Source of the DNA: Lingula anatina
Lineage: Eukaryota > Animalia > Brachiopoda
Length of the DNA stretch: 64,000 bases
Reading direction: 5' to 3'
NCBI GenBank assembly: GCA_051362555.1
Contig: CM120642.1
Span: 26,784,001 to 26,848,000, forward strand
In this document: positions 1 to 64,000 of the stretch, one piece after another
Numbering within the stretch: the first letter of the stretch is position 1
Layout: every line of letters begins with the position of its first letter
Made by a program: the position numbers and the translations under genes
The notes under the pieces: generated by a model
Told to the model about the DNA's origin: nothing
What the model saw: only the letters and a program-made list of their open reading frames with translations
The model's database searches: none

Positions 1-2872
1 TAACTATATGCTGCATCAGTTTGTTGAAATATTTAGTCAACATAATATGTGGATCTTCAGCTTAACCTGAATTTGAAAGATTGTGTTATAGTTTAACATT
101 TGTGCATTTTTCTATACAAAAGAAGACCAATCTCAGTAGTTGTATAGAAATATTATAACCTAGATATTGTCCCATAATTGTATATAATGGTTCCTCGTGG
201 AACAAAATGGTGCCCTTCTCGTTTTGCCAACAATTTTCACAATTTTAGTTTTCCATTTTTAACCTTTGAGTAGGGCAGACCATGTAATTGCACAAGACAC
301 TATACTATAATGTCTCTTGTATAGAATTGTCAATCTGCTATGTACAAAGTTTGTAACTTGCATGAAATTGCTTGGTAATGGTGAAAGAATTGGCATACCA
401 TCACAACTAGACGGATTTATAATGTTTTTGACACAGCACAGACAAATACATGCTTTTTTATCAGACGTAACAGGCAAAGAGGAATAAAACTGTGTGTTAT
501 AAATGTAGTGGCTGCTTGTAGTTACATCTCAAGGGAGGGAAAATGACTTGCAAATTTGAGTTCTAAAGATTTAACTGCAATAAAAAAAATCTGTTGGGAT
601 TTGGGAGCAATTTTGATTGAAGTCAAGAAAATTGCTGTGGCAAAATATAAGTCAAATGGGATGTGATAGAAAAAAAAGCTTGTGTTATTCTTTACCTTGT
701 GCTAATGTGTTGCTCTTTCGGTTTTCAATGTCAGGGGTTGCCCATTGATGTGAACTGCAGAGCTAACAAGGTGAATGCTTAGAAATCTCGGGAAAATTCC
801 TACAGGTGTTTCTGGGGAAATGAAGAGGCATGTGGTCTCATCTTAAGGATTTCCATGTATTTAAGATCACAAGGAGTTAGCCAGAATTTTATTTAAAACT
901 TGGATTGGGAATTATTTCTTTTGGCTGAAATGTAGATTTTTAAGATTTCTGGAAATTTGAGGATATATTTATTCCAAGGGTTTAAATTGGAATTCTTAAC
1001 ATTTGATAGGCACTACCTGGAAGTTAATGTTTGATCTTGTTCATTCTGGTACCTTTATTGTCAGCCCCAGCTGATACATAGACTGAAAAAAGGATAGAAG
1101 ATGATAAAACTGTGTGTGATACATTTAAATCATTTTATCTGCAGTAAGAAATTCAGACAAGGGCACTCATTGTCTGAACTTTTGGTTCATTGATAAACAG
1201 ATGTATATCTTAAACTTTGCTTGTAATTGACTAAACAACTACCTTAAACTTTGCTAGAAAGAAGCAAAAATTGATTAATTTTGTTGTAACAAAATAGGGA
1301 CTGAATAGGTTAAAACAAGTTCACAAAATGCTATATTCCACAAGAAGTTTTTCTCTGTTTTACCAGTTACTCAGCAAGAACATCCCAGTGCAGACAAATT
1401 TATTATCTGGCTAGCGGAGACAAATGAAACCTGACCAGTAGTAGTTCTAAGTGCTGCTTATCTATTGTTAAACCCTTTTAATTTCCATGTCTGGCCTGCA
1501 GAAGAGTCAGGCCTCCCGGGTAAAACATGTTAGATATGAAATGACATGGAATGGAAAATCATCGGAAAAACCTGTGCCTGTTGTGATGAATTGGAAATAT
1601 TGAGAAAAAAAGGCAAGGAAATATAGCGAGCAGTTATCTCAGAGGAAGAATTACAAACACAGAAATTGTAATGCAGTGGATATTTTCATTTTTCAAAACT
1701 TCAGATTGCATCATTTACAACCGGTAATTTTGAGTAAAAAATTCTGAGCATATCAGAGCATCATTGCAAACAGTAAGATCAGACATCTGATAGCTATTCC
1801 CCTCACCTAAGAAACTTCTCAGCATGATATAAACCCTGTGTATTTGTGGTATTGTCATCAGTAAAATAAAGGTAAACCTTTCCTATACCAGCAGCAGAAT
1901 AAGCTGCCTCAGTGAACCCTTTGTTATACAGGGTGAAAGCCCTGTGAAGCCCATTACATCATTGGCAGCTCCTGTTAAGGAGGAATGTGTCTCTTGACAG
2001 TGAAAGGCAGATGGCTGGGTGCTGGTCTGTTTCATAGGGGTATAATTTGCAGCAGCGGGCTTTCTCACCTTCAGTTTGATGAGCCCCCTGTGCAAATCTT
2101 GATCTCTTGGTCAACAGAGTTATTGCAGAAGCCAGATGGCAAAGCGAGAGAGCTTCTGTGAAGGGGGCTTCATTTGATTTGTTTTGATTGGTAATTAGGC
2201 CGTTCAAAAATTTTCTTTGATTGTGGGTTTCACTACTAATGCTAGATTATAGTAATCAATTGAAATTGGGGGGTCTTCCTGATCTCAATGAAGGAAGTAC
2301 ATCTAAATAACTTTTTTGTAATATCTGTCCCCATGTGTTTGTTTGAAATAATGTTATGTATAATTATTCAGATAAAAATTATGATAGATCACCACAGAGA
2401 GGTAAAGGTGGTTGATGTTTGGCCAAAAAGTTATGTTCTTTCTTTAAAAGAATGGGAACAAATAGATTGTAAACTTGACTTGCCAAAATCTAGAACTTCA
2501 AGGTGTTTTATCATAGTCCTGTCTTTTTTTTTTACTGCTTTACATTGTACTTGAGTTAAATGTGGCAATTAAAAACATTCAGAATTAATAAATGTCTGTT
2601 TTCTATCACTTAAATAGATTAACCACTTGAGAAACGTAAACAGACATGAGTACTAATATTGTTTTTATGTAAAGATCATTTTTAAATAATTTATCTCAGG
2701 GTTCTCATTTATTTATCACAAGTATGTAATATTTTCATGTAAAACAATATTCAGAGGTTATATTCTTTACATGCCTGTCTAAAGTTTTTTTGTCATATTG
2801 AATATGGTAATGTATAAATATAATTGCTGTTTTACTATCATAATTTAATAATTTAAATTTTGCCTATTTCAG

Positions 2873-2954
2873 CTTGCCTTCAAACAAATCCATGCAATTG
2901 TAGGAACGGGGGATGTTGTACAGTATCAGAATCAAACGGAACTCCACATTGCGA
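2873..2954 (+). CDS. Notch: Notch coding exon 1/33 in window (probably gene exon 2), EGF1 N-part; gene is 5'-partial
   Basis: tttcag acceptor, gtaagt donor; reads ACLQTNPCNCRNGGCCTVSESNGTPHC(D); phase-2 end joins 22864 in frame to complete an EGF repeat. Confidence 0.85.
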
Positions 2955-5900
2955 GTAAGTACATTTGAAGGAACAATTTATCATGGATATTATTTAATAG
3001 AACTGTGATTGCTCAAATGAATTTACATTGAAATTTATTACTTCAAAAATGATCATGAAAAAGGGAAGATATTGAGATCACAGCGATTGGAGGATCGCTT
3101 GATAAACTGAGGATTCAAAATATACTAAAAGTTGTCCTGTGGTATCTTGTAATATACCTATGACAATCAAACCGTGAAGAAATAATAAAAGTCTGTTTAT
3201 CCAAGGCTATCAATAGAAACATTTACAAGTTAACTGTAACATTGTTATTGATCCCAATGTTAGACCTATATTTAGCAAGCGTGTTTAGTTTATTGTTGTA
3301 TTATTGCTGAATATCAAACCTCAGTTTTTGTTGTCTCACAAGAGTGGGAGAAAAAAAGTATGGTAACGGTTTCAAACTTATTGTTTGTCATTCATTTGTC
3401 TGGGTAGAAATTCAAAGAATATGCTTTCTGTGATTCAGAAAACTTGAAACAATGATTTTCTCTTGCATGATTAGAACCGTATTAATTCTGAGCCATAAAA
3501 AACAACTAAATTTCTTTTCTAATGGGAAAATATATAAAAGACAAGTGATGCTCTTCCTATTTTGTTTCAATTGGGTACTTGCTGTACGTTTACACCCAAC
3601 ATCAAGCCATAGTCCCTACTTATTGTTCATTCACTGAGATTTCTGTTCATATTTATTTAATTGATCTCATTAAGCAAGGCCTATCTTGTGCTCCCTCTCT
3701 ACAGACAAAACAATATTTCTGTACCCAGTACGATATACAAAAGACTAGACTTACTCAGCCACCCAAGTTTTCTCTATAAATACACAAACTGACAAATTTG
3801 ATCGCAGCAATATTGGAAGATAATTTCAGTCCTGATAAGGATAATTTAGAGAAAATATGGTATCTTGTATCCGAATCTTTGGAATCTGGGAAAATGAGTA
3901 GAAAATTGGCTTCACTGTTTAGAAAGATGAACTTCAGATTTTTTAAAGCTTCATCGAAGGTATTCATTTGTAGGGCTGTTCATTAAGAAGGGAAAGGTGG
4001 ATGGTATAGTAATCATCTTAACGACTTCATTTGAAGTCTGTTCAGTCCTTCAAGTTCAGCCAGTTAAGTAGGGGTCTGCTATTGCACATTAGCAATCAAT
4101 ATGTTCGTGATTGCAAAAATTGGCTTGAAATTAGTTACAGGACAAAAAAGATCAATAAGGAGCAATGATCTTATGTACTGAGAAAACATTCCTGGTTTTG
4201 TGCTATTTGTTAGTGTACGCCAAGGACAACAATTGTGCATTGGCGTATTTATATAAATCAAAATGGTAGCCATATGTAGGGGGTTAGAAAACTGGATGAT
4301 ACGGAGAAGGAAAGAAGTTTTTATCAGTGGCAGATTGCCATAATTTAAAAAAACATTGTTTTTTGTAACTAGTTTGTCATAATTTACATAATGTACACTT
4401 GAAATTTTTAATAAAGAGAGGGATGACTGAAAGAACAAGTTTTCACGATAATAAAAGAATTGTCTAATAATTTAGGTAGATTATGAAGTATTTATGTATT
4501 GAAAAAGTAATGTCTATTTTATGGACTGCTATCTAATGAACTTATAAATAACTGGTTAAGTGTTTACAATCATTATCAAAACAAATGTTTGTGTAAGATT
4601 GAACATCTCAGAAATATATTTCTAGGAAATGTACCCCAGGTAGCCATCCCTCCCGAGTCCCCCTCTCCCTTTCCAAATAAAAACCAATATTTGTCCAAGT
4701 CCAAGAATCTTCCTCTCCCCTTTGTTTAGCTCGTCCCTCACTGGGTTCCCTAATCCTTATCAAGATGCCATGTTGAAAGGGAATGCTGATTATCAGGAGA
4801 CCTTGGCTAGAGGAAAGAGAGAGATAATTACCTGACGCACAGGGAGTTGGGCTTAATAAACAAATTTACAGTAGTTAACTGGGCCGATCAGCCTCCATGT
4901 TATACACAAAGGGATGGGAATCGTGGGAACTGGGAGACTTTTTATCAGCGACTGCTTACCTGAGCCATCAGACCATCTGTCCGATTTGATTGGATACAAT
5001 AAGCCAGTTGAAAAGATTGATAGGGTGAAGCGTGCCTATTTAATTCAAGAAAAAAATGGCAAGCATTCACCTGTTGTTTGTGATAATTGGCAGTTTCAAA
5101 AAAAATTTTGTCACCCCCTTTCATAAATAATGCATACTTAGTTATAGAATAGGACTATCACATTATTTTTACATAAAAGATGCAGTGATGGTAGATGCAG
5201 TGATGGTATATATATCTATTTTTGTTTTTTGTAGTAGCAAGGTTCGAATTTTTTGTTCATTTGATTCATTCTTTTTTTTTTTATTGATAGGGTTTTGACA
5301 TTGATTTTTTAAAGGAAATGCTTATTTAGCATTTGAAATGTTTCCTTAGGAAAGGAACACTGAAGCTCTTTTAAAGAAAATGCTCTTAAAAAGCATTAAA
5401 TAACAAGTTTGAAAAGTTTAACAAACAAAGAAAATACACCACAATATATATTTTTTGCCTTAAAGTTATTTATTTTTTAAAACAATTTTTGTCGGATTAA
5501 CTTAAAATGGAATTTTGGGAAGCAAGTGTGGTTATTTATGGATATTGGCCAAAGAAAAGAGTGCTTAGGCCATTAAAAAGTAGACAAAAATCTTTAAAAA
5601 TTGACAACTGCACTTAAAGAGACAATTCAAGTTTATTTGTGTGTAACCTGGAAAAAAAAGAACGGGATTACTATTTCCCAGAGTTTTTCCCAGTAATCCC
5701 ATTTTTCTGCTTGGTTACCTGTATTGTCACTTCAGGGTAATTGCGTTACACATTTCAAGTGCAGAGTTGATTAATGGAAAAGTGGTTTCAATCACTGTGA
5801 TTCGTCAGGTGAGCTTGCATGTCGCCTGGTAATGAACCAAGGGGTAGCAAGACTAGGAGAAGTTTCTCACATTAATTAACAAGGGTGTAGACGTATATTA

Positions 5901-7592
5901 TATGTATGATAGAGCAGTGAATTGATTAAGAGAACTATTAGGGCTGATTAAGGTTGGCAAGATTTACACTTTAAATACTATAGATGTCATTTAGCGCAAA
6001 TGCTGTCAGTTAAGGTTCAATATAAATATTTTCATGTACACCTGAGATGAAATTAGAGGGCAATGATCTGCTTTTATTGTGTAAAATTGAGACAGTTTAT
6101 GATGCAAGACCTTCACCTTAAATAGACAGATGGTGTGAAGCCCCAGTTATGGCATACCTTGTGTATGTAATTTCACTGCATGTTACAAGCGTAGGGCCTT
6201 ATCAGTCAATTAATTGTCTTCAAGTAGCCAAGACCCAAATATTTAAAACAAATATGTCACCTAAGACACAAACTTGAAGCTAGTTGAGATATAGGATTAA
6301 ATGTCAGATGATTATTGGGTTGTTTCTGTCTCCAAATCTTTTTGTTTATTGCTGCCATGGCAATGTATGTTGAACATCTTTGCAGTGAGACAGTCCTCCT
6401 AGAGACTTTGGATTATCAGTTTTTCACGTCTGATTAAGCACCATTGAAGGATCCTGTAATACTGTTAGTGTGTACATTGCGCAGTGAAAAAAATCTAGAG
6501 TTGGTATTCAGAAAAGTACAGGAGGAATGAGTGTGTGGGAAAATACTGCCGCGCTGACTAGCGCACTGCCAAACATGCCATCTCTATCTCACAACATGGA
6601 GATTTGTCACTTAGCCAGTCCTGATTATTTTGATTTCTTTTATCTGCTGATTGCTGATTGCCAAACTATGGCGAAGGCCTGTGTCTTCTCTCAAACAACT
6701 ATTTGGAAACATGTAATGTTGTGTTGAAATTGAACAGAGACGGACCTGGGTATTTTCATTTTGGAGTGGGCTGCTAAACACTCACATACCTACACATGTG
6801 TAAACTTTGCCTGGTAAATCTTATAACATTTTGGCTGAGCTAAACACATGAGCAGCTCAAGAGGTGTATTATTTTAAATTCTAAATTGCCCCAAAAGTTT
6901 TCAAATATCAGTCCTTTAAAGGATCATTTATTAATATGCGGATCCTTAATGTGCGGTGATCACAGAGATGTTCTTGTCTTAGGTTTTTTGGTCAGATAAG
7001 AAAACAGAATATTTTCTTTGAAATGTTTTCTCCTCATGCAATGTGGTAAACAGATTGATGGAATGATTAGGCAAGTGGTCCACAAATCTCTACTGAGGCA
7101 TGGTAAATTTACCAACGTCTTCTTCCACTATCAGAAAAATCTAAAAATTTTAGCTGACAGTTAGTCAGCACTTGTGTTTTGAGTTGCAAAAAAATAAGAA
7201 AAAATCTACAAATCCGAAAGCATTTTAGGGACAGACATTTTAGATGAATTCTGAATTTTCAAAGTTTTTTGGTAGAGGTAAAAGTAGCTTTGGCCATTAA
7301 GAATTGTGAAAAGATTCAGCATAAGGGTTTTTTATCCATTTTTTTGTTCATTGGCAGTACTTGAATCAGTGCAGTGTCAGTGCCCTCCTTCATAATTCCA
7401 GTCATTGGTTTAGATTTTATCTTCCCTTCCAGATAAGGCGGTGGAAAAATTGTTGTCATGTACAAAATGAGCCTCTTTTTTTAACTTTCTGAAAATGTCT
7501 GATATATGGTGAAAAACCTGAAATGGGATTGGGAACAAATTTTTCATTTGAAGTGCAGAAGTCGTTGAAACTTTGCATGGAAGTGCCCAGCA

Positions 7593-7596
<4 letters not shown>

Positions 7597-7634
<38 letters not shown>
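7597..7634. repeat. (CT)n microsatellite
   Basis: Direct reading. Confidence 0.95.
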
Positions 7635-7637
<3 letters not shown>

Positions 7638-10345
7638 CCATCCTGTTCTATCTCTCAATTCACACATGAAAAATATTAATATTCAGAATGCCATGTCTGC
7701 ATCCCCCTCTGTCACCCTCATGATGTCTTAGTTTTCCCACAGGATAGAACTAAAGCCACCTGACAGAGTTTGATGGATGACCAGTTTCTTTTTCTTCACC
7801 TCATAAGCTGGTCAGCATTCTTTTTCTCCATAGTAAAAAAAAAAAATCAAAAACAGCACTTCAGTTTGTTGCCATAGAATTTTCCCTTGCCAGATTTTAA
7901 AGTGTGCCTGGCCAGGATGAGATGACGGGTGCCAAGTTTGTTCCAGAGTTGGTAGTGTTCACACACGTTTTGAGTCAACTGCCTGGTGGTTTATCGCCAG
8001 TTGCTACTGAGGGCCCATTCAGAACACTTTGGTCCAGAGACTAACAGATTCATTGTCAAGTGCATGCTATATTTGATATGCGGACTGGTTAGTCCACGGA
8101 TCAACTTTGTTGTGAATGTTCTCGAAAAGTCCTCCCTCTTCTGGTTGGCTGTGTTGCCCTGTATTTGGCGAAGCGGTTGGTAACTGTGTGTGTAAACTGG
8201 ACTTGAAGAGGTGTTGAAACATGTCGAGTGACTGGTGGCCGTCCCAGTAGAATGTCAGGGGAAATGTGGTAATGGTTGGTGAAAGTTAAGGTGGCAGTTC
8301 CCAATATTTCACACCCCCATGTGGACATGATAGAATGGCACCACATGCAGGATCTGAATTTTCACAATTTTTCTCGAGCAGGTCTAAAAGACAAGTGAAA
8401 GGTTAGGTGCTTAGGAGCAGCATAGTCCTACGTTAAGCAATTTACCAACACCTGCTTTAAAATGTTATAAATTATTGTTTGACCAAAGTGGTAAACTTGA
8501 AAATATTAAATAGAAATTTTAAAAATGTGCAGGGAGTTTGGAAAGTGATCATACCAGTATAGTTTTAGGCTAGAAAGTGGGGGCACTGTTTATCTGTCCC
8601 TGACACTGTTCGTCATGAGACCATTAAAATTTTTTTCTCCGCTTTGGAATTAATAAAAGAAAAATCACAACATTAAATTAAATATGTTGGTACAAGTTCA
8701 AGTCGGGAACCATTAAAATTCAAATCTCGATGGCATGTTAGTGAGTTCAACACCCAGAAGTAAACTCCTTGCTTTCTCATTGTAACAGTTACACTCCCTA
8801 CAAAGAACTTTTATAAAAATTGCAGGTTTGCATAGCAGAGACTATAAGTAATATTACCATTCAACCAGGCAACCAACTGTCTGTCTCTGTAAACTACCAA
8901 AAAATAAATATTAGTACTCTAAACAAAATCCAAAATGAGGCTTTTAAATTTCAGAACGGTAGGCTTTATGTCAGTGTTATCTTTAATAATAATTTGTTTG
9001 GAAATTGCTGTTTTGACATGTCGTTTGGACACGGCCATTAGCAGAACACCTTCCATTGGCTGTGCAGGCCATGCACCAGAGAAAGGTGTAAAGAGATCAT
9101 GTAAGAGAATAAGAGAAGAGATTTTCATATGCTTGTTTAAGGGCAGGGGTTAGGTAAAGATAAGCATTCCGTTTTCATTCTCATGACCTGTGGGAGTAGG
9201 GGAAATGACGGGTGCCATTTTGACGAGAGCTCCTAATAGTTGGATACAGTATAAAATTTCATGATTTCCTTGCTGCTGTATATTTTGTACTGTGATATTT
9301 TTGGAATGTTTGACAAAAAATGGCACTGCCCTGAAAAATGAATTAATTGATACAAGAGTAATTTGGATTTGATTAATGTGTATGACACAAATTTGGGGTG
9401 ACAAAATAGATTCGACATCAGTCATGAATTTAGATAAGCAGCAGCATAAAAGTTGTGTAATTTTCACACAGGTGAAAAAACTTGCGACTGGAGCTTTGTA
9501 ATTGCCTTACTAATGTCCTTTTTTTTGGCAATATCTCCCATGGAAAGATGTTGTGGTGTTTACCCTAAAGGAAAAAGGTCTAAGGTGAACAATATATTTC
9601 TGTGTCGTAAAATAAGAGAAGAAAGCACTTCTTGTACATCAAAGGCCTAAAATACAACAATCTTTTTTGAATTCGACACAGAATACATGTCCCATCTAGT
9701 AGTGTGATAAATCATCAGCTGAATGTGCATACTTTTCAATCTTTGCTTATTATAGCCATGTTTCATGCAGCATGATTTGTCTGAAAGAAAAAAAGTAGTC
9801 CCTGTGTTAAGCCACATGTTTACTTAATTCATAAACATATTGTGTGCTCCGCCTCAGCTGCCTTGCGTTAGCCCAGTGCTCGTAACTTTTGATTGTTTGT
9901 CCCACTGTTCCATTGCTTGATTATAGTAAATAAGGCAGCATTTAGGTGAAATTTAGCATTGACAGTGAGTGAAAAGCTATGCACTCATTACACTAGTTCA
10001 CTGCACAGTGGTATAGCTGGTAGCTACAAACTTGCAGGCTAGGGTGAAATTAATGGAACAGACCTGTATATATTATACTATGTTAGAATGGCCTTATCAG
10101 TCCTCAGGGGCAGCAGCCTATGATTTAAAGGACGTGTCATGAATAATTTTCTGAAGAGAGAGACATAGGACTGAAAGCCCATTTAATACGTACCTTGAGA
10201 GAAGACGTGCAAGATACATGCAAATCACGCACTGTATGTATGCCTCTGGTGACAATGAAAAATTTTAGAGATATGTATTTGTAATTAGGACCTGTGTGTA
10301 TTTTCGGTCTTTGCTTTACTGTCTTAATAGATCCACACTATTTAA

Positions 10346-10597
10346 GGCTTCGTTCACATGCAATGTCTATTTTCTATTTTCTATTTTCTATTTTCGGTAT
10401 GTCTTATGATCACGGTCTGTGCACTGATTATCCCGCCGCGTAATTACTGGCAGCGCGAGCCAGTTACTTATAGTAACTTATAGTAACTGGCTCGCGCTGC
10501 CAGTAATTACGCCGCGGGATATTCAGTGCACAGACCGTGTTCATAAGACATACCGAAAATAGAAAATAGAAAATAGACATTGCATGTGAACGAAGCC
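10346..10597. mobile_element. PIF/Harbinger-type (Tourist-like) palindromic MITE, 252 bp
   Basis: Almost the whole element is an inverted repeat (GGCTTCGTTCACATGCAATGTCTATTTTC... / ...GAAAATAGACATTGCATGTGAACGAAGCC); TAA flanks both ends (10343-45, 10598-600). Confidence 0.88.
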
Positions 10598-11318
10598 TAA
10601 GAAGTGGTATTCCATTTTGTTAGAAATGTAACCCACAAAAACCTCTCTGTCTCTCTCTTTCTCCCCTCTATCTCTCTCTCTCTGTCTTTATTTTTCTTAC
10701 TCTGCTGTATACCTCATTCATACAACCTGTTACTGTCTAGGTATCACCTTACACCTCAGGAGATGATACCCGAGATATCAATAAGAGCAGACAAGGCAAC
10801 AAAATACCTCACACTGCTCTCTTCCTTCTTTAACCTGTGAGACTGACACCTTGTGTGTATAAATACATACATGTGTAGATACATAAACAAGAAAGATTAA
10901 TAACCGATTCTTTGAGAGGTTTTAGGGAATTAGTCTGTGTAGCTAGATAGGTATGCTCTTGTCATTGATAATTTTGTAAGGATGCTGTCATTTTGGTGTG
11001 AGTAATTAATGATTGATCTTTTGCTATCTATACTTAATGATACCCTACATCTATATAGGTCTTGATAGTTATAGTGAAGTGTTAAGGGTCTTTAGGTGTA
11101 TGAAACATGGTGTATCTAAACCCTCTACTTACTATGGGTTGAATAGTAGTGAAAATTTTTTGTTTTCCACTTGTTAAAGATGCTACATTTTGTTAATGGA
11201 ACAGAAAAATTTTAACACCATTGTGCTAAGCAGTTCAAAGACTTCAATATTTGTTTGAATTATTTGAACCATTGGATACCTCCCCCCCCCAAAAAAAAAG
11301 AAGGGGGATGACATCAAA

Positions 11319-11349
<31 letters not shown>

Positions 11350-14300
11350 ATTGAAAATTAAACAGCAAATACCAGTATATCAGAGATTTACAAACATGGG
11401 AGCATGTGTTGGGTAGAATGTTGAGTAGGTGTAGTAAACTGCCAGTGTTTACTCAGGTGATGAGTCTCAGGAATCAAAATAAGGCGAATAAGCCAGGATC
11501 AACAAGCCCCCTCACTGTAACGGCATTCATCCCTGAGAATTATACATCTTGGAACAGCTGCTGTGTAGTTTGATCAGGTTATTAGCCAATCAGTGGTCTG
11601 ATTGCTCTTAGGGAGCCTTTATTGTTTGTTTTGTGTGTTTGATCTAATCACAGTTTTTCAACACGGACTAAATGTTACTACCTTGTTCTCATTTCAACAG
11701 CTTAGTATTTTTAATTGAAATATTTGATCTTTTTGTGGTTCAATATTTGTTACCCTAAGGTTGGATTTTAGCTGTGGGTTGATAGAAAAGGAAAGTGAAT
11801 TTAAAATACCTCACATTATAAATATGAAAATATTTTTACTGTTATCTGATTAAAAAAAACAGTAAGTGAGGATTGGAAAAAGGAAATTAAAAGCACATGC
11901 TGACATATGATCATGGAAAGTTTTATTCAAAATCTGTATTATGCCATGAGGTACTATCATCCCTATAAGAAGGCAACACAATAAGTTGAATACTGAATAA
12001 ATTTTGAATAAATTGCACTGCCTAAAGGAAGCAGGGCCCCCACAAAAGAAAGCTGTGGGATGTCACATTACATGTAAACATTTATCTTCATCTCTTTTAA
12101 ACTGAGATCACTTCTGAAAGATGGCCTCATGTTTAGATTTAAGAGGAATGATGGAGGAAGTGAATAAGTTGAAGACACAGATGCAAATGATAAGAGAAGA
12201 ACATGTTCTTTCAGTGATATGAGCAACTCATTATCTTGGTCCATTCATAGAGGTTGATTGCACTAGTATAAAACCTGTTGCATATGGGCCATCCATGTAA
12301 TTAGCTCTTAATTGAACTGATTAAAGCATATTTGATTAATATTCAATTTATTCTTAACAGCTTGTATCCTTTATAGAAGAAATGCATATTTTGAGGACAA
12401 AGTCTACTAAAAAGGATTAAATTTAGAAAAATTTTAGAAATTTAGAAAACAAGGCAGTGTTACTGTAAAAGGAAGCTATGTTTAATAAAAAAAGGAAGAG
12501 TTAGACAATATTTAATGAGATTTCCAAACAGTCACCACATGATTCATTTTGCCCACCCACCTTGTACAAAATTATTTGCTTGATTGTTCTTATACATGAG
12601 AATATATATATATATAAATACACATAGAAATATGGTGTGGTTTTTCTGCATCTTGATATGGAAGGCAATTATGAAGAAGCACCGTGGAAGATAGCATCTC
12701 TCAAATTCCCACCTTTCGTGGTATATGTCATTACTGGAACATATACGTATGTGATGTGCCTTGATATTCAACTTCTGTGTAAACGTCCCCACTCGTGATA
12801 ATGTCAAAAATGGCCCCCCATTTTAATTCATGAATGCTCAAAGTGAGATAGCCACGTCATTTGCATTTGTAATACCAGAGTATGAAAATGTGTCCAAAAC
12901 TGTTTCTTTTTACACAAGTTGAAATATGTTTTTTGTTTTGATGGTTTTGCATGTTCCACAGCATTATTTTATTTTAGTCTTGTTTGTAAATATTTTTGGT
13001 TTAAGATGTCAGCTTTAAGCAGAAATAGAAAATCAGATTAAAAAAAAGCACCCCAGTTCTGTACCCAAGTTCATTTCAAGTGAAATTTTTCCATTAATTT
13101 AGTTTGTCTTTCCTCACACCTGTTACTTCATGTATGTGAGAAAAGGCAGTTTAGAATTTAAAGTAACAAAAATGTATGAAAAATGGGCCTTTGTTGAGCA
13201 TACCAGTTGGTAAACGAAGAAGCCATTTACTCTTTCAAGTGCTAACCAACACATTTGGACCTCTGCCTATTTAAATTTGAAAAATACTCATTCTATATAG
13301 TTGCCAGATTCTTTCAAAAAGCAGGAAATATGAATGAGTCGTCCGCTGTGCATATATTGAGGCATAAATAGTCCATGGGTGCTCGGATGTTTGCCAACTG
13401 GGGTCGAACTACATCAGGCAAACGTAAGCCATTAAAGCCCAAACAGCGTGTGTCCACACTTGAGCATGCAGATCGTGTGTGCCACATTTGCCGTATGTTG
13501 TCCTATTCACGTGCAGTGTGTGATTTACTGGGACACAACAAAAGGCAGGAGGACCGCTGATGGCTGTAATGGTGTTTTCACTGGAGTGGCCACAGCCAAT
13601 CAGAGCCCAGGCTTCTGTTTGCCGAGGCAGGTGTGCATGCTAATTAAGTCTAACTCCGGGGTGACCAAACAAAGGTCCTATGTGAGGCGTGAGGCTGGAG
13701 ACATTTCATATCCTCACTCATTTGCTGGCACACTTTACCCAGCCCAGTTAGAGTGGTATTGAATCTTGAAAAATACTTAACTCTCAGCCCCTGAGACCAT
13801 TAAGAATGACAAACTGCTTGAATGGGTCTTTTGAAAATGTAATCTGCTAAAAAGTCTGCTGTTAGAATTTAATTTTGGTTTGCCTTATTTGGTTGTTCAA
13901 TTTAGAGAAATTTAATACCCATACGGCAATGTTGGAGTGACTGTGTTTTTTTAATGGCACACTTGGGAGTGCGAGGATTGTGCTGAAATGCAAACTGAGT
14001 AACAGGAAAGAGACAGACTGCAGACTACGACTAAATCAGTTTCATATAAAACGGATTTGAAAGATAAAGGTGAAAAGGAGGAAAAGCACATAGGATGCCA
14101 TTATATGTTATTGTCTCTTGCACATTTTGGTATGGTGTTTGGCCATTAGTCTTGGGTTTTGAAAAAATAAGTTTCCACTTTTTGATAGAAAGAAAACAAG
14201 CAAAAAAAAATAACATCTTTTGATTTTGTCTGTCATTGTTCAATTTTAATAATGACTTAATAATAACTGCATGCTTCTTCCTGTTTGTGCTGAAACTGAC

Positions 14301-15627
14301 TATTTTAGCTTTGGCAGCCTTGCAATTGTGAACCAAATGCTCCACCTTAAGTTGTAGTGCTACAGAAACCTCCAAAGCCTAATATAAAACTCTTCAAACT
14401 TCCAATGAGAACATTTGGATGTGATTTTGATGGTCTTGATCTCGAGCCACTTTCCCATGGCTTGAAAGATGTTATGCAGGTCAGTTCCAAGCAAAAACAA
14501 ATGAGAGGGCTGCGACTGTGTAATTGGTTTGGTATGACCAAGCCGCATGCAAGTTAAAAGAGAAAAAAGTGTGCTAGCTTCAGGTGTTGTTTATTGGCTA
14601 AACAGGAAAGGGATGGAGAGAGGGAGAGAGGAAGAGATGGTGCCAAGTTTATATGGGTTTGGATACCCCTGGTGTCACATTTTATTTGTTAGGTATAAAA
14701 AGTAAAGTCATGTGTGTTTTGATTTTGAATATAATAACATAATGTCATTGCAAGGTAAAATTAAGTTTTGATAACTTTTTTTCCTTCATTATCAAGAAAC
14801 CTTTATCTATACAGAATGGGGGAGGGGGTCGGTTGTTAAAAAGATATTAATGCAGTTACTTTTTATGGAGGCAGGTGTTTGTTGAGTGGCTGTAGTGCAA
14901 TGTAGAAAACATAGGTTTATGTACTTCCACTACTAAGCAACCCAACCACAAGATGGAACCACTTGTGATTTAACTTTTGAGCCACCAGCACTCTGGGTTT
15001 AACCCCTGGTGTGGTTCTAAAACCAAAAGTGGACTCAGTCCTCTGTTTTGGCTCTGACATACACTGCTAGCACTTCAACTATTTACTGTAGTTGTAGTAA
15101 ATTAACTTAATGATTTTGCTTGCATGATATAACTAGTCAATGGAAATGATGTAAGAGAGGGTACTTCAACCTACGAAGTCGCATGTGTGCGTGTGCATGC
15201 ATGTGTATGCATGCATGTGGTGGGGAGGGGTTAGCTAGTTCAGTCTAATTCAGGAGTATTTTGAAATATATATGTAAGTTATATACTTTCAAGCAGCTAT
15301 TAGCTATATCATGACAGTTTAGAACACTGGGAAGCAGCACTAAACTGAAAAATTTTAGCGCTCTGTGATATTTAAATATTATTCTCTTTGGTTCTCACCA
15401 AACTGTTTTTGTCATTTATTTAATGAATAAGAATATAACATTCTGAGATCTAACCTGAACAATAGTCAGATTGTCAAAAACCAAGCACTGTATCCCCAAA
15501 AAAGGCTGCACAAGGTGATAAGAATCAAAGTAGGACTGGTATGTGCATGTTAATTGTAGGCTTTGGGCATTCTGTGTCTACATGTTCACATAGTGCTCCA
15601 GTTAGTGCTATGAATTATTGAGTCTGA

Positions 15628-15650
15628 GTCTCTCTCTCTCTCTCTCTTTA

Positions 15651-15695
<45 letters not shown>
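15628..15695. repeat. Compound (CT)n-(CA)n microsatellite
   Basis: Direct reading. Confidence 0.95.
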
Positions 15696-15698
<3 letters not shown>

Positions 15699-17618
15699 TT
15701 TTTTTTTTCACCAAATTGCTGACCACACTCAGTTACTAGGCATTGTGTTTTTACACATTAACTGACTGCAATCAACAATACAATTTTTTATAAAACTAAA
15801 GTTATTCCTGAGACTAATTATTTGATAATTTTTATATTTATAAGCAGTATTGTTAAAGGGCTTCTCCAAATGCTGTTTCTTTTTTAGTTGACTTTGGTGA
15901 TTTTTATCTCCAACTTACTTTAAAGACCTAATGGCCTGTTAAACTATCTTGAGTAGGGAAAGAATGAAAGTTTTAAGTGTGGCATTGTTGGGCAAATATC
16001 TCATTACATTTTACTGAATGAGGTTTTCTTTCATTCTTTGGCTTATTGCTCAATACTTTGAAACATTCGTATGCTTGTTACCATATTACAGTGTATGTGG
16101 ACTTTGAAATTGAGAAGATATTCATTTGTTTTATTTGGTATTTAGATCCAGTTAGCCAAAATGTTGACTGTAGTGGTAATTTTGTGGCTTGAGGTAATGA
16201 TAAAGCTCAGCTGGCATTAACATTGTTTTCTGAAAAGGTGAAAATATTACTTTTTTTCAAAATATAAAGATGACCATTATTCTTTGTCCAATTTTTATAT
16301 ATATTTTGTCATTTTTATAATGGAAGCAAAGATTTAAAAGACACCATGTCTTTGGAAGCATCACATTTTATAACTATTTAAATGCTATACTTGACAACAT
16401 GAAAGAATGCTACCGTGCTTACCACTGATCAATTTTATTGTTTGAAAAAATGTTGCATTTCCAAACCAAACAAGACGCAGCAACTGTTTTTCGGCAGTTG
16501 AAATATAAATCTTACTTGACAAAAACAGAATCCGGAAAAGCAGAGGTCATTGTTTAGATTTATACACCACAAGGCACAAGTCTTGGTTAAAATTACCAAA
16601 CGGAGGTCACCATTTAGAGGCATGAAGCACACATGTCAACAGATTCCTGTGACATATTGAAGCACACTCAGGGTCTTTTTATATGGTGACGTCTAGCCTT
16701 GTTCTTTTTTTCCCCCAACTGATTCAGTCCGTGCATTTACATGCATTTAAAAAAAGTCTCTTGATTGTGAGTCCATGGTATGTGGTCAAGCTATCAATCT
16801 TTGGCTGATTGCAATCAACCTGTATTTATGCACATGCTCAAGTGTACTAAGTCTTGCATTAAAGAGTTACCGTAGGCAGTTCACTGACGTTCAAAACCGA
16901 AGCAAAATGAGAGGATTTGAACCCTCTAGCTTTGTGAACGTGGCCCATATGTAGACCAGGGCCTCACACTGGAAATACTGAGCTTAACTATTGGGCCCAG
17001 TTTATATTTCACTTAATCTGGAAATCTGTCTGGCAGACACAACTCTGACTGACTGCTATTTGACTGAGTTTTAAGTGGAAAAAAAAAGAGTCAAATCATC
17101 AGAATTTCAACAATCAATCAGGTCACTTGAATTTTTAGCAGCTAAAATGCAGTTTAAGAGATGTTTGGCTAAATAATATAGCCTGTTTTATTGATTGTGA
17201 CTGTTGCAGAAAGGGAATTGGATAGAAATGAACAAGTATGCTAAAGTTCAAATTTCATCTCAAATAATGTTGAAATGAAATCAGGGCATTGCCATCTTAC
17301 ACGCACACACTCACATGCACACACTCACTGTAACGGTGGGGGGGGGGGGGGAGTCCCCACTTTCATGCTCACAGATGAGTTCATTTATGTTTGACACTCT
17401 TCGTGGATAAACAATTGTTTATAAAGCTGAAATCTTACATTTCTTATCTCATTAGTAAATGCAGTAGACAGTGACTAGAGGTACAAGGTCACAATTTAGA
17501 AGTATTGAACTGGAGGACCTTGGATTTAAACTTTTACAATTGTTTTAACAAAAAGTGTGTAGTTGTAATTTCAAGAAGAAGTTGTTGGCCTTTATTTGCA
17601 AAGTGGGAAAATATATAA

Positions 17619-19005
17619 GGGCCATTCCGTGGTATTTTTTTGCTGTTATGGAAGGACATTTGACACTTCAAATGAAAATATTTTCAAAAGTAAAAAAGTT
17701 ATAAGGTCCATTTTTTGTATGTTTATTCTTCTATATGTAAGTTATAATTAGGCAAAAAATTAGGTTTAAAAAAATTAAAGTTACGAAAAAATTATAATAA
17801 ATAGTTAGCATCTCGGAAGGACGTGAAATGGACATGGAATTTTAACTTTCAACTTCAACACTAAAATTCTGCTCTGTCTGTGTAGATATTTTTAAAATCA
17901 AATCAAAATATGAATATTTGATTATTTTACTTTCTCAGTGTATAAAAATTTTTTTGGAAAAAAAATAATAAATTTGAAAATTTTGCATATAAAAAAAATC
18001 AAGTAGGCGTCATGGAAGGACACGTCTCGGAAGGACGTTTTGTCCATTGCTAAATAAAATGTAAAATAAGGCTAATAATAATATTTTATGAATACATACC
18101 AGCATAATTTTGATGAATAATATCAAATGTAAACATGTCTTTCCGTGGTAATATATTTCATCTTCAAACATGTTACTAATTTTGACTATAATATAAGTTC
18201 TCATCTGCTCTGATCATCTTTAAATAATATTGGGACATTTTTTGAGAAATTCTTACCAAATCTATTAATTATAAATATAATCAATTGTCTAAATTATAAT
18301 AACTTCAATATTATTCATTCAAATGAAATGTTTCTCAGTTTAAAAATGCTTCTATATATAATAATTGTGAATTTTAAGTTCAAGATTATCTTGAAAGACA
18401 TAAGGGTTTTGGGGCTCAATGGTCACATGACCTTTTATGGTCCAATCAAAATGCCTCATACGTGCTTCCACTGTGCTAGGTGTCATGTTTAATGCTTATA
18501 TATTTGGATTTAATTTCTTACTGAAGTGGTTCTAAGCAAAAATAATTTCATATTTTGTTGGCCCCTTTCATGGTTGAGGAGAATATGAAGTTATAAGTTT
18601 TTAACTTTTGTAGTTACTGAGAAAACTTAAAAAATAGGTACCAAAATCATCTCGGAAGGACAAATTGATATTGATTAATCCATTATTTTATAATTAAATA
18701 TTTTTTTAATCTAATGCACCTGACTCAATGTAAGAAATAGGTTATATTTAATGTATTTAGCCTTTATTGTTTAAAATGATCTCTATTATGAAAAATATAT
18801 CAAAAATAAAAATGTCCTTCCGTGACACTATTTTATAAGTTTTCCAGATAAAAGTGTCAATAAAATCATAATTAATCATCAAAACCTAAAATTTCTTTTG
18901 GATTCTGGTGTCTTATGATGTCTGGTTTCAGAAATTATAAGTTTTATAAGTAGGATTCCTTTTTGAAATTTTGAGGTCTGCGGACCAAATACCACGGAAT
19001 GGCCC
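17619..19005. mobile_element. Non-autonomous DNA transposon, 1387 bp, 19-bp TIRs, 4-bp TSD (Sola2- or Kolobok-like; family uncertain)
   Basis: GGGCCATTCCGTGGTATTT ... AAATACCACGGAATGGCCC perfect TIR; ATAA on both flanks; very AT-rich interior with repeated (C)GGAAGGAC. Confidence 0.85.
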
Positions 19006-21379
19006 ATAAATAGATAAATTCTTTCCTTCTCTAATCTCACCTGATGTGACCATGTCATTTGTGTTGATGTTGTCATTATGCATATTCTATATAATAGTGC
19101 CAAATCAGTGGTCATATATTACACATAGGCTGTTATTTTCTGTACCACTTAGTAATGAATAAATATTCATCCTGGCACTTGAAATAGAATACCCCAGGGA
19201 GAAAACAATAGTGCGCTTCCTTCTGAGATGAAAGGCACGAGATACACTTGTAGATATGCAACAGTGTGTTTTCTGCCTGTTGCTAATTGGAGCTTAATTC
19301 CCTGCAGTTAGATCAGCAAGAACAGGTATGTTTAACTAATTGCAGGAAACTCTCCCCAGGTGACAGATCAATATTGATCATTGTCTCACCTGGAATTATT
19401 GATGAGAGAATCAGGAACTTCTCTGTGTGTATCTAAGCTGGTATTGGGAGTCTTGGGTATTCCCATTAACAAGGCAATAGTCGTACAATGCTGAGTGAAT
19501 GGCGCCGTACTTAGTTCCCCTTGGTGATTTCAATAACTGTTATTCTTCTCTTTTTTGTGTGAACGTTCAAAAGTAAAGGTGAAAGGGGTGATGCAATCTA
19601 ACAGACAAATATAGCTTTTTTGTCTTTGGTCTTATCACTTGTAGCAAAAAGCTATATTGTTAGCGAAAGCAATTGACTCAGTTAAGCTAGGTTTTTACTT
19701 TCTTTATTTCTTGAGGTTATTCTGTAGTAACAAAGATAAGGTCTTTCATGGTGGTGAAACTCCATTTTAGACACTACACATCTCATGCAAACTGAGGACA
19801 ATTGAGAAATTGTCAACGTACTGCAAACCATTCCATGGTATTAAACCCTAACTCTTTAATACAGGTGCAAATAAATGTAGTATTTATCTCCCCCCCCCCC
19901 CCCCCCCCCCCCCCCAGTTAGATAAAAACAGACTTAAATATCTGTCATATTACATTTAGTTTATAAACGGTAGTTACCTTGCTCAGTTACCTTATCAAGT
20001 GTTTAACAAGCTGGGATGGGAGAGATACAGCAAGATGCATTAGTTGATATGGGGGCCTGATACATGGAACAGAACAATGGAAGATCAGGCTGAATTCAAA
20101 GTCTGCTTTCCAGTTTGATAAGAGAAATAAGTATCTTGCAACGAAAGATAAAACCAGGCGACTTGCATAAGTGATTGAGTGATTTGCTGATAAAGAGGGC
20201 CTGATACTAGAAAGGGAGGATTTCAAAATAGCAGAATGAATGTTGAAATGAATTTCCTTATTTTCGAATTGGTTTAGATTCTCTTACTCTTTGTTTTTGT
20301 GTTGACAAAAAAAGTGTAAATACAATGAGAACATACTATATAACCCACCTTCTGTCCTAAAGAACTTGAAAAGGAATTGTTCAGGATTTTGTTCAGTGAT
20401 GAAGAACTAAATATAACTGAATTGATCTATTAATTACTAAAATACTTCAAAGGAAGTTTTAGATATATAAATTTTGTAAGCAAATTATTTACTTAAAATT
20501 ATGTGCAAAAAAAAAAAAAACATTTAATTTATGAAAATAAAAACTAAAACAAAACAAAAGCTGAAGGGACTGGAAATATTTACACAATTTTTCGAGATGG
20601 TCCATAAATATGTGGAGGCAGTTTTAGATTCTGTGGATACCCGCTATAAGTGATACTCCAATATGCCAGACAACATGAGTGTGAGAAAGGCAGGCCGAAG
20701 AGTGCTACTTGTTCTCATTATGCAAATTTCAAGTAGAGCCAAGTGAATGTTTAGATAGCCCTACATGCTAGGTTACCACTTTGTTCTGCTTCATACAAAG
20801 TCCTCGTCTTGTTTTTAGTCAGAAACATTTATAAATCTTGTTTGTGCTTTGCTTAAAAAAATGAGGACCAAAATGTCAAAAGTGTATGTTTCACCAGTAT
20901 ATATTTTCATGGTCATGACAATTGATATGAACTACTTAAGGCGTGACTTCTTAAGTAGAGGGTACATGGTGCATTTTCATTCTGCGGTCACTTTCTAACT
21001 ATTTGACATTCAATGTCAGATTTTGAACTCTCGATGTTTTTTGCGCATATAGCGAAATAGAAATTATATTATTTAACATTACCATATTACAATGTCTTTG
21101 GAATTTGAATGAGAGCCGACCTAACCACATTCAAATGATTCAAGTTAGAAATGGGTATGAGATGTGACACTAGGTTAAACCACTCTGGCACACCCGTGAC
21201 ATTTACAGCAACTTTGCAATAAATTTAAATAAAGAAAGCAGAGAAGAGTTTGCTGAAGGCGAAGTGCTACGAATCTTCTCAAATTTTGAACACTTTTATT
21301 TGATTTTTTTTTCAAGATTTCATAATTTTCTCACTTTGAATAACTTTCAGATTGTTGTTTCTGCATATTTCATAAAAAG

Positions 21380-21412
<33 letters not shown>

Positions 21413-22863
21413 ATAAAAACTTCAGCTGATTTTTTTCTAGCTCTAGAGAGTAATTGCCTTATCTTTAAAAAAAAGCTTGGACATGTGCATTTAGGAACCT
21501 TACATCCTGTTAAACACGAACATTTTGAATTAGTCAGATTCAAAATGATTCACAGTAATAATAAGGATAACATTCTGCACTAGAATCCTTTAATCCCAGA
21601 ATATGGAGTGAATCACTCATCACTTCATGGAACCAACCTTTCTAGGGTTAGCAGATTTACAGAACTAGCAGGAGATGATTTTGGATTGGAATGAAGTGAT
21701 GAAATCCAATACATCATTCTGTAAGAACACTTTTTTGAAGATTTGCAGAAAATAAATTAATAAAGAGAGAGAGAGAGAGAGAGAGCAACTTGAATTGTGT
21801 TTTAAAAAATTATCTTGACTGTGGAAGGATTTTGTGATACACATACAGCAGGGGAATCATTTGTAAGATAGGCAAGGAATTGTCAGTATTGCTACCTCTT
21901 GCATAAAACAAGTGGATGATGCTTGTGCAAGCCAGATGTGTTATCAGTCAAGTGCAGCACTTTTTAGTTCATCAGAAACAGGTGGTTTTGGTCTGAACTA
22001 TTGAAGTTGTACTAAAATAGATCTGTTGAAGCATCTAAAACAATAGAGAATCCTCCCCCACAGAGAGGCTCTTTATATTTCCAAACACCAGCTATTCATT
22101 GTGTTTCTCAAAAAAAAAAAGAAAATTAATCAACAAAATTGAATGTAATATATTGTAATAAGAAGCTGTAAGTGAAAAAATAACAAGTGTTATATGTTTG
22201 AATTAAAATTACAGGTCATTTGTTCACATGGGTATTTTATAATGAAAGCCAAAACAAGGCTATGTACTTTCTATATATGCAGTGGAAAGATAGAAGGGCA
22301 GGGAAAATTGCACTACACATTTTATCACCCACGAAAAAAAAACATGGAAACATGATTTCAGTGTGTAACACACACATTTGACTGATTTGGGCTCATTTGT
22401 TGACTCCAGTGTGTCATGTTGCTGCAGATGACAACAATAGGAACGCTGTTTTGACTGACTTGCTAGTTGGCGTTTATTGTTGTGACTGAGAAATGGTTCC
22501 AGAGTCGAAGAGCACATGGGAAAACAGTTTTTCCGTCTGTCAGACATGGAGCCCCTTGTCTTAGTTGTCTAAACATCAATTATCTGTGCTCTGGGTTGTG
22601 TGTGATAAGACTCAATTAAGCAATTTTTCCAAGGTGAAATTCCAGTTCATGTCACAGCAGCACATGTTTACTTTATTTAGAAGATTTTGTTGATGAAATG
22701 TTAAAAAATTTAATTTATCATGTCACAGCAGATGCATATTATTATGTCACAGCAGATGTGTTATGTTTTTTATAGTATTATTAAGCATAAGAAATTGAAT
22801 TATGTCATAGAAATAGAGCATCAGCATATTAAACTAAACGAATATTGCTTTTTGTTTTTTCAG

Positions 22864-23003
22864 TTGTGGCAATGAATTTGTAGGGTCAACATGTCAGCAC
22901 CCAAACCCCTGTCGTCCAGAGAACCACTTCTGTAACAATGGCGGTACCTGCCATGTGGTGGTGGCCGGGCCCACCTTGACCACCACCTGCACATGTCCAC
23001 TGG
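22864..23003 (+). CDS. Notch: Notch exon 2/33, EGF1 end and EGF2
   Basis: Long T tract + cag; CGNEFVGSTCQHPNPCRPENHFCNNGGTCHVVVAGPTLTTTCTCPL(G); gtaagt donor. Confidence 0.93.
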
Positions 23004-23637
23004 GTAAGTATGCTGGTCAAGGTGATAGCGGTCAGTTGGGGTGGGTGGGGGGATGTCACTGAGAATGGAGGTGATCTGAAACTGTTGATCTTCTTTTTCT
23101 TCTTCTTGACTTTTGGCTTTGTCTCTTCTCAGGGGCAACCACAGTGGTGAGCAATCCTCCACGTACGCCAGTCCTGCGTTTTGTCTTTCACTGCTCCTAC
23201 TTTGTGCATATTATCTGCTTTTTTATCTAAATGATTTTTGAGTGATAGACAATCATTGAAAACTGTTTTCACCACATGGTCATTCTTAAATTGGTCTCTG
23301 CTTGAAGTAATGCAAGCAACTGTAGTGTACAGTGCCTGAGGCTTGGGATAGAAAATGTCAGATAGTTCATGCATTAAAATAACTTTTAAAAAGCTGTCAA
23401 ACAAACACTTTGTACTCTCTGTATTTTTTTAAGTGTTTTAGAATTAAGTGTCTTAAAACATGAACTTTTACAAGTGTTGAAGCCATAAGGGGATAACTTT
23501 GGATATCTAGTAACATTACAAGTGTTTCAAAGGTACTTTGACTTGGGCGGTAATGTTCTTGACTTAGAAAAAGAAAAAGTTAAAAGTACATCTTGAAAAT
23601 CTACAACCATTCATCTATATACTTGTTGATTCTCCAG

Positions 23638-23769
23638 GCTTCAGTGGCTCCCTCTGTGAAATAAAAGACCCAAGAAGTGCCTGCTACAATGATCCGTGCC
23701 ACCAGGGAAAATGTCGTCTGGATGGCTCCCTGTCAAATTACGTCTGTGACTGCTCACCAGGGTATACAG
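23638..23769 (+). CDS. Notch: Notch exon 3/33, EGF3
   Basis: ctccag/gtaagg; FSGSLCEIKDPRSACYNDPCHQGKCRLDGSLSNYVCDCSPGYT. Confidence 0.93.
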
Positions 23770-23997
23770 GTAAGGGGTGTAGCCGGTTTTTGAAATATTT
23801 TGTATCTATAGATCACATCCAAACATAGTTGTTTTATTTTTAGATATATAAATTATCATTGAATCAACCAATTCAAGGCTATCTGTGTGATTTTTTGTTT
23901 GCGCTAGCCAAAATAGAGTCTATGTCGACCAAAGTCTCTGGCAGCAGATCTTTTTTGGCTTCCATGTTTAGACAAAGCACATAGAAATTATTACAAC

Positions 23998-24059
23998 AGT
24001 TTGAAATGCACTGAATTGAAAAGCCTTTAGTTTGAAATGCACTGAATTGAAAAGCCTTT
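23998..24059. repeat. Perfect 31-bp tandem duplication in an intron
   Basis: AGTTTGAAATGCACTGAATTGAAAAGCCTTT x2. Confidence 0.95.
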
Positions 24060-24180
24060 CTTCGCAAATATTGTTTGATAACCATATTACATATAAATTG
24101 GTAGTCTGTTGGAATTGTTCATTTTTGACAGTTGTCACATTAACTTTCTTCATCCTAAACTTTTTTGCTTATATTCATAG

Positions 24181-24385
24181 GGAGACATTGCAATCAAACA
24201 GACCATTGTGCATCACAACCATGCCGTAACCAAGGCACATGCACCAACACACTATCAGGGTATGTTTGCACGTGCCAGCAAGGCTTCCGTGATGGAACAT
24301 GCACGACAGATATCAACGAATGTGCAGAGATACCAAATCTATGCAAAAATGGTGGAACCTGTGAGAATACATACGGATCTTATAG
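24181..24385 (+). CDS. Notch: Notch exon 4/33, EGF4-5
   Basis: catag/gtaaac; matches ORF 24165..24389 (HCNQTDHCASQPCRNQGTC...DINECAEIPNLCKNGGTC). Confidence 0.95.
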
Positions 24386-24740
24386 GTAAACTTTTTTGGT
24401 ATTGAATATATATGGTTTTTAAAAATTTTTGAAAATTTCTCAGTGGTTATGATAAATGGCAGACGTCATTACTGCTTGTGGAATGAAGAATTAGATTTTA
24501 GTTCATTTTCAAGCAAGGTTATTGACTAGATTTAGTGCAAGCTTGAAGATAAACACACAAAATTCCTTATGTGTGTTTTTGTTGGTTATAAAATCATTGG
24601 TCATCAAAATTCACACTATGCTCATATCAAAAACCATGAAATCTCTTTTGTTTTGATTAAAATAATAATATTTGTATAATAGATATTAAAAATTTTTAAA
24701 TTTTATAAATTTAAAATAATGAGATTATTTTATTTTCTAG

Positions 24741-24877
24741 GTGCCTGTGCCATCCAACTTTTACTGGAAAAAATTGTAGTGAAATCTACCGCCCCTGCAT
24801 ATCAGATCGTCCTTGTTTAAATAGAGGTTCTTGTACACCAACATCAAACTTGACTTATTCTTGTAGTTGTGCACAAG
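24741..24877 (+). CDS. Notch: Notch exon 5/33, EGF5 end and EGF6
   Basis: ttctag/gtgaga; CLCHPTFTGKNCSEIYRPCISDRPCLNRGSCTPTSNLTYSCSCAQ. Confidence 0.93.
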
Positions 24878-27800
24878 GTGAGAAAATAATTTTCATATTT
24901 TTGTTAACAGTGTTCAGCATACATTGATATCTCTTTGGCATATGTTCAGTACATTTATTTGACAATGTCATCAACAACCAACCCAAGGATTTTGTGATTT
25001 TTATGTTTGTACTTACCATATTAAATCCTAAATAGGTCAAGTGATAACAATTTACCTAAAAGATAGTTAAAGAAGCTAAATGACTATTAGGCAAAAAACC
25101 AATAAATTCCATTTAGCAAAAAATAATTTCTTTTTATCATTTGCTATAGATTTAAAATACTAGATTAAACCCAATCTCTTTCATCTCAACTCATCAACAG
25201 TTGGGACAAAGCATGACAGGAATGCCAATAAAAAATCAATTTACTGATATATGTATTCAGTTGACAATACCATCTGAAAAAAAAACCCAGACAGCTGCAT
25301 TGAAAAGGGTCCATCCACCACATAGGTCTCCTTAATTGTTATCAGTCTGCCAACGGCAAGATGTTCACATTGAACCACTTGCTCACAGTCACCAGCCACA
25401 TCTGTGCAGATTTTCATTGCATTTTTCACATTCCGACGCATGCTTTTTTACACTGCCATACAGAGGAACAGCTTGAGCCCCGAGTCTGGGCCCAGCTTGC
25501 GGGGACTGGTTTGACAAAAGGCTGTGCATTGATTCAGATGGTCCACTAGAATTAAACTTCCAAGGGCACAAAGCAAGATCTTTTGAGTTTGAAAGGGCAA
25601 ATAGTTATTGGATAGGGGTGAAGCTATTGAAATATTTAAGTTTAATTCATGTAGAAGGTCAGTTTTAAGTCGGTGGTATTTTTGTAGTGTTTGGTGACCC
25701 TTCCCTGGATAATGCGATTTTAAATTATGATCATGATTATTGAAAATCCATTAATGGTACTTGAATTAAAGCACTTTGTTTTGAACAAGTTTAAGCTTGA
25801 TACAAATTTTGAAATAGGAATTTAGTTTTCAGATGAGTTTTTATTTTACCAAGGTGAAGACACATTTCCTTTGAAAGAAATTTTTGATTTAGAAATCAAA
25901 GGAACTGAAGTTGTTAAATCCGTTTCCCAATCCTCTGAAAAAATTGACATTTTGAGTCGTCACTGCTGCAAGAAAATATTTTTAATCATGACTGATGGCC
26001 ACATACACAGTATGATTCCTGTTGATTGGACTTGGTATTCTTTGTTATGGTTTCCATATTTTTGCCTTTTTATGTGGTAATCATACTAAATGTGTGAGTA
26101 TAATTTTAACTAGTGAATGAAATATTTCCAAAATCAAAAGATATGGTCATTTTTTTTTTACACTTCCACAAGCTTACTTTGGAACTCTAAATTTTATAGC
26201 TTCTGTGCAGTTTTATTTGCCCATTTATCAGAGAAGAAAAGAAAGAAAAATCAGTCAAAGATTTAGGCTATGGTATTGAGCAGTGACACAGAAGAAAATT
26301 ATTTGATGTATTTCAACAGATTCAGAAGTTATATTTTTGACTTATTTGCTTGTGATAAACTAAGGAAAAAAAAGAACAGGAATATCCAAGTCAAAATGAA
26401 CTCACCAATGACTAAGAGTCAGCCTACTATTATAGACAACCAAAAAGAATCTTTTAACATCCTAAACTTATCACCAAAACAGGATATGCTCTATATCCGA
26501 TTTTGTTTTTCAGAAATTTTGGATTGACAAGAACAGATTTGGCATCACATGTGAAGCATGAACATTTAGAAAAAAGAGATCAAATTATCTTAATTCCATC
26601 AAATACAGTAACATCTAAAGACAGCTGTAAATTGAACTTCTGATAAAATGTTCTTGAAGTGGCACATTGCTGGGAAGCCCAAGGACAGACAAACAACTTT
26701 TAAGTGCATTAGCCCAGTTTAAAGCTATTTTAATAAATAAATGCTTATAATTTTACAGTTAGAAAATGTTGAACACTCATTGTCTTGTCGAAAGAAATTT
26801 CTTCAAACCAAAACCCTGGTTTCTATTTAAAGTTTAAATTGTCTTTTTGTTCCATGAAAAAAAAAACATCATTTGACTACTTTTTGGCAGTTTTATCATT
26901 GCCACGTTTTAATTCATTGATATTTGTTAGTGGTTAGAGTAAGAAAAAGAGCCAAAAAATTTTGTGAGTGGCCTGATATGAACAATTGTGGTGCGAGTAA
27001 AGGTACTCCTCCTTATGATGGCAGAGGAGCAGATAGTGACAGAAACCCACTGATAACATGTAACACGAACACTGCGCAGCATGAGTGTCCACTGGATTTT
27101 GTTTTGAAACTCTGCTGTAGGTCATATTCAAAGGATCGTGCACAAACATTGGTCATGTGCTTTGGTTTAGGTTTTCCTAAAAGGGAGGAAGCCATGAGTG
27201 CTGGCTGGTGTTTTGAACTCTGCCTAGGGTCACTTTTAAAAATTTTAAATGATAAGTCAGATCTAAAGGTCCTCAAATTCCACAAGTCTATTTTTATACT
27301 TGGCTTAAGACAGGGTAGGTTGTTCATTTCAAGAAAACCATAGGAAATTGTTTTTGTCCTTTGAAGGATTTAAACTTTTTTATGAGGTTTCTGTATTTTG
27401 GAAAATTGCCTGTTCCTCACATATGGACACCAGTTAATAATATATATATATATTTTTTTAATCACACAAAATATGTTCAACAACCATTTTAAAAGAAGAG
27501 TTTGGTACAGTGAGGGCTAAAACTAAAAAAATTTTTTTAGTCACAGCTTAATGAAATATATGAGTTAAGTGACAAAAATGCCCTATGAACCATGTCATTG
27601 AACTCCGCAGACAGAAATAAACACTGGTCCTGTGTTTGTAGTTAAAGTGTGTGGCAGTGGTTAAAGTATGTGTGGTGAAATAAAAAATTGAAAACAACAA
27701 AATTTAAGTAGGAAGTAGGTGTGTCCTGACTGCACTGCAGGCTGCAGCTGTGACCTTCTTTGCCATCTGATGCTATGTGCAGGTTGCTGCTGGAAGCGCT

Positions 27801-29026
27801 GGCTAACCTCGTGCCTTGCCCACGTGGTGCCCATGTCCAAAAGCTGTGTGCTGGATTTACACAAATGGTCTTTGTTGAAATTGAACTTTGGTTCGAATTT
27901 AGCTTAATTGTACATTGTGCATGGAGGTTACAGGTTCTTGCTTGAAATGGATAAAGATGTTGTAAGAAAGTTTCATTAAATCCAAAGAAAATCTCATTAT
28001 AGCAATGCATTGGTCCACTTGTTTTTGTTTTGCAAATTGAGGTCAGCGTGGTCAGTACCATTGGAGAAGTCTTTTAACTGTTCACTTCAATTTTTGGTCA
28101 AGTACTGACTGCAGTTTGCACCACTGGGGTAAGATGCCCCAGACGCAATAAGGCCAAAGTAATTGCCTTCGTATTGACTCCTCTTTGTTTATTTGCCACA
28201 CAATTTGCAAAAAAATACTTTCTCTCACTCACAAATTGCCAACATTTGGTCCCTTTTCTCATTTTTGAATTTTTTTATGGTTGGCTACCATGGCCCTGAA
28301 GTGATTTAGCATATCAGTAAAGAACACCTCAAAATTACTTTCTCAATATATGGGCTGGGTTATTAGCAGCAGATCTTCTTGGGGGCTCCTTAGGGTATGA
28401 ATCAATCTTCCATTCACATTAGAATCATTGGCTGCTCCATGACAAATAATGCCACTGGGGAAATCTTTCGAGCGTTTTATCAATAGGTTTTTAGGTTGTG
28501 TTAGTTTTTAAAGTTGATGGACTGACTTAAAAGCCAGTATTCTCAAGAGCAGGTTTCTTTACCAAGTGAGAAAAATATGGTGAATTATCCATATCTGGCC
28601 ACTAAATATGTTTTTGGAATGTCCCACTTACATCATGATAAAACACTAATTTGGTTAAGACAGCCCTGAATGTGTATTATGAATCTGAACAGAGACAGAA
28701 ATTGGCTTTGGTTGATTGGCAGTTATAATTAAATCCATCAGCCATTTGATTGGCCCTATGTTTGAAAGTGTTATGTGCTGTGCGGACCCAGACTGAAAAA
28801 AATGGAACTGCACAGGAAATACCCAAATAAAGTTTGCGTATGGACAGAACTTTTTTTACAAAATAACAATATTATATAAAACTAGACCCAAAACAACATC
28901 AGGAACTCTATATGATAAGCTGTATATTTTTTTATATTTCTTGCCAATAAAATGCATTTTGTTTATACCTTAGAACAGTTTACTTTTAATCAGAATGATA
29001 AATGGTCAATATTTTGTTTGTTTTAG

Positions 29027-29149
29027 GATTCCAAGGCACAAACTGCGAAATAAATATAGATGACTGCGGTAACCACAGATGTCAACATGGTGGTATCTGT
29101 ATAGATGGCGTCAACGACTACACCTGTAACTGTCCGAGCCACAGACAAG
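29027..29149 (+). CDS. Notch: Notch exon 6/33, EGF7
   Basis: ttttag/gtgaga; [40 protein letters not shown]. Confidence 0.95.
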
Positions 29150-29768
29150 GTGAGAGTTTTCATCACATTATCCACTCACTGAATGTGAATTTCTACAGAT
29201 TTGTTTCACCTTATTATAGAAGCAAAAGAAAAACTTGCAGAAAAAATATTTATTCAAAACTCCCTCTACTAAGAGTGGATGGGTTTCGTGTTGGAGAAGA
29301 TGCATTTATTAGATGCTCCAAAGCATAAATCTTTAAAAAAAAGTAATATGAAATTTCCTCGTCACTGTCACTGTCTCTTTTCTGCTATGTGACATCTTGT
29401 GGTTTATCCTACCTTTATGTATGTGCACACGATTCTGTGCACACATGGTATTACAAATGTATTCTAGTACAAACATCACATCTTTTGTAGTTTTTCCATG
29501 TGTGAACTGTTCTTAGGCTGCCATATTTTCTGTAAATTGTTTATATTCATTATAACGATTTGATTACATCATGCCCATTTGGCTTGTCTGAAATAAAAGA
29601 GAGTATTTGTAAAATTTGTCAGCGTCAGCTGTGTTTTCATAAACAATGTTGCAAATGATTGATAAATTTCCTGAACATAATTTTTAAAATAAAAATGAGA
29701 CAATTGTTGTTTCCCTCTTATGACACCAACTTCTTCATGTTTAACCATTTGTATTACACCATTTTTAG

Positions 29769-29999
29769 GTCGTTATTGCGAGCAATATCTCGATCCCTGC
29801 AACTCTCATCCGTGTTTGCATGGCAGCACGTGCACCAACGAAACCGATGGCAGTTTTCGATGTCTTTGTGTGAACGGATGGGAAGGACCTCTGTGCGAAG
29901 TCAACAAGGACGATTGCGCAAACCACCCTTGCTTTCATGGCGGCACATGTCACGACAAAGTTGGCTACTTCTGGTGCGAGTGTCCTGTAGGGATGACAG
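29769..29999 (+). CDS. Notch: Notch exon 7/33, EGF8-9
   Basis: ttttag/gtgagg; includes Notch EGF8 signature CLCVNGWEG and EGF9 CFHGGTCHDKVGYFWCECP. Confidence 0.96.
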
Positions 30000-32900
30000 G
30001 TGAGGGTTGTCAATGAATAGATCCTCCATGTGTAAATCTGTACAAGAGATGAAATGTTTTACCAAATGTGAACAAAATTATACAACCAATGTCTTTGGAT
30101 CTCAAATCTCAAATCGCCATATAGATTTCCATCAGTACTCTCCTTGTATAACAAGTGTTTTTATGAGTGATCTTTTGCAGCAATGAAACAGTATATCTTT
30201 CCTGAGTCTAAATTTGGTTTTGTTGTATCTTTGGGCTATGATCATCTCATAAAAATTGTCGGGGTGAAGTAGTAATAACTATAAATTTGGAATCAACTCT
30301 TAAAATGTTTCACCTAACCACAAACAATCTTAACATCGATAAAAATCTCTCAAGTCATGGGAAGGGGGCATCGCATTCGAGTACTCTTATTAACAACCAC
30401 ATACTCAAAAGACGTGGAAAGGCTAAATGTGCAGTTAGTCACTAGTTAATTTGGAGGGCGTTAAGAATTTGAGGGGGCTCATCATTATCACAAGGTGTCA
30501 AGTGTGTTGCTTGGGGCCGGTGTCTTGTGTATTCACATCTTGAGAATGTCAAAGAGGGAAGATTCTCACCCAGCATCTATGCTAATACAGCTTGCTGACA
30601 CTCCTTTTGGCCTTTTTATTAACCTGCCAAAAAATTACCTTGAGGACATACAGAGATTATTTCATCTCTAACTGAATAAATCGCCTCGGTCATTTTATTA
30701 TTACTACTTATCTCTATTATTTGTTGTAAAGACTGTCTGAATTTGGCCGGTCACCTTGTTAGGAATGTTTTTGTGATCTTTGGGTTGAATTCCCTGTGAT
30801 AACATTATAAAATGTAATTTGTAATATTACAGGTTCAAAGTTTTATTTGAATTTTGAGTGAAACATAAAGTTGATAATTCGAAAGATAGCTATCAACTAC
30901 ATGTGGTATATTTAACATCAATTTATGAAGCCTTTAGCGATGAAGTTGAAGGGTTTTATTGGTTGATTTGAAGGACATAAATGTCTGTCTTCTTCTGCCA
31001 TGACTGTTGGCAAAACCTTGAGGCGAACAGCACACATAAAACTTCTTGGGAAAAAACTGGGCTGCAACAGTGTTGTGTAGAAAAGAAGAGCTCGGGTCAC
31101 AGTTAAGTGGAAAGGGTCAAGTAACCAAGGGGACCACAACAATATAAGGTTGAACAAGTTATTACCATTTGGCTGAAGGAAAATTTTGCACCACAATTCT
31201 CATTGAAAGTGACAAGTGTAGGTAGCATCATTACCACAAAAATATCAGCCATTCATATCATTAGCATTCATGTTTTACATTTGCCCCCCCTTGAAATCGG
31301 CAGCCATTAGGTGTCATGGTAGGGTTCGGAGATATTACACTCCTGGGTGAATATGAATGGCAGACTATAAGTGTTGCCTATCTCATGAATTTAAGCTGGT
31401 TTAAGTAATTGCACTTTCAGAGTCCGGGTGAGCCATTAGAATCATAAAGGTGGATTCGTTTAAATGAGAAAGAGCTTCATATCGTGCAAGGTGTTATTTT
31501 CTCAACAGATTGAGTTCAACAACCTGAATTTGCAGCATGGTGTACATTCTGGAGAAGCAACAAGTTGCCCGTCTGAAAAAAAAAAAAGATGGAAAGAAGA
31601 CTGAACATCTGTGACAGTAATCATTGCTTGATTATATGGGTTGGATTTACAGTGACATTTTACAAGACATTTCACGTGCCGTTTGAGAAAAAAATGTGAA
31701 ATAAATACAAATGAGCTCTGCACACTTATTTTGCAAGATTTTCAAAATCCTTCAAATATTTTCTTACCTTTCCCTTGCAATTATGAAGTTGGACATGCCA
31801 AAATACACATTTGTCTAAATTTGTGATCACAGTCTGAAACAGTTTCCACCACACATAGTATGCCTGAGCTCCATTACGGAGAAAACTTGTGAGTCATTTA
31901 CAGAGAGTCATGAGAAAGTTGAAAAGTAAGTGTGGAGATGCATGTCGGAAACTAATCAAGCTACCTTACGATAAGTGCTGAGACATAAGTAACCGAAGCA
32001 CTTTGAACCCCCTCCCATGTTGGCCAGAATTTTGGCAGTGTTTTTTCTTGCAGCTGCAGTGTTTTTTTATTGTAAAGCAGAAGTAGTGTCCAGAACATTT
32101 TATCACCATTTGTATATCTTTAATTGATACACAGTCGATGCTTGCTAGTTACGCAATCCCTTCCACATAAAACATGTTTTCTCATGTTACAAGCAGACGC
32201 CTGTGTCATTAAGTCATCGTAAAAACACCAAGAATGCAAAGCACATTTTCATGGGCCCATGACATATGTTAAAGTCGACACCTTTGTCTTTGTATTAAGT
32301 GGTAAGCTGCAGTTGGTAAAGGAAGTGGTGATTATGCACCTGCTCATTGTTTCCTGTGTTTTCCACCATGTCTACCCCCCATACCATGTCTGGGTGTCAT
32401 TATACACAAATAACTCCCCCATTTATGTCTTTATAAATGATGTGCATATTTACCCTCTATATTCAAGTGAACCATACATAGTTGTCATCGTTTTTGACTA
32501 GTCATGTTGTTGGCGTCATATTTGAGCGTCATCATTGTTCCATTAAATGAAAATGAATTGACAAGGAAACAAAAGCAGGGCTGTGGGACCTTAGGGTCTG
32601 CTGTGTTGTGAGCAGATTTGTGGGTGGAATTCTAACTGGTGGCCCCTGTATATTTTTAAAAATAATCAAAGACCCAAGGGTAGATTCATGTGAGAAATTT
32701 TGACAAAAAATGGTTTTATTTTTAAACCAACATTCTTGCCTTCATCAGGTCGGAATAAGTGTGTATAAGTCCACTGGTGGTGCAAAACAGTGGATATTTC
32801 TTTTTTGTTTAAAAAAAATGGCTGCAATAGTACTTTTAACTAATCTAGAGTAATAATGCATTTTTGGGGCAAAATAGAGTAGAATGTTAGTCTTAAAGTG

Positions 32901-35900
32901 TGGACCAACTTCAATCTAATGTTCTTTGTGAACTCTGGCACAGGGGGCAGTGGGACATCATTGTCTGCATCAACTTTCACAATTGACCCCATAGACGGGG
33001 ATGTGACTTGACTAGTAGATGTGTGAAGTGGAATAAAATGTGGGGGCTCTGTGTATTGTGACCTTTTCCTGCACATACCACCCTAGTGGAACTAGTACGA
33101 TTCTTTTGTGTGTAATGTTTCGAGAGGCGCTGAAGCGAATCATAAACCCATTTTCTCCCTAGAGTTGCACTTGTTTGGGCCATAAATAATCCAGCAGTTT
33201 GTCGCTAGCTATGTCTGTATGGTGGTTACAAAATTTTAGGTTTCTTTTTAAAGGTTTGGTTATGGCACAATCAAAGGGAAGATATTTCTTGGTTTTAAGA
33301 AAGTGAATAAAGTATACATCTTATTTACAAATATAGGTTGTGGTTTTGCATAAAGTCTTTAAAAAAAGCATTTCATTTGAAACTATAAACATATTTCTCT
33401 AAACCAGCATTGCTGTTTCATGCACTTGGCCAAATTGAATTCGCTTTCTTTTCAGTTGACATAATATGAAAATCTAAACAATACTTAGCTTAACAAAAAC
33501 ATGCATATGTTAACCCGCAGAGAAACCTTTAAGACATTGGACAAATTGTTATTGCCATGAAAATGTTACTTTTGCATTGTCATTGAGATCTGACCACCCC
33601 TCAAGAAATCGTCCTACCCTTGTGTCACCTGCTGCCCATTATTGTCCAATAATTCAAAATGAAAAATGGCTAAGAATAAAGAGACACATAAATTCATTCC
33701 TTCACACTGATTTCCAGCGTGAAGATATTCATAATTGCAAAAGGAATAGGGGACAGTCAACTTTGACAATTTGAAAGTCTTTTGTTTGTTCATGACAGTT
33801 AAGTGATGTTGTGGGAAAGATTGTATATATCTCTTCAAATGTTTCTTCCTGGCTTTTAGTTGTAATCTTTTGTTTCTCCTTGATGTATTTTGTTATGAAA
33901 GTTTTTAAATGCATTTCTGTCTTTATTTTGATCAATTAGACTTGGTGTATTTCAAAGAATCATATAATCAGGTTTTATATCATGCTGTGTAATAGTAAGA
34001 TCTGACATAATAAATTTTTATTTAACTTGATGTTACAAAACAATGATATTTGATCAAAATTTGGATCAGAGTAGGAATGGCAGTTAATAGAATCATTATG
34101 TTAAATAGACCTGTTGAAAAGATTTCAAGATAGCTGACTGAAGGCAGACTCAGATAGAGGAGCCATTTCATGCTGTTTTGTTAATGAATAGACAGAAATA
34201 ATCACCTTGCATAATGACCAAAAGGTAACCAGTGCTTATGTCTCCATCAGATATTACACACTGTCATTTAAGCTAAAACCTACACCAATCTGACTTAGTT
34301 ATAGATGGAAACGAGTAGGTTTGATATTTATCATTAAAATGAGGCCATTAGCAATCTCTATGGATCCAACATATTTTAGATCAAAACCATGTAGATGATC
34401 TGGGTGATGTGTATAATTGTCATGTTTTGTGCAATTTCCATATACTGATAAGGAAGTGTCAAAATTGTAGGAATGTAGGTACAAGAAGTGATATCCAGAT
34501 TGCAGTACTGACAAAGTTATCATTTTAGAGTTGTTCATAGTTTCATGCACTATCATTTAAAATCTTTAATAAGTATTCTTATACAACTTTATCAAAATAG
34601 TTTAATTTTGCATAAAAAGTAAATCAGATTGTTTTTTGACTTTAGGGAAACTCATGTTGATCAGATCCCTACATTTTATACTCACATAAAATGATATCAT
34701 TGACATTATATTGGTATGTAAAATACAAACTGTCGTGCATTTATCCTTTTCATAGTCATATTCTTTTCTGTTGGCCTTATAGAGTGAATACTTTTCACTT
34801 AAAAACAATTAGAGTTTCAGATTCCTTCTGAGTATTTTGAAAAAGACTCTCATTTGTGTGCTTGAAATCCTTTGAAGTATTTCCCCCTGGTCATTACAGA
34901 TTATTTTACATTTTTTATTGTTAGCACTTTTAGGGACTGTCCAGTGAATTAGAATTTAAATGTTTAATTGAAATTGAGTGTAATTGCTGTGGGAGCTTAA
35001 AATGTGTAGGGAAGACAAAGTAGTAGGATAGGGCATAGGCTGCATTTATGTATGCTGATCATACCCTTGAGCTCCAATAAACACTGCAGCAACTTGTGTG
35101 AGAAAATACGGGGACAACATACAAGTATTCATGCCGTAATTTCATCAAATTAGACTGTGAGAGATGTTGCACTCAAGGCATCTAGCTCTAGGTACCCCTT
35201 TGTTTGAGCATGTTTAAACAGGGAATTTCCACTGTCATTCCTTTGAAGTTCTCATGCCAGAACATGTAAAACATAAATTTCGCCAATTGGGGAATTAGAT
35301 TTTATGAATAACATGAGAACAGAGCAGAAGATATCAGTTGTTTTCTCAGGGGGGGTTACACACTCTGAAGAAAAAAAAACCTACAAATTGTAAAGTATGA
35401 GTATGTCCCATGCACTACCTTAATAATGCTTTATCCCCTCGTCTTCGTATTGTCTTAGCTTGTTTGTGGGAGGGCGAGACCATGCAAACTGTCAAGAATG
35501 CGACTGTTCCCACCATTCTTGTATAATTATCATAAACACAAAACTTTCTGATGGTACTTGTAAACAAACATATTCTAATCAAACTCTGTTTTACTGAGAA
35601 TAACATGGAGCACATTGCAATAAAAAAAATTGGGCACAACATGCTACTGGCACAGCCTGGTTGTGTTTTGTTTGATGAGTATTTTATGGATTGTTTGATT
35701 GTTTTCCATATAAAAAAGGTAACCCATTGCAGGCACCATTAAATAAAAGTGAATTTTTTTCACTGTTAAAATATAGCAACATAAATTTATATTGGATATT
35801 TATGAATTTTGTAGACCATAAATAAGTATAAATATTGGTCTGTCTTCATGCCTTCAAGCATGTATTACTTTATAGTGTTGTATGTTTACATTATTATAAT

Positions 35901-36075
35901 GTTTGAAGTGCCATCAGATGTTTATTGTCATTTGATAAACTTAAATAATGAAATTTTATTATCTATGATAATTTGAGCAGACACCTGTTTTCATATTGAA
36001 GAATGAATTAACTTACTTGTCGATATAAAAAATGTGAATATAATTACAATAGATTTGTTTTATTTTCTTTGCCAG

Positions 36076-36231
36076 GTCTACACTGTCATTTGAATGACTC
36101 TTGTTTAAGTAACCCGTGCAGTGCTGGAAGCAACTGTGACACATCGCCAATTGATGGCGGCCATATTTGTTCCTGTGAGCGAGGCTTTACAGGAACTAAC
36201 TGTGAAGTGGATATAAATGAATGCAATGAAG
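36076..36231 (+). CDS. Notch: Notch exon 8/33, EGF10
   Basis: gccag/gtaatg; LHCHLNDSCLSNPCSAGSNCDTSPIDGGHICSCERGFTG, typical of Notch EGF10. Confidence 0.96.
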
Positions 36232-36552
36232 GTAATGTACAGTGAACAAAGTAAAATTTTAAACATAAAGTGTTACATGTTGGATTTTCCTGGTATTTTG
36301 CATTTAAAATTGAATAAATTGAAATACATTGTTGTTGCAATGATAATGTCATAGTATTCATACTATTGCTCAAAGTCAACAATTTTACAACGTTTAAAAA
36401 CTTTTTTCCTTTTGCGGAATTTACTCCAATATTGATCAAGATATACAGGTGATTATTTTTTAGATGAAACAATAATAAGGAATTGATTAACCCTTGAGAG
36501 CAATTCATCCCAGTTTCTGACTTGTTTGATTTTGACTTTTCTTTTATTCTAG

Positions 36553-36741
36553 GAGCCATGGATCTGTGTGAACATGGTGGCTCTTGTGTCAACACCCCAG
36601 GGTCATACTACTGCGACTGCCGCATAGGATACTCAGGACCGCGGTGTGAGGATAACATTAACGAGTGTGCTTCGAACCCGTGCCAAAATGATGGCACATG
36701 TCTGGATGAAGTGGGACATTTTCGCTGCTTGTGCATGCCTG
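36553..36741 (+). CDS. Notch: Notch exon 9/33, EGF11-12 (ligand-binding core)
   Basis: ttctag/gtgagt; [18 protein letters not shown]...[29 protein letters not shown]. Confidence 0.97.
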
Positions 36742-38325
36742 GTGAGTAAAGAACTGAGTCCGTATTCAAGTTGAGATGAAAGGTGAAAAGTAACTTCTTT
36801 TTAATGGGTGACCTAAACGGGGGCAATAAGGTAATATCCTGTGGTAGAAAAAATAACAAATAGGGTAATATTCTGCAAGAGTGCTTTACTGTTTGATGGA
36901 AGAATAGAAGAACCCCCATACCTGTTAAAAAGGAGAAAAATAGGTAATGCTGACTTGTTTGAATAATCAACTTCACAATATTGAAGAGATTGGGACAAGG
37001 TATGGGTTGGCCACATTGCTATTTTCGAAGTGAAAAAATTCCATCCCAAAACGACTCACAGATTGTCTTGATTGGAACTGTATTGGTTCATTCCAATATT
37101 TTTTGTGAGAAAATATCACTCTCCTGTCTTTACTTCAAGAAAGACTGTGTGGTCACGAGTTCGGGAAAATTAGATCACTACATTTCCCTGTTATTCAACA
37201 TTAAAGCATCGCCACCAATTTTCACCCTACGGTTGCCACAATTGAGTCCATATTTTGGGGGTTAATTTCCATCCAACTGAAAACAAGACATTACCATATT
37301 GCACTCTCAGTTAAATTAAAAGCAGGTATTTCTCAGCCCAAGATCTGTGGGAATGCGGTGTAAATATGTCCCTGATCATATATTGATAATGTAATGGGGA
37401 GATTGTGTGAGTAAAGTTTGGAAAGAGGAAGTAAGTGCAACTTGACCCTGTCGCCATTTTGTGGCCTGTCATACTGGTGCAAATCATCTTTGAGCTAAGC
37501 ACATCGGAAAAGATACCTTCTCCAACTTTAATATATATCACATAGGAACAGCTTTCTTGTGGTACTTCATCGTTCCTAAATCCATCTTAAGTACGCAGCT
37601 ACAAAAGCTTTAATCCTATCAAATTACCACTAGTGCCGAAACCCATTGTCATAACTTCCAGCTTCCTGGGGTGGCCCCGAGAACTCCCCAAATTTGCACC
37701 AAACTTTTAATTAGGTTAAAGAGAGGTGAGACACAATGGGACTTCCCAGGTTTTTTTAAAAAAAAGTCTGGACAATGCAGTTGATTATGGCGGTAATAAA
37801 CACGTCAGAGATTGACGTTCATGAGGGACGACTACGGCTCACCGGAGTACATTTGCAGTACCAGGGTGATATTGGCAGTGGAGACCAGTTGGTTCTGTCC
37901 TATAGTACTGAGGTGTAATAAACTTCAAGTTGTAGGCTTTTTAATTGGCAATTTTATATTGCCCAACCCTGAAGGGGGACCGGTGCACAGTGGTTTGGTT
38001 TTTGTGGAATTCCTAAAAAAAAAAGCAATAAATATTTGCCAGAACAAAAGGGACAGTTAATCTTTTTTCCCCTTGGTGTCTAGATCCCCAACTGCTCATA
38101 GTCAGATAGGGAATTAATGTGATACAAGCTGTTATAAATGTAAAACTTCATTATTTTTAAAGCCCTAATCCCTTTAATATATAGTTTTCTTATGCATTTA
38201 ATGAATTGATTGAAAGTTTTTCTGTTAAAGTTCATTGTATTACTTATGTCATCATCCACCTTTGATATTTAAACATTATGGTGATGTTTCAGTTTCATCA
38301 CATTTTGAATTTCATCCAATTGCAG

Positions 38326-38439
38326 GTTACACAGGAACTCTCTGTGAGGCTGATATTGATGAGTGTCAAAGCAGCCCTTGCCAGAATCACGGCATTTGTG
38401 TTGATTCAATAGGTCAATACTCTTGCCAGTGTCAAGCAG
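38326..38439 (+). CDS. Notch: Notch exon 10/33, EGF13
   Basis: tgcag/gtcggt; [37 protein letters not shown]. Confidence 0.94.
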
Positions 38440-39312
38440 GTCGGTATCAAACTATAAACAATTATGGCAATCAGTATATAGTTGCCTGGTTGAACAATAA
38501 TGCACATACATATACACGTCCAATTTTCTTGTGTTAATTAGTCTCTCTCCAAATGCCTTTTAATCCTTATTAGTGAGTTTTAGCATGTATTTATGAGAAA
38601 TGTTTTCCCTGCCCAAGCAACTGCAGGTTGATTGAACGTGGAGGGCAGTTGGCCAAAAAATCTCCTCGCATCATGTGAAGAATTGACCTACTGAGAATTA
38701 TTTTCAGGGTGTTAAAAGGAACCAGTTAGTCATTCTGTTGATCTTATTTTGCTCGGCTTAGAACTTTTATTGATTTAACGTTTCTTTTTATTTCACCACA
38801 TGGGGACAAGGTGAAAAACTTGATCTATGCTTTGACTGTACTGTTTTGGTGAATGTGTGGTTTCCCAGTAATTCGATGAACTAGAATCATTTCTATTCAA
38901 CTTTGATCCCTTCTACAAGTGACTCTCTTTTCAGTGTTCACTCATTTTTATCTGCTTAGTCATTTTATTGGGCCACAAAACGGAACAAAAAACAGTGGTT
39001 AGATAACCATATGCTTCATTTGTAACAACAGAAATATTTCATTAGAAAGTTAAAGATACGAGTTCCATGGTTTAAATTTGGTTTATTTAAAACAGCAGCA
39101 ATTATATGAACAGATAGTTGCTGTTTTTGGTGTGTTTTTTTTTTTTTTTTTTTCAAGAATTTGGAATGTTAAAAATAAAAATATAAAAAAGGAAGACACA
39201 ACTCTTGGGAAATGTATTATCAGAATGTGTGTGCATGCATGTCGCTATGTATGCATGCCCACACATGCCTACACGTACCTGTTTCTCATCCAAACCTACT
39301 GTTTTTTTCCAG

Positions 39313-39423
39313 GCTTCTCGGGTCCACGTTGTCAAATTAACATTGATGACTGTGACAGCAACCCCTGCCGGTTTGGGACATGCGTGGACATGATCAACGG
39401 ATATCTGTGTGACTGTACCAGAG
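39313..39423 (+). CDS. Notch: Notch exon 11/33, EGF14
   Basis: ttccag/gtaccg; [36 protein letters not shown]. Confidence 0.94.
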
Positions 39424-39749
39424 GTACCGTGTTGTTCTTATGTCTTGTTCACTCCATTTGTACACTCGTTAAGAAATTTGTTAACCACCATGGCTTTGAA
39501 TTCATGATTCAGAATAGGGTGGTTTTTGAATAAAGAATTTTGAATAAAAAACAACAGGCAGTCAGATTTTTATCATCTATATGTTTTATGTAGGTATTTC
39601 ATCAGAGTTTTTAATGGTTGTAAGATGTATCATAATGAGTAACCTTTTCTTCATTATTAAATTGATGACATACTAGTAATTGAATACTGTTTTTCAAATA
39701 TTATGTATGTTTGTAATAACCATTAATCCTGTCTTCTATTTATGATCAG

Positions 39750-39983
39750 GTTTTACTGGCAGAAACTGTGAATCTAACATAGACGACTGCGTGGGAATAA
39801 ACTGTAACCATGGAGTGTGCGTGGACGGCTACGCCAGTTTTAACTGTAGATGTCACCCTGGGTACACTGGGAGATATTGTGAAAGTGAGATCAAGGAATG
39901 TAACAGTGCTCCATGTATGAACAACGGGACGTGTACCGACCTGATCCCTGGGTATTCGTGTCGCTGTCCCCTGGGGACTCAAG
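39750..39983 (+). CDS. Notch: Notch exon 12/33, EGF15-16
   Basis: atcag/gtgatt; NIDDCVGINCNHGVCVDGYASFNCRC...CRCPLGTQ. Confidence 0.95.
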
Positions 39984-40162
39984 GTGATTTTTTGTTTTTT
40001 TTTGCATTTTTATACTGGTACTGAACTGAAGAGATATAGTTAAACACTAATCATTAGTTCCCATTTGCCACCGTTGCCCAAATGTCAAACAGGGAAAGTT
40101 TCTTATTCTCTCTCTGTCTCTATCTCAGCAAGTTATAATAAGAAGTAATGGTTTTATTGCAG

Positions 40163-40273
40163 GCAACAATTGTGAGGTGAACATCAATGAGTGTGCCAGC
40201 AACCCATGTCAGTACGGCTCCTGTGTAGACCAGCTGAATGGATACAGGTGTCAATGTAATCCTGGCTTTACAG
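40163..40273 (+). CDS. Notch: Notch exon 13/33, EGF17
   Basis: ttgcag/gtaaca; [36 protein letters not shown]. Confidence 0.95.
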
Positions 40274-40528
40274 GTAACAGGTTTTGTTTCATTGGATATA
40301 TCTGCATTTAATGTATAAAATTTAGCTTTATTTACATGAAGATATTACATTAAGTTGGTTTGTTTTCTGTACCATGAAATATTTTATAGTTTTTTAAAGG
40401 ACTGTGGGAAAAGATTTGTCAGACTTATTATGTTAAAGTAAAGCAGGTGAAAAAGAAAGAATGAATGTCAAATCCAGAAGTGTTAAATGTCAAAAGTGAA
40501 TTTACAAAAAAATAATAATAATAATATA

Positions 40529-40591
<63 letters not shown>

Positions 40592-40592
40592 A
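40529..40592. repeat. (TAAA)n tetranucleotide microsatellite
   Basis: Direct reading. Confidence 0.95.
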
Positions 40593-40632
40593 ATACAGTG
40601 TGTTAATTTGAATTTTTCCATGTGAATTTTAG

Positions 40633-40828
40633 GCACCCACTGTGAAATCAACATTGATGAGTGCGCCTCCAACCCATGCCACAATAATGGCCGCTGCACT
40701 GACTTGATCAACGAATACACGTGCGAATGTCCACCTGGATACTACGACCTCAACTGTCTCTCCAATGTGAATGAGTGTGACAGTAACCCTTGCCTGAATG
40801 GAGGACGCTGTATTGATGGGGTGGACAG
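40633..40828 (+). CDS. Notch: Notch exon 14/33, EGF18-19
   Basis: ttttag/gtaatg; ...[35 protein letters not shown](R); GYxD-x-x-CLS signature of Notch EGF18/19. Confidence 0.95.
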
Positions 40829-41126
40829 GTAATGGCTTGAACAGACCTCTCATCTTTTGCTGTAGGATATTGTTTTTTTTTTTTTTTTTCTTTTTTTTTT
40901 TCAATGCTAAGGACCAAAGAAAAATGACGGAGGAAAATTTGAAATTAAAAAGAACAACTGAAGGCTAATGTAGCTTGTTTTTGAAGTCCATAAACAGTTG
41001 ATGCAGGAATGAAGTTGCAGAGAAGGGTGCCATAGAATTTGAAAAAGGACGGAGATTAAGCTTTTGAATACATCAGTATACACTCAAGTATCACCAACTT
41101 CACTCCATACTGTAATACATTTACAG

Positions 41127-41272
41127 GTTCAATTGTTCCTGTCCACGAGGATATGAAGGTTTCCGCTGCCAACAAGAGACCAATGAGTGTTTGTCTAATC
41201 CCTGCCAGCACAGTGGTTCCTGTATTGATAGACTGGGATATTACCAGTGCTCTTGTCAACCTGGCTATACAG
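41127..41272 (+). CDS. Notch: Notch exon 15/33, EGF19-20
   Basis: ttacag/gtaggg; [48 protein letters not shown]. Confidence 0.95.
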
Positions 41273-41293
41273 GTAGGGCATGTTGTTGGATTG

Positions 41294-41294
<1 letters not shown>

Positions 41295-41335
<41 letters not shown>
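41295..41335. repeat. (ATT)n microsatellite
   Basis: Direct reading; source of the spurious poly-I and poly-Y ORFs. Confidence 0.95.
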
Positions 41336-41336
<1 letters not shown>

Positions 41337-41573
41337 TAAATTAATGTCAATTGAGTGGAATGTGGTATTAATCTGGCACATATTTCAGCTTATTTTTGTG
41401 TTAAAGCTTATTGAGGCGAAAATTATCAACCAGTTATTTATACTATTAGATTTCCTTTCTCTTGTATGATAAAAACATGCTTGACATCTTACAATGAAAA
41501 AACTTATTTCTTCTGTACAGATCTTTTTTTTTGAGTCATCGTAATGTTTAGCAACAAATCTCTCTTTCTGCAG

Positions 41574-41807
41574 GAGTGAACTGTGAGTCCAATATAGACG
41601 ACTGCGCCAGCAACCCGTGCAGACACGGTGACTGTATTGACCAGGTGAACGCCTATCGCTGTGTGTGCAACCTGCCCTTCACAGGGAGGAACTGCGACGT
41701 TGAGATGAACCCGTGTCAGCCCAACCAGTGCCAGAATGGCGCCCCGTGTCAGGTGTCAGCTGACTACCAGGACTTTGCCTGCCAGTGTCTGGGGCTAGGG
41801 TACACAG
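41574..41807 (+). CDS. Notch: Notch exon 16/33, EGF21-22
   Basis: ctgcag/gtaagc; CVCNLPFTGRNCDVEMNPCQPNQCQNGAPCQVSADYQDFAC. Confidence 0.96.
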
Positions 41808-42139
41808 GTAAGCTGGATGCACTGGCTTCATGTTACTTATCCAAGGGTTAATTTATAGTATTTTTCATTTCTCTTTTTAAAGTTTTGTTGAGCAACAGAA
41901 AGGACTAGTTTATTTTTGAGCAAGGGAAACGAAGCTGCTATTTAATCTGAATTACACTAAATTAGGAATTTATTGTCATGTTCTTACTTCTCTCCCAATG
42001 GGTTTATTATTATTTTACATTTCAATGTACATAAACTTTCAGTCCGTCTCTTTTTGTATTTTTGGTTGTGGTTATATGTGAACATTATTTTTATCCAGAA
42101 GTATAAGCCAAGACATAATATCCTTTCCTAATTTTCTAG

Positions 42140-42295
42140 GACGGTTCTGCGAACAGGACATAGACGAGTGTGCCTTGGTGGCACCCTGTGCTAATGGCGC
42201 CACCTGTAAAAACACCAACGGTTCCTATGCCTGTATTTGTACCACTGGTTTTGAGGGCAGACACTGTGCCGTCAACAGAGATGACTGTGCACATG
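42140..42295 (+). CDS. Notch: Notch exon 17/33, EGF23
   Basis: ttctag/gtagat; RFCEQDIDECALVAPCANGATCKNTNGSYACICTTGFEGRHCAVNRDDCAH. Confidence 0.95.
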
Positions 42296-42584
42296 GTAGA
42301 TAATTTTACATTTTCCACTAAAACTTGTTTTTATTGATGTGCTTTAAAATCTTTTATTTCATAAGAAGATATGTAGTTTTTGCCTTTCTTATAAAGAAGA
42401 GTCTCTTATTATCTCCATATTAGTCATAGTTTTTGTTTGAGACATTAGCTGAAAAGTGTCAATAGGAATTCTTTCCAATGTTTCTGTGCAGTTATAATTT
42501 TGCAAGCAGCAACTGTATTGAAAAACCTTTTGTAACCCCATGAATTGTCAGTGCTCTAGTAAAACAACTGAATTTTTTTTCCAG

Positions 42585-42813
42585 ATCCATGTCAAAATGG
42601 TGGAACATGTCGCGATGAAATTGGTGGATACACCTGCATGTGCGTCAGTGGGTTTGGTGGCCATCACTGCCAAGAGGACGTGAACGAGTGTCTGTCAAAC
42701 CCGTGCCAGAATGGTGCTACGTGCACAGACTACGTGAATTCGTACACGTGCAGATGTCAGCCTGGTTTTAGTGGAGTGCATTGTCAGATCAATGATAATG
42801 ACTGTACTTCAAG
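42585..42813 (+). CDS. Notch: Notch exon 18/33, EGF24-25
   Basis: ttccag/gttagc; [45 protein letters not shown]. Confidence 0.96.
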
Positions 42814-43149
42814 GTTAGCCATTAGACCACCAAACACTGTCACTTTATTCTTTCAAGAAGTGCTTTGTTAGAACATTCTCTTGTAAAAATTTGTACCGTC
42901 TTCATAGACAAAGTTTGAAGAAGTTTTGTTTAATATTGACTCATGTTATCAGAGAAAAAGAATTATTGGATAATGCACATGTTTTACAGAAAGTTTTCAA
43001 AAATAAAATTGTTCTGGCTACCATCAGAATCTTTCTTCTGTTTTGATGTGATAAATTGAGGATTTTTGTGAATGATACATTACATTTCAATACTAGATTT
43101 AAAAGATCTCTCAAAAATATACATTTATATTGGATTTCTCTCATTTCAG

Positions 43150-43351
43150 TTCCTGCCTGTATGGAGGCACTTGCATAGACCTGGTGAACTCTTTCCGCTG
43201 TCACTGTGCACCAGGGTACACAGGGTCTAACTGCCAGCATAAGATCAATGCCTGTGAGTCCCAACCATGTCTGAACAGTGGGACCTGCTCCCTGGTTGCT
43301 GGCTCATACAAGTGTCATTGTCCCTATGGTTATACTGGACCACAGTGTGAG
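43150..43351 (+). CDS. Notch: Notch exon 19/33, EGF26-27
   Basis: tttcag/gtaagg; SCLYGGTCIDLVNSFRCHCAPGYTGSNCQH...GYTGPQCE. Confidence 0.96.
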
Positions 43352-43600
43352 GTAAGGGAACTGTCACATTATGTATTTTAAGTTTTTAACTCCATATTCT
43401 CCATCTCTTTTTCAGTTTGAAGGCTATGGACTTCATAAAGATACTTAAGAAAGAGAATATTTGACTTATCTTAAGTTACTCACAAGATTTGACTTCAAGT
43501 GCAGCATTCTTACTTGAGTAATGAGGTTTAATATGATAAATCAGTTTGTTGTTTTAAGTACATAGAGGAACTCTTATTCATTCTTGTTGTGGTATTTCAG

Positions 43601-43754
43601 AGCTTTGTGGATTGGTGCAGTCTTGGACCATGTCAAAACGGCGCCACCTGTGAGCAGATAGGGAATCGCTACCAGTGTCTGTGTAAAGCATGGTGGACAG
43701 GGCGTTACTGTGACGTGGGCCTCGTGTCCTGTGCGGTGGCGGCCAACACCAAAG
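43601..43754 (+). CDS. Notch: Notch exon 20/33, EGF28 and start of EGF29
   Basis: tttcag/gtagga; [16 protein letters not shown]...YCDVGLVSCAVAANTK, Notch EGF28/29 signature. Confidence 0.96.
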
Positions 43755-44033
43755 GTAGGACAGCACACAGGAATTGAGTTTGATTTTTGATGGCTAAATT
43801 TTTTTCCTTGTCTCTTGAGCATATTACTAATTACTTCTTAAAAAATTTTCATAGTGACTTTTATTGTAAGTAAAAATGAATATGTATATACATGAGTTTT
43901 TCAGATTTGTATGAAATGATTTAAGTTTCTTTCACAAAAAGTAACAGTGAAGAAGTAATCTGTGTTCATGTGCTTCATTTATATAAATATATATAAGGTG
44001 TAATATACAGATTGGATGATTTCACTTTCATAG

Positions 44034-44677
44034 GCGTCTCCCTGAGCAATCTGTGTGCTCATGGCGGAACATGCCGGGATGTTGGAAACTCCCACGTGTG
44101 CGACTGCCATCCAGGTTACACTGGGAGTTACTGCGAGACTGAGATCAACGAGTGTGAGTCCGTCCCGTGCCAGAATGGCGGTACATGCATAGATGGTATA
44201 GGCACGTACAGGTGTCAGTGCGCCGCGGGCTACAATGGCAGCCAATGTCAGACAGACATAAATGAATGCCTTCCAAAGCCCTGTTACAATGGCGGTACGT
44301 GTCATGACCTTCCCCATGGTTTCCACTGTGCCTGCCGACCTGGGACGCTGGGGAAACTGTGTGAGATTAACGTCGTGGATTGTTACAGTGGGGCGTGTCA
44401 CAACAACGGGACATGCATTGACCGTGTTGGGGGATTCGAATGCCGCTGTCCACCAGGATTTGTTGGCGATCGTTGCGAAGGGGACGTGAACGAGTGCCTG
44501 TCTGATCCTTGCCTGTCACCAGGGTCACAGGATTGTATCCAGTTGGTTAATGATTATCGCTGTGACTGTAACCCCGGCTGGACGGGCCGCCACTGTGAAA
44601 CCTTGCAGGACTTCTGCAGTTCTAATCCCTGCCAAAACAATGCTGCTTGTGCTGGTTCTGTTTGTATCTGTCAACAG
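44034..44677 (+). CDS. Notch: Notch exon 21/33, EGF29-34
   Basis: tcatag/gtaaga; ORF 44012..44701, includes CPPGFVGDRCEGDVNECLSDPC. Confidence 0.97.
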
Positions 44678-44988
44678 GTAAGAACATTTTTCTTGCTATA
44701 ATGAATGCTTTTAGGAGCAAAGTATTTTAGAGATAATACCACCTTAGGAGATTCCGTGAAAATGGTTGATATAAACAGAGGAATAAATGTGAGGTAGCAT
44801 GTTATGTATGGAAACATTAAAAATGGTGTTCAGCCTGTTTTGTTGTCACAAAAAGAGAACATTTCTTGAAAGTTTTTCAGTGCAGTATATATCGAAAATG
44901 GCAGTTAAAAATCTGTATTTATGGAATACTTGTCTGAGGCTTATTAACATCTGTAGACATCTTTTGACTCTTGTGTGTTTGTTTCTAG

Positions 44989-45193
44989 GGTTACTCTGGC
45001 ACATACTGTGAATTCCACCATGTCCAGTGTGCAAGTTCTCCATGCCAGAACGGCGGCAGGTGTATTCCTAATGCACAGAGTTACACCTGTGAATGTCCGC
45101 CAAACTTTGTAGGCGGAGGATGTGAGGTGGACATTAGAAATGAATGTGATTCCAATCCATGCAGAAACAATGGATCCTGTCTCGATAAAGATG
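44989..45193 (+). CDS. Notch: Notch exon 22/33, EGF34 end to EGF36
   Basis: ttctag/gtaagg; [25 protein letters not shown]...[18 protein letters not shown]. Confidence 0.95.
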
Positions 45194-45437
45194 GTAAGGG
45201 AGAGTTTAGAACACTGTTTTTAATGGGAAGAAAATGTTTAAGGAAGATAAACTAAAAGTCATGGAACTGACATTATCAATTGTAGATGGTGTCCTAATCT
45301 TAGCTGACCATTATTTATTGTAAGTTGTGTTTGGTTGAACATTGAAAATTAAGTGGAACCATTTCTTGCACTTTTGTACTACTAGTTATAATAAGTATTG
45401 AAAATGATTAACATCGAATTCACTTCCTTTGCACCAG

Positions 45438-45625
45438 GCTTCTACCAGTGTGACTGTCCACCCTCGTACCGGGGCACCAACTGCCAGGTGTTTGACCCCA
45501 ATGCCCCTGGTGGTATCGGAGAGCCCGTGGGGCCGGACTTCACCACTCTTAGTCCACTGGACATTCTGAGACTGGAGTGCAAAAAACTGGACTGCGACAA
45601 CAAGGCGGGCAATGGGAAATGTGAT
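45438..45625 (+). CDS. Notch: Notch exon 23/33, EGF36 end, linker, LNR-A start
   Basis: caccag/gtaaga; CDCPPSYRGTNCQVFDPNAPGGIG...CDNKAGNGKCD. Confidence 0.95.
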
Positions 45626-45930
45626 GTAAGAGAAAATGTGCTCAAAACATATTGGATTTTTGAATGAAAATTTTTGGAAAAAATTAGTCCAATTTGTGTT
45701 GCTTAAAGTGTAATAAGAAAAAGGTTCTCAACATTCGAAGCTAATGGTTTTTCTGCCTGTTCTCTGCTCACTTTTTGGTGATCTTGGTGAGCAAGTGACT
45801 AACACACAAAACAGACTTGGTTGAAAGTCCCTTAGAATGGTTCAAGTTGCCATGAAGCCTTGTGTAGATTATAAGCAGATCTCTTTTGATACTGTGTGAT
45901 AATCACAAGATTTTGTTCATATTATTTCAG

Positions 45931-46478
45931 GAGGAGTGTAACAAATATGCCTGTGGTTATGACGGTAAAGACTGCTTCGGTGTCTCACCTTGGCAAAACT
46001 GCACTGTAGTCAAAGATGACACATTTTGCTACCAGCTTTTCAACAACAGCATTTGTGACGAGCAGTGTAACACGCCAGAGTGCCTCTTTGATGGTTTCGA
46101 CTGTGAGCCTCGTCTTGGAGAGTGCAACCCCATTTTCGATCCGTACTGTAGGAATCACTATGCGAACGGACACTGCGACAGAGGCTGCAATACGGAGGAA
46201 TGCAACTGGGATGGAGACGATTGTCTTGGAGATGTGCCCTTGCAAACTGCTGATGGTGTCTTGGTCCTCATTGTCCGTGTGCCACCGGATGTTTTCAGGA
46301 ATAAGTCTGTGGACTTCCTACGTAATCTTGGCAGACTTCTTCGCGCTGTGGTCAAAGTAAAGAAGGATGCAAACGGGGCGGACATGATTTATCCTTGGCA
46401 CCCCGAAACCAATGAGGTCAGGGTGAAGAGATTTGTCAAAGATATCCTACGAAGATTTAGAAGAAATGATGATGAATG
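45931..46478 (+). CDS. Notch: Notch exon 24/33, LNR-A/B/C and HD-N (NOD) with S1 loop
   Basis: tttcag/gtaaga; CNKYACGYDGKDC, CLFDGFDC, CNWDGDDC, FLRNLGRLL, MIYPW, RVKR/RFRR. Confidence 0.97.
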
Positions 46479-46956
46479 GTAAGAATTAAGTTTTAATGGT
46501 GTCTCTCTTCTCATAATGTGTCTTAAAAAGTTTGACGGGTAATGCAAATAAAAGGGATTTAGCCATTTTATACAACAGATATCAGTATGATCATAGGAAA
46601 TGGGGAGATGATTGTTGAATGTTAAAGTCATAGTCATGGTCTATTCAAACTGATGTTATTAATGTACAAGATAATAACAAATAGAACTTACATGCATTCC
46701 AATCAGAATATTAACCACATTTTGATGGTTTTAAAGAATTGAATTATTCAAACAGTAATGGGGTTTTTCTAACTATCGGAGGATTTTTGACTTTTTGGAA
46801 GCCAAAAGTATCGATGCTAAGATCGATGCTGAGGGCCTCTTGAGACCCTTATCATATTTTCAGACTTTTTCACGTAGTGGCAGTCTCATCACTGTTAAAA
46901 GTCACTGGTTCCATGTTTGTTGTACAATAGAATTTTATGGGATTTTTTTCTAACAG

Positions 46957-47105
46957 GACCAAAGTGTACTTGGTGGTTGACTTGACCAAGTGTATAGAGC
47001 TTCAGCAAGAATGCCTTGGGACAGCTGACACTGTGGCCCAGTTCATAGCCGCTGCCATTAAGAATAATAATTGGAAACCTTCTTTAGACATATCCAAAGT
47101 CTCAA
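46957..47105 (+). CDS. Notch: Notch exon 25/33, HD-C (NODP)
   Basis: taacag/gtaagt; (W)TKVYLVVDLTKCIELQQECLGTADTVAQFIAAAIKNNNWKPSLDISKVS. Confidence 0.93.
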
Positions 47106-47313
47106 GTAAGTTATGATCTTGGTATTTTCAGGTTTTTAAATTTTTATTTTGTGTATGTGTAAGAAAAGGTTAATTTTGGTTTGTTTTGCCATTCCACTGA
47201 TTTACGTGCTCATATTGCTGAATTGTAGTTTATCAAAATTAAGGTAATTCCATCAGGTGATATTAAACCCTTGTAAACAAGACAAGCATAAACAAATGCG
47301 CTTTATCTTTAAG

Positions 47314-47554
47314 GTGAAGATGGAACAACGGACGTTACACCATCAACTCCAATCAATGTAGCCTATATCGTCATTGGTGCTGTCAGTATCCTAGTGGTTG
47401 CTCTTCTCCTCGGTGTACTCATAACAACGACACGGAAACGCAAGATTGCACGTGGAGTGACCTGGTTCCCCGAAGGTTTCTTTGCGACTGCCAGCCACAA
47501 GAATTCACGGAAGGGTTCCAAGACTAGAAAAGGACCAGATGGGCAGGAGATGAA
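47314..47554 (+). CDS. Notch: Notch exon 26/33, transmembrane helix and RAM
   Basis: tttaag/gtaggt; VAYIVIGAVSILVVALLLGVLITTT RKRK IARGVTWFPEGF (S3-type G/V site, stop-transfer, WFP). Confidence 0.95.
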
Positions 47555-47833
47555 GTAGGTTTTTGCATAAAAGATTTTCATATGCAGTTGCTATAACACT
47601 GTGACATCTTGTGTTGCACAGCACAAAGCAGTTGAATTGTTTGAGTTATTATCAAACTTATTCAGCTTTTTGTAAATGTTGACTGTTGCAGTTTTTTGTC
47701 ATGTAAAAATTCATGTTGAACACAAAAAATTTTGTACGGAACATAAAAGATTATCAGATTATGACTTCAACTTCATCAGGTCGAAAGAGACAATGAAGAA
47801 CAGAAAAAAATAAAGTAAAATTTACTTTTCCAG

Positions 47834-47945
47834 GAACTTCAATGGTGGTCATTGTGATGGTCAAGTGCCCCTGGACGTTACTGACAATGGTTCCCCAGAT
47901 GCATGGAGTGACGATGAACCTCCAATGAAACAAAAGAAAATGAAG
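47834..47945 (+). CDS. Notch: Notch exon 27/33, RAM linker and NLS
   Basis: ttccag/gtaaaa; NFNGGHCDGQVPLDVTDNGSPDAWSDDEPPMKQKKMK (WSDD..PxxKK motif). Confidence 0.92.
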
Positions 47946-48280
47946 GTAAAAAAAAAGAAATGTTTCATCTTTATCAACCTAGCGGGGTACAATAACACTG
48001 GGAGTAACTGAGCATCTGCTGTTTTTGTTGCCATTTGTCTCAAAACATTTAGAAATTTTTTTATGAGAAGTAGATTTGAAAAGGGTGTTCAAAAAAGGGG
48101 TTAAGCATTAAAAATTAACAGCATTGAGAAGTTATGAGGATTAAGTTTAAATTCAAAATATTTGCCTAGGGAAGCAGTTGTCACATGGTAAAAGATTCAA
48201 CCTTAATTGGGAAGATATTCTCTACAATGAAATAATTGATAAACAAAATGTCATAATAATAATAATAATTGTCACTCCAG

Positions 48281-48458
48281 ATGGACCAACAGGGAGATGC
48301 CCAGGTCCATGGAGAAGACTTTGACGAGATGGACACCAGGCAGTGGACACAGCAACACTTGGACGCGGCCAATGTTCACAACCCGTCCATTCTGGCCCTC
48401 ACACCACCGCAAGGTGACGAACATTACGACACCAAGAATGTGGACATTAAAGGACCAG
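48281..48458 (+). CDS. Notch: Notch exon 28/33, RAM-ANK linker
   Basis: ctccag/gtgaga; DTRQWTQQHLDAA...LALTPPQ...VDIKGP. Confidence 0.96.
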
Positions 48459-48668
48459 GTGAGATCATAGGACACTTTGAATTTGATATGAAACCCCTAA
48501 AATGAAAATTAACAATATTTTGGCTTTTGCATCTCCAAAGTTAACTTTACTTTGTTGACCATTATTCTGTCACATCTAATTTGATCATGATGTATGATGG
48601 ATGACCTTTCATTCTAAAAAAAAAAGAGCTCAAACTTGTATTTAAATTATATTTGTCTCTCACTTAAG

Positions 48669-48851
48669 ATGGCCTAACGCCTTTGATGGTGGCGGCAATC
48701 CGAGGGAATGGTCTAGAGTTTGATGATGAAAGCAGCGGTTCTGGGTCAGGGTCAGGGTCAGCCGAGGGTGGTGAAGATGAAGGCGTGGGCAATGTCATAT
48801 CTGATCTACTGATGCAGGGAGCTGCCATTAACATGCAGACTGACAGGACTG
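48669..48851 (+). CDS. Notch: Notch exon 29/33, ankyrin repeat 1
   Basis: cttaag/gtgagt; DGLTPLMVAAIRGNGLE...VISDLLMQGAAINMQTDRT. Confidence 0.95.
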
Positions 48852-49188
48852 GTGAGTAGAAGCAATTAAATTGATGCTCCCAGACAGGTTAAAAGTTTTT
48901 GTGAAAATACTTTACTACTTATATAACTGTGTTTATGGCATATTCTTTAATATGGTAGGACTTGAATATGCTGTTTTTATTTGATGAAATACATTAATAA
49001 GTGGGTAAAATTGACTTACAGTTAGATTACAGCTTACCCAGTTTCACCATTATTCTTCTACATCAATGTGGGGTTATATTAAACATAATGCCACAATATA
49101 TCATTAATAAGTGCTCAATTTCCAAACTTCTTGGTCTTCTGCCCACCTGACCTTACTGTATTCATACACTCATGTATCTGTTCACCAG

Positions 49189-49340
49189 GTGAGACAGCGC
49201 TCCACTTAGCTGCACGAAATGCACGTGCTGATGCAGCAAAACGACTGCTGGATGCGGGTGCCGACCCTAACACGCAGGACAACACTGGCAGAACCCCTCT
49301 CCACACTGCAGTGGCTGCCGATGCTAGCGGAGTCTTCCAG
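49189..49340 (+). CDS. Notch: Notch exon 30/33, ankyrin repeats 2-3
   Basis: caccag/gtataa; [51 protein letters not shown]. Confidence 0.97.
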
Positions 49341-49720
49341 GTATAAAAACACACATAATATTTTGAAATACTTGTCTTCAGCCAGTATTATTGCCAATGT
49401 GAATCAGGTTTAAGTTTTGATTCCTGTGAGTTGAATATTAACTCAGTCAAATTTGAAATGGTAAAAGGGTTCAGTATATATTTCAGTAGTTTGTCTCATT
49501 TCACTCTCAGGAAAAAATGTATGTTATTAACCAATAGGAAAAATCGATTTAGAAACGGATAATGAACATTTCAATCACAGATTTAATCACTTACTGAATT
49601 ATATTGAAAAAAAATGGTAAAGTAATGAACATGTCAAGAGTTATAACATGTCCAGAACACACCAAGAATTATTATTTGACTGTGAATAACGATAAATCAT
49701 TTGATTGTATTTACATTTAG

Positions 49721-49868
49721 ATTTTGCTGAGGAACCGTGCGACCAATCTTAACGCCCGCATGCATGATGGTACCACCCCCCTGATCTTGGCAGTGAGACT
49801 GGCAGTGGAGGGAATGGTAGAGGAACTGATGAATGCTGAGGCAGATGTTAACTCTACTGATGAATATG
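49721..49868 (+). CDS. Notch: Notch exon 31/33, ankyrin repeats 3-4
   Basis: atttag/gtgagt; [49 protein letters not shown]. Confidence 0.97.
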
Positions 49869-50251
49869 GTGAGTCTATCAGACATGAATTTTTTCCCACA
49901 AAATCATGGGATTTCAATATTTCTAATTCAGTGATGATTGGATGTATTGGGAACCCCTGCAGATGAAGTTTTAACCCCTCAGTTTAGTGTATAAAGTTAA
50001 CTTTGGGTTACTTATCCTTTAAAAAATTGTTTTTAAAAGTTAAGTGTATGATGTATTTATTTATGATGCAACTGGATTTATATGTAATATCTTTTGTTTA
50101 CAAAAATATAAAATGTTACACTTGAATCTGTATATTCAATATGATCAAAGAAAATGTCTACTAAAGAAGAACTTCCAATAGTGAGTGCACCTTTGCCTTT
50201 TACTTGTTATTGTATATCTGTAAATATATTTTTTGCTTTCTCTGTATCTAG

Positions 50252-50349
50252 GTAAGACAGCCTTACACTGGGCTGCAGCAGTCAATAATGTGGATGCCAC
50301 CATGGTACTTATGCAGAATGGGGCGAATAGAGACGCCCAGGATAACAAG
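50252..50349 (+). CDS. Notch: Notch exon 32/33, ankyrin repeat 5
   Basis: atctag/gtattt; [33 protein letters not shown]. Confidence 0.96.
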
Positions 50350-50604
50350 GTATTTACACAAGGCATCATCTGTATTTAGATTAATACAAGTCATCGTCTG
50401 AAAAGATGAACTTCAAAGGTTCTATGTATGATACATGTGAAAAAATATTATGGTATGATTTGAGTTGACAGTGAATTTGTGAGCAAAGATCTTTTTATTT
50501 GTATTACATATGTCAAGTATTGCTGTAAAGTAGGTTGAAATTTAATTCCATCTGTATGTAACCGTCAAACTTTCTGTCAATAAATTTATGTGTTATCTTT
50601 ACAG

Positions 50605-51909
50605 GAGCAAACACCGCTGTTTCTGGCAGCAAAGGAAGGAAGTTTGGAAGCAGCAAGGATTCTTTTGGATAACTTTGCAAATCGCGACATCACCGACCAC
50701 ATGGATCGCCTTCCACGAGAGATAGCCGAGGAGAGAATGCACCACGATATAGTGCAGTTACTTGATAGCTATGGGGTGGGCAGCCCCATGATGGCCAACG
50801 GCATGGCCACATCCCCACATATGCAAAATCCACACCAGCAGTTTATGACCCCTAACGGTCACTCAAAGAAGTCCAAGAGCAAGCGGTCACGGCAAAACAG
50901 CACCGGTAGTAGTAATCACAATAATATTCACAAGGGACCCATCTCTCCCGATGGGGCTGACAGAACTGTGGCCAATAAGCCTCCCAGGTCACGGAAAAAG
51001 AAAACCAACAGCCAGAGTAAAAACTCACAACCCAGGAATCTCTCCAGTAGTACAGATTCCTCCCCTCACCACTCCCTGGGTTCACCAGGCAGCTTTAACG
51101 AGCTTACTCAGACTTTCACTGACTCATGCAATGGGCATCTATCTATGGCCCAGCAAGGCATGCATGCTCTAGAGGACATGCATCCGTCGTGTGCATTACA
51201 AACGGGGTACGACGACCCGATGATATCTGGGTACAGTCACACGAGCCCGCACCATCTTGGTGGAGGAGGAGGAGGGCCGGATTCAAATCATTTGGAGTTG
51301 TGGGAGCAGTCACAACAACAGCAAATGTCACAGCAACAACAACAGCAGCAGCAGCAGGCCCAGCGCTTGCCTTCCACTGGTTCACAAGGCAGTTTATCCT
51401 CCATGTCGCCGCCTCTGTCCCACGGGAGTCCCCCCAGCGTGACGTCCCCTGTGAAGAAAAGCTTCCCAACCTCTCCCATGCATCAGCTAGCCATGCAGCA
51501 GAGCCTCCGCATGCAGGCCAGTCCCCCCAATTACTACAACGGCAGTGAGTGCAGTCCACACAGTAGTCCACACAATTACTACAACAGCGACTGCAGTTAT
51601 GGCAACAACGTTCCCCAGCAGCAGACTGCGACGGGATATCGCATTAACGTCGGGATCGGTCAGTACCCGACTCCTCCCTCCCATCACAGCCAGATGAGCA
51701 CAGAGTCGACGCCTCAGCGAATTGCACAGGTGGCGCTACCCGAGCACTACTTGACACCGTCCCCCGACTCTCCTGGCCAATGGTCAAGTTCCTCCCCTCA
51801 CTCGGCACACTCTGATTGGTCAGAAGGGATGAGCAGTCCCGGGCAGCCTGGCATGGCGCTACGCAATAGCAGTGGAAGGCCACACTCGACAGAAGGCATT
51901 TATATTTAA
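50605..51909 (+). CDS. Notch: Notch terminal exon 33/33, ANK6-7, NLS, polyQ, PEST
   Basis: ttacag acceptor; EQTPLFLAAKEGS...DHMDRLPREIA...YLTPSPDSPGQWSSSSPHSAHSDWSEG...EGIYI-stop. Confidence 0.97.
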   Translation, partial: EQTPLFLAAKEGSLEAARILLDNFANRDITDHMDRLPREIAEERMHHDIVQLLDSYGVGSPMMANGMATSPHMQNPHQQFMTPNGHSKKSKSKRSRQNSTGSSNHNNIHKGPISPDGADRTVANKPPRSRKKKTNSQSKNSQPRNLSSSTDSSPHHSLGSPGSFNELTQTFTDSCNGHLSMAQQGMHALEDMHPSCALQTGYDDPMISGYSHTSPHHLGGGGGGPDSNHLELWEQSQQQQMSQQQQQQQQQAQRLPSTGSQGSLSSMSPPLSHGSPPSVTSPVKKSFPTSPMHQLAMQQSLRMQASPPNYYNGSECSPHSSPHNYYNSDCSYGNNVPQQQTATGYRINVGIGQYPTPPSHHSQMSTESTPQRIAQVALPEHYLTPSPDSPGQWSSSSPHSAHSDWSEGMSSPGQPGMALRNSSGRPHSTEGIYI

Positions 51910-52901
51910 TATATCAAGATGTGTGTCTTCATCTGAAAACTTCCTTTTTTTGTGTGTTTTTAGAGACAACTTGTTACACTTCATGATAAGTGCAAATATG
52001 GAATGGATATCACCTATGATATGTTTGAAATGTTTTGTACCTCACTGGGGTAGCTTATTGCCATTCACGAGAAAAAAGATTTAGGATGGATTAACTAAAT
52101 CCATATGGACCAATTATATTATAGTGCATTCCAAGTTAATTAATTTGTGGACCATTGCAAAAAAAAAAGAAACGATATACTACATGGAATGATGTGTATT
52201 TTGAGGGAAAGCAGACGGATATGAGGCATTCTACTTTCAGTGTTAACTTAAATGAACTAACTTCTTGTTTTTATCATTAAGGGTAGTTTTTGTTCACCAT
52301 CACTGAGCCAAGATGCAATTTTGTATATAGGTAACTGTTTTTCAAGCTCTTCAACAGATTCTGAAAGGCAAAGCATGGCTAGTAGTACTTAGGTCATTGC
52401 AATAAGTTCTTCTTGGACCACAGGGTGTTACTCTAGAGATTACTTAAAGATGTGCTTTTTTTGTAATGGGGAAAAAAGTTGAACCTAAGATTGCTTGGTC
52501 AGAAGTGCTTAATTTGAGAAATGGCAAAGAATAAGATATTTTTGTAAATTAAGTATATACCTAACAGATCATGTTGGATTTAATAGAACTCGGTTCTTTA
52601 TATTGTGTAAGTACTCAAAATGTGTTTTGCCATTTTAAAAAGAGGAGCTGTACATATAAATGCGGAAAGTATTCAAAAGTAGCCAGATGTGCACTTGCAA
52701 TGAATTTGTGTACAGCTGCAATGATTAATGGTTGTAAATAAAAAAAGATTAGGTCTAGTCTTGTAATAAAAGTGCAGCAGTTATATTTTTACATGCTCTT
52801 AGCATTGTCACAAGGTATTTTATATAATTCATGTAATTTAGAAATAATTGTAAGTTGAGAGGAATTATTGAGCATAGCAGTTGCGTTACTTGTTAAGATA
52901 T

Positions 52902-52937
<36 letters not shown>

Positions 52938-54152
52938 GTAAGTGCCTATACTGTAACTGCCAAATTTTGCTTATTTTAACAGGGAGATGACTTTCATTTA
53001 TTTATTTTTTCAAATACTGCTTTGTATTTATTTTTCAAAAACTGCGAACTCCCAAATTTCAGTTTCCCAAATTATGTAATTGAAATTGGCATATAACTTT
53101 TTAGTCACTGAATTCCAAATCCAAATTGAACCTTTTTAAATCCTTTGGTGCAAATGAAAACCTATGCATTTTGTTTTACTGTAGTTTCTGCCAACGAAGT
53201 GTATCCTTGAATTTTATGATTTTTCCCAAGGATAGATATATCTGTGCAATTTCAGTCAAATTATATTTTATTCTTATGGTTAACATCATGGTTTAACTGT
53301 AAGAAAAGCATTTCTTTTGTATGGAAACAACGAATGATTTTCAACTTCAGGTGTCTCTTGGCCAATTTTGTTGCATGCTCTGCATTTTGTCTAGTAGCAT
53401 TGACCAACAGATGTTCATGGGAGTTCCTGAACAAATATTTTACATTGCTGCATTTAGTAAGACCTTGTCTGATACTATTATAAGACTTCATTGACTTCAC
53501 CTTGACATGCATTTACATCTACAGTCAAGTCAATAGCACATTTTCTTAAACATTTGTTTCACCCAGAACTTCAACTTCGGCCATGGATGCATAGTTAGCA
53601 TTACAATGAATCTATTTATTTCATTAAGCTAAATTTGTGTGGAAGTAAATGCATTTAAACTCCCCAAAGGGTATAAAATACTATCGTGCCATTTGGAAAT
53701 ACTTTTAGCTTGCAGCGTACCATACTATGCATTTCAATGCACAATGCATTCATTTTTAGGTGTAAATAAGTAATATATTCTTAACTTTAAGTGGACCAAT
53801 TTAGATATTATTATGATTATTATTTATGTTATGCTTGTGTAATTTAGCGAAAGTAGTTATTGTAAATTGTTTTTAGAATGAAACATTTTATTTAGTCGCC
53901 ACCAGTGATGATATTATTCCTCTTAGTATTATATTATTGTAATATTTCATAAGGAGAAGCGAGGATAAACTGTAAAAACACTGCAATATATTGTATTTAC
54001 TCCTCTTTTCACTTATATTCTTTACGTTCACATTTTGTGCCTTTTACGTTGCAAAAGGAAGTTGTAATTACGCGGGCTCACGAGAGGTGGAGCCACATGT
54101 TGGACTTCTGTGTAGTTTGTATTTAGAGTAAGGGTCACAGTATTTATAACGA

Positions 54153-54158
54153 AATAAA
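54153..54158 (+). terminator. Probable distal polyadenylation signal of Notch (3'UTR ~2.25 kb); alternative AATAAA at 52737, 52765, 54243
   Basis: AATAAA followed ~20 nt later by a TGTTTTTGTG GU/U-rich element; coincides with the CpG transition. Confidence 0.55.
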
Positions 54159-54859
54159 GTTCACAACAAAAAAAACTGTTTTTGTGAAGTCTATTTAAAC
54201 TCGTCTATTTTATTTGAAATCATTTGAAGTGCTCTAAAAGACAATAAAACGGTTATTGTGCAAAGTAGCGTTATATTAAACTGATGCCCAAGATGAGTTC
54301 GAAATGATCCGTTGGGCTCAACTGCAACTCGCCTCGTGTGACGTAGACCGCGAATTCGACACGGCGTGTCTGTGTTGGGGCCTGTTTTACAGAAAAAAAG
54401 CTTAACTCTATTTTCTATATTTTAGTCTACTGTCACTCACAGTTTAACCAATTGTTGTCCACTTGAATGAGGTCGAGCATACTGTACCGTTTTACCAAAT
54501 GTGTAGGCCTACGTAAGAAATGACTAAAGTTTTAGACCGATAATTCAGCAAGGAGGCACATGATTTACGTCACCTTTTTAGTGTTGAAGACTGTTTATTC
54601 TGATTTTAACAATAGCAAATCCAAGAAAGAAGGGGGTAACATGGACAGGAAGTTGACGAGAGGGGCATTTTCCTTTGTATAAACAAATGTTATTCTTATA
54701 ATTTAGGTTGTCACTGAACACGCGCTGAAGATTTATCATGATTGGATAGAAATCAAAAAGTAACTACCTGACTGTTTGCTACCTGATGATGTCGTACTAT
54801 GATATCGATTTTTACATAGTTGTCTTTATTGCCTTTAGACTACTTGAAAGGTAACGACG

Positions 54860-55182
54860 CAGGGGCGGATCCAGGATTGTTTGAAGGGGGATACGGTTTT
54901 TAGGTTTGACCGGCCGCGAATGCGTAGCCAACCCTCGCCCGCCACCCCCCACCCCCACCCCCCTGGCGTGGGGTTCGGGGCACGCTGAAGGGCCCCGAAA
55001 TTTTTTGGTATTTTAGAGGGTGAACGATGCCATTTGGTACGGTTTAGAACCATGATTCAGCTAGCCAAAATTCTAATTTCAAGGAGAGACCATTGGTGAG
55101 ATTTTTTTCAGAAATCGAAGGGGGGGGGGGGGGGGGGGTCAGGACCTTTGGACCCCCCCCCCCCCCTCTAAATCCGCCACTG
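54860..55182. mobile_element. Non-autonomous TIR element (CAGGGGCGGAT-type MITE), ~323 bp
   Basis: CAGGGGCGGATCCAG vs reverse complement of right end CAGTGGCGGATTTAG (12/15); GC-rich interior with poly-G/poly-C runs; no clear 8-bp TSD. Confidence 0.7.
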
Positions 55183-56977
55183 CGTCGGTCTCTCCCTTAG
55201 CGGGCAACAATGAAACACTCATGACGTTATCAAAATGAAATGTTTCGTAATTTTTATTTTAATTATTTAATCTGTCAGAAAAAGTTGTATTAGAGGCTTC
55301 ATGGTAAAAGAAACGATGCATGAACTCTCGGTCGCTTTATTTCAATGAGCAGGAAAAACTTAAGTCTGTCACGTACCAGTGGACATGCTTATTTTTATAT
55401 GCAGTATTTTCTTTGACAGAACAAACTAATATCTATGGTTCTAAAAAATTCTCACTCTTCCTACTAGTAGTACTACCTTGTCTGTTTTATATTTTTTAGC
55501 TTGGTGAAAAACGCGTGCGTAGGTTTTTCTATATGCGTCATGGTACGACCTCGGAGCGAGTGGATGTCACACAAACCTTTGTTCCGAGTGACGTTGTTAT
55601 GCCCTGTCTCGTAATAGATTTTTTTGCATATTTTTATATGTAAATTGTAAGTCGAGAAACAGAGTCAAGAAAAATTATGTAACCATTCATATATGGCTTT
55701 TATAGTAGGAAGGAGTTGTCCTGTAATCATAATTTAGAAGCTGTTTGCGACGACCAGGAAAAAAAACGATTTAGTGATAGAACACTCATTTTCCCATTGA
55801 TTTGAATGAGGACCAGTGCGTAATTTTGCATTTCAACTTGGCATAGTTCTCTTATTATTATTATTATTATTATTGAAAATTTTTGTATATCTCTTCTAAC
55901 ATTTTTTTAATCGAACGTCGACCTACCATAACTACGGATTACTACAACGGCAATGATTGAACCTATAGCTGATTTAAACTGCAGAGAATAACCATATAAT
56001 GGTAAGCTGAAACAATGGTGTATACCTAAATAAATTCTATCCAGGCGTCAGTTTGTTATTATTTCACCTTCACGTTTGATCTTGGACGAATAAACTGACC
56101 TGATCGGCCGTTAATTGGTTGGCTGCTAGCCTGTTTGCAGGAGGCCACAATAGCATTTTGCGGTCTGCCAGGAACATTTGGTTTGTTTTACGTGTACATC
56201 AGACGGGTATTCATATTCCAAATGTCAAAATATCTTGCATATACTTGCCCTTTATCTTTTTTATTTGTTTGGAGAAGTGTGTTATATGCTGTGTACTTTA
56301 TAAGTATTATAGGATAAATATTCGCAAAGAAGGCAATTTTTTGAAACTGAAGTCAATGAGATTGCTTTTTCATTCTGGCTACCATACTATCTAAATTATT
56401 TGCAAGGAAAGAAGCTTTGTCAAAGTGTTTCCTACAGATAGAAAGGCAAAGGTAAGACATAGCATGGCAGTTATGTTCAAAGCTGATTCGCCTGCATTCA
56501 TTCCACAGTATAGTGTCGTCGCCATCTCGGGATTCAGAGCTTTGGGAATAACTCTAATTTACGCTCATCCGTCATCATTAAATTCTAAACCATAATCTGT
56601 TTAATGCGTCGTGACTGTGACGTTTTTACCACTTATTTTTTCTTTCAGTCCTCAAGTCTTTTTCTTAATTGATTCAAGAATGATTGCGCAATGTTTTAAA
56701 AATATCGGTTTTGTGGTTGATTCTTTACATTTTTTGCGAAAGCTGTCGTGTGCTGCACATTTTTATAGCATATAAGTATACAGTATATTTGGAAAAGTTG
56801 TCAAGATACGGGTATAATACGAACAATTTTATTCTCATAATTAAATAATATTAATACACATAAGTAATGTCCAAATTAACTTATATAATTGCTTAAAACA
56901 CATATGGCTTTGGTTGGTTTATTTAATAAATACGTCATTGTCTAATTCACTCGAATGAGTCTATTAGTAAAACGTAA

Positions 56978-57310
56978 TCATGAATCCGAATGACTCCATA
57001 ACACGTTTGAAAGAGAAATTTCTATCAGTTCTTTAAGATTTTCCCATACGACCCAGTCACGAATCAGACGGGAGGCTTCGTCCCTTTCCGTCCAGTTCCG
57101 TATCGTTTGGCTATCAGTGTTTACGGAGCCATCCGAACAAAGCCGAAGTTCACACATCCTTTGATAGAGTTCATTGATGATGCTGACCAGCTCTCGACGA
57201 GCAGCGATAAAAAATGTTTTGGAAGAAAGTGACATTTCTGGAATGTGGATGTCAAGATAGACGACATAACTTGTCAGTGCTCTAGATAGAAAAACCACTG
57301 CTGAGTTCGA
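56978..57310 (-). CDS. Putative helical cytokine, coding exon 3 (helices B-C-D, stop)
   Basis: Strong acceptor ctattttctttttctatttcag; 110 aa SNSAVVFLSRALTSYVVYLD...ELYQRMCEL...SRLIRDWVVWENLKELIE...-TGA. Confidence 0.78.
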   Translation of the reverse strand, partial: SNSAVVFLSRALTSYVVYLDIHIPEMSLSSKTFFIAARRELVSIINELYQRMCELRLCSDGSVNTDSQTIRNWTERDEASRLIRDWVVWENLKELIEISLSNVLWSHSDS

Positions 57311-59482
57311 CTGAAATAGAAAAAGAAAATAGTGTAAATGATTCAAGCGAAACCGTTTTCACTTATAAGTGCTTGTTACGAATAATAACGACTCGAAAAA
57401 TTTGGAAACATATTATACATTACATGCCTTTGTTAAGTTTTGACCGATTTCATTTTCGGGCTCCGTTGCTCTTTTTTAATCGTTCTTCATACAGAGGGGA
57501 TTGCGGTAATTAGCCGTTCTTGAATGAATTATTTGATAAAGTATCCTATATATGCAGGAGCTGCTTGAATATAAAATATTGTGTGCATGTCATGTCCGTC
57601 CCTGACATTATTAATTGCTAGCATGGAGTTAAATTACATAAACCAATTCCCAGATATGATGCTCATTTTTTAAAAGCGACAAAAATCAGTAAACATCTTA
57701 TTTTATGTAAAATCTCGAAACAGTTTTTTTCGAACAATTTTAGAATAATGTATCCGATGCATTTCTCATCTGTCGTGTGTATGTATCCTCAGTGCTAAAC
57801 ATTCTGTTTTCCATATGTTCCTAGAGACTCAACGTTTGCTCTGACTGTGCTTTTACATTCATATTTCTAAACAATCACATGAACCTTGTAATGAATAGCT
57901 AGACATGATATGATACATAGACACGATGATACATAGACACGATGATGTTTTGTTGAACAAAAATACGTAGGAAGGCCTTTATCTTTCGCACAGTAGAATT
58001 AAGGCAGATAAAAACGTTCAATTCATTGCTTACAACTGACCAGCGTTTTACAAAAGGCTGTATAACATACATGTATAAGATAAATTAGTATGGCAAAATG
58101 CAGTAAAAATACGGTCTGCGTCTTTGAAAATGCATGCCTCCATCAGAAATATTTAACAGCCATACTCTGAAGCTTATGTGGTGAATTTCAGATGGGGCGT
58201 AGCACTAGAAGCTATTTCCAGCCGTATGACACTGAATGAGGTGACAAGTACATCCAGGTCATTCCCTAGCGAAAGATCTCAGGGTTTTTTCACGGAAGTT
58301 TATGACGTAAGTTCCAGAATTTGACTGATATATAAATTCCTGATTCTAATTCCATTGGATGAATTAACACATCCTTTGGTCTTTATACCAGCATGTTTCT
58401 ATTGAACTTTTGATGTGTAAAAATGGTGTAACAGTAAAAGTAAAAACTGAATTCATGAAAGACATTTGTATGTGCTTTTCTATGATATTCTTAATTATTA
58501 TCTATTCATTTATTTGCGTGTGTGCTCACGTGTGTGTGGGCTGAATTCTTATGTCATGATTGAAATTTAGATAATACTAACCCAGTTTGTTTAACTGACA
58601 AAAAAAAAACTAAAGTAGCGTCCTTGAGTGTCATAAAGCGGCATTTATAATATAATAAACTGAACTTATATTGGTTGTAAGTAGGCCTACCTGCTACGAA
58701 AACCTGATGCTATTGAAAAAATTCACTTTAGATTTTTGCATTAATGGTTATTTATTTTTTATTTATATTTTTATTTATTTATTTATTTGTATCCAAGGCC
58801 TTGTTAATAAGACAAAGAAAGTAGACATGGATGGACAAGGAGACTTAATTGCTTAAAAGCAGCCTTTATAGCAACTGTATGGTCAGTATGAATAATCTTA
58901 AACCAAATCCAGAAGCAATAGACATATGATCTTTTCTGGCCTGAGAGGAAGATCTTTTTTCCAATGAAAACTGTTGCTCGCTTCATTTTGCTCATGTAAA
59001 GTTTCACTCTGAACTATTTAGTAAGTTCTTTTGTCTTTGGATTCATTTTTTATAACGAACATGGCACTTTGGCAAATTCAGTGAACTGAAGTCTGAAGGC
59101 TAATACAAAAAGTGTTAGTTACACGTATACATCTGATCTGAGAAATGTCATTTCGTAGACATTTTCACTCGCAAATATCTGACTACAAAGACAAATATTA
59201 TTAGAGATTATACAAGCCACTGCATGAAAAAATGTATACAGTTCACTCAAATTACCACCGAATTACACGTTTCAACATTTGCCTGACGTCATTCGTTTCA
59301 GACTGTTCATAAAACGATGCGGTTAAAAAAAGGTTAACATGACACCCCCTCCCCACCTCGTTTTCCAGACAAATTGTGAACAAAACACTTTGTGGTATGA
59401 AATAGCTTGTCGTGACAAAAAAAGTCATTCCATGGCTTTTTCCGATTCTATTTTATCTTATAAAAAATAAGCAAGGACTTAC

Positions 59483-59605
59483 TTGAAAGGTTGCAGCTAG
59501 GTGACGAGTTTTTCGTTGGAGTTGATTATTTATAGTCAGCCATCTTTTCTTTTCTCTTGCTCGTCTCCACATCTGAGTATCACTTGCTGCAAACGCTATC
59601 CTTAT
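59483..59605 (-). CDS. Putative helical cytokine, coding exon 2 (AB loop)
   Basis: ttctgtttgcag acceptor, CAA|gtaagt donor; 123 nt, only phase 0 is open: IRIAFAASDTQMWRRAREKKRWLTINNQLQRKTRHLAATFQ. Confidence 0.72.
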
Positions 59606-60029
59606 CTGCAAACAGAATATATTGGATGTCATAGGGCTCACTCCCAAAGAAACTATCGTTCTACGTGGCTCGATCCAACACCGCGGGGACTCTCGCTAAA
59701 TGCAATCAGTTTAACAGAATAACACTCCTCATCCTTTCGTTTAGTAGAATACAGACAGGCTGGTGATCATATGAATACGCTGGGAACAATTGGAGGCGTG
59801 TTTATCTCTTTATCTGACTGCATTCAGCGACATTGCCAGCGGAGTTAGATCGATCTACGTAGAACTATAGTGCCATTGGGAATGGGCCCATATGGATATT
59901 AAGTGGGTAAGTTGCAGATACGTTCAGTGAGAGATTACCGTGTTCATTGTACTGCACTAAAAACATCTTGCTATTTTACGTTTCCATAAAAGCTTTTAAT
60001 ACAATTGACAATGAAAATCGTGCAGGTAC

Positions 60030-60335
60030 CTGTTGGAGATAATTATTGGCAATAGAATCCAATAACGCCAACCTTTCCCTAATATTAGCCAGACTTCTTG
60101 CAATCACGCTTTCAGGGCGTCGATGGCTTGTCATGCAACTAGGAGAACATCGACGTTGGAGAGAAAATGAAATCATGATATTTCTTCTATGTCGTAAGGT
60201 CTTGACAGTAAATGGCGCGGTTGTTCCTGTGCTTAGAGGAATATTTGCCAGGGAAACCAAGTAAACTGTAATGAAAAAAAAACTACGAATGATAGCTAAT
60301 GGAATGAGTGTGCATCTGACGCTCATTTCTGACAT
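60030..60335 (-). CDS. Putative secreted helical cytokine (Unpaired/CNTF/IL-6-like), coding exon 1: signal peptide, RHRR furin site, helix A
   Basis: ATG at 60335; 102 codons MSEMSVRCTLIPLAIIRSFFFITVYLVSLA...RHRR...VIARSLANIRERLALLDSIANNYLQQ; CAG|gtacct donor, phase 0. Confidence 0.7.
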
Positions 60336-62170
60336 ACCGTTTGTTTCTTTTCTGTATCATAAACAAAAATTATTAATTAATTAAAATTGATGACTCACGG
60401 ATGTAACTTTCTGTTGATGCTTTTGGTGTTTGTGGTGTTATACGACTGTTTTTTTTTTTTTTTTTTTTAATTGCCACCTTTTACTGATGAAAAATTGCCC
60501 GGAAACAAACAGAATCACGTAAGATAAAAAGATAAAGCATTTGGTGACAAGGAATACATTTGCATGGAGGCAGTTTACACTGTATCTTGTCCAGGGACCC
60601 AAAGGAAAGAATCTCAAGGCATACTTTCCCTGAATCTAGGCAATAAAAAAGGTTCCATTCCTTCTGCTATTGATCTAAGAGTAAACCGCAACTATTTTTG
60701 ATTAACAATATCAGCGATATCCACCGTCAGTGGTATTTCCAATCTTAGCAGACATTATGTGGTCTTGTGTAGTGCATTTTGTGACCATCGGATTAAAAGA
60801 AAAAAGCATAATGTCTTGGAGTAAATGTGTTCGGTTCACCGCCAAGTTGCTCTTCTGTTTTGTTAAATATCAAAGTATGATGTGATCTGTATAAAACTTG
60901 ATGCAGCATTTTATTCAACTGACAGTTAAAAAATCCTATGCAGCAATAAAGGAAGGTGATCGATATTTTTCTTACTTAATTACTTAGTTAGGTATGCAAA
61001 TAGGCGTTAATTCTCAAAGAGGCATAGATGGTTTTCACACTATAACTTCCGTTGCCGGAAAATCTTTGCAAATTTTTAAGACAAAATTGTATTTGTCGAC
61101 CAGAAGTAATTTACGCTTTTCCAAATTTCTATCGAAAGGAAAAAAAACAGCAAAAACTCAGTTGAGTATCACACTTAACTACGCATTAAGCCATAAGAAA
61201 AAATTCATGATAAATTGCATTTATGTGAATACTTAAATTTGGCTGTCGGTGTGTAACGGAAAATTTGCAAAAATTACCTACCTGCCGAGAAATCCCCAAT
61301 TAAATCACTTTATGCATCATGTAAAGATGCCGAGTGAAATGCGCTTCGCTTCGCTTTTTTCTTTTAATTTCAACGCTAAATAGACATAGAAACGTAAACA
61401 ATTAAACATACCTGTTAAAAGAAGTTGTAGCCACCACATCGTTCCTTGGAATGGAATGCATTCGTAAATAGTACAATTTCCCTTTTTATTTTGTCTGCTA
61501 ACAAGATATAAATACCGTACAACAGAGGCATGCGTGGGCTGATTGTCACTCCTTTTAACTCAATCTATGTATTAACTTACGGAAGTCTTCTTAAATAAGC
61601 AAATACTTTAAAATTACCCAAAACTAACTGATATCGGACGAAAAAAAAGGTCCTGATTTGTGGTGAAAATTCGGAACTGAATTCTCACGCTTTGTTTACA
61701 TTTCAATTTTGAAAAGTGCGATTCTTCAACAGAGCAAATTTGATTTCACGTTGTACGCCCGCTGGAGTGAGATTTGACCGTCACGTGGTAAAAACTCCAG
61801 TTAGGAAGAATACAATTAGTTAAATGGACCTCGGGGCGTTACTCTGTGACATTTAGTGTACTACACTTTTTTAGGAAAGCAAAGTCAAGAGTTTTACCTT
61901 GTGACATTTGTCTACAAATGTTTTTCTTTGTTTTGCACGAGACAAATGCCAAGGCATTTGGTCTGGGGTTTAAGTCGAATTTGTTCAATCATCTATCGAA
62001 ACAATCGAAGATGAAGGTGAGCATTTAGGGTACCTTGTAATATTAAGACAAAGATAGGGCAAATAAAAAGAGATGCAAGGGAAATTTACTGACCGACCTA
62101 GATTTGGTTTTTAAGAACAAATAGAGTTAGAAATAGAGCTTCGGGGTCCAATGATTTTAGGCGATGTTTC

Positions 62171-62171
<1 letters not shown>

Positions 62172-62212
<41 letters not shown>

Positions 62213-62233
62213 GTTGTTGTTGTTGTTGTTGTT
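62172..62233. repeat. Compound (TTA)n-(TTG)n microsatellite
   Basis: Direct reading. Confidence 0.95.
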
Positions 62234-64000
62234 TGGTCGTTACCAGTCATTAACTATCGTCGTTTAAAAGAGAGATTGGCGATTTCCTGGTTCAAATGTC
62301 TCCATCTTATATGGTCGTGTGAAGAACAATATATGATGACTAACTTGCATTTTAGAACGTGGTCCGAACATACTTCAGGCTATTGAAAACATGGGGTAAT
62401 TTTGTAAAATGAAAGAAACGTGTAAGAAACGAAGCAAAGGTGGCGTGGGTTAAACAGGTCACACCATTAACACCAGGTCAAAAAGGTTTTGAGGGTGATT
62501 CCATACGTTAGGGTCTAATTCCCCATCTACTAAGCTAATGCAAAGAAGAACATTGACATAAGATAAAACAGTTACACTGAAGATACAGAGCGAATTTGCG
62601 AATTCGAGCTGATGATGTAACAACAGCGCTTCTGTGGTGAAATTGTGTTTTTGATTTGTTTTTTAAAGATCAAGATGACCCTTGCCTGAACAGCGCCAAG
62701 ACCGTTTTAACGCCTATTAAATCGCGACTATAAGTATGTGATTCGTTGCCAGGAATTCTCCTTGAAAGGCTCAGTTCTGATTTTGTCAATAAAGAGGCGA
62801 AATAATGCCTTTGTTGGATGTAACATCATTGTGAGGGGCTCATATCTCATCAACAAAAAATTCAAAAGCAAACGCTAAACAGTTTTCGTGATAACATCTA
62901 AGTTCTGGAGGTAAGACGCAACCCGATCACTATCTTACAACAACGAAGCTCAACCGTAGCTTAAAAGCAGAAGCGCAAAAGGTAATGAATGAAAAAAAAG
63001 AAATTTTGATTTTTTTGCTCTTAAACTGTTCAATTTGATCGCACTTGTATCTATATAAGTATTTTACATAAAAGAAACGAGAAAATGGTTATCTTGACCA
63101 ATTTAGGCCGCTTTAACGAAACGAACCACCTTAAAAATCTTACAAAAGTATTATACATTTAGATGCCACTTCAGGTCTACAGCAAAGAAAAACGCTTTTT
63201 AGGGCAAAGTTTTTTAACCGTACTTAACAGTATGTTATCAGTAAAATGTTGCTCAACGTGGGGGGATCGAATTCAGAAGTGTATTGTTTTTAGGTCCAAT
63301 CACCCGTGATTGAAAGTATCGCACTTTACATGCTTTTTTGGCCTTCAGGTAATGGATATTTTATTCTGCTTTTTCTTTTAAACGGACGTAAATGGCCGTA
63401 TACAGGGGAGGCGTATTTTTAAGTGACACGCGCATGGAATGGTCTAAATCTGGTCAAATATTACTATTATTTGAGTTTTTAATGACAGGAGTCCAGGTGT
63501 TTATACATTCAATTGTCTAAAGCCAGTGGATTACAAGTGTAATATGTACACTCGCAATCCAACCCAAATACCTAAAGTTAGAGAGTTACTCAACGTCTCA
63601 AAGCCTACGTCTCTTATGTTTTTCAGCTGATAATAAGATAATCCACGGCGAAATTTCTATTAATCACGAAAATGCTTGTTTTGGGAGGATAAACCACTTC
63701 CGAAAAATGTGTCACTGTGTTTGGTAAAAACGCATATTTTGAAAATAGCAATTGGTGCCAATAACTGATAAAACTAAGAGATTAAAGAGACTTGGGGTTG
63801 CTCCCACTCCCTCTCGCCCACCCTCTCCACCCCCTTCCCATATACAAACTCTCTGAGTTTAAACTATGGTGCTCTTTAATATACGGGAAACGGACCCACT
63901 CTCTTCTTGACATCCAGAAACCCCCTTGTGTTATAAGTTTATTATTATTATTATTATTCGGGGGGGGGGGGGGATATTTTAAGGCCACCTGCAATTATTA

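What the first reader, a model, noticed from the sequence alone, without database searches (positions are those of the whole stretch)
56978..60335. Hidden three-exon gene encoding a candidate Unpaired/IL-6/CNTF-type helical cytokine (possible invertebrate JAK/STAT ligand)
Seen: three minus-strand segments (60335-60030, 59605-59483, 57310-56978) have canonical splice sites, are all phase 0, and join into a 253-aa ORF. It has an N-terminal hydrophobic stretch (LIPLAIIRSFFFITVYLVSLA), a furin consensus RHRR, a CxxxC pair, an amphipathic helix A (VIARSLANIRERLALLDSIANNYLQQ), a long loop with W...WL, helix B (LSRALTSYVVYLD), helix C (ARRELVSIINELYQRMCEL) and helix D (SRLIRDWVVWENLKELIE). Established: long-chain class-I cytokines are secreted four-helix bundles, often with phase-0 introns, and are too divergent for simple BLAST. 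Inference, from memory of the family: L-x-x-Y-x-V-x-L-[DE], L-x-x-x-[LM]-C-E-L and R-x-x-R-D-W-[IV]-[IV] resemble non-Drosophila insect Upd/CNTF-like proteins. To my knowledge, ligands for Domeless/gp130-like receptors are poorly characterised outside insects and vertebrates.
Basis: partly seen in the sequence, partly recalled or inferred. Interest (0 to 1): 0.92.

Follow-up and report, generated by a model that had tools for sequence, protein, structure and literature searches.

The report
Candidate invertebrate IL-6-type cytokine gene
Next to the Notch gene of an invertebrate that is neither arthropod nor vertebrate lies an open, likely four-exon gene predicted to encode a secreted four-helix protein laid out like interleukin-6 and -11, which would make it a candidate for the JAK/STAT signalling ligand reported as missing in such animals.

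Summary
The three minus-strand segments are as described: GT-AG junctions, phase 0, an open 253-codon frame. A chain that good arose in 1 of 572 simulated strands. The first exon is probably mis-drawn. A very strong acceptor at 60265 and a short upstream coding exon (61439-61412) give a four-exon, 239-aa model with a 16-residue signal peptide and intron phases 1-0-0. That resembles the IL-6/IL-11 gene layout with the last intron absent. AlphaFold on separate exons predicts four 20-29-residue helices with long-short-long links, the long-chain class-I cytokine pattern. This remains inference. No relative turned up in any sequence search, no Pfam family matched, the whole protein could not be folded, the fragment fold search was uninformative, and four RNA runs showed no exon reads or junctions (no positive control). 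The papers I read report no IL-6-like ligand in invertebrates beyond insect Unpaired. Unchecked notes from this scan describe similar genes in an annelid, octopuses and a springtail. Verdict: probably a real gene (about 85%) and probably a long-chain helical cytokine acting on a Domeless/gp130-like receptor (about 60%).

The parts
61507..61514 (-). TATA-like box about 75 nt upstream of the proposed start codon
   Evidence: motif scan; the pattern has 78 matches on this strand of the window, so weak
61412..61439 (-). Proposed coding exon 1 (28 nt: nine mostly hydrophobic residues plus 1 nt, phase 1); first half of the signal peptide.
   Evidence: donor score 6.2, 99.7 percentile, A at -3 of the ATG; such an exon occurred in 45 of 3000 simulated 3.7-kb stretches; not confirmed by RNA
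60266..61411 (-).
   Evidence: acceptor at 60265 score 6.5, 99.5 percentile
60030..60265 (-). Exon 2 (236 nt): rest of the signal peptide, pro-segment, furin site, CxxxC, helix A; ends in phase 0 right after helix A
60183..60194 (-). RHRR furin consensus (residues 34-37 of the 239-aa model)
   Evidence: cleavage inferred
60033..60113 (-). Predicted helix A (27 residues)
   Evidence: AlphaFold2 on this exon alone, H75-101, pLDDT about 70
59634..59889 (.). MITE-like insertion in intron 2, 97-nt inverted arms 77% complementary; not part of the coding model
   Evidence: RNA reads from other copies land on it
59483..59605 (-). Exon 3 (123 nt, phase 0-0): the long, strongly basic A-B link (10 K/R against 2 D/E)
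   Evidence: best of 121 candidate internal exons; charge
56978..57310 (-). Exon 4 (333 nt with stop): predicted helices B (57304-57245), C (57229-57149), a short C-D helix (57112-57092) and D (57082-56996)
   Evidence: acceptor 99.8 percentile; AlphaFold2 on this exon alone, mean pLDDT 62.5
56828..56932 (-). 3' region with two AATAAA signals (56923, 56833) and two ATTTA elements (56932, 56847)
   Evidence: both motifs are common in this AT-rich window (97 and 106 matches), so weak

Best explanation
The window holds an open minus-strand reading frame across strong GT-AG junctions beside Notch that likely forms a four-exon gene for a 239-aa secreted protein, predicted to fold as a long-chain four-helix cytokine of the IL-6/IL-11/Unpaired kind and likely to signal through a Domeless/gp130-like receptor to JAK/STAT. 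Shown in the sequence: the open frame, the splice signals and their phases (1-0-0), a 16-residue hydrophobic N-terminus with a small-residue cleavage site, an RHRR site and a basic A-B link. Predicted from separate exons: helices of 27, 20, 27 and 29 residues joined by links of 44, 5 and 22 residues, the last holding a short helix. Inferred: removal of the signal peptide, furin trimming to a basic 202-residue, 23.6-kDa product, retention on heparan sulphate through the basic link, up-up-down-down packing, receptor binding with the tryptophan just before helix D as a site-III-like contact, and low or induced expression.
Against: No relative: 0 of 264 and 0 of 2 word-search candidates scored. 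The HMMER scan of 1.84 billion representatives gave one hit, an unrelated repeat protein. No Pfam family on any of 3 exons at E up to 10. Helices are not more amphipathic than shuffles by hydrophobic moment. Amino-acid make-up is barely above non-coding background (-4.4, 4.2 and 2.9 bits), and open frames of 126 codons or more also occur by chance in this window. In 4 of 9 listed RNA runs (6, 6, 25 and 6% read) there was no depth in the bins holding exons 1, 2 and 4 and no junction. The 38 reads laid fall in the two bins around the MITE, with loose ends at its arm; no positive control exists for these runs. The models are single-sequence, low-confidence (pLDDT 62.5 and 53.9) and of pieces.
Confidence: 0.6

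Rival explanations
1. It is a real gene for a secreted helical protein of another kind: a class-II (interferon/IL-10-like) cytokine, a growth-hormone/leptin-like hormone, or a lineage-specific helical factor that does not use Domeless/gp130.
Against: That preprint gives classical IFN genes a 0-0-0-0 layout and reports no IFN-fold secreted protein outside chordates, whereas the best model here starts with a phase-1 intron. The 22-residue link before the last helix, with a short helix in it, matches the IL-6 C-D loop description.
Confidence: 0.2
2. It is not a working gene: a chance arrangement of open frames and splice-like signals, or a decayed gene that is no longer expressed.
For: No exon reads or junctions in 4 runs (uncontrolled). 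No relatives anywhere. Weak coding composition. The ESM Atlas recognition value for the last exon is 1419, below the 2300 typical of known families (the tool says this does not show whether a gene is real).
Against: Six splice sites at the 94.5-99.8 percentile in compatible phases with no stop; 1 of 572 null strands matched the three-exon chain alone. Exon borders fall at predicted helix borders. The MITE sits in an intron, not in coding sequence.
Confidence: 0.14
3. It is a prohormone or host-defence precursor that is cut at its many basic sites into short peptides rather than folding as one bundle.
For: Four RxxR sites and several RR/KK/KR pairs; the A-B exon is a cationic stretch.
Against: No repeated peptide units are visible in the translations. 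The last exon is predicted as three long packed helices, and several basic pairs lie inside or at the edge of predicted helices.
Confidence: 0.06

Closest known systems
Vertebrate IL-6-family (gp130) cytokines: IL-6, IL-11, LIF, CNTF; also G-CSF
   Same: Size (239 aa against 226 and 201 for halibut IL-6 and IL-11b); signal peptide; four predicted long helices with a long A-B link, a short B-C link and a C-D link with a short helix; first intron in phase 1 near the start codon (IL-11); basic pI; a tryptophan just before helix D (IL-6 Trp157 is the site-III hot spot).
   Different: No detectable sequence or Pfam match. Four exons rather than five, with no intron after helix C. It has a pro-segment with a furin site and a CxxxC before helix A. 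3D topology and receptor binding were not shown.
Drosophila Unpaired 1-3 (Pfam PF15972), ligands of Domeless
   Same: Invertebrate, secreted, predicted helical, no sequence similarity to vertebrate cytokines (PMC5645147, passages); proposed to work the same way.
   Different: No match to the Pfam model on any exon. The host is not an arthropod by the Notch tree. Upd2 homologues were annotated only in Drosophila species (PMC5385356, passages).
Unnamed invertebrate IL-6-like genes noted earlier in this scan (annelid, octopus, springtail)
   Same: Small multi-exon genes read as long-chain helical cytokines; the annelid one has four exons (unchecked AI notes).
   Different: No shared short words with this gene, so kinship is untested. 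No second copy was seen in this window, unlike the octopus arrays.
Non-cytokine Domeless ligands of shrimp (MjCC-CL lectin, Vago4, peroxiredoxin 4)
   Same: Proposed to act on the same receptor class.
   Different: Unrelated architectures (passages, listing); no lectin or peroxiredoxin Pfam domain here.

Membership tests
Long-chain class-I helical cytokines (IL-6/gp130 type) | Secreted through an N-terminal signal peptide | tested here: met
Four-exon model: hydrophobic core (best 9-residue Kyte-Doolittle mean 2.31) and a (-3,-1) small-residue site at 16.
Long-chain class-I helical cytokines (IL-6/gp130 type) | Four long helices with long A-B, short B-C and long C-D links | tested here: met
   Predicted on separate exons: 27, 20, 27 and 29 residues; links 44, 5 and 22. 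Low-confidence single-sequence models; the A-B exon was not modelled.
Long-chain class-I helical cytokines (IL-6/gp130 type) | Up-up-down-down bundle in three dimensions | tested here: inconclusive
Long-chain class-I helical cytokines (IL-6/gp130 type) | Gene layout: phase-1 intron in the signal peptide, phase-0 introns after helix A, before helix B and after helix C | tested here: inconclusive
   The first three are present in the best model, the fourth is absent. The model is not confirmed by RNA. The vertebrate layout is for the first intron and recalled for the rest.
Long-chain class-I helical cytokines (IL-6/gp130 type) | Aromatic site-III residue at the start of helix D | tested here: inconclusive
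   A tryptophan lies 4 residues before predicted helix D and two more lie in it; with no alignment or bundle model the equivalent of IL-6 Trp157 cannot be fixed.
Long-chain class-I helical cytokines (IL-6/gp130 type) | Binds a class-I receptor and activates JAK/STAT | not testable with these tools
   No genome is held for this window, so the receptor could not be sought.
Unpaired family (Pfam PF15972) and the named vertebrate Pfam cytokine families | Match to the family's profile HMM | tested here: not met
   0 families at E up to 10 on each of the 3 exon peptides. Tested in pieces only, which lowers sensitivity; it is not filed under these families.
Class-II helical cytokines (interferon/IL-10) | Five exons with 0-0-0-0 introns and five helices (as given) | tested here: inconclusive
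   The best model is 1-0-0 with four long predicted helices; the three-exon 0-0 model and a helical A-B exon are not excluded.

The most novel reading that the evidence does not exclude
This is a direct descendant of an IL-6-type cytokine gene older than the split of protostomes and deuterostomes. It keeps the vertebrate IL-6/IL-11 intron positions (phase 1 in the signal peptide, phase 0 either side of the A-B loop), is the native Domeless/gp130 ligand of a non-arthropod invertebrate, and adds a furin-removed pro-segment and a heparan-binding loop that control its release and range.
Probability: 0.35. Interest if true: 0.78.

Novelty: new member of a known kind. Interest (0 to 1): 0.55.

Why it matters
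Receptor, JAK and STAT are known across invertebrates, but the cytokine is reported as not found. A 2026 survey detected IL-6 only in vertebrates and names only insect Upd and a shrimp lectin as invertebrate ligands (PMC13203501, passages). [quoted passage not shown] A concrete gene model with an IL-6-like layout makes that gap testable with one recombinant protein, and shared intron positions would date the gene family. The value is tempered because fold, expression and kinship are unproven here, and because this scan's notes already hold similar candidates from other invertebrates with stronger reported support.

Full report
Context. The window is AT-rich animal DNA (about 36% GC). Its other recognisable gene is Notch on the plus strand: EGF, LNR, NOD and ankyrin domains, Notch-like matches from 23604, stop at 51909. 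The candidate lies tail to tail with it, about 5 kb away. The best named match to the last Notch exon is a bivalve protein at 36% identity, followed by a centipede and a horseshoe crab. A quick tree of 27 of those 111 proteins plus the window's Notch leaves the window outside the arthropod clade (99), the vertebrate clade (100) and the clade with the bivalve (99), in an open fork. No named annelid, brachiopod or echinoderm was in the set, so the host is a non-arthropod, non-vertebrate invertebrate of undetermined phylum.

The observation. The three segments, phases, junctions and 253-aa frame are as stated. The four splice sites rank at the 94.5-99.8 percentile on a generic matrix (weights from general knowledge), and the middle exon is the clear best of 121 alternatives. 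A search for ATG-opened, hydrophobic-start, three-exon chains found 6 on the minus strand and 0 on the plus strand. The top two are this gene, and 1 of 572 simulated strands reached its score. The criteria were chosen after seeing the gene, so this is a guide, not a p-value. Frame length and amino-acid make-up alone are not persuasive.

A correction. Of the upstream ATG-opened exons that splice in frame, one combines a 99.7-percentile donor, A at -3 and a hydrophobic peptide: 61439-61412. The resulting model is 28+236+123+333 nt = 239 aa without a stop, with a hydrophobic N-terminus and a cleavage site after residue 16. Such an exon appeared in 45 of 3000 simulated 3.7-kb stretches, and acceptors this strong occur about 0.5 per kb. 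An out-of-frame ATG in weak context lies 22 nt upstream (61461).

Anatomy. In order: signal peptide, pro-segment ending in RHRR, CxxxC, helix A (27), a 44-residue basic link encoded almost wholly by its own exon, helix B (20), a 5-residue turn, helix C (27), a 22-residue link with a short helix and a tryptophan, and helix D (29). Four antiparallel helices with long loops, a short helix in the IL-6 C-D loop and a site-III tryptophan are described in PMC7378365 (passages) and PMC7600943 (passages). IL-11 genes have their first intron 7 bp from the start (PMC3271213, section 13). That IL-6, IL-11 and G-CSF have phase-0 introns after helix A, before helix B and after helix C is recalled; this gene would lack only the last. 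Against this, the helices are not more amphipathic than shuffles by hydrophobic moment, and only A and C pass a binary periodicity test.

Mechanism. Most likely (0.6) the gene makes a secreted long-chain helical cytokine, trimmed by furin to a basic 202-residue product (pI 9.8, 23.6 kDa), held near its source by the basic loop and signalling through a Domeless/gp130-like receptor to JAK/STAT. Every step after the gene model is inferred. Rivals are another secreted helical factor (0.2), no working gene (0.14) and a cleaved peptide precursor (0.06). STAT-like sites (10 in 8.4 kb against 42 in the window), an AP-1 site at 60397 and the window's only perfect CRE at 59291 would suit an inducible gene but are weak.

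Comparison and novelty. It is proposed to work like an IL-6-family or Unpaired ligand. It is not filed as a member of the Unpaired or any named Pfam family, since the profile test on pieces was not met, and class-I membership rests on predicted secondary structure and gene layout. The passages I read report such ligands as not found outside jawed vertebrates and insects, and a 2026 preprint on shrimp names only Upd1-3 of Drosophila and Vago4 as Domeless ligands in the passages seen. Ten searches listed no paper on such a gene in this kind of animal. Earlier unchecked notes of this scan describe similar genes in an annelid, octopuses and a springtail; they share no short words with this gene and are leads only. 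Verdict: a probable new member of a known kind, in a lineage where the kind is reported missing; interest 0.55.

Noticed in passing
window 23604-51909, + strand: Multi-exon Notch gene (EGF, LNR, NOD, ankyrin, long last exon), only 39% identical at best over its last exon to database proteins; lies tail to tail with the candidate gene. Whether the Notch-cytokine neighbourhood is conserved is unknown.
   Followed up: partly
window 59634-59889: MITE-like element with 97-nt inverted arms, ending 28 nt upstream of the acceptor of the 123-nt exon; other copies are present in RNA runs.
   Followed up: partly
window 61281 and 61277, - strand: A second very strong donor (99.9 percentile) 130 nt downstream of the exon-1 donor with no in-frame ATG-opened exon; it may give an alternative or non-coding first exon.
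   Followed up: no
window 61461, - strand: ATG in weak context 22 nt upstream of the proposed start. It is out of frame in the four-exon model, but spliced to the acceptor at 60351 it gives an open 275-aa form with an internal hydrophobic anchor.
   Followed up: partly
window 59291, 60397, 56955-61451: The window's only perfect CRE (59291), an AP-1 site (60397) and ten STAT-like sites lie in or around the gene; about 5.5 STAT-like sites are expected in 8.4 kb.
   Followed up: partly
window 54860-55180: GC-rich insert with G and C runs between Notch and the candidate, by eye a short mobile element.
   Followed up: no
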